The notes under the pieces were generated by a model. It saw only the letters and a program-made list of their open reading frames with translations, searched no databases and was not told where the DNA came from. Position numbers and translations under genes: made by a program. Below are positions 1 through 64,000 of a stretch of DNA of 64,000 nt, one piece after another. Numbering within the stretch: the first letter of the stretch is position 1; every line of letters starts with the position of its first letter. Origin of the DNA: Corythoichthys intestinalis (taxonomy: Eukaryota); contig NC_080406.1 of the NCBI RefSeq assembly GCF_030265065.1, forward strand, positions 15,913,094 to 15,977,093, given 5' to 3'.

Positions 1-960
1 CTGCTGGGGGTAGAGGGCTCATTAGCAGGGAAGCAGCTGGACAATGACCGCCGGACAAACCAGCCGACGTCGGAGGAGCGTGTAGCTGCCCAATGGTTAA
101 CAAGAATATGGCAAAATAATGATTTGCTACATGGCGAAGTCGTAAACAGCGAGAGACTCATAGGAGGGCGGCTGCAGTTGTTTTGCAGCTAACATGACAA
201 TATGTGTATGAGGAGAGCTTTTCACATGCCCATCCATGATCAAACGTAAGCAGTCCTTTATTTAAAGAAAGTTTGTAGTGTTTACTTTGTAATCGCTGTA
301 TTCGTGGCTATTTTTAACACAAAGTTGCAATTTCTGATCGGTTGGAAAATTTGACAGAACACCGGGCACATGAAAGGGGCAATAAGCTGAGTATAGTGCT
401 CTCCCGGCGGGGGGATGTGCGACAAGCTGCCGGTCGTCGGCCGAGGGGAGAAGGAGCATGTCAGCAGCCACCTACATATTAAAATGATCCCAGTATTTGA
501 CATAATGCAAAACACGATGTTTACTCACTTCCTCGTAAATCCCATGGTCCCACAGTAGTAGGGCTTGTTTTGGCCAATATCCACCGGTGAATGGGAACCT
601 TTTTAAACCCCAAAAAGGCGCACACGCCTCTCCCTCGTACAGCAAGATTTTTCTGCAGCCGTTTGGCTGGCATGATGCGAAAAATAAACGTATTAATCCA
701 CAAAATCAGCTGAATCCTTACTCCATCTCATACAACAGTACGGCTGTATAGTGAAGGGGACTCCTTCTCCCGTACACGTCACAGCGCCCTCTTCCTCAAT
801 GCAAGACCGAAGCCAGACGTCTGTCATTTTCGTATCGCGGGATTCAAAAAATTGAATATATCGATCACTTCTTCACACATCCAATTGGTCCATTTCATTC
901 AGGAGCATAAAATACTGCGTTTACTATGAAATAAACATGCTTTTTTGTGTCACAGGCACT
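1..960. repeat. Interspersed repeat, family R1, truncated at the window edge. A second near-identical copy lies at 54950-55620, with fragments at 24480-24640 and 35580-35700.
   Basis: Long stretches match by eye between 190-960 and 55030-55620, including the shared terminus 'gtgtcacaggcactt'. Confidence 0.5.
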
Positions 961-1087
961 TTAAAGTTTAGTCTTACCTCATCCAATACTTCAGCAGATA
1001 AACTAACAACAATGTATGCAGTACATTATTGTTGTATTTATTTGTATTGTTGTTTCACTGCACAGCTGTAACTGTCGGGATTTTAAT

Positions 1088-1964
1088 TACCGTAATTTCC
1101 CGAATATAACGCGCACTTTTTTCCCCAAAATTTACTCATAAAATCATGGTTGCGCGTTATTCACGGGTATAGAGACGGAGACAGAAAAAATTCATCATGA
1201 TTCATGTTCAATTGTAAGCATGGACCAGCACAATTTTACCTAATCCGAACGACAGTGATATAATAATCAAATTTCATATGGTAAATAATTGTTTTCATGG
1301 TATTTTTCACATCTAATAAAATTTAAATGTTTTTTTGTACTATTCGTTTATTATTTACTGGTACATTTTTCTTACCTTTGCGTTGCAACATGCCGGCACA
1401 CGGCGATTTTGTCTTGAAGAGAACATATATGGCGATCCGTTTCGTATAAATGTTGACCGTGTGGCGAGCTAGGACAGGAGTCTGAAGAAGAGTGTTGAAC
1501 CACTGAGCCAAGCCGCATTGTTTTATTTACATTGAAACTCACAAAGTAACAACGTACGTCTTGCTTGCAAATCGCGGGACATTTGTTTACTTCTGGCTGT
1601 TCCCATAACTAAACTCTTCCCCCAGGAACTACACAACTTGCCAACATTAGTTCCGCTGGTGAGTTCTGTTAAAACTCGCTACAACTCCTTACTTTGTGAA
1701 AATTATTATCGTATACTGTGAGCAATTTTACCACAGAAAATTAATATTCTTTTTTTTTTTTTTTTTTTTAAATATTTGACAAAAGGATTAAAAAATGCTG
1801 CAACCGCTTACTTTATAAAAGTTCGAGACACGAGACTCATATTTATTGGTGCCAACATTAGGGTGCGCTTTATACACGGGTACAAGAATTTTCCTTAGAT
1901 TTTACAGGTAAAGTTGGGGTGCGCGTTATACACGGTTGCGCCTTATATTCGGGAAATTACGGTA
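1088..1964. mobile_element. MITE with 'TACCGTAATTTCCCGAATATAA' terminal inverted repeats. A second copy lies at 19687-20517.
   Basis: 'taccgtaatttcccgaatataacgcgcac' at 1088 matches the reverse complement of 'gcgccttatattcgggaaattacggta' at about 1938-1964. Same termini at 19687 and 20517. Confidence 0.6.
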
Positions 1965-2433
1965 ATAAAAACCATAAAATGCAAACAATACCACCAAACA
2001 TACAAACAATACCACCACATGCCTGTTAATAGGGAAACCAATTTTATCCGAGAGGGGCACTGCAGAAAAGTAAAGACTGGAATAATTGTAAAAACGTGTA
2101 TTTTTTCTTTTCTTTTTTCTTTTTTTCCCCCCCATTTATATCCACACATCTACATTCGCCTAACTTCGGCGCAGGCAGCGTGGGATTGATTCCCACTCAG
2201 TGGCTTTTTGATTGTGAGTGTAAGTGATTGTCCATCTCTGTGTGTGCCCTACGACTGACTGGTGACCAGCTGAGGGTGTAGTCCACCCTTCGCTCGAAGT
2301 CAGCTGTGATAGACTCGAGCCCTCAGTGACGCTGACAACGATATCCAAGCATCCTTAAATGTTGTAATGACATAGCAATAACTTCCCGTCAAACCATACT
2401 AATGTTTTTTGTTTTATTGTGTTATATTGTCAG

Positions 2434-2504
2434 ATCATAAACAAGCTTTCCTGACAGCGCAGCCACTTGATAAAGCTCGACAGGATGCTCTAAAGTTTGT
2501 ACAG
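2434..2504 (+). CDS. Candidate exon of the VWA5-like gene (vWA domain N-terminal part, '..QPLDKARQDALKFVQ'). The exact 5' boundary is ambiguous.
   Basis: Polypyrimidine tract plus 'cag' acceptor and 'cag|gtcagt' donor. Open only in one frame. The peptide resembles the helix after the DxSxS motif of vWA domains, and the exit phase is compatible with the next exon. Confidence 0.35.
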
Positions 2505-2555
2505 GTCAGTCATGACTATTAATGCTATAATATATACATATATAATGTGTGTGTA

Positions 2556-3093
2556 TAGTAGTGCTGCAACGATTAATCGATTAACTCGAGTATTCGGTTA
2601 GAAATAAAAGATTCGAATTAAATTTTGCTGCTTCGAGTATTCGTTTAAAGTGGCGTTGTAATGGTTTATTTTGAAAGTGTTTCCATTTAGTTTTATTGAT
2701 TTGTGTGGCTACACTGCCTTCTAGTCTGCCTCATTTCACATGGCTGAATCCAGGTACTCCCTGTTAAGACCAACATAAGCTACGTTTTTGTTTTAGCTAA
2801 TGTTTTTTTAATGCATTCGTAATTTAGTTTATAGGTATATTTAGCCTATTTTTTAGGAATATATGTCCAAACCGTTTGTTAAGAGCATTGTAAAAAATGT
2901 TAGGATTTTATAGCATTTCAACTAGTGGACTTTTGCTATGTAAGTCAGTCAATTGTTCTTTTGTTGTACATAAATCATCATTTATTTATTTTTAATACAG
3001 TTTGAGGCTTTGCTCAGGTAATTTAATTTTTCATGTTCCTTGTCTGATTACTCGATTATTCGAACTAATGGTTCATCGATAAATTGACTACTA
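2556..3093 (+). mobile_element. Non-autonomous DNA transposon (MITE), about 540 bp. A second copy in the same orientation lies at 43248-43788.
   Basis: Near-identical sequence runs from 'tagtagtgctgcaacgattaatcgattaactcgag' to 'tcgataaattgactacta' in both copies. The termini are inverted ('tagtagt..gattaatcgat' and 'atcgattaatcgactacta'). Confidence 0.55.
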
Positions 3094-3354
3094 AAAAATT
3101 GCAAGGTGTAGCCCAATGTATAGGTGTGTGTATATACAGTATGTATATACAGTACAGTACATATACTGTATTTACAATATACTGTAGCTGTTAGAAGAAA
3201 CAATTGTTTCACAACTTGCTTAGCCAAAGCCTGTAGTTACTGTTTTGGTGTAACTAAAGCATGTGAAGGAAAGTAATTTGCAAGCTGTAAAATGTAAAAA
3301 AATAAATAAATAAAATGAGAGTACTGTGCTCTTACCTGCTCGCTCTCCTCTCAG

Positions 3355-3542
3355 GAAATCTCGCCAATGGGGGGCACCACTGAGCTTTGGCGGCCCCTGC
3401 AAGCCCTTGCTCTCCTGCCTCCAACCTGTGGCTTCCGCAATCTTTTCCTGCTGTCCGATGGTCACATCCAGAACGCCAACACTACTTTGCAGTTGCTCAG
3501 GGACAATGTTGAGCACAGCCGCCTCTTCGTGTGTGGCCTCAG
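3355..3542 (+). CDS. VWA5-like exon: vWA domain with the MIDAS 'GGT' motif ('EISPMGGTTELWRPLQALALLPPTCGFRNLFLLSDGHIQNANTTLQLLRDNVEHSRLFVCGL').
   Basis: 'tcag' acceptor at 3351-3354 and 'ag|gtcaga' donor. 'GGTxxxxPL' and 'LLSDG' are hallmark vWA motifs, and the exit phase 2 matches the next exon. Confidence 0.8.
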
Positions 3543-3732
3543 GTCAGACATACAGTCACGATAGACTGCAGGGCAGGTTTTTCTTAAATTGATACAATTT
3601 TGTTTACGCTGAAGTTATTTTCTTACTCATGAGTCACCATTATTATTTGATATCATTACTATTCTAATTGTATTTTTGGGCACAATTACAGTATGATTAT
3701 TATAATCACTTTTGTTAGTATTAGTGTTGCAC

Positions 3733-5387
3733 CGATATCATTTTTTGGCCCCGATACCGATACCTGGCTGTGCAGTATCGGCCGATACCGATACCATACC
3801 GATACCACCCCGTTTATATATATATATATATATATTTTTTTTTTTTCCTTTTTCCAAAGAGCTACATAATTGGATGTGAAATCATTGCTATCAAGGCTTT
3901 GTCAGGCTGTTGCTAACCTTTGCAAAATAGGAAAAAGACTAGTACAAAGTGAATAGTCTATAAACCCTAGTAGACAATAGTTGAATAAACCTTTGGCTCT
4001 CAAAGGCCAAAATAGTGCTACATTTATGAAATTAATAAAACATGTATAATGCTAGCCAAACAGTAAGAAAGTAAAAATAAATTCATAATAATAAACTCAG
4101 AATGAACTGAATAAACCTTTTTAAACCTCTCAAAGGCCAAACAGTGCAACTTTCATGATATTATTGTCACATTCTGCTGCTGGTTAGATTGTGTCTTGTT
4201 GCTGGGCTGGTCATGGGGGCTTTCCTGACGTCGCACCTTAATCCAATCTCATCAGCGCAGCATTTAAGCACGGGTGATCTCAAAGGTATTTTGCCTTGCT
4301 GATCGCCATTTGACATCTCGCACTATAGTCTCGCTACATTTCCTTGTGACGCCCCTGCATTTGGTTTTTTTCTGTTAGTGTGTTGCTCTCGTTTGTAACC
4401 CTATACCCTGTGCAGGTATTCGAATGTTTTTATTTTGGCTTTTTGGCTCGCTGCCTATCGTCTTAGTTAACCTTCGAGTTTGTAGTATTGAGCTCCGTCG
4501 ACCTGCTGTCACGGACTCCTTTTGTTATTTCTTCTATCCTGCGATCGCGTGTTATTTTTTGTTTGCAATCATTAAGCCCTTGTACATATCCCCCGCTTGT
4601 TGTCTGCTTCGAGTTCCCACCTTGTTTCCGCATTTGCGGACGCTAACAATTATAAGTAATAATAACTGACCACAGCATCCTGTCTCTCTATTAGCCTCCT
4701 TTTTTCGGGAGGGGGGAGTCCCTTATTTCTATTTCTGAAAGGTGGCAACCCTACTTTGGAAACAGTTCCCAAATGACTTCGACATTTCTTTCAGTGAAAC
4801 ACAATAAAAGTCAAGTAGACGTAGTGAACTGAACAGAGATCGTTGCTCCGGTCCAGCGCCCTTCTTCTGGATACCACTCCTCCTCTTGCACGCTCAAACT
4901 CGTTGTGTTCGTTCACATTTCGTCTTCAAATGTTATCAGGTTCGAGGTATTGAAATTGGCCAATTTAACTCCACATCTCGAAACTTTCAGGCCGCAAATC
5001 TTGCATGCAGTCAATGATTTTAATCAACGGGATTTCTATTTTGAAATACGTCCCGACCGCCGCCATTACTCCTGGTTTGTGTTTCCTCCATATGAAAAAG
5101 CTGCCTTGTGATTGGTTAGGAGTGGCTATTGGCCCGCTCTCATTGGTCTGGAGTAGGCCAATAGCAATAGCTGCTTGATGTTCACGTGTCATCACACAAC
5201 ACAGAGACAGAGTGTAGTGAGCGCCAGGAGGGGGGAAAAAAAGGCTGCGGTCAAATGTTATAATATTGGACCGGTAAATGGTATCGGCGCCGTCTTTGTT
5301 GGTACTCGCCGATACCGATACCACCATTTCGGGCTGGATCGGCGCCCCCTACCGATACCAGTACCGGTATCGGTGCATCTTTATTTA
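3733..5387. mobile_element. Putative non-autonomous DNA element bounded by inverted 'GCACCGATACCGATACC' repeats.
   Basis: 'ttgcaccgatatc..ccgataccgatacc' at 3733-3810 is inverted relative to 'ggtatcggcg..ccgataccgatacc..ggtatcggtgca' at 5280-5390. It contains a (TA)n run at 3815-3835. Confidence 0.35.
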
Positions 5388-5546
5388 GTATGTGTTGGCC
5401 AGAGGAAGATGGCTTTACATGGGGATTAAATGAACACATTTTAGTGAATATAATTGACCTAAATTGATTCAATAGGGTCACTGGTAACTGAAGATTTATT
5501 AGTTGTCTTTTTCCAATGGGCTATCTGAGTTTTGTTTTCTTTTTAG

Positions 5547-5646
5547 TTCTACAGCCAATCGGCACATGCTGGGGGCCCTGGCCCAGGCAGGGTGTGGAGC
5601 TTATGAATATTTCAATGCCAAACAAAAGCACAAGTGGGCAGAGAAG
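5547..5646 (+). CDS. VWA5-like exon, end of the vWA domain ('STANRHMLGALAQAGCGAYEYFNAKQKHKWAEK').
   Basis: 'ttttag' acceptor and 'gagaag|gtgaga' donor. The entry phase is compatible with the previous exon ('ag'+'t' gives Ser). The peptide resembles the VWA5A 'GIARASGG' segment. Confidence 0.8.
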
Positions 5647-5753
5647 GTGAGAAGATATTTGGGACACTGGCGTTGATGTTTAAAATTTGATTTCCTTTTA
5701 ACATTTGTACTGCTTGCAGTTTGTGAAATAAACATGTCTTGTCTCAATCACAG

Positions 5754-5924
5754 GTGGCTCGTCAGGTCAGGCGCATGGAGTCTCCTGTCTGCAGTTCAGT
5801 TTCAGTGAAGTGGCAGCAGTTCACCCGATCGGCACCCCCTCCTGTGCAAGCCCCCAGGCAGCTCCATGCTCTCTTCAATGACTGCCACACGCTGGTCTAT
5901 GGCTTTGTGCAAAACTGTACACAG
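5754..5924 (+). CDS. VWA5-like exon ('VARQVRRMESPVCSSVSVKWQQF..LVYGFVQNCTQ'). The 3' end is uncertain and may lie at 5894, 5924 or 5933.
   Basis: 'cag' acceptor at 5751-5753 and an open frame continuous with the previous exon. No strong GT donor is present, so the donor is either GC at 5925 or a weak GT at 5934. Confidence 0.6.
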
Positions 5925-6493
5925 GCATGCTATGTTCACTTATTAAATTCAGTTATTTTGAACAGCTTCCTCTTGGCTAAATATATTCAAACTAGGGATA
6001 CACTGATTGGGGTTTTTACGCTGTCACGAAATAATTTGGAAAAACTCATGTTTACTTTTTCCGACACAATATAAAATCTGCGGTAACTGAAGACAATTTT
6101 AGATAGGGAAAAGACTGTATTACGAGTGTAACTTACGCACATCAGGCTGGAAGAGCCAGCTGTCTTGTATAGCTCATGTTTGTTTTCATCTTAAGATATT
6201 TACTTCCAGGTAACACAGTGTGGGAACAGGCGTATATTCTTTCTTTTTCTTTTCTGCGCACCCGATTTATGACGACTCGCCATGTTTAGAGTTTATAACA
6301 ATGACATATTTTTATTTCCCGCTTCAGGACACGTACGTAGTGTAGCCTTGAGTGCACCAGAGCGGGGTCAAACCATTCTCTACTAAGACAGAGTTGGTGT
6401 ATGTTAAGGTTTTTAAGTATGTATTGAGTAGAACATAATATTTAATCAGTAGATGATTTAAATAAAAATATATAAAAATATGTTGACGGGCTT

Positions 6494-6522
6494 GGGTGCA
6501 AATACTTCTGCTCCTCACTGTG
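6494..6522. repeat. Solo Tc1-like terminal inverted repeat fragment, same family as the element at 51482-52984.
   Basis: 'gggtgcaaatacttctgctcctcactgt' matches the right inverted repeat at 52958-52984. Confidence 0.5.
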
Positions 6523-6570
6523 GATATTGGAGGACTGATCTTAGTTTTCTGCACTCCCCACCTGTCTTAG

Positions 6571-6651
6571 GCCACCCTGTATGGAAACCTAAGTGGTCAA
6601 GAGCTGACAACTATGGTGTCCACCAGTGAACTGCAGAAGACCAGGGGCACG
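6571..6651 (+). CDS. VWA5-like exon ('ATLYGNLSGQELTTMVSTSELQKTRGT').
   Basis: 'cttag' acceptor and 'cacg|gtaaga' donor. 81 nt, in frame with no stop. Confidence 0.75.
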
Positions 6652-6747
6652 GTAAGAGGCTGCAGTTCTCTGGAAATTAGCATGGGGTAGGTTGTTATCA
6701 TAATGATGACGTGGTTGGTAATTGCGCTGTCGTGTGTGTGCAATCAG

Positions 6748-6828
6748 TTTCTTCACAAGCTCACCGCAAGAGCTCTCATCAGAGACTACGAGGATGGAAA
6801 CTTGCATTCCAATGAAGCTGAACATGAG
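6748..6828 (+). CDS. VWA5-like exon ('FLHKLTARALIRDYEDGNLHSNEAEHE').
   Basis: 'caatcag' acceptor and 'gag|gtgcaa' donor. It follows an 83-nt intron, and the 'ALIRDYEDG' motif is typical of VWA5 proteins. Confidence 0.8.
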
Positions 6829-7168
6829 GTGCAAAACAGTTGGTCATTGTAATAGGTAACAAATATGAGATAACCACCCAACATTGAAGAGCATCTCAGT
6901 AAATAAGAATACTCATGCTAAAACATGTATTTATTCACTCATGCTAAATCGCAATTACTTGGCATTTGCCCCATTGTGGGCAGATGGGGCAAAAAGTAAG
7001 TCATTTGCATGACACAGAACTTCCTTTTCAAAATAGGCTAATTTTACATGAAAAAATGGTGAAAAGTGTGTTATAATTTTGATCCTTTGAGTATTTTAAC
7101 AAAAGCATTTTATAAACATTTATAAAAGCACCTGGGTACTGTTTTATGGTGTATCTTTGTATCCATAG

Positions 7169-7264
7169 AGCGAGAAAAGCCAGTTAAAGTCCTTCATCAT
7201 TGATTTAAGCAAAGAGTTCTCAATTCTGTCCCAGTTCACCAGCTTTGTGGCCATTGAAGAAAGG
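7169..7264 (+). CDS. VWA5-like exon ('SEKSQLKSFIIDLSKEFSILSQFTSFVAIEER').
   Basis: 'atccatag' acceptor and 'agg|gtttgt' donor. 96 nt, in frame. Confidence 0.8.
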
Positions 7265-7367
7265 GTTTGTATTAATTAATTGTATAAATTAATAGTAATT
7301 AATTCTACGGGGATTCATCTGTCTAACAACTCGCAAATATGTCATAAAATTCTTTTGGGCATTTTAG

Positions 7368-7526
7368 GAGCCGGTTCAGGCAGAGCAGGGCTTCACAGAC
7401 ATCCCCAAGCTATTGGCAGAAGAGGATGTAGATATCCTTCCCTACATCGACTGGACATCTTCTCAGGCTGACGGAGAAGTGGATGAGGATTTTGCTTTAT
7501 GGGGCATCCAGAAATCTTTGGGAGCG
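7368..7526 (+). CDS. VWA5-like exon ('EPVQAEQGFTDIPKLLAEEDVDILPYIDWTSSQADGEVDEDFALWGIQKSLGA').
   Basis: 'attttag' acceptor and 'gcg|gtgagc' donor. 159 nt, phase 0 to 0. Confidence 0.8.
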
Positions 7527-7782
7527 GTGAGCAATGTTCCCTCTAAGATGCGCGTGTGTGCAATCGCGCACTGCTTGCACATACTCAGCGCACAAGACAA
7601 TCTATGCAGCGCACAAAATGAAATCCAACAGAAACGTATTGTAGTGTCACTGTCAGCGCTGCAGTGATGTGTCAGCGCGACACTACTGAGTCCTGTTTGT
7701 GCGTTCGATACGGCAACGCGATGCTCCTATTGGTGCATTCAATGCGTCAAATCGACACTCCCATTCAGGTGCCTAGCCAATA

Positions 7783-8956
7783 GGGGTGTAACGGTACACA
7801 AAAATCTCGGTTCGGTACTTACCTCGGGTTTGAGGTCACGGTTCGGTTCATTTTCGGTACAGTAAAAAAACAAAATGCAAAATATTAATGTGCTAGTTGT
7901 TTATTACATACTTTTGTGCTTTCGACAATAGGAACTTTAGCCTATACAAAGCTAGAATTCTGCTCAAAAAGTAGCAGGTATTTAAAGATAATCCAACAAC
8001 AATTTGCCTTTCAGACCCCGCGTATTGGTCTTCTTTGTGAAAGAAAGAAGAAAAAAGAAGTCCTGTGCTAAAGCGAGAAGCAATCCCAATGACAAAGATT
8101 TTAACATTTTACAAATGAAATGCCTCAATGAAACTTTTTTTTTTCTTATGAACGGTTTTCAAAAGCTTTATTGGTGGATTTTCTCAAGTTAAAGCGCCAC
8201 ACAGAAATTAATCAATTTAATTGTGTAAGTAATTGTGATGTAGTATTCATTTAATATTGTATATTTTATGTTGTATAACTTTAGTTCCTATGTGAATATT
8301 AGTTCCTACTTGTTTTGTTGTGGTAGGAGCGTTTTGTATTGAACACGGGGCCGTGTTGGTTATTATTGTAGCAGAGAAGACAGCCGTAAATCAACAAAGA
8401 CAAGTCAACTGTGCCCGATCTACCACTCAAGAGATCTGATGGACTCAAAAAGTAGGTTACGGTTGCATATTAGTTTGAAAATCGACCGGATCCACCGTAT
8501 TTTTACACGAGTGACTTCCGGTCTGCCCGGTCTGCTAGCTAGTAGTATTGACGCAGGAGGGCCGTGTCATTACTCGTCTCGAGTCAAATAATAAACTCTG
8601 ACGTTCTTTTCGCATGCGTCGCGTTGAGCCGCTTCTGGGACGTATCTAACATGCGACCACACTGCGACTGGTGTGCATTGGCTGATTGACTCTAACGCCC
8701 GCGTTTCACTGCGTTCTCCCGGCGGCCACGTTGTCGCGCCGTTGACGTTTCTGGTCTGTCCTACCGTGTTGGTCCTCATTATAGTAGAGAAGACAGAGTA
8801 AATACAATCTACACAAAGAAACTGTAACCCGATCGACTCACAGCCTCGAAAAGTAAGGGTTATATTACGTCAGAAACTCGTTCGGTACGCGTCCGTTCCG
8901 AACCGACTAGCACGTACCGAAACGGTTCAACACTATTACATGTACAGTTACACCCT
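7783..8956 (+). mobile_element. hAT-type MITE, about 1.2 kb, with 'TAGGGGTGTAACGGTAC' inverted termini and an 8-bp target-site duplication 'CTAGCCAA'. An inverted copy lies at 46412-47673.
   Basis: Full-length reverse-complement match between 7783-8956 and 46412-47673. Flanking 'ctagccaa' is duplicated at 7773-7780 and 8959-8966. Each copy has an internal direct repeat of about 120 bp. Confidence 0.7.
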
Positions 8957-10174
8957 TACTAGCCAATAATACGATACAGTTGTCAGGGAAGCTGAAGTTT
9001 GAACTCCAAGACAAGTGTTACCTCGATTGCTCGATTAGAGAAATGAATCAGACCAACCAATGATTGCCTGCTTCGAATACTTTATATAAAGACTTGATGC
9101 ATCAAGGATACAATGGCGTGATCCGGCAAGGAGCCGTGAACTCGCAAGAGTACAAAGAAGTACTTAGTATTTATACTGTTGAAAGGGCGTTACCCAAAGA
9201 TGCTTACTGTGAAAAGATACCTATGAAAACGAAAGTGAAACTTAAGTATCAACTCTGGTGGTTTTCCACAGAAAAACATTGTGACTTACAACCTTGAGAA
9301 CATGACCGTGGCTGGCACCAAAAAGGAGTTAAAATCTGATCAGACAGTCAACAGAACCTGTTATCTTATTTTTAATAGATTTACACTGAAAACATGGGAA
9401 TTTGACTTGTTTTAAAGAGGTGTGTTTTTGCAGTGCAGCTGCTCAGACAGAAAGGAATAGGAATCTTGAGTGTCCTTATTGTCTGAACAGTTTTAATATG
9501 GGAGTTTGGTATACTGTACTCCCATTGTGGTTGTTCATTATGATTTATCAACTCAGCCATGCTACAACTCGACCTTACTCAGGCCAAAGCAGGACTCTTC
9601 CTATGGTTAAAGCGGGATTCTCACATATAACATCGTACACATCTCATGAACGAAATTTTTGTCTTTTTCATTTTGAAGTGGGCCACATCAATTATATTAA
9701 AAGTAAACTAATGAAGATTGCTGCCGTATTTTCATTCTTTTAATAAGCCATGTAGCTTGCTATGATCCAAGGATTTGAACAGTCGTGATACTGGTGTGTG
9801 GCAACAGTGTACACATCTGATGTTGCTCATTGTGTTCCACTATGGAGGTAGATTTGTGTCTTTATTATTCAATCAAAAAATAAGTTACTTCAAATAAAAA
9901 ATATTTTCAAAATAAAAATCACCTCAATCAAAAATACAAAAATTTCAATCTTAGAAAAAAAGTTTTTGAATGCGAAAAAGTATTTGAAACTCAGAAATTT
10001 GCATTTTAACACTCAAATTTTCTTTGAAACTGTTTTCTTTGATTGAAGCAATCCTTTTTCCTGTGATTTAATAATTTAGACACAAATGTCCTACACATAA
10101 TATGGCACAAACACAAAAAGGATTGCTGAATCTGAATCATTCTTCATAAAATCTGGTCTCATTTAAATCTACAG

Positions 10175-10330
10175 TGTTGGGACAACATAATGGAACCACC
10201 TAACATTTTGGCATCAGATGAGGATGAAGAAATCCTTCCCTACATCAAGTGCGAATCTTCTCTGGCTGACGTAGAAGAAGAAGAGGGTTTTGCCGAAATG
10301 CCTCTGCACCGCATCCAGTCAGAAAAGAAA
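10175..10330 (+). CDS. VWA5-like exon ('CWDNIMEPPNILASDEDEEILPYIKCESSLADVEEEEGFAEMPLHRIQSEKK'). It is a paralogous duplicate of the exon at 7368-7526.
   Basis: 'acag' acceptor and 'aaa|gtatgt' donor. 156 nt, phase 0 to 0. The peptide shares the motif 'E(D/E)xDILPYI..SS.AD.E.(D/E)E.F' with the exon at 7368-7526. Confidence 0.65.
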
Positions 10331-10859
10331 GTATGTGATCCCTTTGCAATTTATTACCTTTCCAAATCAATTGGCCATAAAATGTGGTCTGATCTTCATC
10401 TACATCAGAAGAAGAAACTTTAACAGAATTGCAAGGACAAGTAAGGGAACCTCTACTTGAGGCCCGCGAGGTTTATCTATCTGGCAGGCCCGTTATAGGT
10501 CATTCATACAGAACATAAAAATCACATGCTTTTATTTTGACATTGGTGCCGTAAAACTAGATTTGTGATTTGTATGATCGAGTGTGTGCACAATTGCACT
10601 TGGCTCACTTTCGTATCCGCAGTTACATTCATTCATTTGCCCTCTCCCAGTCAAAATGGATTGGATGTTCAGCACCATCGAGGGCCTTAGGTTAACAAGG
10701 AATAGACCCAAAAATACCCTAAAGCCAACAGGAAGTGACACCAAACAACAGGAAGTATCCTTGAAAAGGCCTAGAATCAACAGGAAGCAGCCCGGAAATG
10801 CCCCAAAAATTAACAAGAAATAATCCAAAATTTACAGGAAGTGACTCGTAAATATCTTA

Positions 10860-11207
10860 AAGGGAACCACGGATAGAAGGACATGTAATTCTTAAAAGGT
10901 AAATCTTAGTAAGAGTCATAATAATTAGTGCTGTCAAATTTATCGCGTTAACAGGCGTTAATTCATTTTTTAAAATTAATCTCGTTAAGATATTTGACGC
11001 AATTAACGCATGCACGGAATGTTCATGCGTTGCCTCAAACAGTTTACAATGATGCCGTTTTAGCACATTGAGAGTGAAAAGGCAGAGAAATGCGAGCGGA
11101 CACAGGACTGCGCCTTTTATTGGCTTAAGCTTTGGCAACTCTTTCACAACAATTATAAGTATTGTGGTGAACGACATGGTGAAGAATGACAGGAGATTAT
11201 TTTTTTT
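10860..11207. repeat. Interspersed repeat. A related copy lies at 16600-17060, and the start includes an hAT-MITE end ('agtgctgtcaaatttatcgcgttaac').
   Basis: Shared segments 'ggcagagaaatgcgagcggacacagg..ttggcaactctttcacaacaa' and '..gagaactggcattc..acttactcagacttt'. Confidence 0.45.
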
Positions 11208-11745
11208 CTTAACACTCTTAATTGAACACAACGCAGAATATACTGTATGCCATTTGCGGCCACCACTGACAGTCATGGTTGCCCAACTTCCCATTATGCA
11301 TTTGGGCCGAACAGTTAAGTCGCTACAGTATCATTTAGTGGAAGCACATTAAAAATAATATTCGTATCTCTCACAGGAGACGATCTTTTTCTTAACACTC
11401 TTAATTGAACACAACGCAGAACATAATGTATACCATTTGCGGCCACCACTGACAGTCATGGTTGCCCAACTTCCCATTATGCATATGGGTGGAACAGTTA
11501 AGTCACTACAGTATCATTTCGTGAAAACACATTTAAAAAATTATTCCTATGTCTCACAGGAGACAATCTTTTTTTGACACGCTTAGTTGAACACAACGCA
11601 GAACATACTTTATACCATTTGCAGCCACCACTGACAGTCATGGTTGCCCAACTTCCCATCATGCATTAGGGCGGAACAGTTAAGTCGCTACAGTATCATT
11701 TAGTGACAGCACAACAAAAATAATATTCCTATCGCTCAAAAAAAT
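11208..11745. repeat. Tandem array of about 2.9 copies of a 183-bp unit (satellite or minisatellite-like).
   Basis: Units start at 11208, 11391 and 11575, each beginning 'cttaacactcttaattgaacacaacgcagaa..ccatttgcggccaccactgacagtcatggttgcccaacttcccat'. Copies are about 90% identical. Confidence 0.8.
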
Positions 11746-14574
11746 AATGTTCACAAAAAGAAAAGCGCTCAATACAAAGAGAACTGGCATTCCCAATCAA
11801 AGTAGTTATGAAAAATACACATAAAACTTACTCAGACTTTGCCTTGGCTAGATCTCTAATTAATTTAAAACTTAAATGAGAATCTCTCACCTTTCGGCGA
11901 AATTCGCCGTTTTGAAGTAAAAAAGGATGACCTACGTGAATCGTGTAGATCCGAGGAGAAACTTTTTAAGGGGGGGAGGGGGTCAGGTGTAGCCATATGC
12001 CGGTTACCTTCACGGTTTACCATGCTATGAAAACGTCGCTGTTACAAAACCACGAAAATTTTCTTTCATACAGTAGTACGTAACCGTTATTTTTCATGTG
12101 TCAAAAATGTAGCCAGAAATGGCTTGGCGCGGCAGCGCTTACTCCTTACCCTGTTCGATACTGCTTGTGTCAGTTACGCTATTCTAGCAAACCCAAAAAC
12201 AAACACTCCAAACACAAGGCGTACTTTTTTTCAATTTATTGAGCTCTCAAATCGTGGTAACTGAAATATACCGAATGAATACATTTAAAACGTTGTACAA
12301 TCGTATTTTCAACGTGTGAGTAGCTTCAACAGTTTAGCTTCATGAAAAAGTTCGCCAAAAACAAAAACATTTTCCTTTCAAATTCAATACACAAAGTTAC
12401 TAAAAACTTACAAAGACGAATGATAGGCAAGGCTTAGCTAGGAGAGCAACTTCATTGAGATTAATCACAGCCGCTGAGAGAGAAACAAGTTTGAATACAG
12501 CGGGGGGGGAAAAGAGAGAGCGTCAAAGATCGCTAATTGCGACAGATGATCTTGTCCTAAGCACAAATTCACGTTCGCTGGACAAGGAGAGGTCTCACTC
12601 CCATTTTTTTTTTTAGATGAATGCATTTACCAGCATATTGAATTTGGTGAGTGATGGTTTCAATCGTTTTCATATTTTGCGGTATGACAGCTAGCCAAAT
12701 CTCCGGTGAAAAAATAGCTCCCGTTAAGTTAGCGTCAAGCTTGTGTATTTAACGGTAATATAAAAGCAGTGTTATCAGTAACGCGTTATGTGAGTAATGC
12801 GTAACTGTAATCTGATTACTTTCAGTAAAGAGCAATGTAACGCGTTCATTTTTCTAAATCAGTATTCTAAAGTAACTTTCCTTGATGCCTGTGCGTTACT
12901 ATTTTGTTATTGCCCCATTATGTATATAGAAAGAAGAATACTGTAGTCATGGGAGTGACATCACATGTCACATTTTCTAATCGGGGATGGAAAAAAAACG
13001 GGTCACGTGTATAACCATGATGCGTGAGCCGTGAGCGCTGGGAGTTTGTGGCCAAAACAACATTGCCTTGCTACCTCGCCAGGATACAATGAAATAGGCA
13101 GGAGATATACTACAAACGGCTGCATTTGCACACTGGAAACACAGCCAGTACTTCACATTTTTGTCCAATAAAGATGACAAAAATATATCCGGTCGCTGCG
13201 AACTTTGCGATGGCTCTAAAGACTGTCGACCGCTAAAAGCATCCAATTCAAGCACCACTTGGAATTACAGCACAACAAGTAACAAGACAGCCAGGACTTT
13301 TTGACACTGCTCTTGCTCAATCCTCGGTTCAAGCTCAGTTGTTGTTGAAGGTTTTGAAAGCTTAGGTTTAAAGAAATTCTAAATATCCATCTTGCCTCCT
13401 CAGCTGTGGTTTTGGCTAAGCAAAGCAAACGGCTGTCTCTCAGACCCGGCGGCTTGGGCGGGCATTAGGGGGGCGTGCCCGCCCTGAGGGACGGCTGTGC
13501 CCGCCCTAGCTCGATTAAACTGTACTGTGTAATTAAAAAAAAATTTTTTTTTTTTTTTTAATCTTCCGCAAAAACACACACACACGGGGAGAATGAACCC
13601 TATATTCCAGTGTTTTTCAATCGATTGTGCCGCCGCCGCGAGAAATTATCCAATGTCGCTTTTTTTTAACATCGTCGGGCAAAGTTGCAGTAGGAAGGAA
13701 GGAAGGAATGTGGAAAAAGTTCTCGGTTGTGTGCAGATGAGTCGTGTTGCGTTCAAGAACTGCTTGGATTTCTAGCCGTCAGCCACCTTGCTCTCCATAA
13801 CAATGTGGTCCCCAGCACTTCTACTGTTCATTATTTGACTCGTCAAGTGTCGATATATACAAAAGTGTCCTTTCCATTTTATCCATATGTGACGACCGTT
13901 AATCCTCCCTCTTTGTTTTATTCCAACACATTATCGAGGACAGCTAGGTGGGAGATACCTAGAAATCCGAGCAGTTCTTGAACGCGACACAAGCGGCTAT
14001 CTAGCACCATGGCGCCAAATAAGCTTAAACTCATCTCCAAATGAACCCCCGTCGCTTCAGAATAAGTCGATGGATTATTTTGTGCGCCTTCGTGAAAACA
14101 CAGAGAAATGGGCAACTTTTTTGAGGAAAACTACAAAGGTAAATAAGAACGCCCTGAAAGCCAGTTACTTTGTTGCTAAATCCCAAAAGTCCCAAACTGT
14201 GGCAGAGACGTTAATACTACCTGTCTGCAAAGCCATTGTCAGCGAGACGACCAGCCCTGATGTGCTTAAATGCATTGCTCAAGTCCCCTGTCTGATAGTT
14301 TTTCAAGCCTAATTGCTAAACGTTTCACACTGAGTAAGTATAAATACTGAGAAATTATTTTATAATTAAATATACAATACAGAAAGTAATTTTGGAACAT
14401 TTTGGTGTGGTGTGCCGCGAGATTTTTTCCAACGTAAAAACGTCCCGTGACTCAGAAAAGGTTGAAAAACACTGCTCTAGTCATCCTATCTTGATCTGTC
14501 GTCACAATCACAGCAGCGAATGTAGGCAATTTCTAGCCAATCACAGATAAGGGGGGCGGGCTGAGTAGCCGGTG

Positions 14575-15080
14575 CTGTGCCGAAAAATAGCCGCCCCGCG
14601 TGAAATGTCCCCCTCCGACGGGAACGCTTATTTATAACGCTTTATTGAGCGTTTATTTGATTTATTTGTTTATTTATTTTATTGTTGAGCGCCCACACGT
14701 CACTCGTACAGCTTTTTCTTACCAATCGATGGACATGGAAACGATTTTCTTATACCGTGAATATATGTATTATTTTACTCTGCTTGAACTAAATGTCATA
14801 ACTGTGTGATTGTCATTGAGATATGGTCGTGAAAACCTGTAGACTAATACATTTCTGTTCAAAGATGGTTATGTGGCCCAGTCCACGATTTGTTAGTAAA
14901 ATAAAGTACTAGTATTTTGTCTAATTCATTTATTTAAAAGTGATTTTACAGTCGTAAATCCATTACTGTAATGAGTCCATGAAAACATTTGATGTTTTCA
15001 CCTCAATAAAGCGTTATAAATAAGTGTTCCCGTCAGGGGGGACATTTCACGCGGGGCAGCTATTTTTCGGCACAACACCT
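14575..15080. mobile_element. MITE, about 500 bp, with roughly 50-bp terminal inverted repeats. A fragment of one of these repeats lies at 24930-24990.
   Basis: 'ccgaaaaatagccgccccgcgtgaaatgtccccctccgacgggaacgcttatttataacgc' at 14580-14640 is the reverse complement of 'gcgttataaataagtgttcccgtcaggggggacatttcacgcggggcagctatttttcgg' at 15010-15070. Confidence 0.65.
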
Positions 15081-15584
15081 GCTATTGTGTACTGCGATTG
15101 GATAGGGATTGCTCCGGTTACAGAAATGGCGATTGAGCGGCTCCTCCGTTGCTAATTCAAATTGGAATGGACATCCGTGTTTTTTTTTCAAGAAACTAAA
15201 GACGAACTCAAGCCATGACAAAGACGCGGCCGAAAGTCAACATGAAGGGATAGCGCTGCCACCTCCTGCAGTTTCACTGACTGACACTATCATCAGAAAA
15301 TATAACGGGTAAAAACGCCACTGTTACGGCTAAATTTACATTGAAGAAGTGTGCCCCCCCAAAAAAATGTAATGCGCCCCCTGTAATTTCTTTCTGCAGC
15401 CGGGTCTGCTGTCTCTGAGGTGCTATAGTCACATGATCTGTTCGAAAATAATTTGGACCCATTGTTAAATACTTTGAACAATTATTGTTCATTTCATTCA
15501 TTTTTGTTGTTCGTTTTATTGCTCTAAAACTTTTATAGACAACATTTTAATGGCCATATTCAATGGTCTTTATTTTAAAGGGTA

Positions 15585-15795
15585 AGCTCAGAATTTTTTA
15601 CATTAGGCTTAATCTTTGAGTTAGCCGGGGTTTAATTAGTCGTTGGAGTTGATTTGAACAAATTCTGTGCAGTTTGCATGTTATTTGTTAGTTTCAGGGC
15701 TCCGGAGTGGCTAAGCTAGCGCGAGTCAGTGGTGGTAGAAATCAACTCCTTCAACTAATTAAACCCCCGCTAACTTGAATAATAAGCCTTATGTG
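15585..15795. repeat. Palindromic hairpin-type MITE with roughly 60-bp arms and a 90-bp loop.
   Basis: 'ttacattaggcttaatctttgagttagccggggtttaattagtcgttggagttgatt' at 15598 is inverted relative to 'aatcaactccttcaactaattaaacccccgctaacttgaataataagccttatgtgaaaaat' at 15740. Confidence 0.5.
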
Positions 15796-15899
15796 AAAAA
15801 TTTAAATTTTCAAATTCGCCTCATGTAAGACGTTTTGCCGACGGAGGATATTTTGGCAGAACGCCGGAACATATTTCCTCCACACCCTACTCACCTTTT

Positions 15900-16445
15900 T
15901 AACCCCTGACCCATTTTCATGCCTGAACTTGCCATTGACACCTTGGGGTGTATTTCAATCACTACCTTACGTAGTTAAAGACACTTTGGAAGAAAGAAGT
16001 AGAAGAGCCCATGTGGCGTCCCGCTCGGCGACGTCAACAATGGCGAGCTATTAGTTTATTTTTTGTTTGAAAATTTTAAAAATTGTATTAAAACGAAAAC
16101 ATCAAGATGGGTTTTAATATAAAATTACTATAACTTGTACTGAAATTTATCTTTTAAGAACTACAAGGCTTTCTGTCCGTGGATCCCTTTAACAAAAAGA
16201 ATGTTAATAATGTTATTGCCATCTTGTGGATTTATTGTTATAATAAACAAATACAGTACTTATGTTCAGTATATTGAATGTTTATGTCCGTCTTGTGTCT
16301 TATCTTTCCATTCCAACAATAATTTACAGAAAAATATGGCATGTTTTAGAGATGGTTTGAATTGCGATTAGTTATGATTAATTATGATTAATTAATTTTT
16401 AAGCTGTGATTAACTCGATTAAAAATTTTAATCGTTTGACAGCCC
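15900..16445 (-). mobile_element. Composite of hAT-type MITEs with a 'TAGGGCTGTCAAACGATTAA' terminus. Related partial copies lie at 17170-17560, 27830-28390 and 31195-31410, with the reference copy at 47716-48343.
   Basis: The end 'gtttgacagcccta' lies at 16432-16445. The internal sequence 'cttttaagaactacaaggctttctgtccgtggatccc' is shared with 10860, 31370 and 47960. Confidence 0.5.
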
Positions 16446-18009
16446 TAATAATAATTTGATATTAAAACCCCTCCTAATGTTTTCGTTTCAATAAAATTTG
16501 TAAGATTATTTTAACTACTTTAGCCATTGTTGTTGACTTTGCTGGGCGGTGACGTGACAACGCCACGCTGCCGGTATTCACGTGTCACTATCCATGTCAC
16601 TCTTTTATCATGTAAGGTAGTTATTTAAATACCCCACAAGCCAATGAGTGCGTTTTGTCCCTTGACTGACACTGTAGTTTTCCTTTAATCCACAGTGTGG
16701 TGTAAGGCAGAGAAAAAGGAGAGCGGACACAGGCGTTAAGATTCGTTCGTAGCTCGAACCGCACCGTTTCATTGGCATATTATTATAAGCTTCGGCAACT
16801 CCTTCACAACAAACGTTAGTATTATATAATAAAAATACAACAAAAATAATATATCTCTCAAGAAATAATGTTAACAAATAGAGTGCTTCAATCTGTATTA
16901 ATGAGGCCCTATTTACACACAGTTAAACAACAATGCAAAGAGAACTGGCATTCACAAATTCACAAAGTACATTTGCAAAATACGCATACAACTTACTCAG
17001 ACTTTGGTCAAACTCTAAACATTTTAGCAACTCGTTTAGCTCAACAAATATACTGGATGGCAATATTTAGTCAAAATATATAAACTATGATGCTGGGAGC
17101 CATTATCAGGAGTCTTGTTTGTTGTGACGACAACACTCAAATGAACATAAATCACAATGGACCCGCACTAAACAGGGAAACTACGCCGTCATTCGAGGGA
17201 CAAAACGCACTAATTGGCTGGATCGCTTTTTAATTTAAAACTTGCCATTGACAGTTTGTGGCGTATTTAAATCACTACCTTACATAGTTAAAGAGTGACG
17301 CTGTGAAGTACGGCGGCGTGGCCATGTGACGACACCGCCCTGCGACGTCACCAACAATTGCGAGCTACTAGTTTTTTTATTTAAAATTTTGCAAATTTTG
17401 TTAAAAAAAAATACAGTAAGAGTGGTTTTAATATCTAATTATTATAACTCGGACTTACAGTTAGCTTTTAAGAACTACATGTCTTTCTCAACGTGGGGCC
17501 CTTTAAAATTAAGTGGTAGTAATACTCAGTTAACCCAAATTAACGCCATTGACAAATTGACAACGATAGTCATCCAATTCACTTTTACTGCAAGGACTGG
17601 CTGTTAAAGCTCGCCATCCAATCCGTTTTGACTGGGAGGGACCAATGAACACCAGTAAGTTAACTTATTTGGCCAAAAACTAACTCATAAGTTTTGATGT
17701 CTACAGGTAGACACATTTTCTATGTATAATGAAAGTTAAGCAATGTACCTGTTGGCCAACCTGTTAAAGGGAAAGACAACACCTAGTATAAATGACCTTC
17801 ATGTGAAAGACTGTTGCTGCAAGTATTTCAAGAAGGAATTAAGTCATTTTCCAATACTTTTAATTCTATCATGCATCAGAGAAAAAGATCAGGAGTAGAA
17901 ATGAGAGCGTGCCCTGGTTGAAGTGTGTTATCTTTGTACTTTTTTATTTGAGCGCAATCGTGTTTGCAAGTTTAATCGTTCTGCAGACGGTAGGTTTTGA
18001 AATTTGGCA

Positions 18010-19385
18010 CTTTGTGATGTCCAGAGGTGGGTAGTAACGCTTTGCATTTACTCCGTTGCAGTTACTTGAGTAACCATTTGAGAAAAATTTACTTTTGTAT
18101 GTAGTTTTACCACGCAATACTTTTCACTTTTACTTAAGTAGTTTTTTTTTTTTTTTTCAACCTGTCCTGTTGAGCTGTTTGACACAGAGAATGGAAGTCT
18201 TCGTGCCAGGATAGTCTGAACAGTTTTAATGTTTCACAATAAGAGTCTGATATACTCCCATTGTGATCATTCAAGATACCTCGTTTATTATGACAAACCA
18301 GCGAACAGGAAGGGGTTATGGGGGGACAGAAGAAAAGAAACACAAGAAAAGAAAGAAAAGAAACACAAATTACAAGAAGAAATACATTGAACGTCTAGAC
18401 TAACTACTAATATGTTGGTGCTATCTTCAGCTAGATGTATTTCCGGTTAACACCATGTGGGGGCCTGTTGACCAGGGGGAGAGGGGGACGGGGGTGGGGT
18501 GTCTATAAGCTAAGTGATTGAAAGGGGTAGAGTGTACACAAATCAGCTCCGTGATCTAGAACCTAGTAATCGTGTGAATCCTTTTTGAGTGTAAGCCCGT
18601 TGGCGACCGACCCTACCACGCCCCATCGCCAATCCCAGCACCGGGACCCCCCACCCGAGCGCGCCCTATCACATCCTGCCGCACGCGAGCCCCACCAGGC
18701 GCGCGACAGCCACGCAGACGAGCCAAGACGCCACGCGGGCGCCAACCCAGGGCCCCGGCCCCCAGCCAGCCCGGGGAGGGAGGGCGATCCAGGGGGGCGG
18801 GGGGGTGCTCCGCGCAACCCACCCCTCTTCCCGCAGCCAGATTTCTGAAGAAGAAACAATACTCTTACTTTACTACTTTGGGTCACACTAGAGTTGTTAC
18901 ATTTTTCCTCTTTATTCCACATATTGACTTTATTTTTGCCAGAGATCCCGACAGTGGCTGTCTCAGTTTCACCAATGAGACGTCGCAACAATAACCACAT
19001 GACCCCGTGATACCATTCAGGTGTAACAAATGTTTTTTTCTCTACTCGAGGGCACTCATGCTGCGTTTTTCTGTCCTGAATTCAATGATATGTCTGTCAT
19101 CTTTATGGCCTAATATGGTCTTATAATAGGTTATAGCACAGTATAATAAAAACAATGAATATAGATGAAGTTATGCTAAGAAAAAAAATACCATTATGAA
19201 AAAAAATTGTCATTTTAAGCAGTTACTCACAATGTTACTCAGTACTTGAGTACTTTTTTCAAAGAATACTTTTTTACTTGTACTTAAATTTTTGGATGAC
19301 TTACCTTTACTTGAATAATATTATTTAGAAGTAACACTACTCTTACTTGAGTAAAATTTTTGGCTACTCTACCCACCTATGGTGA
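18010..19385. mobile_element. MITE with long terminal inverted repeats ('CAGAGGTGGGTAG..TACTTGAGTAA') enclosing a 280-bp GC-rich core.
   Basis: 'ccagaggtgggtagtaacgc..ttacttgagtaacc' at 18012-18075 is inverted relative to 'ttacttgagtaaaatttttggctactctacccacctatgg' at 19342-19383. Confidence 0.55.
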
Positions 19386-19686
19386 TGTCACACCATACCT
19401 TGTTATGCAAGTACCTGCCCTCTTCGCTCTTCCTTCACCCCAACAAATATCGAGAGCTCTAACCTCTGAGAAAAGCCGTTTGGTGGTTGCTACTTCCTGT
19501 TTCTAAAAAACCTCAACAACTAGTGTCCTCAGTTCGCAAATGTTTATTGAATGTTATTTAAATAAAAGGTGATGAGCACATGACCGTGTGCCAGCTCTTT
19601 GGGAACGTGTTTTGTTTATGATTATTTTCTAAAAACAATCAGTTCAACATTAAATATCATGTCTTTGTAGTGTATTCAATCAAATA

Positions 19687-20517
19687 TACCGTAATTTCCC
19701 GAATATAAGGCACACCCGTGTATAATGCGCACCCCAAATTTACTTGTAAAATCTAGGGGAAATAATTGTACCCGTTTATAACGCGCACCCTAATTTTAGC
19801 ACCAATAAAAAGAAGAATACAAGAAAACAGAGCTCGTGTACAGATACAGAAATGTCATTTTACTGACTGGTGAAACACAGCACAAGCATAGCATGTTGGT
19901 AGTTCAAAACATTACCATAAACTGACAATATTTACGGTAATAATATGATTTGACAAGTTCTCCAACTTACTAGAATCTAGGAGAAAACAAAACAGATGTG
20001 ACTTTTCTTTTAAAAGCTGCTGTATAACTTGCTCGTTTCATCATGATGAATAAATGTTTCTTCCATGGATTGATCCGGTAAAATGAAAGTGAGAACGTAA
20101 GTCGGAAATCCGAGAGAGCTCATCGCTGTCGACACGACGGTAACAATAGGAACTATTGTTATTTGGGTTTGAGTTTCCCGAGGGACAGATATAGTTGACG
20201 GACACACACAGGATGTCTGTGTTGTTATGTTTGTTATGGTCCGAGTTGCGGAGCTGCAATAAATGTTGACTCAAATGAGTTCAAGAAACTAATTTCTGTG
20301 CTTTATGAAGAGTGAAAAAAGCAGAATTTAACACAGACGAAATCATTCGGCCGATCAGAGTGAAGTATTACCGAAACAAAATGGTGACGTCACGTACCGT
20401 AATGGTCGGCAACGGATCGCCGCATACGTTTCTTCAACACAATTATAATGCGCACCATGATTTTACAAGTTGATTTTGGGGGAAAAAAGTGCGCGTTATA
20501 TTCGGGAAATTACGGTA
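19687..20517. mobile_element. Second copy of the 'TACCGTAATTTCCCGAATATAA' MITE.
   Basis: The termini at 19687 and 20490-20517 are inverted and match the copy at 1088-1964. Confidence 0.6.
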
Positions 20518-20758
20518 GTTTGAACATGATTTGCAAATCATTGTATTCTGTTTTCATTATGTTTAACGCAACATCCCAACTTTGGACGGAATTAGAATTG
20601 GGGTTGCATAAATTGCAAAAGCGTCAATGTATGGATCAAGTCGCTGTGAAGTGTGCTAGTGTTAGCTCGTGTTTCATCTCTGCCATTCTCTTCATTAGGT
20701 GCATCTGCGTCGTGATATAAGAGCCGGTATTAAATTTTCTTTGTTTTTCTTTTCGTAG

Positions 20759-21744
20759 AGTTCCAGTGCTGTGTCATATCCTTCATTTGCCCCCCAAAAA
20801 TCGGTAAAACGGTTTAAATTGAAGAGTGATGGATTTGGAACAATGGACACCGAGGTTCTCCATCCATCCTTCCTTCCTGTTCCAGAATCAATTCCTATGG
20901 CTTTTGCTGCTGGTCCACCTCCTCTAGCAACCAGACATTCGCTGGAAAGCTTACCTCTCCCTCCAGCAGACAGCCCATCAGTTTTTCATCCAGTATCTCT
21001 TGCTGTACAACCTCCACTTGGCAGCTCATTATTGGTTCCTCCATCACCACATACTGGCAGTCTATCATTTGTTGCTCTCCCACCACCACCACCACCACCA
21101 CAACAACTTCACAGTGTAGTATTGGAAGCCGCTCCATCTCCATGTGAAGAACATTTGACACGCGCTGGCAGTCCATCATCTGTTGATCTTCCTCCAACGC
21201 CACCACCTACCCCACGTAGAAGATGTATTTCATCATTTAGCAGCAAAAGTAAACGACGTGCAGAAAAGATTTCACAGATTCCCTTTGAGTTGTCCAATAT
21301 TGAGCTGAAGGACATGGAATTCCAATTTTCTGGGCCGTCACGGTCTTCCTTGGCCATTTCAGACAGGCTGGCAAAACTGCCGTTCAAGAGATCTCTAGGG
21401 TTAACCCCGTCATTCGGTCACGTCAGATCAACATATGACGCCGATGGTGGGCCGCCACTTCCAGAATACCAGTCACCCGCTCCTTCAAGCAACTCCAGTG
21501 GTGGTATTGGTGATCAATGTACCACAAACAGAGGTCTAGATGAATTTAGACGTCCTAAAGCATTGAAGAAGAAATTGTTAGAACGTCAGGGATCAACCCT
21601 GTCTGCTGAAAACAAATCGACTCCGTTGGGGTATTTACTTGAAGATTCAATCAAGGCTGCACCTGACAAAGTGTCATTTAAAAAAGGAACTCCACAACCT
21701 TCGGTTTTTCTATATCCCGGAACCACAGCCCATATGACCCACAG
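20759..21744 (+). CDS. Large 986-nt exon of the VWA5-like gene encoding a disordered Pro/Ser-rich region ('..LPPPPPPPQQ..PPTPPPTPRRR..').
   Basis: 'ttttcgtag' acceptor, whose TAG is the in-frame stop just upstream, and 'acag|gtaaga' donor. The frame is open for 328 codons. Confidence 0.8.
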
Positions 21745-21984
21745 GTAAGATCCCAAACATGTCTATTTGATTAAATGAAAAATTATTTCAAGCGGTAGTG
21801 TCAAACATAAGGCCGGCGGGCCAGCAAGGGTCCAATCCAACCTGCAGGGTTGTTCTGCCTGACAGGCACGTTTTATTTCACTTATACACAGGGGTGAAAG
21901 TGGCTAGAATTTCTTGCCGGAACTCCCCGACGTGAAGGTCGCCACGGAGCCAGAATTTATTTTTTTTCTTTCTTTCTTTCATTT

Positions 21985-22003
21985 GGGGGGGGGGGGGGGG
22001 GGG
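21985..22003. repeat. Poly-G tract of 19 nt.
   Basis: Homopolymer run. Confidence 0.9.
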
Positions 22004-22389
22004 TCAAACCTCTTAGACTACTGGAATGCTAAGAAAACTGTTTTAGCACAGTTATTTCTATAACACATACAAAAACTGATTTTCATTCAAAATGGTATTT
22101 TTTCAATGATTTGCAGATAAAAGTTAACAAAAACAGCAATACCCTCAACCTCCATCTCCTAATTTTCATTTTCCCTCATTTCCTCACATACTAAATGCCA
22201 AATCTAGGATGTGTATTAAAATTGAATTTAATGTAAACATTTATTTTATTTTTTTAAATAACAAAGATATAAGTAACATACAGTCGGAAAAATAAGTACA
22301 AATGACTTACATAATGCAGAGTGAAATGGAATATATTTTGAAGATCGCGCAAACATTGACTTTTTTAAATCATAATATAATGAATACGT

Positions 22390-23130
22390 AGCCTAAATTA
22401 ACAAATATAAGTCCAAAGTGCACATTGACAGCTAACATGTTCTGAACCTCCCCATCACAGCAAATAAAACAAAATATGATAAATAAGCCTCCTCAACTCT
22501 TTCGTTGCTCTTAAAGATTTGATCCATTTTATGTTGCATTGCCTTTTTTGTTGTTGCATCAATTCAACAACCTTTTTTTTGCTGTTCCAGAAAACATGCA
22601 AATTAGAACCAATCAGAGCAAACTATCTCTGCGGATCACATGTCAGTATATCAGCCAATTGAACAGATAAATGAGTCCAGGCGTTTTACTTTGCTGCGTT
22701 CATTCACACATTGATGTGACTCATTATCGTCAGGTTCAGATAACTGCATCAGTTGGGGAACCTCCATGCCGTCCATGGAATAAAATAAATTATTGGTGGA
22801 AATGGATTACGCGACACAAGCACTTTATTATGCTTGTTATTAACACTTGTGTATGTAAATCTGATGTTGGTAGATTGTTTTCTTCATGGAGATGAAATGC
22901 ATGTGTGGCAGCTTGGCATTTTTTGTTGTTGTTTTTTTTTTTTTTTTTACACAGCGTTTTGACAGTTGCTGTCATATTTTCGGAATCAAAATACCATGTA
23001 CTGGAACAGCATTCCAACCTTGAAACTTATACCGGAACTGCGTTCTGGCACTGAATCTTATACCGGAACTGCGTTCCTGACTGTTCTGGCCCACTTTCAG
23101 CCCTGCTTATACAGTGCATACAGAATCACA
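22390..23130 (+). repeat. Interspersed repeat, family R2, non-autonomous with an internal poly-T. A second copy lies at 40930-41500.
   Basis: Over 85% identity by eye, for example 'aaccaatcagagcaaactatctctgcggatcacatgtcagtat' and 'gttttgacagttgctgtcatattttcggaatcaaa..cttataccggaactgcgttcctgac'. Confidence 0.6.
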
Positions 23131-24260
23131 TGCTTTTTATTGCGATACGAGCTCCGAAACCATTGTGGCTTGGGTGAGGGCGTCATTGATGTGCACCTTG
23201 CGGCGAGTTGTAGTATTTGGACTTCTGTGAGCAAGTATCTGTGAGGTCAGCTACGAACGTCAGCCATGTTTCACTGTGCTGAACTGTCCACATGGTTTAG
23301 ATATTGTAGTGGGTGTGCGGTGCGGAATGTTTGGTTTTATGATGCAGATTAACTGATATTTTAACAGATGGAGCAAGTTGTTTGTAACGGTGATCCACAG
23401 ATCTGTTTATGGCGGAAAACACTCAGGGGACTTGAAGTTCCGTTCCGAGACCCCCAATTTAGCCAACTTTCAAAATTGTATGATATGTGTGATACATCAT
23501 TGGAAAGCTTAAAATCTGTATTTTCTGGGGGAAGAAAAATTTTGAACAGGTGGGCATTTCGGAAAAAAAAAAAAGTTTTTTAAACAGCAAAACCCCATCT
23601 GGAGGTGAGAGCATGCGAGAGCAAAATTACAGACACCATGACTTTAATGAGATATTATTGCGTACTTACCTTGTTTCGATCCAAAAAATCCATGTAGCTT
23701 GCATCACCGAGTGTCAAGACACAGCTGTGAATGGCCACAGCTGGATTTTGGGGGGATTTTATGGGTGAAACATGGTAATATAACAAGGGTCGCGATGCAG
23801 AAATCACAGACATCAAGGAGTGGTCGAGATTTTCTTTTTTCATATATTTACCCTTTTAAATGTTTTTTCAATTTTTTTTTTTGTCTGGATCGATTATTTA
23901 TCATCTAACATATCGGAAAAAATGCGACAGTAACAAAAAAAAAATACAATTAAGTGATAGTTATGAGGTAGATATCCGTGACTTTTTTACAGACGCCATT
24001 TTTTTCATTGTGACATAATTTGTTTAAAAGTTTAAAATATGTGAGTCGATTTTTTTTTAAAAACGAAATATGAGACATCAATTAATGATTGTAAGCTACA
24101 GACGACAGACGTTTTGAATAATGAATACAATTAATTACCTCCGTTTTATGGCTGGGTTGAAACAAAAGCGGTTGCGCGACGTCTTTAAACGGGGATTTTC
24201 AGTGTAAAATGGACAAATTAAAAATAGTTCGGGGGCTAAATAAGCCATGAATCTGCTATG

Positions 24261-25812
24261 GCAGGGGTCCCCAACCTTTTTTGCACCACGGACCGGTGTG
24301 GTATGTGTCTTTTTTCACGGACCGGTGTTCTGTCAAATTTTGCACCCTTATTAAATTTTGCTCCCAAAGCTTTTGTGGCGGTGAAAAAAAGCACTCTTTT
24401 ATATTCCGTTGGACTCTCAATGTTATCAAACAGTGCTAAAAAACTATTTACATCATAACCATACATGTGCAACACGAAAATGGCATAAATTATTGCGTAA
24501 CGACATGGCGAAGTCGTTAAGTGAGAGAGCGCCGTGCAGTTGTTGTGTGCAGCTAACGTAAGTTAAGATTTCTTTCTTTAAAGAAAGTTTGTAGTGTATA
24601 CTTTGGAATCGCTGCATTCGTGGTCATTTTTAACGTTACGCGTAAGCCTGTCGCAATATGCAATAATTCCATTTATCGCGCGATAAATAAAAATGAACGT
24701 GGTCATTTTTCGCTGCGATTTATCGCCTCGTGTGCAAGTGCGTGCGCGCGTGCGGCAGACGTGCTGTTAAAAGTTCGGATTCCTCATTACCAACTGCGCA
24801 AAATGCATCTTCGTTCCACGTCCGGCATAAACTAGCGCCGGATCGTTCCCATTATATCCTATTGTTCAACGTATACCGGCCGCGCCAGTGCTCCGGAGTG
24901 GACCATCTATGGGGCGCCAGTGTTGTTGACGTGTGGGCGCTCCCGTCAGGAGTGACATTTCACGCGGGGCGGCTATTTTTTGGCACAACGCCGAATATTT
25001 ACAACGAAGTACGCCAAAACGTTGTTACCGACTTGGCTGCTACGAACAACCTGAATGAAATTAAGAGCGCTGTGCATCAAACTCGTCCTGTTTATGAAAG
25101 TCGATTGTCATATGCTGGTGTTGTGTAGTAATGAGCAGACGTGACTTCAGCGGCGCTTGCACTTTTTTAATAGATATCATGAAATGGCAAACTAGATCTG
25201 CTACGTCCCATGCCATTGGCTACGTGAGCCCAGAGTGATTATGGGACACGTAGTCCGTATACTACATCGATGAATTCTAAACTGTCATGACTGAATGGAA
25301 GTTAAGAAGGCCAAATCAATCCATACCAGTGACTATAGATAATGTTGCAAATATTGTTAATTCAGTACGTGACACAGATGGATTCGGACCACAAATAGGA
25401 TGTCTTGCTCATGTAGTAAACCTAGCTGCTAAGAGAGCTGTAGCAATCAACAGTGTGCCCTGCCTCACTTTACAAACAGTAAAGATTGTTCTCAGCACTT
25501 TTATACAATTTTTTTCAGATCAGTAAGAAGTAAGCACATAAATATTATGCACTAAAATGCATGTTTATATGATGGCAATTTAATTTTTGCTCGTTAGCAA
25601 AAAAACAAAAACGAAACAAAAAATATAATTTTTTTTTTTTTTTTTTTTTTTTACAGAGCATTAAATGTATTGAATCGGAACAAAAATCGTGTCGCCCGTA
25701 TCAAAAATCGTACCGAACGGTGACTTAACTGTATTGTTGCATCCCAATGGAACACCATTGCAGAAGCTATGACGGGAAAAGTTTTCATTTGCCTAAATGC
25801 TTAAGTTATTTA

Positions 25813-25850
<38 letters not shown>

Positions 25851-27011
25851 ACATTTTATTTATTCTGTGTTTCTGTGCGGTATCAATATTGTTTTTTTTT
25901 TTTACTTAAGAGGCATGGTCTATTGTTTTTAGTTGTGATTTCTTAAAAAGTATCTTTGAATTTAAGAGTAAATATCGCGTTTAAACGGGTGTACTTGATC
26001 TATTAATATATACTGTATTCTCACTGTGTTATTGTAAATTGGTTAAAAAAAAATTGGGGGGGGCCGCAATAATATCGCATTTCGCAATAATTTATGAGAA
26101 TAATTATCGCACACTAAAATTTGTTATCGCGACAAGCCTAGTTACGCGCATGCCAAATTTGTCAGAACACCGGCAATGTGCGGCAAAAAAATATAACAAA
26201 TATAAAATAACTTTGTTTTTAGCTCCGTCGTGTTAAGTGCAGGGAAAATACAACTCACCTGCTGAATCAGTGGGAGGCCTGAGCTTGTTTTGTTGAGACG
26301 AAATAGTCCCGAGATGGGAAAGTGACAGAAGCCCGCTTCACAAAGATACGATGTTGGAAATTGTAGGACAGTTTTCAGTAACCTCCTAGCGATGTCAGGA
26401 TATTCCGAAATGACTTTAGTCCAGAACCTCGGTAGAGTTGTTGTCTCAAATGTACGTTTAAGGTCGCCGTGATTTGCGATCTCTACAAGCTGATATTCCT
26501 GTTGCACAGACATGCTCGAATCTCTCGGTTCATTCACATACGGGTCACGAATTCACTCCTTCGCAGTTCATGGGTCTTTAGTGACTGGGAAGTAGCATAG
26601 ATTTTGTTTTCTTTGAGGTTGTAGGCTCATCTTCTTTTCCCTTTTCCCCGTAAAAAAATCTGTCCAAAGACGTCTGTTTTTCAGTCATTCTCATGTGGGG
26701 GCTAATTATTTCCAGGAGCAAATGTGACGGGCGACGACCTACGTCATACGTTATTATCGAGGCCGAGCGCACATAGATATACAAAACAAGATGTACTGCT
26801 AACAGTCCAATCAATGCATTTCTATGACGACCTCCTATCCTGTAGTTGTATATCTAGAGTAGACAGGGATATTGGTGTGTTCAGCGGCACAGGCCAAAGT
26901 CAATCAGCCAGAATGCAGTCATTAATAAATAATTTATTATTTCTGCGTGGCCCGGTACCAAATGTGCCACGGACTGGTACCGGTCCACGGCCCGGTTGTT
27001 GCGGACCCCTG
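24261..27011 (-). mobile_element. hAT superfamily element (Charlie-like), 2.75 kb, decayed, with perfect 8-bp target-site duplications 'TGCTATGG'.
   Basis: Terminal inverted repeats 'CAGGGGTCCCCAAC' at 24261 and 'GTTGCGGACCCCTG' ending at 27011. 'tgctatgg' occurs at 24253-24260 and 27012-27019. Internal transposase remnant at 26142-26537. Confidence 0.8.
26142..26537 (-). pseudogene. hAT transposase C-terminal dimerisation-domain remnant ('..LPRFWTKVISEYPDIARRLLKTVLQFPTSYLCEAGF..').
   Basis: The 131-aa ORF carries the hAT-Charlie signature 'FW..EYP.LA..A..vL.fP.SYLCE.GFS', comparable with GTF2IRD2 and ZBED5 C-termini. It lies inside an element bounded by terminal inverted repeats and target-site duplications. 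Confidence 0.7.
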
Positions 27012-27409
27012 TGCTATGGCACCATATAGACATGTTGTTCTATCAAACACCGCAGTTGTTTTGGCTTAAAATACGGCAGTGTTTTATTGAATTACAATGT
27101 TAAGAAATTACATTTTCAATATGATTTCCATTATTATCAAAATGCGTAATTTGATGTGCCTTGCAAAATTCAGGTGAAATCGATTGAATAGGTTTACATT
27201 GCTGTCGAATAAATAAAAGAGTAAAATTCCTATGTACCCAGACTTTGTGGAGACCCTGAACATCAGCTTACTTGAGATCTAACTGTCGCGAATGTGCCCG
27301 CGGATCAAAATGAGTTTGACACCCCTGCTTTAAAGATAACCTTGTATGTAATTCCATTTTTACTCACCATTTCATGCATAAGATCGGTCAATATTAGTGT
27401 GTGACTTGG

Positions 27410-29010
27410 TTAAAGCGCGTCATAATAGTAGGCATTAATTTCCATAAAAAGCATGTGTGTATGATTCGTATCATCTTTACATTACACACACACACACACA
27501 CACTCTTTGTCAACACAGAGAGTTGCCAGAGAGAAAATACATGTTTTACCACCGCTAGACACACTAAACACGCAGGAGTTAACTCCCGTAGCTGGTGGGA
27601 ATTGTTCATGACACTGTTTACTAGGGTTGTTCCGATCATGTTTTTTTGCCCCCGATCCGATCCCGATCGTTTTAGTTTAAGTATCTGCCAGTCCCGATAT
27701 TTCCCGATCCGATTGCTTTTTTTTTTTGCTCCTGATTCAATTCCAATCATTCCCGATAATTTTTTCCGATCATATACATTTTGGCAATGCTTTAAGGAAA
27801 AAAATGAATAAAACTTGAATGAATATATACATTCAACATACAGTACATAAGTACTGTATTTGTTTATTATGACAATAAATCGTCAAGATGGCATTTACAT
27901 TATTAACATTCTTTCTGTGAGAGGGATCCACGGATAGAAAGACATGTAATTCTTAAAGGATAAATGTGACTTTGTATATTGTGACTAAATGTTGCCATCT
28001 AGTGTATTTGTTGAGCTTTGCCATTTAACGTCTGCCCAAATGCATGATGGGAAGTGCAACCATGACTATGCGTAGCGGTACTAATTGATATATCTTCTCT
28101 GCGTTGGGAAATAACATAGGGTGTTAAGAAAAAGATCAATTACTACCTTTCATCCCCACATTGCTTCCCACGATATTTCTAATCGTAGGGAGAAGGATTG
28201 TAAGGTTTTAGCCAATTAAAAAAAGGCTCCAAAGGCTGCCAAAATTCACTCTACTCATTTTACGCTTCCTTATAGCTCTATATATAGGTAATACGGCGCC
28301 ATTATAGATTGAATGCGACAATGCGTGGGTGGGTCGTGCAGCGCATGCGTTAATTGCGATAAATATTTTAACGTGATAAATTTGATAACCCTATTTTAAG
28401 CCTAAACTAAAGACTCTGGATGAGTGTAACATATTATGTCTGTAACGTTAAATACAATTAGAAAACGATTTCAATAAAAAATATATATATATTAAAAAAA
28501 AGGCATGTCCGATATTTTTTTGTCGATTCCGATACTTTGAAAATGACGTGATCGGGACATCTCTACTGTTTACTAACCTTTAGTTTTGTATAAATGCGAA
28601 ATCATATTGGCGGTATTGCCTCCTCGGCAGCCACCCTTCGCGAACATGTTTTCCATGTCGGTTGGCCCTCCTCCTCTAAGCCGTGGCCGTCTGAAACTTT
28701 TCTGTAGCTGACGTATTCCCATACCAGCGGTTTCCTTTTTTTTCGCTGGGGAAAAAAGTTCAGGAGTTTCACCTCCTCCAGCAATCGTGTCGCACAGTTG
28801 ACTCACTGACACTGAGCAATAACCGGTAGGGGAGGGTTGAGCCTTCCAGCTACAAGCGAGGGATTTCTCCATGCATTTTTGGGACATTAAAAATAGCTGA
28901 TACCTTAGGGACGGTGAGACGGAAGATTTTTGCGGCTTTGAAATCTTGACGTTTTCATACTACGGTATACCTTGAAACCGGTAATTGACCCATGTCTAGT
29001 CATAAGTGTG
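27410..29010. repeat. Interspersed repeat, family R3, with an internal insertion at about 27620-28560 that includes a (CA)n run at 27484-27503. A shorter copy lies at 49060-49635.
   Basis: 27410-27620 matches 49060-49250 and 28560-29010 matches 49250-49635. The minus ORFs 28573-28887 and 49270-49506 are the same repeat-encoded frame. Confidence 0.6.
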
Positions 29011-29290
29011 GTTCATGATTTGATTGCAATCGCTTTTGTAAGTCTAACCAGTCTACAAACAAGCAGATTTGAAATTGGTGAAGGTGTGACATTACACCCT
29101 GCTTTATTAACCAAGTACGTACCCACTGCTAACAGCCACTCACCTAGGGCCAATCACAGCAAAAATTCAAATTCGATTCAGATGATTCTAATGAGATTCC
29201 AGTTGTTACCGTTGAACTAGTACTTACACCAAAGTTCTTAAACAACATTATTTTTGATATCGTATGTTATTCATACAATCTTGTATTGCA

Positions 29291-29369
29291 GGACTATGTA
29301 TTCAGAGGCTAGCTTTGATATGGTACCACAAATATGGAACTGGTCAAAAATCTTCCAAATGCAGATTTC
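29291..29369 (+). CDS. Candidate VWA5-like exon ('(R)TMYSEASFDMVPQIWNWSKIFQMQIS').
   Basis: 'tattgcag' acceptor and 'ttca|gtaagt' donor. Entry phase 2 exactly matches the exit phase of the large exon, and the exit phase matches the next exon. Confidence 0.5.
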
Positions 29370-29507
29370 AGTAAGTTAAGAAATTTACTTCATTTTTTTT
29401 CTTCAAACCGTTTGACAATTTTTGCTGCGCAGTAACTTTAAGAGCCTTTGCAGCAACAAAACATAATAAGCAACACACCCTTGCAACATCTTAAATATGT
29501 GTTACAG

Positions 29508-29610
29508 GATGGCTTCTGGGAGTTGACTGGAAAACTGGCCAAGTTTGTTGACATGGACCTGGATGTCTTTGTCAATGAGTTCCTTGAAAGTAAAGGTATC
29601 CGCTCTCTAG
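29508..29610 (+). CDS. VWA5-like C-terminal exon ('DGFWELTGKLAKFVDMDLDVFVNEFLESKGIRSL').
   Basis: 'gttacag' acceptor and 'ctag|gtaaga' donor. The 'DG(S/F)WEL' motif is typical of the VWA5 family C-terminal region. Confidence 0.7.
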
Positions 29611-29947
29611 GTAAGATCCACTTCCTCCCATGATAGATAGAATAATACAAATATTTATATGTATAGTACTTACTAAATTAAGATTTGTGTTGATGTTTAA
29701 CAGGACCTCTGATTTGTATAAAAAGGTGCACATTGGTTCCAATATGGTTGTGTTTACGAATATACTCCAATTACAAACATCTTTAAACACTGCTGCACCC
29801 TTAAAAATACCATACGTTACACCATTGTGACATAGAATGCTTATAGAGAAGCACATGCCTTTTTGCTGACTCTGCTAAATAGTCAGTTGCAAGCACACTT
29901 TTGATTAGCTACTGTGTTTATTTATATTTCCTTACGGGCTTGCGAAG

Positions 29948-30077
29948 GTGTAAAGGCCCGCGCTGACATTCTGAGGCTCCTGGCGACTCTCCTAGTCCTG
30001 CAGATGATGCGTTTGGCGAAGCTTCCAGAAGGTGTACTACTGCGTACACTCTTCTGTCTGGAGGATGCTCCTGTCAG
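29948..30077 (+). CDS. VWA5-like C-terminal exon ('GVKARADILRLLATLLVLQMMRLAKLPEGVLLRTLFCLEDAPV').
   Basis: 'gcgaag' acceptor chosen because it is the only phase-compatible option. 'tcag|gtaaag' donor, no stop in frame. Confidence 0.55.
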
Positions 30078-30354
30078 GTAAAGCTCATCACAAATAGAAG
30101 GCTTGGCATGGGCTCTTAGCATGAAAACTCCACTTAAATGCTGCTCGGAATTTTTCCGTCTAAATTAAAAGAAAATAATAATAATTATTATATTACCATG
30201 TTTCCAAGACTTGCCCAAACTAACAAAGACATGCACTCATCTTCATATAACCTCATCATACGCACCAAGCAGCAATTTGGAGGTTTTGAAAGGGAACCTC
30301 GGACTTGAAGACTTGTTGGCTCTAATAAGCCACAATTGTTCTCTTTTACTAAAA

Positions 30355-30438
30355 TACAGTGGGGAGAACAAGTATTTGATACACAGTCAATGGGAAAAGC
30401 CATTGGCAGTGTATCAAATACTTGTTCTCCCCACTGTA
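30355..30438. mobile_element. Tc1-like MITE: two terminal inverted repeats back to back with the internal region deleted. A solo inverted repeat of the same family lies at 44231-44270.
   Basis: 'tacagtggggagaacaagtatttgatacac' and its reverse complement 'gtgtatcaaatacttgttctccccactgta' are separated by about 24 bp. Confidence 0.65.
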
Positions 30439-30619
30439 TGTTAATAGAAACACATTAAATATTGCCATTGATTTAAAAATCTATAATATTTCGTACATCT
30501 TTTCACCTACTGAGGGCGCCGTGTTTTACGCGTGCCTGGGGCTGATGGCGCGGTTGGGCTGGACTGGGAGAATAGCTGTGCTAGCTAGCAAGCGAAGCTA
30601 ATATGACGACTGGTATGAT

Positions 30620-31000
30620 TGTGTCACATTCTGCTGCTGGTCAGATTGCTTTGTTACAGAGATGTGGGATGAGTTCCAAACGTCGTTCCTGCATCCAATT
30701 CCAGCTCATCAGCAGTGTCTTTATACCGATCCTAGGCGGCTTGCCGAAACATTGACTTGCTGCCACTTGAAAGTTTCTATATACCTTTGCTGCAAGTTGC
30801 ATCATTGCCTTGCTTTTCTCGTCTGCCTCTCACCGCTGTTTTTTTTTTGTATTTTTTATTGGTCCCGACCTACTGTCACTGACCCTTTTTGTGCCGCCCT
30901 TTTCTCAGTCGTGTGTTTTTTGTGTGTTCAATAAATCCTTTCACGCAATCCCTATGTTATTGTTGTCTGCTTGCTGTCTGAGGTGAGCCATGTTTTCTAA
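30620..31000. repeat. Interspersed repeat, copy of 4150-4700.
   Basis: Shared 'tgtcacattctgctgctggt(c/t)agattg..' start and similar downstream segments. Confidence 0.4.
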
Positions 31001-32065
31001 TTCCGTGGTTAAGCCGGGCGCACTTTCTTTTCAGTTGCGTTTCCCTTTCAGGTTTTACCGCACTGACAGACAACGCATGTGGGTTGCAATTGGTTTATAA
31101 GGAAAATCCTGACTCTTAACGTCACGCGGAAGCTCATCACTTTTCCGCTCGGGTTCAAATTGGAAGGGCAGAACCGACGACATGTTTATGTAGGTAACGA
31201 GTGACACTGTGGAAGTACGGCAGCGCTGTCCAGTGACATCACCGCCCAAAGTGCATTGCGTCGTCAACCAAAATGGCGACCTACTAGTTAATCATTTTTC
31301 TAATTTTATTAAGAATAAACATTCAGAGGGGTTTGAATATCAAATTATTATAACTCATACTAACATTTATCTTTTAAGAACTACAAGTCTTTCTGTCCGT
31401 GGTTCCCATCAAGTTGCATATCTCCTCTTAAGCCCCTACAGATACGCGTATTAAAATTGTGAAACTTGAGTCACGAACCTATCTTGTGGTGCAGGACAAT
31501 AGCATTGGGACACATGTTCAAGTTGAGTTAAAATCAAATTCGTTCGCATCTGCTTGTATCAAGTGATTGATGTCCACTGTGCCATTATCTGATTTGCCGC
31601 GGACATCATGGGAGCATTGCAGATTTTTGGCATACTAGCTGTTAATTTGTTGAGGTAATCTGGAGAAATTTCACTCCATATTTCCCAGATGCCCTTTCCA
31701 TAAATTAGATTGGCTTGATGGGCACTTCTTGCATACCACACAGTCAAGCTGCTATCACAACAGCTCTATGAGGTTAAAGTGCCTGTGACACAAAAAAGCA
31801 TGTTAATTTCATATTACAAATTCATATTGCTCCTGAATGAAATGGACCGCTTAAATGTGTGTGGAAGAGACCGATATATTTATTCAATTTTTTGAATCCC
31901 TCGCCATGAAAATGAGTGACTTCTGGCCAGAGTCTGGAATGAGGAAGAAGGCGAATGTCACATCAGCGGACTAATCATTTTCACAATACAGCCATTACTA
32001 TAATATGCAGAATGACCGCGGATTCAGTTGAATTTGCAGATTAATTCGTTTATTTTTTTGTTTCA

Positions 32066-32245
32066 TGGAAACCCAATGTGCTGCAGGCTTTTGTTGCTAC
32101 ACCAGGGAGAGTGGTGTGAGGCTTTTTGGATTTCCAAAAGATCCTCTTCATTGCGAACAATGGGCAAAACAAGTCCGACAATCTAGAGACCTCTGCGTCC
32201 CCGGCGACGAGCACTGCCTGCCTGCCGGGGCCGCAGCAGAATGAT
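32066..32245 (+). pseudogene. THAP zinc-finger domain remnant ('METQCAAGFCCYTRESGVRLFGFPKDPLHCEQWAKQVRQSRDLCVPGDEHC'), probably derived from a P-element or THAP transposon.
   Basis: The 59-codon open frame contains the THAP signature 'C..G(F)C..........LF.FPKDP....W...VR', then a premature stop or frameshift. Confidence 0.45.
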
Positions 32246-34135
32246 GAGCCGAAACTGGCTCGCCGCCGGGGGCTGGCTGATCGGTGAAGACAATCACAAT
32301 GAGTCGAAGTAGTTTTGTGTAATTTTTTTGTTTTCGAAAGGCGAGAAAGAGATTTGGAAGAGTCGCTCGGTTCGGGTTAGCATGTCGCCTAGCTCTCATA
32401 CCTCCTGTATTGTTTACGCTCTTTCCTCCATCACCGAAGCCGGGGCAGGGACATGAGAAAAGCCGGACTGACTACATTGGCATAAAATACCATTCGGGAG
32501 GTGTAAGAAGTTGAATGATTTGACCATTATGCAGTAATTTAGCCCTGTTGTACTGAATAAATGCATTTTTAATACTTCATATTTCATTTACCACAAGACT
32601 GTTATTTGTCATAACTATACAATTTTTTAGCAATTGGGAAAAAATACTTTGATAAAAAGAATATCCTGTATGATTTTGGAGTAGAGAGATAAAAATCATG
32701 ACATTTTGCTGCTCTCTGTCACATTTTCCTCGTTCTGAATCTTCCTCCTCCATTGGGCTGAATTCTAAATCAGCTGAAATCGTTACTCTGCTGACGTCAT
32801 CACCCAGATGGCGGCGCCAGAGTGCCATAATGACAAGAGTAGCTAAACAGCAGATTGAAAAAAATGGTTGTATATAGTCAAATCGTCTCAAATTATAATT
32901 TCAATTCCCATAATAATTCTATTTAATTTAGATTTTTTTATGGTGTCACAGGCACTTTAAGATCTAGTGATTGTGCTGGCCACTCCTTTTCAGATAGAAA
33001 AACAGCTGCTTGCTTCTTTGCTAAGTAGTTCATACATAATTTGGAGGTGTGCTTTAAGTCATTGTCCTGCAGAAGGATAAGATTTGCTCCAATAAAGTGT
33101 GTTATTTGGCCTACAGGCCTGCCTTTTTTGAACATTCAAGTCTTAAACTCTGTTTCATATTTAGGGAGATTTCGCTTGTCTTGAGTTTTAAGGATTTAGG
33201 ATTTATTGTCATAAGATTTCTCAGTCCAATTCTATGTGACGCCTCGACAGTGTATATCTTATTTACATCCATTGTATTTTTTTTTTTTAACTGTTTGGCG
33301 CAAACCAGGCCAAACCATTGGCAGGAAGTGAAGAAGGCAGTGGACTGGGCCCGCTGGGCCGACCGCCAGTACCCGTGCATCTGTAGCCGCCTGGAGTTCG
33401 GTTTAACTTGGGAGTCAGCAACCCGCCAACTACTGGGTCATGATGACATCCCCGCCTTCTCACCCCTTGCCGGCCTAAAACTGAGGACGAATATGTCTGC
33501 TGCCCTCGACTCTGTGGTGGTCAGCTAATTGGTACTTCTTAAAACACATTTTCAATTTTTAGCAGGAGTTAATGAATTTGCAGTCCTCCAAATAAGGGTT
33601 GAACTCTGTTTCCTAAGAAGAAAATCCCGGTAACACTAGACTTGAATGGTTATCATAACACTGTCAAAAGAAAAACCTGTCATGAACGTGATTGAATTTG
33701 AGAGATGTCCTAACGAAGTTCTAAGCCTAACATAGTTCCTAACTGATAGGCATTTGAAACTCTGCCAACTTTGCAAGAAAAGGGACCTAATTTGTGGAAT
33801 GAAACTGCAGGGGTTTTAGTGTTTTTATGTCAGTTTCTGTTTTATTTCACTTGTGTATTTCTTTTGCAGTAGGTTCCACCTCTGATCATTGAAGGCATAC
33901 ACAGCTAGAAACAGTTCACCAATCAAGCCATCATCCAATCAGCATCTGCCTTCAGTATTAGTTCAGTTGTTTGCTTTGTTCAAGGGAGGTGGCAGTTCTC
34001 GATTTGTGTTGGTACTTTGATTATGCTATATTGTTTTGCCTTGTTATAATTTAGCTCTTGAATTTTGCCTTTTGATATTTGGTTTTTAAAGTGATTGATT
34101 TATTAATGTTCTAATTCTGTCTTCGACTTCATGTA

Positions 34136-34965
34136 CAGTGGTACCGCTTCGACACACGATCTTTTCAACATCCGACGTAAAATTAGACTTGTCATTTTTC
34201 TACATCGCACGATGTGCTCGAAATACGACGATTTATGACAGCTTCTTTGTTTTGCCGCGAGACGCACACACGAAGGATTTTCTTGTGAGGGAAACAACAC
34301 CTGTTCCAAGAAGGTTAGTGCAGGTGGTGAAAAAAGGAAAAAGATGTTTACCATTGAAATGAAGATGGATATGATAGAAAAATATGAGCGTGGAGTACGC
34401 ATCGTGAACTGGCTCGGCAATTCAGCCGTAGAATCTCTACGATCCCGACGGTCCTCCTCCGACATCCCTTCACCAGTCTTTATACGTTAAGGTGACAGTT
34501 ATTATTGTGGTAACATCGCCAAAGTAATCACCAGCTCCATCAGGTTTTTATCATTTATGTCAGAACTTGTGCAACACAACACGCCTACTGTCCGCCGCAG
34601 TTGACGCCAACAACAAAACATTAAAAGAAAAAGGAAAATCTTGACCGCACCTTTCTCTTTTTGTCACGTCAGCCACGCGGTGCATTCAGGTACAGCACAA
34701 AAAACACGTCCGCCACCTTAGAACCCAATTCATTACATTACAGGAATTATTATTTCATTATTCCAGTTTTTATAATATATTTGTTTTGCTATATGTAATT
34801 TCCATTTGTAATAGTAAAAGGATTTAGTGTAGATTTTCAGGCTGAAGAATGGATTAATGGAATTATATTGTATTCTTACGGGAAAATCCTGCTCAACATA
34901 CGATCATTTCAACTTACAAACAAGGTCCTGGAACAAATTAACTTCGTATGTAGAGGTACCACTGT
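34136..34965 (+). mobile_element. Non-autonomous pogo/Tigger-like (Tc1/mariner superfamily) element with TA target-site duplications. It retains a frameshifted CENP-B-type helix-turn-helix remnant.
   Basis: Terminal inverted repeats 'CAGTGGTACCGCTTCGACACACGATC' at 34136 and '..GGTACCACTG' ending at 34965, flanked by 'ta' on both sides. Internal frames at 34336-34440 read 'MFTIEMKMDMIEKYERGVRIV' then '..ELARQFSRRISTIPTVL', which is a pogo N-terminal HTH_psq-like motif. Confidence 0.6.
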
Positions 34966-36589
34966 ACTAGATTGGCACGGTGGCATTAACCCATGTATTT
35001 TGGGGTACTACAACTACCTGAAAAAATGGGGATTCATTTGGGGTTGTGTTGGGTTCTTGGCAGTGATGGTGAGATGACGCCTCGTAAGGCATTGAACCAC
35101 TCGAGCCAATGGACTTATCTCAAAGCCTCGTCCCCTTGGAAATCAAGGTTGTGAATGAACGATTTATGGATGGTAGCGGCAGCTTTCTGAATTTGCACTA
35201 CCACAACTAGAAATTAACCTGTTTTTATTTTATTTTTTTAATGAATTTCATCTAGAAGCTAACAGAGAGGGTTGCAGTATGCAGTGGAGCGGTATGTCAA
35301 TGGTATTAAACTTTACAGAGAAGAGACCATTATTATAATCGAGGCGAAATGCTACTGCTCGCAACTTAAAAATGAGAACCCCCACAGGCAAAATATCTAT
35401 CTAGCTTTAACGTTATGTCATGTGTTCTGTCAGATTTTTCTCCCAAAGCTTTTGTGACGATGAATAAAAGATCTTTTAGATTCACTCGGATTCTCAATAT
35501 TATCCAGTGGTGCTAAATAAACAACTTATACAATAAACATACATTTGCAACATCGATACGGCGTAAATAAATGCTTAAGACAAACTTGAGAGGGCGGCGT
35601 GCAGTCCAGTTGACGGCAGCCACATGCTAGTATGTGTATGAGGAGACCTTTCCTTTGTGTGCGTCCGTGACCAAACATAAGAACGTGTTCCTTTCTTGAT
35701 AGAAACTTAGCGATGTTTACTTTATAGTTTAGACTTTCAGTGCTGGGGTCTTGACATCATCTTAGATTAGTTATATTTTATTGTATTTGTATATTGACAG
35801 TGTAGTAAACAAATAGGAAGTCAAACTAACGTTAATAGTTAAGTCTCGGATCAAATATTATTTATTTTACAAATTGATCATTAAATTGCCTTTGAGGAAG
35901 CATAAATGTCCTTGGGTGACTGTATTGACATTCACTTGTTTATGTGGTCGATGACAGAGCCTTATCCATAGCTTGCATTTGGCGAGCTTGCTTTTAGGCT
36001 TTGAAAAAGGCACCAAAAAATTCCTCCCCCGAATCTCTCAGGGTACCTGGTGTCGGATTTGCAGGTACCCCATGCACAGCGTTAAAACAGCGGGGTTTTC
36101 CCAGTTTTAAATTTAGAAAAAAGATGTTTTAAGTCACAAACACATAGAACATTCCTACGCAAGTCTACGGCTGGTGTCCGAATTTCCTGGTTTAGTGGCG
36201 TGGCTTTGCAATAGGTCCATTGGTTGAGAAAGGGCTTATTTCTTGAGGCTTCATATGTGCACAGTACCACCTACTGGCTATTTGTATAAACACAGTTGTT
36301 TCAACCACATGTGATCCATTGATTTTTTGTGTGTTTGTTGGCAAGGAATAAAAGCAGCACTAGGTAACTTTTTAACCTTCATAAAATACTAGTATTTTCA
36401 TAACATTTGTGATGATACGTCAACTGACAACTCGACACCTCTGTTATATCTTAAGGGAGTCTGTATCACTTTCACCAGCACTAATCAACTTTGAGGAGGG
36501 TGGCAGGATCCCTGCATACAAAAAAACTACAAATGTGCTGATTGCTTTACGCCATAAGTTACTTCCCCCTTTCCACATTCATTATAAAG

Positions 36590-37040
36590 ATGAAACTCGA
36601 TGAGAACGCTTTCGCGCGAATTCTGCAAAGATGGCAGAGCAACAAAAGGGACAAAAAGTTTTTTCCTTAGAGGAAAAAAAGGGAATCTACCAGGATACTC
36701 AAGTATAAACATTGGCCCGGCTATCACTCTCAAACTGAACTCGTCAACACTGACGAGTTCGGGTGTAGTGGGGGGGTTAGCCACACTAAGCCACACGGTT
36801 GCTTATTACGGTCCTTATTGCTATTCATCCTTCACACAGCCGCTGGAAAGAGAAATGTCATTCAATCCATCTGCAGGCGACGGGATCATGGTTTCACAAC
36901 ATTGTGCGGGTGTGCGCTAGACCTCATGGGAAACGCAGTCTTCCTTAAGGCAAAACACTACCGCTTTTGTCCACCGGCGTAGCTGAAATCGACCAAAACT
37001 GAAGTTACCTAGTGTTGCTTTATTTTACTAAATCTTTTCC
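36590..37040 (+). repeat. Interspersed repeat, family R4. An inverted copy lies at 43870-44110, and end fragments '..gaaaagttacctagtgttgc' lie at 41550-41600 and 44335-44390.
   Basis: Shared 'tgcaaagatggcag.gcaacaa..' and 'gtcaacactgacgagttcgggt'. The ORFs 36600-36920(+) and 43883-44104(-) share 'CKDG.AT'. Confidence 0.5.
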
Positions 37041-38479
37041 AACCAAATCATCTGTGTTCATAGGTTATCACATATGTATGCAATAAAACAATAATGATAT
37101 AGTGTGTTTGTGTGAAATTTATCATAATTATCATAATATGACAGATTTGCAATGACAGGACAGTAAACGTGCTTGTGTAACTTGGACATTGATGGCGCTA
37201 CAGGATAGGGATGATTTTCATTTCAGTTTTATTCAAAAACAAAGTTTTTCCACACAGGGGAAGTCCTCTTTCTTGCTGGCTCCATTCTATCAATTACTGT
37301 ACTTCTCCTCACTCCTAAATCTTTCACTCTTCCCAACTCTCCAAGCAATCTAAACTCTCACTTGATCACAACTCTGCTTCGAACACCCACGTTTTGAATG
37401 TAGCCTTAGGAGTTTATAATATAAACCTGATATAAATACAGTATGAGTAAATGAGGCGAGTCTCGGTAGACACTTCATGGAAACAAAATGCTAAAATAAC
37501 ACTTTTGGACCAGGGATAGCCGGGAAACGTTCCAAATATCCTGAAAAGGTGTACTACCCCTGAAAATTATATACAGTACGGTACTGTATTTGAAGGAAAA
37601 AAGGACTGTCCTCTGGCAGGTTTGATGTGCAGTATTAGTACCATTTGTACCTTATGTGTTGACTGAAAACAAATTTTGCTCAAATTTTTGAAAGAACATT
37701 CAGATACACGTTTTTTAAATCAATGTTGATATTAATTCAGGCATTTTAGAAATAATATTGACCGTTTATGGGCCCCATCACTGTTTTACACTCTTTGTAA
37801 CTTATACTGTAGCTTTTGAACGACAACACTCATACTATTGATTATTACCACTAGGTGGTACTGCTGTGTTATGTACTGATGTCGAATAGGCCACGGTAAA
37901 TAAATTTATTGAGGGTTGTATTAACCGTGTAAAAAACAAGTTACTTTGTTTGGTTTAAAAAAAAAAAAAAAAAAAAAAAACTCATAAAGACGTCGCGTCC
38001 ATTTTGGGTCGTGAGGGCTACAATATTAACATTTGCTATAGAAGTTTGGGCTGCGTTTAGAAAAATGTGAGGTCCAACATTGTATATATTTAACCTGTCC
38101 TGCTGTTTAGACGTAGAGAATGGTAAATCTGAGTGTCCTAACGGCTGAAACAGTTTTCAAGTGCTACGTGGGAGTTAAGTTAAAACAAATTTCATACAAT
38201 AATATAAATTATATGAAATATTTTCAGACAAAAGCATAGACTTCATAATATATTGACGAGGCGTGGAGCCGATTAATAGGGGGCCTATCCCCGTCAAAGT
38301 TGACCGAGTGGAAACAACAAACAGCTTTTTATGTTGCTTGAATCCCTGAATTCTTTACAGATATGGACGTAAAACAGTCTCGATTCTTGGTTAAAAGCAA
38401 AACAAAACAAAAAAACAGGCAGTTAGCATTTATTTTACGTAAATATGTCGAATTTGCTGCTTGTCTTTAAGCCTCTGTG

Positions 38480-39175
38480 GCGGCGCCTTATCAACACAAA
38501 GAGCTTTTTACTGTATTGGCCCGAATGTAAGACGGTGTTTTTTGCATTGAAATAAGACTGAAAAAGAGGGGGTCGTCTTATATTCGCGGTCTAGACATTA
38601 TACCCATTCACGGCGCTAGATGGCGCCAGATATCATTGAAGTGATGTTCTGTCATGACAGATCTCAGCTACTTTCCCCATTCACGACGCTAGATGGCGCT
38701 AGATATCATTGAAGTGATGTTCTGTCATGACAGATCTCAGCTTCTCTCAAGTTTAACCAGTTTGCAATTTTTTATTGCAATGTTTTTCCTTATTCAGATT
38801 TGTCTCAAGACTACAGTTACAGTTAGACTTCACTTTGATGGTTAATGCAGTTATTGCCATTTTGCTGTTTTATCACAATAGATTGGTTTATTTACATTTC
38901 AAAAACCAGAAGCCATTCATTAACGAATGTGATTGCACTTTAGTTTACATATTTAAATGTTCAGATGTTAAGATTTGAATGAGGCAAAATAACATGCTTT
39001 TTCTCTCAAATATATTGTTATAATCATTTGTGTCGGATGTACTGTAATTATTTTCTGAATAAAAATTAATTTGGGGTTCAAAAAGTCTTTTTTCAAACTT
39101 GAGTCTTGAAAAAGAGGGGGTCGTCTTATAATCAGGGCCGTCTTACATTCGGGCCAATAAGGTACTTTGAAAATT
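38480..39175. mobile_element. MITE with inverted termini ('..cccgaatgtaagacgg..gaaaaagagggggtcgtcttata') and an internal 73-bp tandem duplication at 38606-38748.
   Basis: 38495-38600 is inverted relative to 39100-39180. The units 'cattcacggcgctagatggcgccagatatcattgaagtgatgttctgtcatgacagatctcagct' repeat twice. Confidence 0.55.
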
Positions 39176-39624
39176 CTTGAAAATCCCTAGATTCTTTATA
39201 GATATGGATGTAAAATAGTCTTGATTCTTGGTTAAAAGCAAAAAAACGGGCGGTTAGCATTTATTTTATGTAAATATTGCGAATTACGGCGCCAATGCCG
39301 TAGCGGTTAATTTTTCCCATTGATTTTTTTTTTTCACGTTTCAAATGCATGCATGGTACGAAAAATATAAGAATTACTTTGAATCCACGAACAAATTACT
39401 CCTGAGACAATCCTTCCTGTTTGTATACGGTACAACTTTTGTACTTTTTCAACCTAAATCCGGTGTTGCATTGCTGCGTGTGTTTAAGAATAACTTCGAC
39501 CGACTGAAGCGGAGTGTTGGACAGCCCCCTACTTGAAGCCATGGCACAGTGTCTCGGGAATGTGTCCCGTCAATGTCGTTATGAAGTCTATGATAAAAGA
39601 ATAAAATAAATAATGGAAGGCATC

Positions 39625-39770
39625 GTGATAAGAGTGGTTAGCATATCTGCCTCACAGTTCTGAGATCACTGGTTAAAGCCTTGCCTTCGGCCTTATTGTG
39701 TGGAGTTTGCAAGTTCTACTCGTACCAGCTTGGAATTGGGTACTCTGGTTTCCTCCCACATCTCAAAAAC
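39625..39770 (+). mobile_element. tRNA-derived teleost SINE fragment.
   Basis: A tRNA-like head 'gtggttagcatatctgcctcacagttctgag' is followed by the conserved teleost SINE core 'tgtgtggagtttgcaagttct..ggtttcctcccacatctcaaaaaca'. Confidence 0.6.
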
Positions 39771-40969
39771 ATTTATTGTAGGCTCAAGATACGTATAAAA
39801 GAGGTCTCGTTCAACTAGTTGTCAGTTGACGTATCACAAACGGGCGCTACCAGGGTGGGGCAGGACATGCTCTGCCCACCCAAAGAAAACTGGATGTAAT
39901 ACTGTTGAGAGAAAAGGTGGAGGAAATGTTTTGTATTCATAAATGTGTCCTCAGTTGATGTGGAAATAATGCTCCTATTGCTTGTTATTATTGACATATT
40001 AACTTTTCGCCACAAGATGGCAGGATGGGACTTAATTGTCTAAAGTGCTACATTTATTATTTCTTTGTGTTTGACTTTGATGACTTTAATTTGTGGGATT
40101 GCCTGTGAAGACAGCAATGAGAGAGGATGTATCCGCATGTCAATGGATATTAAACATGCCAAGTTTTGGCTAATAGACAATTTATTCTCCATCAGTTCAT
40201 CCTACGAATGCAACGTTGAGCTACAACCACCTCAACAAATACTAACAGCAGTCTGGGCACCGCGTATGGTATCCCATTCATATAGTACTGATGTGTTCCA
40301 AGTTTTAACCTTTGCCTTGTTACCTCCTCTTTCACCTTAAAAAAAATGAAATGTTGATTTTGTTCCTTGGGGGCGCTACACACATTTAAGCATATTTTGA
40401 TGGGGTTTTTTTTGTTTTTTTTTTAACATTTTATCAAAGTTTTCACCAGTGTTCACCTGGCTGTTGAGTTTGGTTAGTTTCGAAGCATTCTCAGGGGGTC
40501 AAAGTAGGGGTCAAAGCGTCGGCAGGAGAAAGAATGACTGCTAGGGGGTGCTACATATCAAAGACTGCACCTGGCTTGACCTGCCTGCCGATTTTTGTGC
40601 ATTTTGAAGCATTCTAAGGGGGTCAAATTGAGCTCAAAGGGGCTCCGGAACAAAGAATACCTATAATAATAAAACCGAGGAAACACAATAGGTTACCTAA
40701 AAAAAACATTGTCACCTGCATGTCCATACTGTTCAGTTATGGATGTGTTCTAAGTCAAATAAAATCAAATCAACTTTTATTTGTTTAGACCAAATCACAA
40801 CAACAGTTATCTCAAGGAGAAAACAACATGTTTTAAGGTGCAGTAGTCTACTTGAGCATTGTTAGTTTGTTTTTGTTTTTTTGCCTTTTGACTTTTTTAA
40901 ATCATAAGGAAATGAATAAGTAGCCAAACATAAATGAACAAGTATAAGTCCAAAGTGCACATTAACAGC

Positions 40970-41003
<34 letters not shown>

Positions 41004-41899
41004 GGTGTTCGAAAAAACATGCACATTTGAACCAATCAGAGCTAACTATCTCTGCTGATCACATGTCAGTATGTCAGCCAGTTGAATGGATAAATAAGTC
41101 TAGGCGTTTTGCTTTGCTGCGTGCATTGGCGTGACTCATCATCGTCAGCATCATATAACTGCAGCAGCTGTGGCAACCTTCATGCCGTCCGTGGAATAAA
41201 ATAAATAATAAATATAGGTGGAAACGGATTACGCTACACAAGCACTTTATTATGCTTGTTGTTAACACTTGTGTATGTAAATCTGATGTTGGTAGATTGT
41301 TTTCTTCTTGGAGATGAAATGCATGTGTGGCAGCTTAGCATTTCTTTTTTTTTTTTTTTTTTTTTTTAACATAGCGTTTTGACAGTTGCCGCCATATTTT
41401 TGGAATCAAAGCACTGTGTACTAGAACAGCATTCTGGCCCTGAATCTTATACCGGAACTGCGTTCCTGACCGTCCTGGGCCATTTCACCCCTGCCTTCCA
41501 CACCTGGCATCCTGGTAACATCACTAATCACAAATATTATAAATATATTTTATAAAGGTTGAAAAGTTACCTAGTGTTGCTTTAAATCACTAAAAATGAC
41601 AAATGCAGTGCATAAATTCCCTAATTTACGGAAGAGCATTAGAACCACTGAAAATGAAAAAAAAAACGGTGTCCTAAATTTAAGAATAAAATCAGTAAAG
41701 TCAGAATCTTGGCCAGCTTTCTATCCCTTTAGTGTCCTCTTCCCTACTAATGCACCTATAATTAGGTGGCCTTTATGTATGAATATACTGTATACTCCTT
41801 CATTAATGGGTGCGCTTTATAATCCAGTTTATAGTCCAAAAGAATAAAAATAATAAGAATAGTATTAACCACATTCTTTTTTTTCACTGTCCAAAAATA

Positions 41900-42341
<442 letters not shown>

Positions 42342-44008
42342 TGACATATTTTATTGCCAGTTTGGAATGAGGGAAAGGTCTCGAATGCGAACATACTGCG
42401 CTGTTTCAGCCATTTCCTCATGTCAGCCGCCTCGTCCGTTAGCTAATGAGCAATAGCAGCCGCCATAGTTAACTACAAGCAGACAATGAAGTGAATGAAA
42501 CGTGTTTCTTAAAAAACGCGGATACTTTTACTGTCGCTGTCTTTTTTATAGACCTGGGTTAGTACTGGCGAGATTATTTGGAGCGAGACCTACATATAAT
42601 CTATTTATCTAAAATAACTCTTAAGCCACTCAGTAATACTGCTCTAACGTTAATATCCGTGTCTGCAAAAAATGTCGATGCTTCCGAGGTAATATGAAAA
42701 GTATACTCATAAAGTTCACAAATTAGAAGGGCATAGTCATGCAGCATTTGAACATTAGAATTAATCCGGTTCATCAGGTTTATGAAGAGATACAATAACG
42801 AAGCCTTAAACAAATAAACAACCACTTTTGGCATTCCTTTCACTCCACACCACAACCATTGTTTCAAGTACTGTAGTCACGATACAAAAACTTTCAACTC
42901 AATACTGATACTCGCTCGTTCCGATACAATTCTTGATATTACATAAATATATAAACTCCACATTACATTTTATTTTTAAATGAACTGTTTCAGTGCCATT
43001 GGAAATTAAAGACGTTCAATTACATGGGTCTTAAAAACTGTCCAAAAAAAAACTCTCTTTTTAAAGCAACACACCGGTGGACAAAAGCTGTAGTGTTTTG
43101 CTTTAAGCAAGACTGGGTTTCCCATGAGGACTAGCGCACACCCGAACAGTGTCGTAAAATCATCAATGAATCAAAAATCAATCTCCCGGTCGCCTGCAGA
43201 TGAATTAAACAACACTTTTGTTTCCAGCGGCTGAATAGTAAAATGAATAGTAGTGCTGCAAAGATTAACCGATTAACTCGAGTAATTCAATTAGAAAAAA
43301 AGAAGTATTCATTAAATTAAAGTGGTGTTGTAATGGTTTGTTTTAAAAGTGTTTGCATCTACTGTTATTGATTAGGATACAATGCCCTCTAGTGGCAATA
43401 GTGAATATGACAGTCATTTCACGTGGCTGAATCGAGCTGCTCCCTTTTAAGACCAACATAAACTAAGCTTTTGTTTGAGCTAATGTTTTTTTTAATGCAT
43501 TCATAATCTAGTTTATCGGTATATTTAGCCATTTTTTGTGGGAATATGTGTTTGAACCATTTGTTAAGAGCATTGAAAAAAAAAAAAATCGCATATTATA
43601 GCATTTAAGTTTAGCGGAGTTTTGCTACGTAAGTTAGCCAATTGTTGTTTTGTTGGACTTAGATCTTTATTTATTCTTTTTTTTTTTATACCGTTTGAGG
43701 CTCAGATCAGGTAATATAATTTTGCAATGTTCCTTATCAGATTACTCGATGACTCGAACTTACTAGTTCATCGATTAATCGACTACTAAAATAATCGATA
43801 GCTGCAGCCCTAATCAATAGTAATAAGGTAATGAATCCAGTTGTGGCTAAACAATAGCATCTGACGGTTAGCGGCCGTTTGGCTAAATCCCCCAACCCGA
43901 ACTCGTCAGTGCTGACGAAATCAGTTGGGGTGGGAGGTCACGCCAGCGAGTGAAAGCCGGGCCAATGCTTATTCTGTATATCCTGGTAGCCTCTCTCTTT
44001 TTTTTCTT

Positions 44009-44036
44009 CCCCCCCCCCCCCCCCCCCCCCCCCCCC
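44009..44036. repeat. Poly-C tract of 28 nt.
   Basis: Homopolymer run inside the R4 repeat copy. Confidence 0.9.
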
Positions 44037-44889
44037 ACCTCAGACAACTTTTTGTATCTTGTTGCACTGCCATCTTTGCAGCATGCTTGCAAAAACGTTC
44101 GCATCGACTTCCGTCTTTTTAATGAATGAAGAAATTGGGAAGTATAAAGCAGTCAGCGCATTTGTAATTTATTTTGTGTGGCAGGATTCCTGCCACCCTT
44201 TTCATAGTTAGTTACAGACCCCTCAAGATACCCATTGGCAGTGTATCAAATACTTGTTCTCCCCACTGTAAAAGAGGTGTCATTCAACTAGTTGTTAATC
44301 GACATATTATCTCAAATGTTATGAAAATATTATATAAAGGTTGAAAAGTTACCTGGTGTTGCGTTAAATTCGTTTATCACTATCACTAATCCAATCCATT
44401 TAACGTGGGAAGGCTGTCATCCTTTCTACTTCAAATGGATTGGATTTCTAGCTGTGTCAAATATCCAAAATTCAATTTATCCAATGACCGTCACCAAATT
44501 TTTGGTGACCTTTGGTCATGCAAAAACAAATATCATATATGGATCCAGTATTGCAACATTTAAAAAAAAATAATAATAACAATAATAAAAACACAAAGTA
44601 AATATTGTCTTTGTAATTCATGAAAATTAGATACTTGGAGACATCTGATTTGGAAAACAATCATTCACTCGCATACTTCCATAATATTCCTAGTCTAAAC
44701 ATTTCTCAGGACATAATTGTTTCCAACTAAAATGTAAAGCCCAGAACAATATATGTGAAAATATAATGAACTAAACAATGAGGAAAAATATTCCATGAAT
44801 TAATGGTTTGTTCTATCCCTGAAAGGTGGTGTTGATGGCATGGTTCGATTTGAGTCCCTTTCTGTCCATGTCATTCTGCAAATAAGTGA

Positions 44890-45123
<234 letters not shown>

Positions 45124-46126
45124 TGACAAGGAAACCAACTTAGTATTTAGCTGTGGCTGGCTTGCCATTAAGTGAAATGTGCAACGTACTGACAGATTGA
45201 GCTCAGGATGATCCCTTCAAGAAGGATCATTCTAATATGATGACCAGCCCAGCAGACCGCCATAGCCACTTTCTATTTAGTCTAGGGCTGCCACAAGTTA
45301 TAATTTTGATTAGTCCGCGATAACACTGTGCTAATGATTTTAGCTGGAAATGAGCACTGAAACTCATAATAATGTGCTGAGAAAACTTGACTGTTAATAA
45401 TATTATATAACTGTAACTGTATAATTGTTTTCTAAAGCTATTCTCTCTCTATTAAATCCTCTCTCAAAATTGAGGTACTTTTTTGCATTTACTCTTCATC
45501 TTTGTTGCCTTTTCGTCACTGCTGTCAAACGGCAGGATTATGTTCTGTGCTCCGCTGCCTTTCTTGGTGAAATGAGATTAGTAGGTCACCATGACGCAAA
45601 AGCTGATGTCATCATGACACACTGTGCGCAGACCTTTTATTTCTAATAACTGGCCTTTCTCTGCTTTTTTGCACTAACAAGCTAGCTTCAAATTGAGGAT
45701 TTGTTATTTCCTGTCTGCTGAAAATTTGTACCAGACAGCCAGCTTGCATAGCCTAGGTTTATACATGACTCATTCTGGGTTTTTTTTTTCCTCCGTCTTT
45801 GTGCACGCTCTCTCACTCGTAACGGCATTTTTAATAACCATTTGCGACAGGAGGGCGGTGTTGCAGTCTGGGTGAAAAGTTCATACGTTGCCTGGAGATT
45901 TCCACCGTCATTACTTTACTCACACATTGGAAATAGAAAAGTTAGGCTTTGCGAGTATTTAATGGTATCAAAATTCATTGTTTAACAATTTAAAGAAGTC
46001 TGCATTTTATATTTTCTTTAGGCGCAACAACAAAGGTCGATAGTTTGCCGAGGCCCTCACTCTTGTTGCATCTTGTTCAAACATGTGTTTCTATGTTTAA
46101 CTGTGTGCTGGTCTGTTATCTCTCAG

Positions 46127-46218
46127 GACTATGTGGGCGAGACGCCCATCCACAAGGCTGCACGTGCGGGCAGTCTGGAATGCATCAACGCTCTGTTGGT
46201 GCAGGGAGCAAAAGCTGA
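46127..46218 (+). CDS. ankrd10: ANKRD10 exon 3 ('[30 protein letters not shown]').
   Basis: 'tctctcag' acceptor and 'gctga|gtaagt' donor. Matches human '[30 protein letters not shown]'. Confidence 0.9.
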
Positions 46219-46411
46219 GTAAGTCCTGTGGTCAATGTTGTGAGCTCATCTTATTTTCCCCCCTCTCTTATTCTCCAACTCTGGTGTGACACACTTGCAA
46301 GGGCCCGCCATCAAAATGTGAATCGGTACAGAAAAGACTTGAACAAGGCGGATATTTTTATGGATTTTAATATTTAATGCCGTTGCAGAATCACTGGATG
46401 TACTGAACTTA

Positions 46412-47673
46412 AGGGTGTAACGGTACATGTATTCGTATTGAACCGTTTCGGTACTTGGTGGTCGGTTCGGAACGGAGGCGTACCGAACGAGTTTCTGACG
46501 TAATGTAACCCTTACTTTTCGAGGCTGCGAGTCAATCGGGTTACAGTTTCTTTGTGTAGATTATATTCACTCCGTGTTCGCTACTATAATGAGGACCAAC
46601 ACGGTAGGACAGTAAGAAACGTCAACGGCGCGACAACGTGGCCGCCGCGAGAAAGTAGTGAAACACGGGCGTTAAAGTCAATCAGCCAATGCACACCAGT
46701 CGCAGTGCGGCCGCGTGTTAGAGGCGTCCCAGAAGCGGCTCAACACGACGCACGCAAAAAGAACGGCAGAGTTAATTATTTGACGCGAGACGCGACCCTC
46801 CTGCGTCAATACTACTAGCTAGCAGACCGGAAGTCACTTGTGTAAAAATATGGTGGATCCGGTCGTTTTTCAAACTAATATGCAATCGTAACTTACTTTT
46901 TGAGTCCATCAGATCTCTTTGGTGGTAAATCGGGGCACAGTTGACTTGTCTTTGTTGATTTACAGTTGTCTTCTCTGCTATAATAATAACCAACACGGCC
47001 CCGTGTTCAATACAAAGCCCTCCTACCACAACAAAACAAGTAGGAACTAATATTCACATAGGAACTAAAGTTATACCATATAAAATATACAATATAAATG
47101 AATACTACATCACATTTGTAAAATACAAACATAAATAAATAATATCCCATTTAAATAAAATAAATTGAAAATGAGATAAAACACCTGTAATTAAATAATA
47201 AGAATACTAGACAGATCCTGCTTACACAATTAAATTTATTAATTTCTGTGTGGCGCTTTAACCTGAAAAAAATCCACCAATAAAGCTTTTGAAAACCATT
47301 CATAAGAAAAAAAAATCATTGAGGCATTTAATTTGTAAAATACATGGTAAAATCTTTGTCATTGGATTGCTTCTCTCTTTAGCACAGGACGTCTTTTTTC
47401 TTCTTTCTTTCTGAAAGAAAGCTGACCAATACGCGGGGTCTGAAAGGCAAGTTGTTGTTGGATTATTATCTTTAAATACTCACTACTTTTGAGCAGAATT
47501 CTAGCTTTGTATAGGCTACTGTTCCTATTGTTGAAAGCACAAAAATGTGTAATAAACAACTAGCACATTTATATTTTGCATTTTGTTTTCTTACTGTACC
47601 GAAAATGAACCGAACCGTGACCTCAAAACCGAGTTACGTACCAAACCGAGATTTTTGTGTTCCGTTACACCCC
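46412..47673 (-). mobile_element. Second, inverted copy of the 'TAGGGGTGTAACGGTAC' hAT-type MITE, in ANKRD10 intron 3, with an 8-bp target-site duplication 'ACTGAACT'.
   Basis: Reverse-complement match to 7783-8956. 'actgaact' occurs at 46402-46409 and again immediately after 'ccgttacaccccta' at 47676-47683. Confidence 0.7.
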
Positions 47674-47715
47674 TAACTGAACTATAAAACTAAACACACA
47701 TAATAATGAAATAAC

Positions 47716-48343
47716 TAGGGCTGTCAAACGATTAAAATTTTTAATTGAGTTAATCACAGCTTAAAAATTCTCGTAATTAATCGCAATTCAAACCATCTAT
47801 AAAATATGCCATATTTTTCTGTAAATTATTGTTGGAATGGAAAGATAAGACACAAGATGGATATATACATGCAGCATACTGTACATAAGTACTGTATTTG
47901 TTTATTATAACAATAAATCCACAAGATGGCATTAACATTATTCACAATCTTTCTGTTAAAGTGATCCATGGATAGAAAGACTTGTAGTTCTTAAAGGATA
48001 AATGTTAGTACAAGTTATAGAAATTTTATATTAAAACCCCTATTAATGTTTTCGATTTAATAACATTTGTAAAATTTTCAATCAAAAAATAACTAGTAGC
48101 TCGCCATTGTTGAGGTAAATAATTACACAATGCTCACGGATGGTGCTGAAACCCATAAAATCAGTCGCACACAAGCGCCAGCAGAGGGCGACAAAACACA
48201 AAAACACAAGTAACAAATGGACACGACACTGTCATTTTAATCTGTTTGAGCGGGGCATGTGCGTTAATTGTGTCAAATATTTTAACGTGATAAATTTAAG
48301 AAATTAATTACCACCCGTTAACGCGATAATTTTGACAGCCCTA
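47716..48343 (+). mobile_element. hAT-type MITE with a 'TAGGGCTGTCAAACGATTAAAATTTTTAAT' terminus, about 630 bp, with an 8-bp target-site duplication ('GAAATAAC' and 'GAAATGAC', one mismatch).
   Basis: Terminal inverted repeats at 47716-47765 and 48255-48343, with a flanking 8-mer at 47708-47715 and 48344-48351. Confidence 0.7.
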
Positions 48344-51300
48344 GAAATGACACATATACAAAATGCACTTCAAGCTGTAGCTTAATGCTAATATACAATG
48401 GAATACTTCACTGACGCGCTAACCGAAAATAGCAATGCAGTTGTCAACTTAAAGAATATTCACACACAAACATATCCGGAACATTCATAGACAAGAAATA
48501 GAACAACACTTACAGGCAGAGCCTTTGTACGCTGCCAAGAAACGATTCATCTGCTAGTACTCTGTTACTGTCAGTGCTTCTCAGCGAAGTGCCACTCCCT
48601 TCTTGTGGCTGAGGTGCACACACTACAAGGGCAATTATTTTCAACCATTTTGCATTGTTCAGTGAATTTGTTATATTATTAAAAAAAATATTAGTGTAAT
48701 GTTTGTAATTTTGTTCCTGTTGCAGGCTAATTTTACATTCATTTTTAATTTATATGTGTAAAACTTTTCTTATGTTTTCAATTCAAATTCTTTACTATTA
48801 CCACTTAAGAAAATATGGGGGGAACATCATTTTGAAAGAAATTAGAATAAAACACTTAAGGACGAAAGTGACGAAAGAATGCTTAGCTAACTGCTAATGT
48901 AAATGCAAAACGTTACAGACTAAAACATTCTTCGTCTGAACTAGGCATGTGCCGGTATGAGATTCTGCCGGTATTATAACCTTAAGCTAAAATATCACGG
49001 TATTGCAATTACAGCTGTAAAATATGTTGCATTATTACAATCGGAACAAAAACAATGGAGTTATTTTTTCATAAAAAGCACTTGTGTATGACTCGTATCA
49101 TGTTTATAGTATACACACTCTTTCTCAATACAGACAGTTGCCAGAGAGAAAAAAAACACATTTTACCACCACTAGACGCACTAAACACGCTGGAGTTAAC
49201 TCTCGTCGTAGCTGGTGGGATACGTTCATGACAATGTTAACTAACCTTTAATTTTGTATAAATGTGAAATCATATTGTAGGTACTGCCTCCTCGGCAGCC
49301 AGCCTCCACAAACATGTTTTCAATGTCTGTTGGTCCTCCTCCTCTAAGCCACGGACGTCTGTAACTTTTCCGTGTCCGAAGTATTCCCATACCAGCGATT
49401 TCGTTTTCTTCGATGGGGGAAAAAGTTCAGGAGTTTCACCTCCTCCAGCCATCGTGTAGCACAGCTGAAACACTGAGCAACATTTCTCTCTGCATTTTTG
49501 GGACATAAAAAAAAAAAGCTAAAACCTTAGGGAAGGTATGACGGTAAATTTTTGCGGTTTTCAAACCGTGACGTTTTCATACCACGGTATACCTTGAAAG
49601 CAGTAATCGACGCATGTCTAGTTTGAACAGTAAGCAGTTCATCAGTCGTGCAAATTTAGTAACGTTAAGCATTTAAATCTCAAGATTAAAAAATGTTTAC
49701 TTCTTGATAGCGTTATTACTGTTGACCGTCAAACGTTCAATTTGGTGGCGTGCCCTTGAAAATGTGTTTTATTTGTCCATCTTTTAGACTTGTTTATCTT
49801 CGTGACAATTCTCATCAAGTTGCCCCTTGTGTGTCTGGATGAAATATTTACGAGCCTTTTCATTATTAGCACAAGCTTGTTAGTTATAAAAGTTGATCAT
49901 TAACAGATCCTAACGGTAGAGTAGAACCTTTTTTGGTCATCTAAAAGAACTGCAGCACAAGGGCAGCTTGATGAAAATGTCAGCAAAAATGTTCTTAACT
50001 TTGTAAGTCGTGTTGCATGATATTTGTTATATAGAGTGTGCTTTTATTTAAAGTTTGTTTTGGTTTATGTCTTAGTTTTCACCAGATGACCAAATGCACA
50101 TTGTACATGGCTAGCAAAACTGCATTGCATTGTGTGGAACTGTAATGCAATATGCTTGTTAAGTACTGAAACACACAACAGACATAAAATGGATACCGTA
50201 AATATCTTCATGAATGGCAATTCATCCTGCCTACTTTTATGATCAGTCATAATGATTTTATTGGTAGCGTGTATTTTTCGCCCAAAATATCTTATTGAAG
50301 TAAAGAATTTTAAGGAATGTAAAAAGACACTACAATTAGAATACGGTTTCAACTAATGTTTTCCTTCTTCAATTTATCGGTAGATAATTCTTTTTCGATT
50401 AATCAGTGAATCAAAATAAAAATCCCCCCTCCCAAAAAAAACGATTTTTTTTCCCAAAAGGCCAATAAAGAAATACTAAGTACTAAATGCTAATACTGAA
50501 GTTATCCATTTACAATAGTACTATTGGAAGCTTTTTTTTATCCAAGTACATCTTGCAAGTCTGCGTGTATTTTTAAATCTACTTGTTCATTACCAGACTT
50601 CAAGTAAAAATCATGTGTTTTGATTCATAGATTAGTCGTATGTACGACTGATTTATTTAACGTTGCGTTTTTATTTACCGGTAATTTTATTTCACCACTG
50701 AACATCATGTAGTGTGTTATAAACTAATTGTCCAACAAAACCAATTAGACACCTTTTTGAAAAATGCAACATGGAGAATGCAGAACTCCTGGCTCAAGAT
50801 CACCAGCAGTGGAAAAAACTGGTTTATCTGGTTGGCTGAACGCACAGGGACGGGACGCCGCCCCCAATTGATTGATTGATACACTTCATGGAAACGCCAA
50901 CAGCTAATTGTAAAACCTCATTGAATTGGTGACAGAAGAATAAAATTCCAAATAACCAAAACACAAACATTGCAGCAACATACACATGCATGATTTAATG
51001 TACCGTATGTTCATCCTCTAATGTATTCATTTCCTACTGTGGTGTTATCTTGTTGTTTATTTACATTAATTAGGTGTATCAGTGTGCTTGCACCAACACT
51101 ACCAAGGTGTGCACGGCAGGAAAAGCACACACTAATGCAGTTCCATAGTGAAGTTTTTCTAATACTTGAATATAAAATAGGTCTTTTCTCAAACTAGCAA
51201 TGTCCGAATTCATATTTCCATTTTATTTTGCTTATTTTGTATTCAGTTCCATACTTTCTGTAGTGCAGATGATTATTCTTATGCCACTTGGCATTGAAAT

Positions 51301-51481
51301 CCAGAGCTGCCCGGAAGCTTTCAGTTGTTTTATTTATTTGTTTATTCTTCACTTTTAAATATTCAGTCCAAATTTGCATTCTAAATGAAATACATTTTGA
51401 AAATACTGTATTTAAATGATCAAGGCAACATTTCATCATTGGGTGTATGTAGAATGTTTACTGTCAAAGGGGAGGAAAATG

Positions 51482-52984
51482 TACAGTGAGGAGCAGAAGT
51501 AATAGGTAGCGTTCTGAAATTTCAATAATCGGTGCATTTCCACTTAGAGACATAATCTATAAAAAAAAAAAAAAAACGGAACTCTCATCGTATGATTTTT
51601 CAATTATTAATTTGTAATTTATTTGGGTTCATAAATATTTATACCGCTGAGAAAATCAGTACTGATATTTAGTACAGAAGCCTTTGTTTGCAATTAGAGG
51701 TCAGACGCTCTCTGTAGATCTTCGCCAGGTTTTCACATATGGAAATAGGGATTTTGGCCCATTCCTCCACACAAATCTTCTCTAGATCTGTCAGGTTTCG
51801 GGGCTGTCGTAAAGAAACACGGAAGTTTCAGCTCCATCCAAAGATTTTCTATTGAATTCAGACTGGCGAGGCCACTCCAGAACCTTCATATGCTTTTTAC
51901 GTATGCTTGGTCAGCTTGACTATGTGCTTCGGATCATTGTCATTTTGGAAGATCCAGCCACGACTCATCTTCAAGTCTCTGACTGAGGGAAGGAGGTTGT
52001 GGCTCAAAATCTGACGATACATTTCACCTTTCGTCTTCTGCTTTGTATAGGACAGTCGTCCTGTCCCCTTTGTCGAAAAGCAGCACCAAAATATGAGGTT
52101 TCCACACACATACTTCACAGTGGGGATGGTGTTCTTTGGATTGTACTCGTTGTTCTTTTTCTTCCACACACGACGACTAAAATTTTCACCAAAAAGTTCT
52201 ACTTTGGTCTTATCTGACCACATGACTTTCTCCCATGACCCCACTGCATCATTCAGATGGTCCCTAGCAAACTTCAGTTGGGCCTTCATATATACTGGCT
52301 TGAACAGGGGAACCTTCTAAGCAAAACATATCATTTTTAACCATTGCATCGTAGTGTTCTACTGACAGTAGCCTTTGAAACTGTGCATCCAGCTCTCTTT
52401 AGGTCATTGACCAGCTCCTGTCGTGTAGTTCTAGGCTTAGTCCTCACTTTTCTCATCATGAGTGATGCACCACGAGAAGAGATTGTACATGGAGCCCCAG
52501 TCCAAGGTAGATTATTAATCATGTTTAGCCTTTTCCGTTCTCTAACAATTGCTGCAACTGTTGATTTATTCTCACCAAGATGCTTTCCAATTGTCCCATA
52601 GTCTTTTCCAGCTTTGTGGAGCTCAACACTGTTTTCTCTGGTGTCTTTTAAAAGCTCTCTGGTCTTGCCCAAGGTAACAGTTGGATTCTGACTGACTGTG
52701 GGGTGCACAGGTGACAATTTTGAGCTCAAACAGATGGTGGTTGGGTGGTTACTCATGGGGTTATATTGATAGCTTTTTGAGTGTCATAATTATTGGTGAT
52801 TCTCAGGAATACAAATACTTATGAACCCTAGTAAATTATTTTTAAAAATCATACAATGTAATTTCTGGATTTTTTTAAGATTATGTCTCTATGAGTGGAA
52901 ATGCATCTATGATTGAAATTTCAGACCTCTACCTATTTTGCTTGCAAAATCAAAAGGGGTGCAAATACTTCTGCTCCTCACTAA
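51482..52984 (-). mobile_element. Tc1-like DNA transposon, about 1.5 kb, with decayed transposase.
   Basis: Terminal inverted repeats 'tacagtgaggagcagaagta..' at 51482 and '..gcaaatacttctgctcctcact' ending at 52984. The minus ORFs 52337-52756 (paired-like DNA-binding domain, '..KELSVDL..-like') and 51897-52289 ('[28 protein letters not shown]', a DDE domain) are split by a frameshift. Confidence 0.8.
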
Positions 52985-53005
52985 TATATATATATATATA
53001 TATAT
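52984..53005. repeat. (TA)n microsatellite.
   Basis: 'atatatatatatatatatatat' immediately adjacent to the Tc1 end. Confidence 0.8.
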
Positions 53006-54324
53006 GATTTGTTGTAAATGGCATTTGATAATGGTAATGCTGAACTCTGAATGTGACTTTTAAACTAAGCCTTGAAATATTACATTTGATGGCACATGAA
53101 AGCCCTGGTTGGTTTTGGCATTTCTAAAAGGAATCAATGCTCCTTTTCCTATGTGCATTTGGTCATTATATGATGAGTCAAAGTTTAAGTGATGAAAATG
53201 ATGTTGTTTTTTTTCCTCTTTAGATCACAGATTGTGTCTTTAGTCTATTATGACATATTAATTGAAGTAGTAGTAGTTAGATTTTGGGGCTCATTAAAAA
53301 GAGAATGTAAGGCAAGCAAGTGTGGTGGGAATGAGGCTCATGACAAAGCAAGTTTTCATTTCAAGTAAGTCACTATTGCACTTCTTAGAAATATCATTTA
53401 AAAAGTCTTCAAGATAAAAGAGGATTTAGTAATTCTATAACAGATGAGATAGTAAATATTCATGTTTACAACCACAAACAAAAAACATCGTCACTGAAAC
53501 TATGTCAGCAGATCAACTGAAAAAAGGTAAATGAGTAATTGTAATGCGCGCACCATTTATTTAATTCACGCAAAATGCAGTCCCACAGATAAAATGTCAG
53601 TCCAATGATTCAAGAATGCTATCTTATACTGCCAGTCCATCTTCTTGAACCTCTCAGAAAGACGACGTAAAGACGTGAACTGAAAAGGAAAAGTAATGAA
53701 GCACAATTTACCATCTACAGTCAGCACAACCATCTTGAAGAATACCCCTGTATGCATTGGCGAATGGATTGGATTTTAAGGTCTTGGCTTTCAGGCCTGT
53801 TTTATGCTGCACCTCTTTCTTGTGAGCTGACATTCAAATGCTTTTTAAGTTGTTTCCAGCATTTCTTTCAACCTCTCCATGCTTACATACTTACTAATGA
53901 GCAAACACAACATGTATTCATTTAATAGTATTACCGTAATTTCTGGATTATTGGACGCCCCTGATTACAAGTTTCACCCAGTACATTTTTAAAGGAAAAA
54001 CCATTTTGTACATACATAAGCCTCCTGTCTATAAGCCGCGTGTGCCCACATAGTAACATAAGATATTTACAGAGAAACACACAGCGTTTTCTAAATTTTA
54101 ATAACGTACCTTAAAGAGCATACGACACGAGAAAAAAAGTCTTAAATGGCATTATTATGTGAATTAGAATCATATTTTGAGACGATTCGACTATATACAA
54201 CAATTTAGCAAAGCACAGATGACGAGAAATTAGTCTTTTAATCTGCCGGTTAGCCCTGCCTACCATTATAGGGCTTTAGCGTCCCCAACAGGTGGATGAC
54301 GTCAGCGGTAGACTGGGCTCATCG

Positions 54325-54639
54325 GTTTTACTATTCAGCCCATTGAGGGGGAATTATTCAGAACGAGGAAAGCGCGACGAAGAGAGCCGCAAAATGTCAT
54401 TGTTTCAGTCTTTCTACTCCAATATTTTTACAGGATATTCTTTTTATCCAAGTATTTTTCCCCAATAGCTATATAAATGGCTTGAGAAGGACCAGTCAGC
54501 CCGTCGAGGGGGAACTATTCACAACGAGGAAAACGCGACGAAGAGAGCGGCAAAATGTCAGTTTCTGTCTCTTTACTTCAATATTTTTACAGGATATTCT
54601 TTTTATCCAAGTATTTTCCCCAATTGCTAAATAAATGGC
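54325..54639. repeat. Tandem duplication of two units of about 172 bp.
   Basis: Units start at 54325 and 54497 with 'cagccc(a/g)t(t/c)gagggggaa(t/c)tattca(g/c)aacgaggaaa(g/a)cgcgacgaagagagc(c/g)gcaaaatgtca..ttttatccaagtatttt'. Confidence 0.75.
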
Positions 54640-54949
54640 ATGGTCATGACAAATAACAGTCTTGTGCTGAATGGAATATGAAATAATAAAAATGCATTTA
54701 TTCATGACGACATGGCAAAATTACTCCATAATGGTCAAAACTGTCGACTTCACCTTTACTGTCGCACCTCCCGAACGATACTTTATGACACCTAAATCGG
54801 ACATATGTAATTTCCCTTCCCCGGCTTTGGAGAATATAAACAAACCAGAAGGCGTGACAGCTAGCCGACATGCTAACCCGAACCGAGTGATGTTTCAAAG
54901 TCTTCGAAGCGGAAAATCACACATAACTATCCTGGATTATTTGACATGA

Positions 54950-55620
54950 CGACCCGGTTGTCGATTGCCTTCGCGGATCGGCAAACCGCCCGGCGGAGAG
55001 CAATTTACAGTTTGTTCCCCGGAGGAGGGTGGCTGGAGTTGTTGTGCAGCTAACGTGCTGCTGCTAATGAGCATTAGGAGAGCTTTTTACATGCCTATCA
55101 ATGATCAAACGTAAGTAGTCCTTCATTTAAAGGGAGTTTGTAGTGTTTACTTTGTAATCGCTGTATTCGTATTTGACATAATACAAAACAAGATGTTTAC
55201 TCACTTCCTCGTAAGTCCAATGGTCCCACAGTAAATATCCACGGTGAATGGGAACCTTTTGAAACTCCAAAAAGGCGCATACGCCTCTCCCTCATACAGA
55301 ATGATTTTTCTGCAGCCGTTTGGCTGGCGTGATGCGAAAAATAAACGTATTATTCCGCAAAATCAGCTGAATCTTCGTCCTCATACACAACAGTACACTG
55401 TAGCGTGAAGAGGACGTCTTCTACCGTACACGTCACAGCGCCCTCCTCCTCAATGCCAGACCGAAGCCGGAAGTCACTCATTTTCATGGCGCGGGATTCA
55501 AAAAACTAAATAAAAATAGCGATCGCTTCCACACACATCCAAGCGGCCCATATCATTCAGGGGCATAAAATACCGTGTGTATTATGAAATAAACATGCTT
55601 TTTCGTGTCACAGGCACTTC
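54950..55620. repeat. Second copy of repeat family R1.
   Basis: Matches 190-960 and lacks the segment corresponding to 300-480 of that copy. Confidence 0.55.
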
Positions 55621-56224
55621 TAACTTTTCTTTCCAAACAGCGTCAGCAATACGGCACTTACATAACAGCAACACGGAGCACAGCGCTAGCCGGGCTGGTT
55701 ATTAGAAACATGAAAGTTTTTATTAGCCACCTTCATCTTCTTCCTGTGCACTGAAACCATGGAAGTCTTCACGCTCAGTGTCTAAGATGAATAGGCTCAG
55801 ATACACTTCGCCACGCACCTTCTGTCTCTCTTTCGTTGTCACTTTCATTGTCTCTCATCATGAGGCAAATTCACTCCTGAGCTTGTGCCGTCCTCTTTGT
55901 CACGCAGCAGACTGGCTTTTCGAAACCCATTGGTGATGGTGGATTTTTTTTCACACTGCTCTACGCTGTCAGGATCCACTGGCAGACTTGTGCAAAAGTT
56001 GCTCTTTGTATGCGGCCAGTTTTGGTAAACGATCTCTCGCCGCTGGCCTTTCAAGCCTTCCATTTAACTCGGAGTGCCACTTTAAATGCACGATTCACAC
56101 TAATGTCAAGTTGCAAGTGAATTTCTTCTAGCATTTTCCATGATGTGGGTCTGCTAATTTTATTCATGCACAAAGTTAAAATACCGGTAGTAGTGCAAAC
56201 TAGTCTTCTTCGACACATACTCGT

Positions 56225-57750
56225 CCTTCTCAAAAAATAAGCATATTGTGATAAAGTTCATTATTTTCTGTAATGTACGGATAAGCATTGGACTTTCATA
56301 TATTTTTTATTCATTACACACAACTGAAGTAGTTCAAGCCTTTTATTATTTTAATGTTAAAGGTTTGGGCAAAAAACGTCAAGAAAAAACAAAAATCACA
56401 ATTTCAAAAAATTAGCATGTTTCAGCCGACCAATACAAAAAAGTCAACCTTCAATTAATTATATCAGCTATGCACTCAATACTTGGTCGGGAATCCTTGC
56501 AGAAATGACAGCTTCAATGCTGTGTGGCATGGAGGCAATCAGCCTGTGGCACTACTGAGGTGTTATGGAGGCCCAGGATGCTTCGATAGCAGCCTTAGGC
56601 TCATCCACTGTGTGTCCCTCAACTTGCTCTTCACAATATCCCACAGATTCTCTATGGGGTTCTGATCAGGAGAGTTGCCAGGCCAATTGAGCACAGTATG
56701 CCATCGTCAGTAAACCATTTACCAGTGGTTTAAGGCACTGTGAGCAGGTGCCAGGTCGTGCTGAAAAAAGAAATCTTCATCTCCATAAAGCTTTTCAGCA
56801 GATGGAAGCATGAAGTGCTCCAAAATCTCCTGATAGCTAGCTGCATTGACCCTGCCCTTGATAAAACACAGTAGACCAACACCAGCAGCTGACATGGCAC
56901 CCCAGACCATCACTGACTGTGGTCACTTGACACTGGACTTCAGGCATTTTGGCATTTCCTTCTCCCAGTCTTCCTCCAAACTCTGGCACCTTGAGTTCCG
57001 AATGACATGCGAAATTTGCTTTCATCTGAAAAAAGTACTTTGTACCACTGCGCAACAGTCCAGTGCTGCTTCTCTATAGCCCAGGTCAGGCGCTTCTGCC
57101 GCTGTTTCAGATTCAAAAGTGGCATGGGAATGCGGCACCTGTAGCCCATTTCCAGCACACGCCTGTGCACGGTGGCTCTGAATGTTTCTACTCCAGACTC
57201 GGTCCACTGTATCTGCAGGTCCCCGAAGGTCTGGAATCGACCCTTCTCCACAATCTTTCTCAGGGTGCGGTCACTTCTATCTGGTTGTGCAGCGTTTCCA
57301 GCCACACTTTTTCCTTCCCACAGACTTCCCACTGAGGTGCCTAGATACAGCACTCTGGGAACAGCCTATTCGCTCAGAATTTTTTTTCTGTGTCTTGAGG
57401 GTGTAAGTGTTGGCAATCTGGACAGCAGTCAGGTCGGCAGTCTTGCCCATGATTGCGGTTTTGAGTAATGAACCAGGCTGGGAGTTTTTAAAAGCCTCAG
57501 GAATCTTTCGCAGGGGTTTTGAGTTAATTCATTGATTCAAATGATTGGGTTAGTAGTTTCTTTAGAGTTTTTGTGATATGGTAATTTTTTGAGATGGGGA
57601 TTTTTGGGTTTTTTTTTTTTTCTTGACATTTTTGCCAAAATCATCAATATTAAAACAATAAAAGGCTTGAACGACTTCAGTTGTGTGTAATGAATCCAAA
57701 ATATATGAAAATCTTATGTTTATCAGTACATTACAGATAAAATTGAACTA
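56225..57750 (-). mobile_element. Tc1-like transposon with long (about 200 bp) terminal inverted repeats and a decayed transposase.
   Basis: 56235-56440 is inverted relative to 57500-57750 (for example 'ttattcattacacacaactgaagtagttcaagccttttatt' and its reverse complement). The minus ORFs 56940-57353 ('LNLKQRQKRLTWAIEKQHWTVAQWYKVLFSDESKF..RVWRKTG') and 56719-56913 ('..FFFQHDLAPAHSAL') are Tc1 transposase fragments. Confidence 0.75.
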
Positions 57751-59207
57751 TTCCACGCGTCTCACTCTTAGGTTGTATGCTCGAGTGCCCCTGGCGGCCG
57801 TTAGAAAAGTCGATTGGCTGCATCATTGCACGTGCCGCAGGATTCAAAATGAAGGGGAAAAAGTAGCGGCTTGTAGTCCGGAAATGATGGTACTCAACAT
57901 AAATTAGTGGAAAACTCTCTTTGGTAATAAACAAGTAATCCCATAACAGACAATTGACTACAGACCCAAAGTGATTCTAAATGGTCTTTTGCCAAAAGTA
58001 ATGGTAAGAATAATTTACTCAATTGGAAAAGAATTACTACCTATTCGAAACCTGTCATTTTACTGTAAAAGTAATTGGTCTTACCCAGTCATAAAAGTGG
58101 TTGGAAAAACCCAGCATGCCTAACATTTCCAGTTTTTGGCTATTATTTCATCATACTAATATTCATACTCTTGCCTTTTTTTTTTTTTTTTTTTTTTTTT
58201 ATTAATTTGTCATGAGCCTCCGAAAGTGGGGAAGTAGCTAGCTAGCAGGAGGCAGGAAGGCGTGACGATATGAGAACAGATAGAGCAGAGCGGTTAGCGG
58301 CCGCTGGCGTTGCTTAGCACCATGTACTCACCTGTTAACTGTGTAATGGTAACAATCATCTTGTGCAAAGCTTATTTATTTATCCACTGTTATGTCACTG
58401 TGTTCAATATTTGAAGGTCATGCCAAGAAATGTCTTCATTCTGTGATGTCACACTATTAACCTGATACAATAATCTTTTGTCCTTGCTGAAAGTGACAAT
58501 AAGTGCGAAGAAAAAGAGAAAAAGTTTGCTCACCTGCTAAAACAGAACCGTACGTCTTAATTGTTTTGCAGCCATTGAGTTGGACATGACTTGGTTTTTT
58601 CAAGTAATCCTAGAAAGGGGGAGAATAGACACTGACGCTGAGTCTGCCCCGTTCCCTGGGATAGCCGCCGCACTGTTGTGGCATTGAGTGTTCTCACTAT
58701 CGCTTCCTATCTACACACTGGCAAACTGTTGAGGTATTTCTTGCGGTGATTGGTTTTAATGCTAGGTTTTCATGTCAATAAATCACAAGTGAAATTTTTA
58801 CACCTGCATGCTTTGCTTATTACCCATGATTGTTCTTGTATCTAGCTTTTGTCTTGAATATTTAGCCTATTTCTATTGATTGAATGTTTATTTTTGTCAA
58901 CTAACCATTAGGAGCCCTTTATATGGACAGGTTTAATCACGTGAGTCCCATGTCAAAGCACTAGCATGACTATAGGCTGCCTCTGGGAGGTTAGATGAAT
59001 AGTTAGTGAAGACACATATGCTAGGACTGAAAAGCAAAGCATACCAGGCATTTCAAAAGAATTAACGCTTCCTTTTTAAACAAACAAAACTGATCAGCAT
59101 ACGCTCAAGATGTCAAGTCTCACTAAAGGAATACTTTTTGCTTTTGATAGGTTTGTCTGCAGAAGCGCTGAGGACCAGTGCTATATTGTACATGCATTTA
59201 AAGACAC

Positions 59208-61455
<2,248 letters not shown>

Positions 61456-63274
61456 TTTATTATTCTTTCAGATGGGGTTTCACTTTACTTTCCGAAATAT
61501 GTCATGTAATACAAGGACATTTACATACACTTGACAATAAAGTAATGATAAACAACCCAACAATTTTTAGGGGGGAGGTCACACAGCACAGTGATAATTG
61601 ACAAATTGCTGCTGATAATTTATTTTTCTGGCTGAAAATGTTTTTTTTTTCCCCCATTTCACAAACACTCTCATCCTTATAGGGTGCGATCGAGCGGTGT
61701 GTTTAAGGTCACGCTGCTGGAATTTAGAGTGGGGAAGGAATGTTTGCGCTGACGTCATAGCATAAGTGGTACAACTGCTACTGTTTTTGGTTTCTTATAA
61801 AATATCAGCTGTTAAATTACAATTTGTATTCCTTGGCATGAGACGAGTACATTTCCAGAACCACAAAATTTGTTAAGCAAATTAAATGATTTGAGTAACA
61901 AGCTGGAAGCGTTAATTTAAATGGGGGGGAGGGGTGATGTTGAACAAGTTATTGTGTGAATTTTAATATTTGCTTTTGACAATGTTAAAATCCTCATTGT
62001 GCACACTATTTCCAGAAGGTTTTAAGACACCTTGAGTTGATTAAAACGGCTGGAAGCTGATACATTGTGGAAATCGATGTCACTTGCTAACAGTAAAACT
62101 AGAGGTAACCGTCAAGATTATTTCAATGTACTTTACCAGAAGCAAAATCAAAAGCTTTTCAGTACTTTTGTGGGCTGATATAATTTCTCCATGAAATGGC
62201 CCTTTGACAGCAATTTCTCCCATCCTGGCTCTTTTCCAGAAGCTCCATTTAGTTAACAAAGACCTCTCTGTTGGCGCTGAGAACCCATTGCGCTGTCAGG
62301 AACAAGTCTGATATTGTTTTGTCAACTGAGAATTCCATTCATTAATCGAAACCTAAAATGGACATCCTTCAGCTGTGTTTTTATCTGTCAATTAAGTGTG
62401 AGGTCATCAACATTTTTTTTCCATTAACATTAGACAATTTTGGAATGATGATAGATAACTGTTTTACTGTCAAGGCACATCGATTCCACAAAAGACGGTG
62501 ATCCAGTCCCAGCACTGTTTGCTCGTTTTCTGGCATGATGAAAGTCTGCTGCAAAGAGGCGTGATTAACACAAGTGCGAACACATGTCGATCTCCAGAGA
62601 AGACCTTGAAAGTCAAAATTTTCTCGAGACTTGTCGAAGATACTTGAATTTCGCAGTTCTTTTCTACAGACTTCACCTGAAAAATTCTTGCCTCATGACC
62701 TGGATTTCGAATTTTTCTTGAAGCAATTTTGACATTCTTCCTTGTCGGCTTTGGCCGCGTCCGTGACTTTTTTGGGGGGGGGCAATCATCGCTAGTCGAT
62801 GTGTATTTTGGGCCAATTAGCCCTTTTATCTTGCAAAGAGACTTGGTTCACTTTAAACTTCAATCCTTGCACAAATTTGGGTTTGGAGATCTTCAAGAAC
62901 TTCTCATTTCATCATCCCGTTTCATTTCGGATAATTCCAGATACACCTGAAAATGACAACACTCATTTTAGCTAGAATTAGTTTAGCATTGTTTTAATCC
63001 TGTCTCTTGGTCAGCAGACTTGATTTTCTTGAATATTTGAAAACCATTCGGTTTACCCAAAAGATGATGCGAATGATCCAAAAGGGATCCGTCATCATCT
63101 GTCATTATGATGACAAAGGCAATTGATTTCCTCATGATACGTGTGTTTAAGTGGGAGTGATTGCTGGATAAGTGCGTCTGTGTGTGTCCGAGTGAGTGTC
63201 ATGTTTTCTTTGGATTTGTGTACGTGCAAACGCGCCGGAAGTCGCGCTGACACTCAACTTCTCCCGTTGTGCAG

Positions 63275-63543
63275 TGTGAGGAATGCCAGCGGGCTGACCG
63301 CCGCCGACCTGGCCCACGCGCAGGGCTTCCAGGAGTGCGCCGAGCTTCTCTCCAATGCCCAGAACTTCCAACAAAACATGGCTCAATTCCATAACGGGGC
63401 CGTTCTGAACGGCACCGCTCGCAATGGGGATCATCACCATAACCCTACAGTCCAGAATCGTGGCTTCTTCAAGGGTATACCTAACAGAAAGAGATCTTTG
63501 GATGAGCAGGAAGTCAACCCGGTGAAGAAGGCAAGACCAAATG
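63275..63543 (+). CDS. ankrd10: ANKRD10 exon 4 ('(D)[66 protein letters not shown]'). The gene continues beyond the window.
   Basis: 'ttgtgcag' acceptor and 'aaatg|gtgggt' donor, with entry phase matching exon 3. Matches human '[66 protein letters not shown]'. Confidence 0.85.
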
Positions 63544-64000
63544 GTGGGTGTGAATCACAGCCTCTGTTGTACGAATTAAAAATGGAATATGGATGTTGAA
63601 ATCCATTTGCGCTGGAAGCAACATAGGGTTAGAGAGACCCTTCCAGTTCTAATTAATTGGTCAGCCGTTGCTGTATGTGGTCACTACTGTGGAAGCAGCA
63701 GGTTAAGAAATATAAATTGTTCTACTTGGCAGCAGCCAGCAGAGGGCACCATTGATTCAGGTTCAATTCATAGCTTTAACAGGTTTTCTTCCGTTACAGG
63801 TTCAGATCAAGTGCAAATGTGCGATCAAATTATACTAAGAACCTTTATTTATTTATTTTTTTTAAAAATCATTTTTAAGGCCGTGTAGGGACTCTGAGTT
63901 ACACAACAAATGTATAGATGCCTGTTTTTCTAAATCATAAGTTGTATTTTAAAAAGGAGACTGGTAACAAAGAATGCCTGCAATAGCTTAATGTTTTGAA

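Follow-up and report, generated by a model that had tools for sequence, protein, structure and literature searches.

PARP4 is a poly(ADP-ribose) polymerase carried in vault particles. The largest exon of its gene differs widely between vertebrates, both in sequence and in length, and evolves under positive selection (Daugherty et al. 2014, PMC4038475). No description of a duplication of the small motif exon that precedes this large exon was found in the literature searched. Exons used in a mutually exclusive manner are nominated by similar length, the same splice-site type and reading frame, and homology, on the premise that both copies encode the same embedded structural element (Pillmann 2011, PMC3228551). 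Among the human candidates of this kind, 1,399 of 6,541, or about a fifth, were validated by RNA-seq (Hatje 2017, PMC5740500).

The window analysed here, a stretch of 64,000 nucleotides from Corythoichthys intestinalis, carries the 3' part of such a gene together with two similar exons, called A and B below. All of the exons lie on the forward strand, and the features of the locus are as follows.

3355..3542, +, PARP4 VWA-domain exon (…GGTTELWRPL…LFLLSDGHIQ…), placed by match to relatives, VWA_3 and junctions
5547..5646, +, PARP4 VWA-domain exon (…STANRHMLGALAQAGCGAYEYFNAKQKHKWAEK), placed by match to relatives and junctions
5754..5924, +, PARP4 exon (VARQV...VYGFVQNCTQ), donor apparently GC (CAG/gcatgc)
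6571..6651, +, PARP4 exon (ATLYGNLSGQELTTMVSTSELQKTRGT), phase 0-0, placed by tblastn to relatives and junctions
6748..6828, +, PARP4 exon (FLHKLTARALIRDYEDGNLHSNEAEHE), phase 0-0, placed by tblastn to relatives and junctions
7169..7264, +, PARP4 exon before A (SEKSQLKSFIIDLSKEFSILSQFTSFVAIEER), phase 0-0, placed by tblastn and junctions, end GAAAGG/gtttgt
7368..7526, +, exon A, ...FTDIPKLLAEEDVDILPYIDW and acidic tail, conserved ortholog (human PARP4 ~1186-1215), placed by AG/GT borders and translation
7417..7495, +, high-identity core in exon A, 82% to 10215-10293 by blastn
7527..10174, +, intron between A and B, GT-AG, 2648 nt, no similarity to the other flanking introns
7781..8958, strand not assigned, putative non-autonomous hAT element in the A-B intron, placed by terminal inverted repeats and target-site duplication
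10175..10330, +, exon B, candidate second copy, ...PPNILASDEDEEILPYIKC and acidic tail, placed by AG/GT borders and translation
10215..10293, +, high-identity core in exon B, placed by blastn and ungapped scan
20759..21744, +, large proline-rich exon, 986 nt, phase 0 to 2, counterpart of human exon 30, placed by open frame and junctions
29508..29610, +, vault (MVP)-interaction exon 1 (DGFWELTGKL…), approximate boundaries, placed by tblastn and human PARP4 match
29948..30077, +, vault-interaction exon 2 (…KARADILRLLATLLVLQMMRL…), approximate boundaries, placed by tblastn and human PARP4 match
33309..33468, +, vault-interaction exon 3 (…VKKAVDWARWADRQYPCICSRLEFG…), 5' part to 33468, placed by tblastn and human PARP4 match

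The matches obtained identify the gene as the fish ortholog of PARP4 (vault PARP). Its named database relatives are PARP4, and in PDB sequence matches the post-VWA exons correspond to human PARP4 1096-1215 (E 1e-35) and the C-terminal exons at ~29.5, 29.9 and 33.3 kb to human PARP4 1582-1715, the vault-interaction domain (E 9e-27). The domain PF26156 (PARP4_MVP-ID) is present in the relatives P0015, P0020 and P0024; a Pfam scan of the concatenated C-terminal window exons gave no domain match, and VWA_3 was recovered from the window exons as a partial domain at 27 bits, which is at the cut-off. The VIT part of the gene lies upstream of the window, and the N-terminal BRCT and PARP catalytic domains lie beyond its 5' end; at the orthologous locus of toothfish (L002), PARP and VIT domains are found on the gene piece directly upstream. 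The gene had been called VWA5-like in an earlier note on this DNA, a name that these matches replace. The VIT-VWA module and an ITI-like region with an FTSFVA motif are common to both families, which explains the first assignment; the window gene differs from VWA5A and VWA5B in that its best matches are PARP4 and in that its C-terminus is the PARP4-specific vault-interaction domain, which VWA5 proteins are not known to carry. With the PARP4 gene described by Daugherty et al. (PMC4038475) it shares the VWA module, the conserved post-VWA region, the C-terminal vault-interaction domain and, between the latter two, the large proline-rich exon. The difference is that the variability described there is that of the largest exon (human exon 30), whereas here the small preceding exon is duplicated.

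The borders of both exons were read directly, and are ...cattttag/GAGCCG...GGAGCG/gtgagc for exon A (159 nt) and ...atctacag/TGTTGG...AAGAAA/gtatgt for exon B (156 nt). Each is of phase 0-0 and has a length that is a multiple of 3. The exon before A closes in phase 0 at 7264, and the next confirmed one after the pair, at 20759-21744, opens in phase 0, so that either A or B could be included or skipped without a frameshift. Direct reading and translation thus bore out the coordinates, lengths, phases and peptides given for the two exons in the earlier note. The intron between them contains an element of 1.18 kb at 7781-8958, bounded by terminal inverted repeats, TAGGGGTGTAACGGTACA, and by an 8-bp target-site duplication without mismatch, CTAGCCAA, at 7773-7780 and 8959-8966; a second copy, 90% identical, is located at 46410-47675 of the window. 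The TAGGG end and a target-site duplication of 8 bp would place the element in the hAT group, and it is probably non-autonomous. The intron had been said to hold an hAT MITE; the assignment to hAT and the location stand, but at 1.18 kb the element is not a typical small MITE.

The paralogy of A and B, which had been claimed from the translations, is confirmed at the level of DNA. The peptides share 18/38 identities (BLASTP, E 3e-8), and richness in D and E of both could inflate such protein-level scores, so that the resemblance would be one of chance between acidic low-complexity segments. This explanation can be set aside with near certainty. Positions 7417-7495 and 10215-10293 are 82% identical over 79 nt in the same frame (blastn, E 2e-18), with 15 identical bases in a row over the non-acidic ILPYI codons, and in an ungapped scan of 84 nt the pair gave 66 matches, whereas the window averages 21.4 (sd 4.0) and the highest unrelated match reaches 40/84; the pair thus stands ~11 sd above background. 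The window contains only two copies of this block.

The homology is confined to an internal block, ~7398-7513 in A and 10193-10321 in B. Local alignment of the flanking introns and exon edges of the two exons against shuffled sequences revealed no significant similarity (p=0.17-0.51), and the 9-mer TCATAAAAT, which precedes each acceptor by ~30 nt, is not significant as a remnant of homology (p=0.17). The proposal of an internal acidic repeat created by exon duplication is therefore retained in part: A and B are adjacent paralogs of the same phase that encode an acidic repeat, but a simple duplication of the whole exon is unsupported, since neither the flanking introns nor the exon edges retain detectable similarity. 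Like known tandem exon duplications, A and B are adjacent homologs of the same orientation and phase, with lengths divisible by 3, and the repeat lies outside recognised domains; the absence of flanking-intron homology and the restriction to an internal block set them apart, in contrast to the clean case found in grenadier (below). Exon B is nearest to the exon A of its own gene (32 bits, versus at most 18 bits to the second acidic exons of other fishes), and the tail residues SS.AD.E..E.FA are common to A and B and absent from all other species compared. By these comparisons, exon B is derived from this lineage's own exon A.

In exon A a variable acidic tail follows an acidic motif, ED-V-D-[F/I]-L-P-Y-x-x-W. 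The motif is conserved between fish and human, and no conservation among species is seen in the sequence behind it. Exon A matches the A-type exons of toothfish (66%), of the fish at locus L004 (65%), of grenadier and of human. Eight further loci from teleosts or vertebrates were examined, as were two spliced proteins of fish and the gecko and human sequences, and none yielded a copy of B type; the Austrofundulus locus (L003), which lacks the downstream exons, was left out, and the match EELVPKIKC at L008/L009, being interrupted by stop codons, was attributed to chance. In the earlier note, a single copy of the motif in orthologous proteins had been taken to point to an unspliced pseudo-exon, and every other species examined indeed lacks a B-type copy. 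This absence makes B lineage-specific and leaves it without evidence from conservation, but does not make it unspliced. In protein databases, a word-indexed search for A and B together with the exon before them returned A-type relatives only, exon B gave one spurious repeat protein among 1.84 billion representatives, and an exact look-up of eight open frames of the window gave no match; these negatives carry little weight, the word-indexed matches all being at least 105 aa and the stop-to-stop frames around A and B being 99 and 95 codons.

Independent additions were observed in the same part of the gene in other lineages. Grenadier has its own duplication of the A exon, with 91% identity that includes the acceptor-side intron, and toothfish has a 165-nt unit of this exon in three copies at 94%; both are duplications of this exon that arose independently. 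The fish at L004 has a second, diverged acidic exon, and at L014 a micro-repeat, SEEEST, is present three times. Taken together, these four cases indicate that in-frame additions arise repeatedly in this part of the gene.

Several properties of B resemble those of an exon. All of its 52 codons are open, and the three indels in its alignment with A (3, 9 and 3 nt) are all multiples of 3. In 13.2 kb of intron a single further interval looked equally exon-like, and random placement of the block in introns gave equally good in-frame sites without stops at 0.2-0.8% of 22,500 positions. Splice sites were scored with uncalibrated matrices that approximate published human frequencies; on this scale the acceptor and donor of A scored 4.9 and 9.4 and those of B 2.6 and 5.3, while the confirmed exons of the window gene ranged from 0.4 to 12.6 for acceptors and from 2.4 to 11.4 for donors, so that both of B's scores fall inside these ranges. 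In B, the pyrimidine tract of the acceptor is weak and position -1 of the donor is an A.

These weaker splice signals are one of the points in favor of a second explanation, that B is a non-functional pseudo-exon, a relic of a partial copy of A that is spliced never or negligibly and whose frame and AG/GT borders have not yet decayed. The 26 codons of the core show 2 synonymous and 13 non-synonymous differences (dN/dS ~1.75, not significant), which looks neutral beside an expectation of ~3:12. At every site that could be polarised with an outgroup, B is the changed copy, and it has lost a V, a D and a W that all ten remaining aligned sequences keep, save for a Y in place of the W in gecko; such a loss fits relaxed constraint. 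The lack of a B-type copy in the other species examined is consistent with a relic, and many predicted intronic exon-like candidates in human are without RNA-seq validation (PMC5740500). Several observations weigh against it: in-frame packaging as good as that of B arises in less than 1% of random placements, all three indels preserve the frame, and ~13 glutamate codons (GAA/GAG) are highly prone to stop mutation, yet no stop is present. Moreover, the introns are randomised while the core stands at 82%, and identity is uneven along the block (65/79 in the core and 22/36 in the outer homologous parts; Fisher p=0.019). The relic reading is weakened by this, because a uniformly decaying copy predicts neither randomised flanks nor uneven identity. 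On balance, a pseudo-exon is regarded as a plausible but less likely explanation.

Two smaller observations concern the same region. The EMPL kept in B resembles the A-type tail of the fish at L016 (ELPLLGLHS), which suggests that the 9-nt difference between A and B is a deletion in A and counts in favor of B as an exon. A 32-nt interval bounded by AG and GT at 10409-10440 could be taken for one more acidic mini-exon but was rejected, its length not being a multiple of 3 and no homolog having been found.

The alternative raised in the earlier note, that A and B are mutually exclusive and that one per mRNA is used to give two PARP4 isoforms differing in the motif, was also evaluated. The pair resembles the described cases (PMC3228551, PMC5740500) in length (159 vs 156 nt), phase (0-0), splice-site type (GT-AG) and homology at the peptide level (E 3e-8), the properties by which such exons are nominated; only about a fifth of comparable human candidates were validated, however, and A and B differ from the described pairs in having no feature that would enforce exclusion. 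At 2648 nt the intervening intron imposes no steric block, both introns are GT-AG and would not require incompatible spliceosomes, and with both lengths divisible by 3 the double inclusion or skipping of the exons would stay in frame, leaving no filter by NMD. The best competing RNA pairing between the introns is ~70% complementary, which is ordinary for AT-rich sequence. The premise of an embedded structural element is also doubtful here: the motif opens a variable acidic tail and B lacks the conserved residues, so that the region is probably not such an element. An AlphaFold model of the post-VWA region with A and B had a mean pLDDT of 41, too low to use. With no enforcing feature present, and trans-acting repression aside, mutually exclusive use of A and B is improbable.

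The preferred reading, to which we assign a probability of roughly 0.55, is that B is a genuine, weaker exon and that some transcripts at least carry it in frame behind A, as a constitutive or a cassette exon. Exon A closes the conserved stretch behind the VIT-VWA module, and an internal part of it (~115-130 nt) is present again 2.8 kb downstream as B, with its own AG/GT borders and phase 0-0, directly upstream of the fast-evolving proline-rich exon. If B is spliced and both copies enter one mRNA, B would add 52 residues with a net charge of ~-11, and the protein would carry two tandem acidic ED..ILPY motifs in a flexible linker. Two origins may be envisaged for B. It may stem from an older exon duplication, with a core that gene conversion later homogenised or that selection preserved, or it may be a short templated copy that acquired splice sites; the older duplication would appear to be the better fit.

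Among known motif classes, ED-V-D-[FI]-LPY may loosely resemble the SUMO-interaction type V-x-[IF]-L in acidic context, as a possible lead, and would not cleanly fit acidic dileucine, YxxΦ, LIR or WW ligands. As an exon duplication specific to one lineage, in a linker known for its fast evolution, B is of an ordinary kind, and no new kind of biology is involved. A more speculative view, to which we give little credence, is that in teleost PARP4 the exon with the vertebrate-invariant ED..LPY motif has repeatedly and independently been duplicated in frame (here, in grenadier, in toothfish and in the fish at L004, with the micro-repeats at L014), perhaps adaptively, and that the motif is a short binding element sensitive to copy number; if that were true, multiplication of the motif and its tail would carry the host-pathogen-driven diversification proposed for the PARP4 linker to a site upstream of the largest exon. 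The motif exon adjoins the exon that has already been proposed to be shaped by host-virus conflict.

For annotation, the gene should be named PARP4, and caution is advised to annotators over the inclusion of candidate exon B in gene models. If B is spliced, the PARP4 of Corythoichthys intestinalis would carry in duplicate a motif that otherwise occurs once and is conserved from fish to human. Along with the cases in grenadier and toothfish, this would single out the motif, with the acidic tail that follows it, as a part of the vault-PARP linker that is plastic in evolution, and would provide a modest lead for the function of vaults and PARP4.

The gene carrying the exon pair was identified as PARP4; the earlier note had mislabelled it as VWA5-like. 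The initial protein search hit PARP4-named fish proteins (Plectropomus, Austrofundulus), the exons from approximately 6.5 kb through exon A matched human PARP4 residues 1096-1215 (E 1e-35), with the exon A motif aligned to human FPDIPKVSELIAKEDVDFLPYMSW, and the exons at approximately 29.5, 29.9, and 33.3 kb matched the vault-interaction domain of the human protein (residues 1582-1715, E 9e-27). A 986-nt proline-rich exon is the counterpart of the largest PARP4 exon, which varies strongly in sequence and length across vertebrates and is under positive selection in primates and bats (Daugherty et al., PMC4038475). The PARP catalytic part of the gene lies upstream of the window. The exon chain was read as follows.

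PARP4 exon chain in the window
3355-3542, PARP4 exon
5547-5646, PARP4 exon
5754-5924, PARP4 exon
6571-6651, PARP4 exon
6748-6828, PARP4 exon
7169-7264, PARP4 exon
7368-7526, forward strand, exon A, 159 nt, acceptor side ...cattttag, donor side gtgagc
10175-10330, forward strand, exon B (candidate), 156 nt, acceptor side ...atctacag, donor side gtatgt
20759-21744, forward strand, large proline-rich exon, followed by the C-terminal exons

The exon ending ...NCTQ has an apparent GC donor at 5924/5925 (CAG/gcatgc), and no GT donor is compatible with the frame that it shares with the orthologs. The phase 2 end of the large exon does not match the apparent codon-boundary start of the first vault-interaction-domain exon (ttacag/GATGGC), so at least one further exon would be expected within 21745-29507 (7.8 kb).

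Direct reading of the borders and of the neighbouring phases confirmed the coordinates and lengths of both exons, and the peptides quoted in the earlier note are present in their translations. With a phase 0 end of the preceding exon at 7264 and a phase 0 start of the following confirmed exon (20759-21744), each of A and B is phase 0-0, and the reading frame is kept whether either is included or skipped. The two peptides share 18 of 38 residues (BLASTP, E 3e-8), and a 79-nt DNA core (7417-7495 versus 10215-10293), aligned codon for codon, is 82% identical (E 2e-18), which bears out their proposed paralogy. In an ungapped 84-nt scan of the entire window on both strands, B gave 66 matches, compared with a mean of 21.4 (sd 4.0) and a runner-up of 40; the window holds exactly two copies of the segment, and their resemblance exceeds chance. 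The exon pair and its paralogy are solid.

The similarity is restricted to an internal block of both exons. The core is bordered by weaker stretches of approximately 21 nt (13/21 identical) and 15 nt (9/15), both near 60%, the alignment contains indels of 3, 9, and 3 nt, all in-frame, and no similarity beyond shuffled controls was found in the first ~6-10 codons, the last 4-5 codons, or the 200 intronic nt to either side (p=0.17-0.51). Identity differs significantly between the core (65/79) and the homologous parts outside it (22/36; Fisher p=0.019), and the core differences, 2 synonymous and 13 non-synonymous (dS 0.14, dN 0.24), are near the neutral proportion. Taken together, these features are at odds with a fresh whole-exon duplication as the origin of B. 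An older duplication, with the core later homogenised by gene conversion or selectively retained, fits better; a short templated copy of A that gained splice sites fits less well than the older duplication. The tail of the A-type exon at 423-557 of fish locus L016 (EDDEDLIELPLLGLHS) is closer to the B tail (EEEEGFAEMPLHRIQS, window 10280-10325) than to the A tail, which hints that the 9-nt difference may be a deletion in A.

Of the two copies, exon A is the ortholog. It was 66% identical to the toothfish exon, 65% to that of the fish of metagenome locus L004, and 59% to human over the motif, and B scored far lower against the same exons. In an alignment of 11 sequences, B included, E-D-x-x-x-L-P-Y was invariant, the V and D of the motif were lost in B alone, and the W lost in B was conserved by the other sequences except gecko (Y). 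The residues after the motif (SS.AD.E..E.FA) are common to A and B and occur in no other species compared, so B was copied from, or homogenised with, the A of its own lineage. The second acidic exons of other fish were rejected as counterparts of B (at most 18 bits, versus 32 bits to A). The comparison with orthologous loci suggested in the earlier note yielded no B-type copy in the grenadier and toothfish loci (which reach from the exon preceding A to the C-terminal domain), in L011 and L016 (spanning A to the large exon), in the metagenome loci L004, L008, and L010 or the Characodon locus L015, or in two spliced fish proteins (P0020, P0024), the gecko protein P0015, and human PARP4. Given this absence from all loci and proteins compared, B is a duplicate, specific to its lineage, of a conserved PARP4 exon.

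Splice sites were scored with position-weight matrices that approximate the published frequencies for human splice sites, and the values are indicative only: B scored 2.6/5.3 (acceptor/donor) and A 4.9/9.4, and the confirmed exons of the gene ranged from 0.4 to 12.6 for acceptors and from 2.4 to 11.4 for donors. The splice signals of B are weak but inside this range. Only one other B-like interval (phase 0-0, open, 90-250 nt, equally well flanked) occurs in 13.2 kb of intron sequence, and a 129-nt block tried at 22,500 intronic positions picked up stop-free in-frame sites equal to or better than those of B in 0.2-0.8% of placements. B has no stops despite its glutamate-codon-rich sequence. The rarity of chance placement, the few rival intervals, the frame-preserving indels, and the lack of stops favour a real exon, at least partly included, with a probability of about 0.55-0.65. 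That B is instead a dead pseudo-exon is less likely but plausible: its neutral-looking core, lost conserved residues, weaker splice signals, and absence from the other species compared would suit such a relic, but the intact frame through three indels and a glutamate-rich stretch, attained by so few random placements, argues against it.

Mutually exclusive use of A and B, the other option in the earlier note, is unlikely. By the published nominating features (similar length, shared frame and splice-site type, sequence homology; PMC3228551), the pair is a candidate; among such candidates in human, only 1,399 of 6,541 were validated, and the authors emphasise that resemblance between neighbouring exons often does not mean mutually exclusive splicing (PMC5740500). 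Against such use here, the intervening intron is 2.6 kb long, both exon lengths are multiples of 3 and double inclusion causes no frameshift, GT-AG borders mark both introns, pairings between the introns reach only ~70% complementarity, and the encoded segment, which opens an acidic tail of variable sequence, is probably no embedded structural element. A structure prediction of the segment had low confidence (pLDDT 41).

Inverted termini (TAGGGGTGTAACGGTACA) and a perfect 8-bp duplication (CTAGCCAA) support the proposed hAT assignment of the element at 7781-8958, in the intron between A and B, although at 1.18 kb it exceeds the typical size of a MITE; a second copy, 90% identical, lies at 46410-47675 on the reverse strand. 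An inverted repeat at 9852-10087 (24-nt arms, 88% complementary, 188 nt apart), 88-323 nt upstream of B, looks like a small MITE, and the intron 3' of B contains a tandem repeat at 11203-11738 (183-nt unit, 2.9 copies, 89% matches). At 18570-18991, GC-rich in appearance within an otherwise AT-rich intron, all three forward-strand frames are open for 92-138 codons, with a proline/glycine/arginine-rich translation. Open frames with Tc1/mariner-type transposase motifs (...NWPGNSPDQNPIENLW...) occur on the reverse strand at ~52.3-52.8, 56.5-57.5, and 59.5-60.2 kb, and coding-looking segments of another gene 3' of PARP4, possibly of ankyrin-repeat type (...ASGLTAADLAHAQGFQECAELL...), on the forward strand at ~42.1-42.5 and 63.1-63.6 kb.

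The same exon has been altered in other fish. In the grenadier Coryphaenoides rupestris (GCA_002895965.2, L001 1646-1956), a separate, recent tandem duplication of the A-type exon comprises acceptor-side intron and first codons (1646-1711 versus 1855-1922, 91% over 68 nt); the YMAWNAEEED part is duplicated (90% over 31 nt), the second copy has lost the EDVDFLP part, and the deposited gene model (P0021) joins both copies. Downstream of this PARP4 fragment, a gene call at L001 3616-12309 places a vault-interaction domain before VIT and VWA domains, an order that suggests a merged prediction or a second tandem PARP4-like gene. In the toothfish Dissostichus mawsoni (GCA_011823955.1, L002 16546-17207), the 3' end and donor region of the A-type exon form three tandem copies (165-nt period, 92-94%), after which comes an acidic coding stretch of short period (DESEDES-type). 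In L004 (MDSQ01026690.1), a second acidic exon at ~2415-2552, with good AG/GT borders ~130 nt past the A-type exon, encodes ...ECYTDLEEELLELDAVILPKYSPT and resembles A-type exons in protein (E 1e-4 to 1e-3) but not in DNA, and L014, another comparison locus, carries a SEEEST x3 repeat in the acidic tail. With these independent events, the acidic tail that follows the conserved motif is a hotspot of in-frame expansion in teleost PARP4, of which a literature search found no published description; the hotspot adjoins the exon whose hypervariability was described earlier (PMC4038475). Exon B, as a putative exon, would most likely add a second acidic motif to the flexible linker of PARP4.
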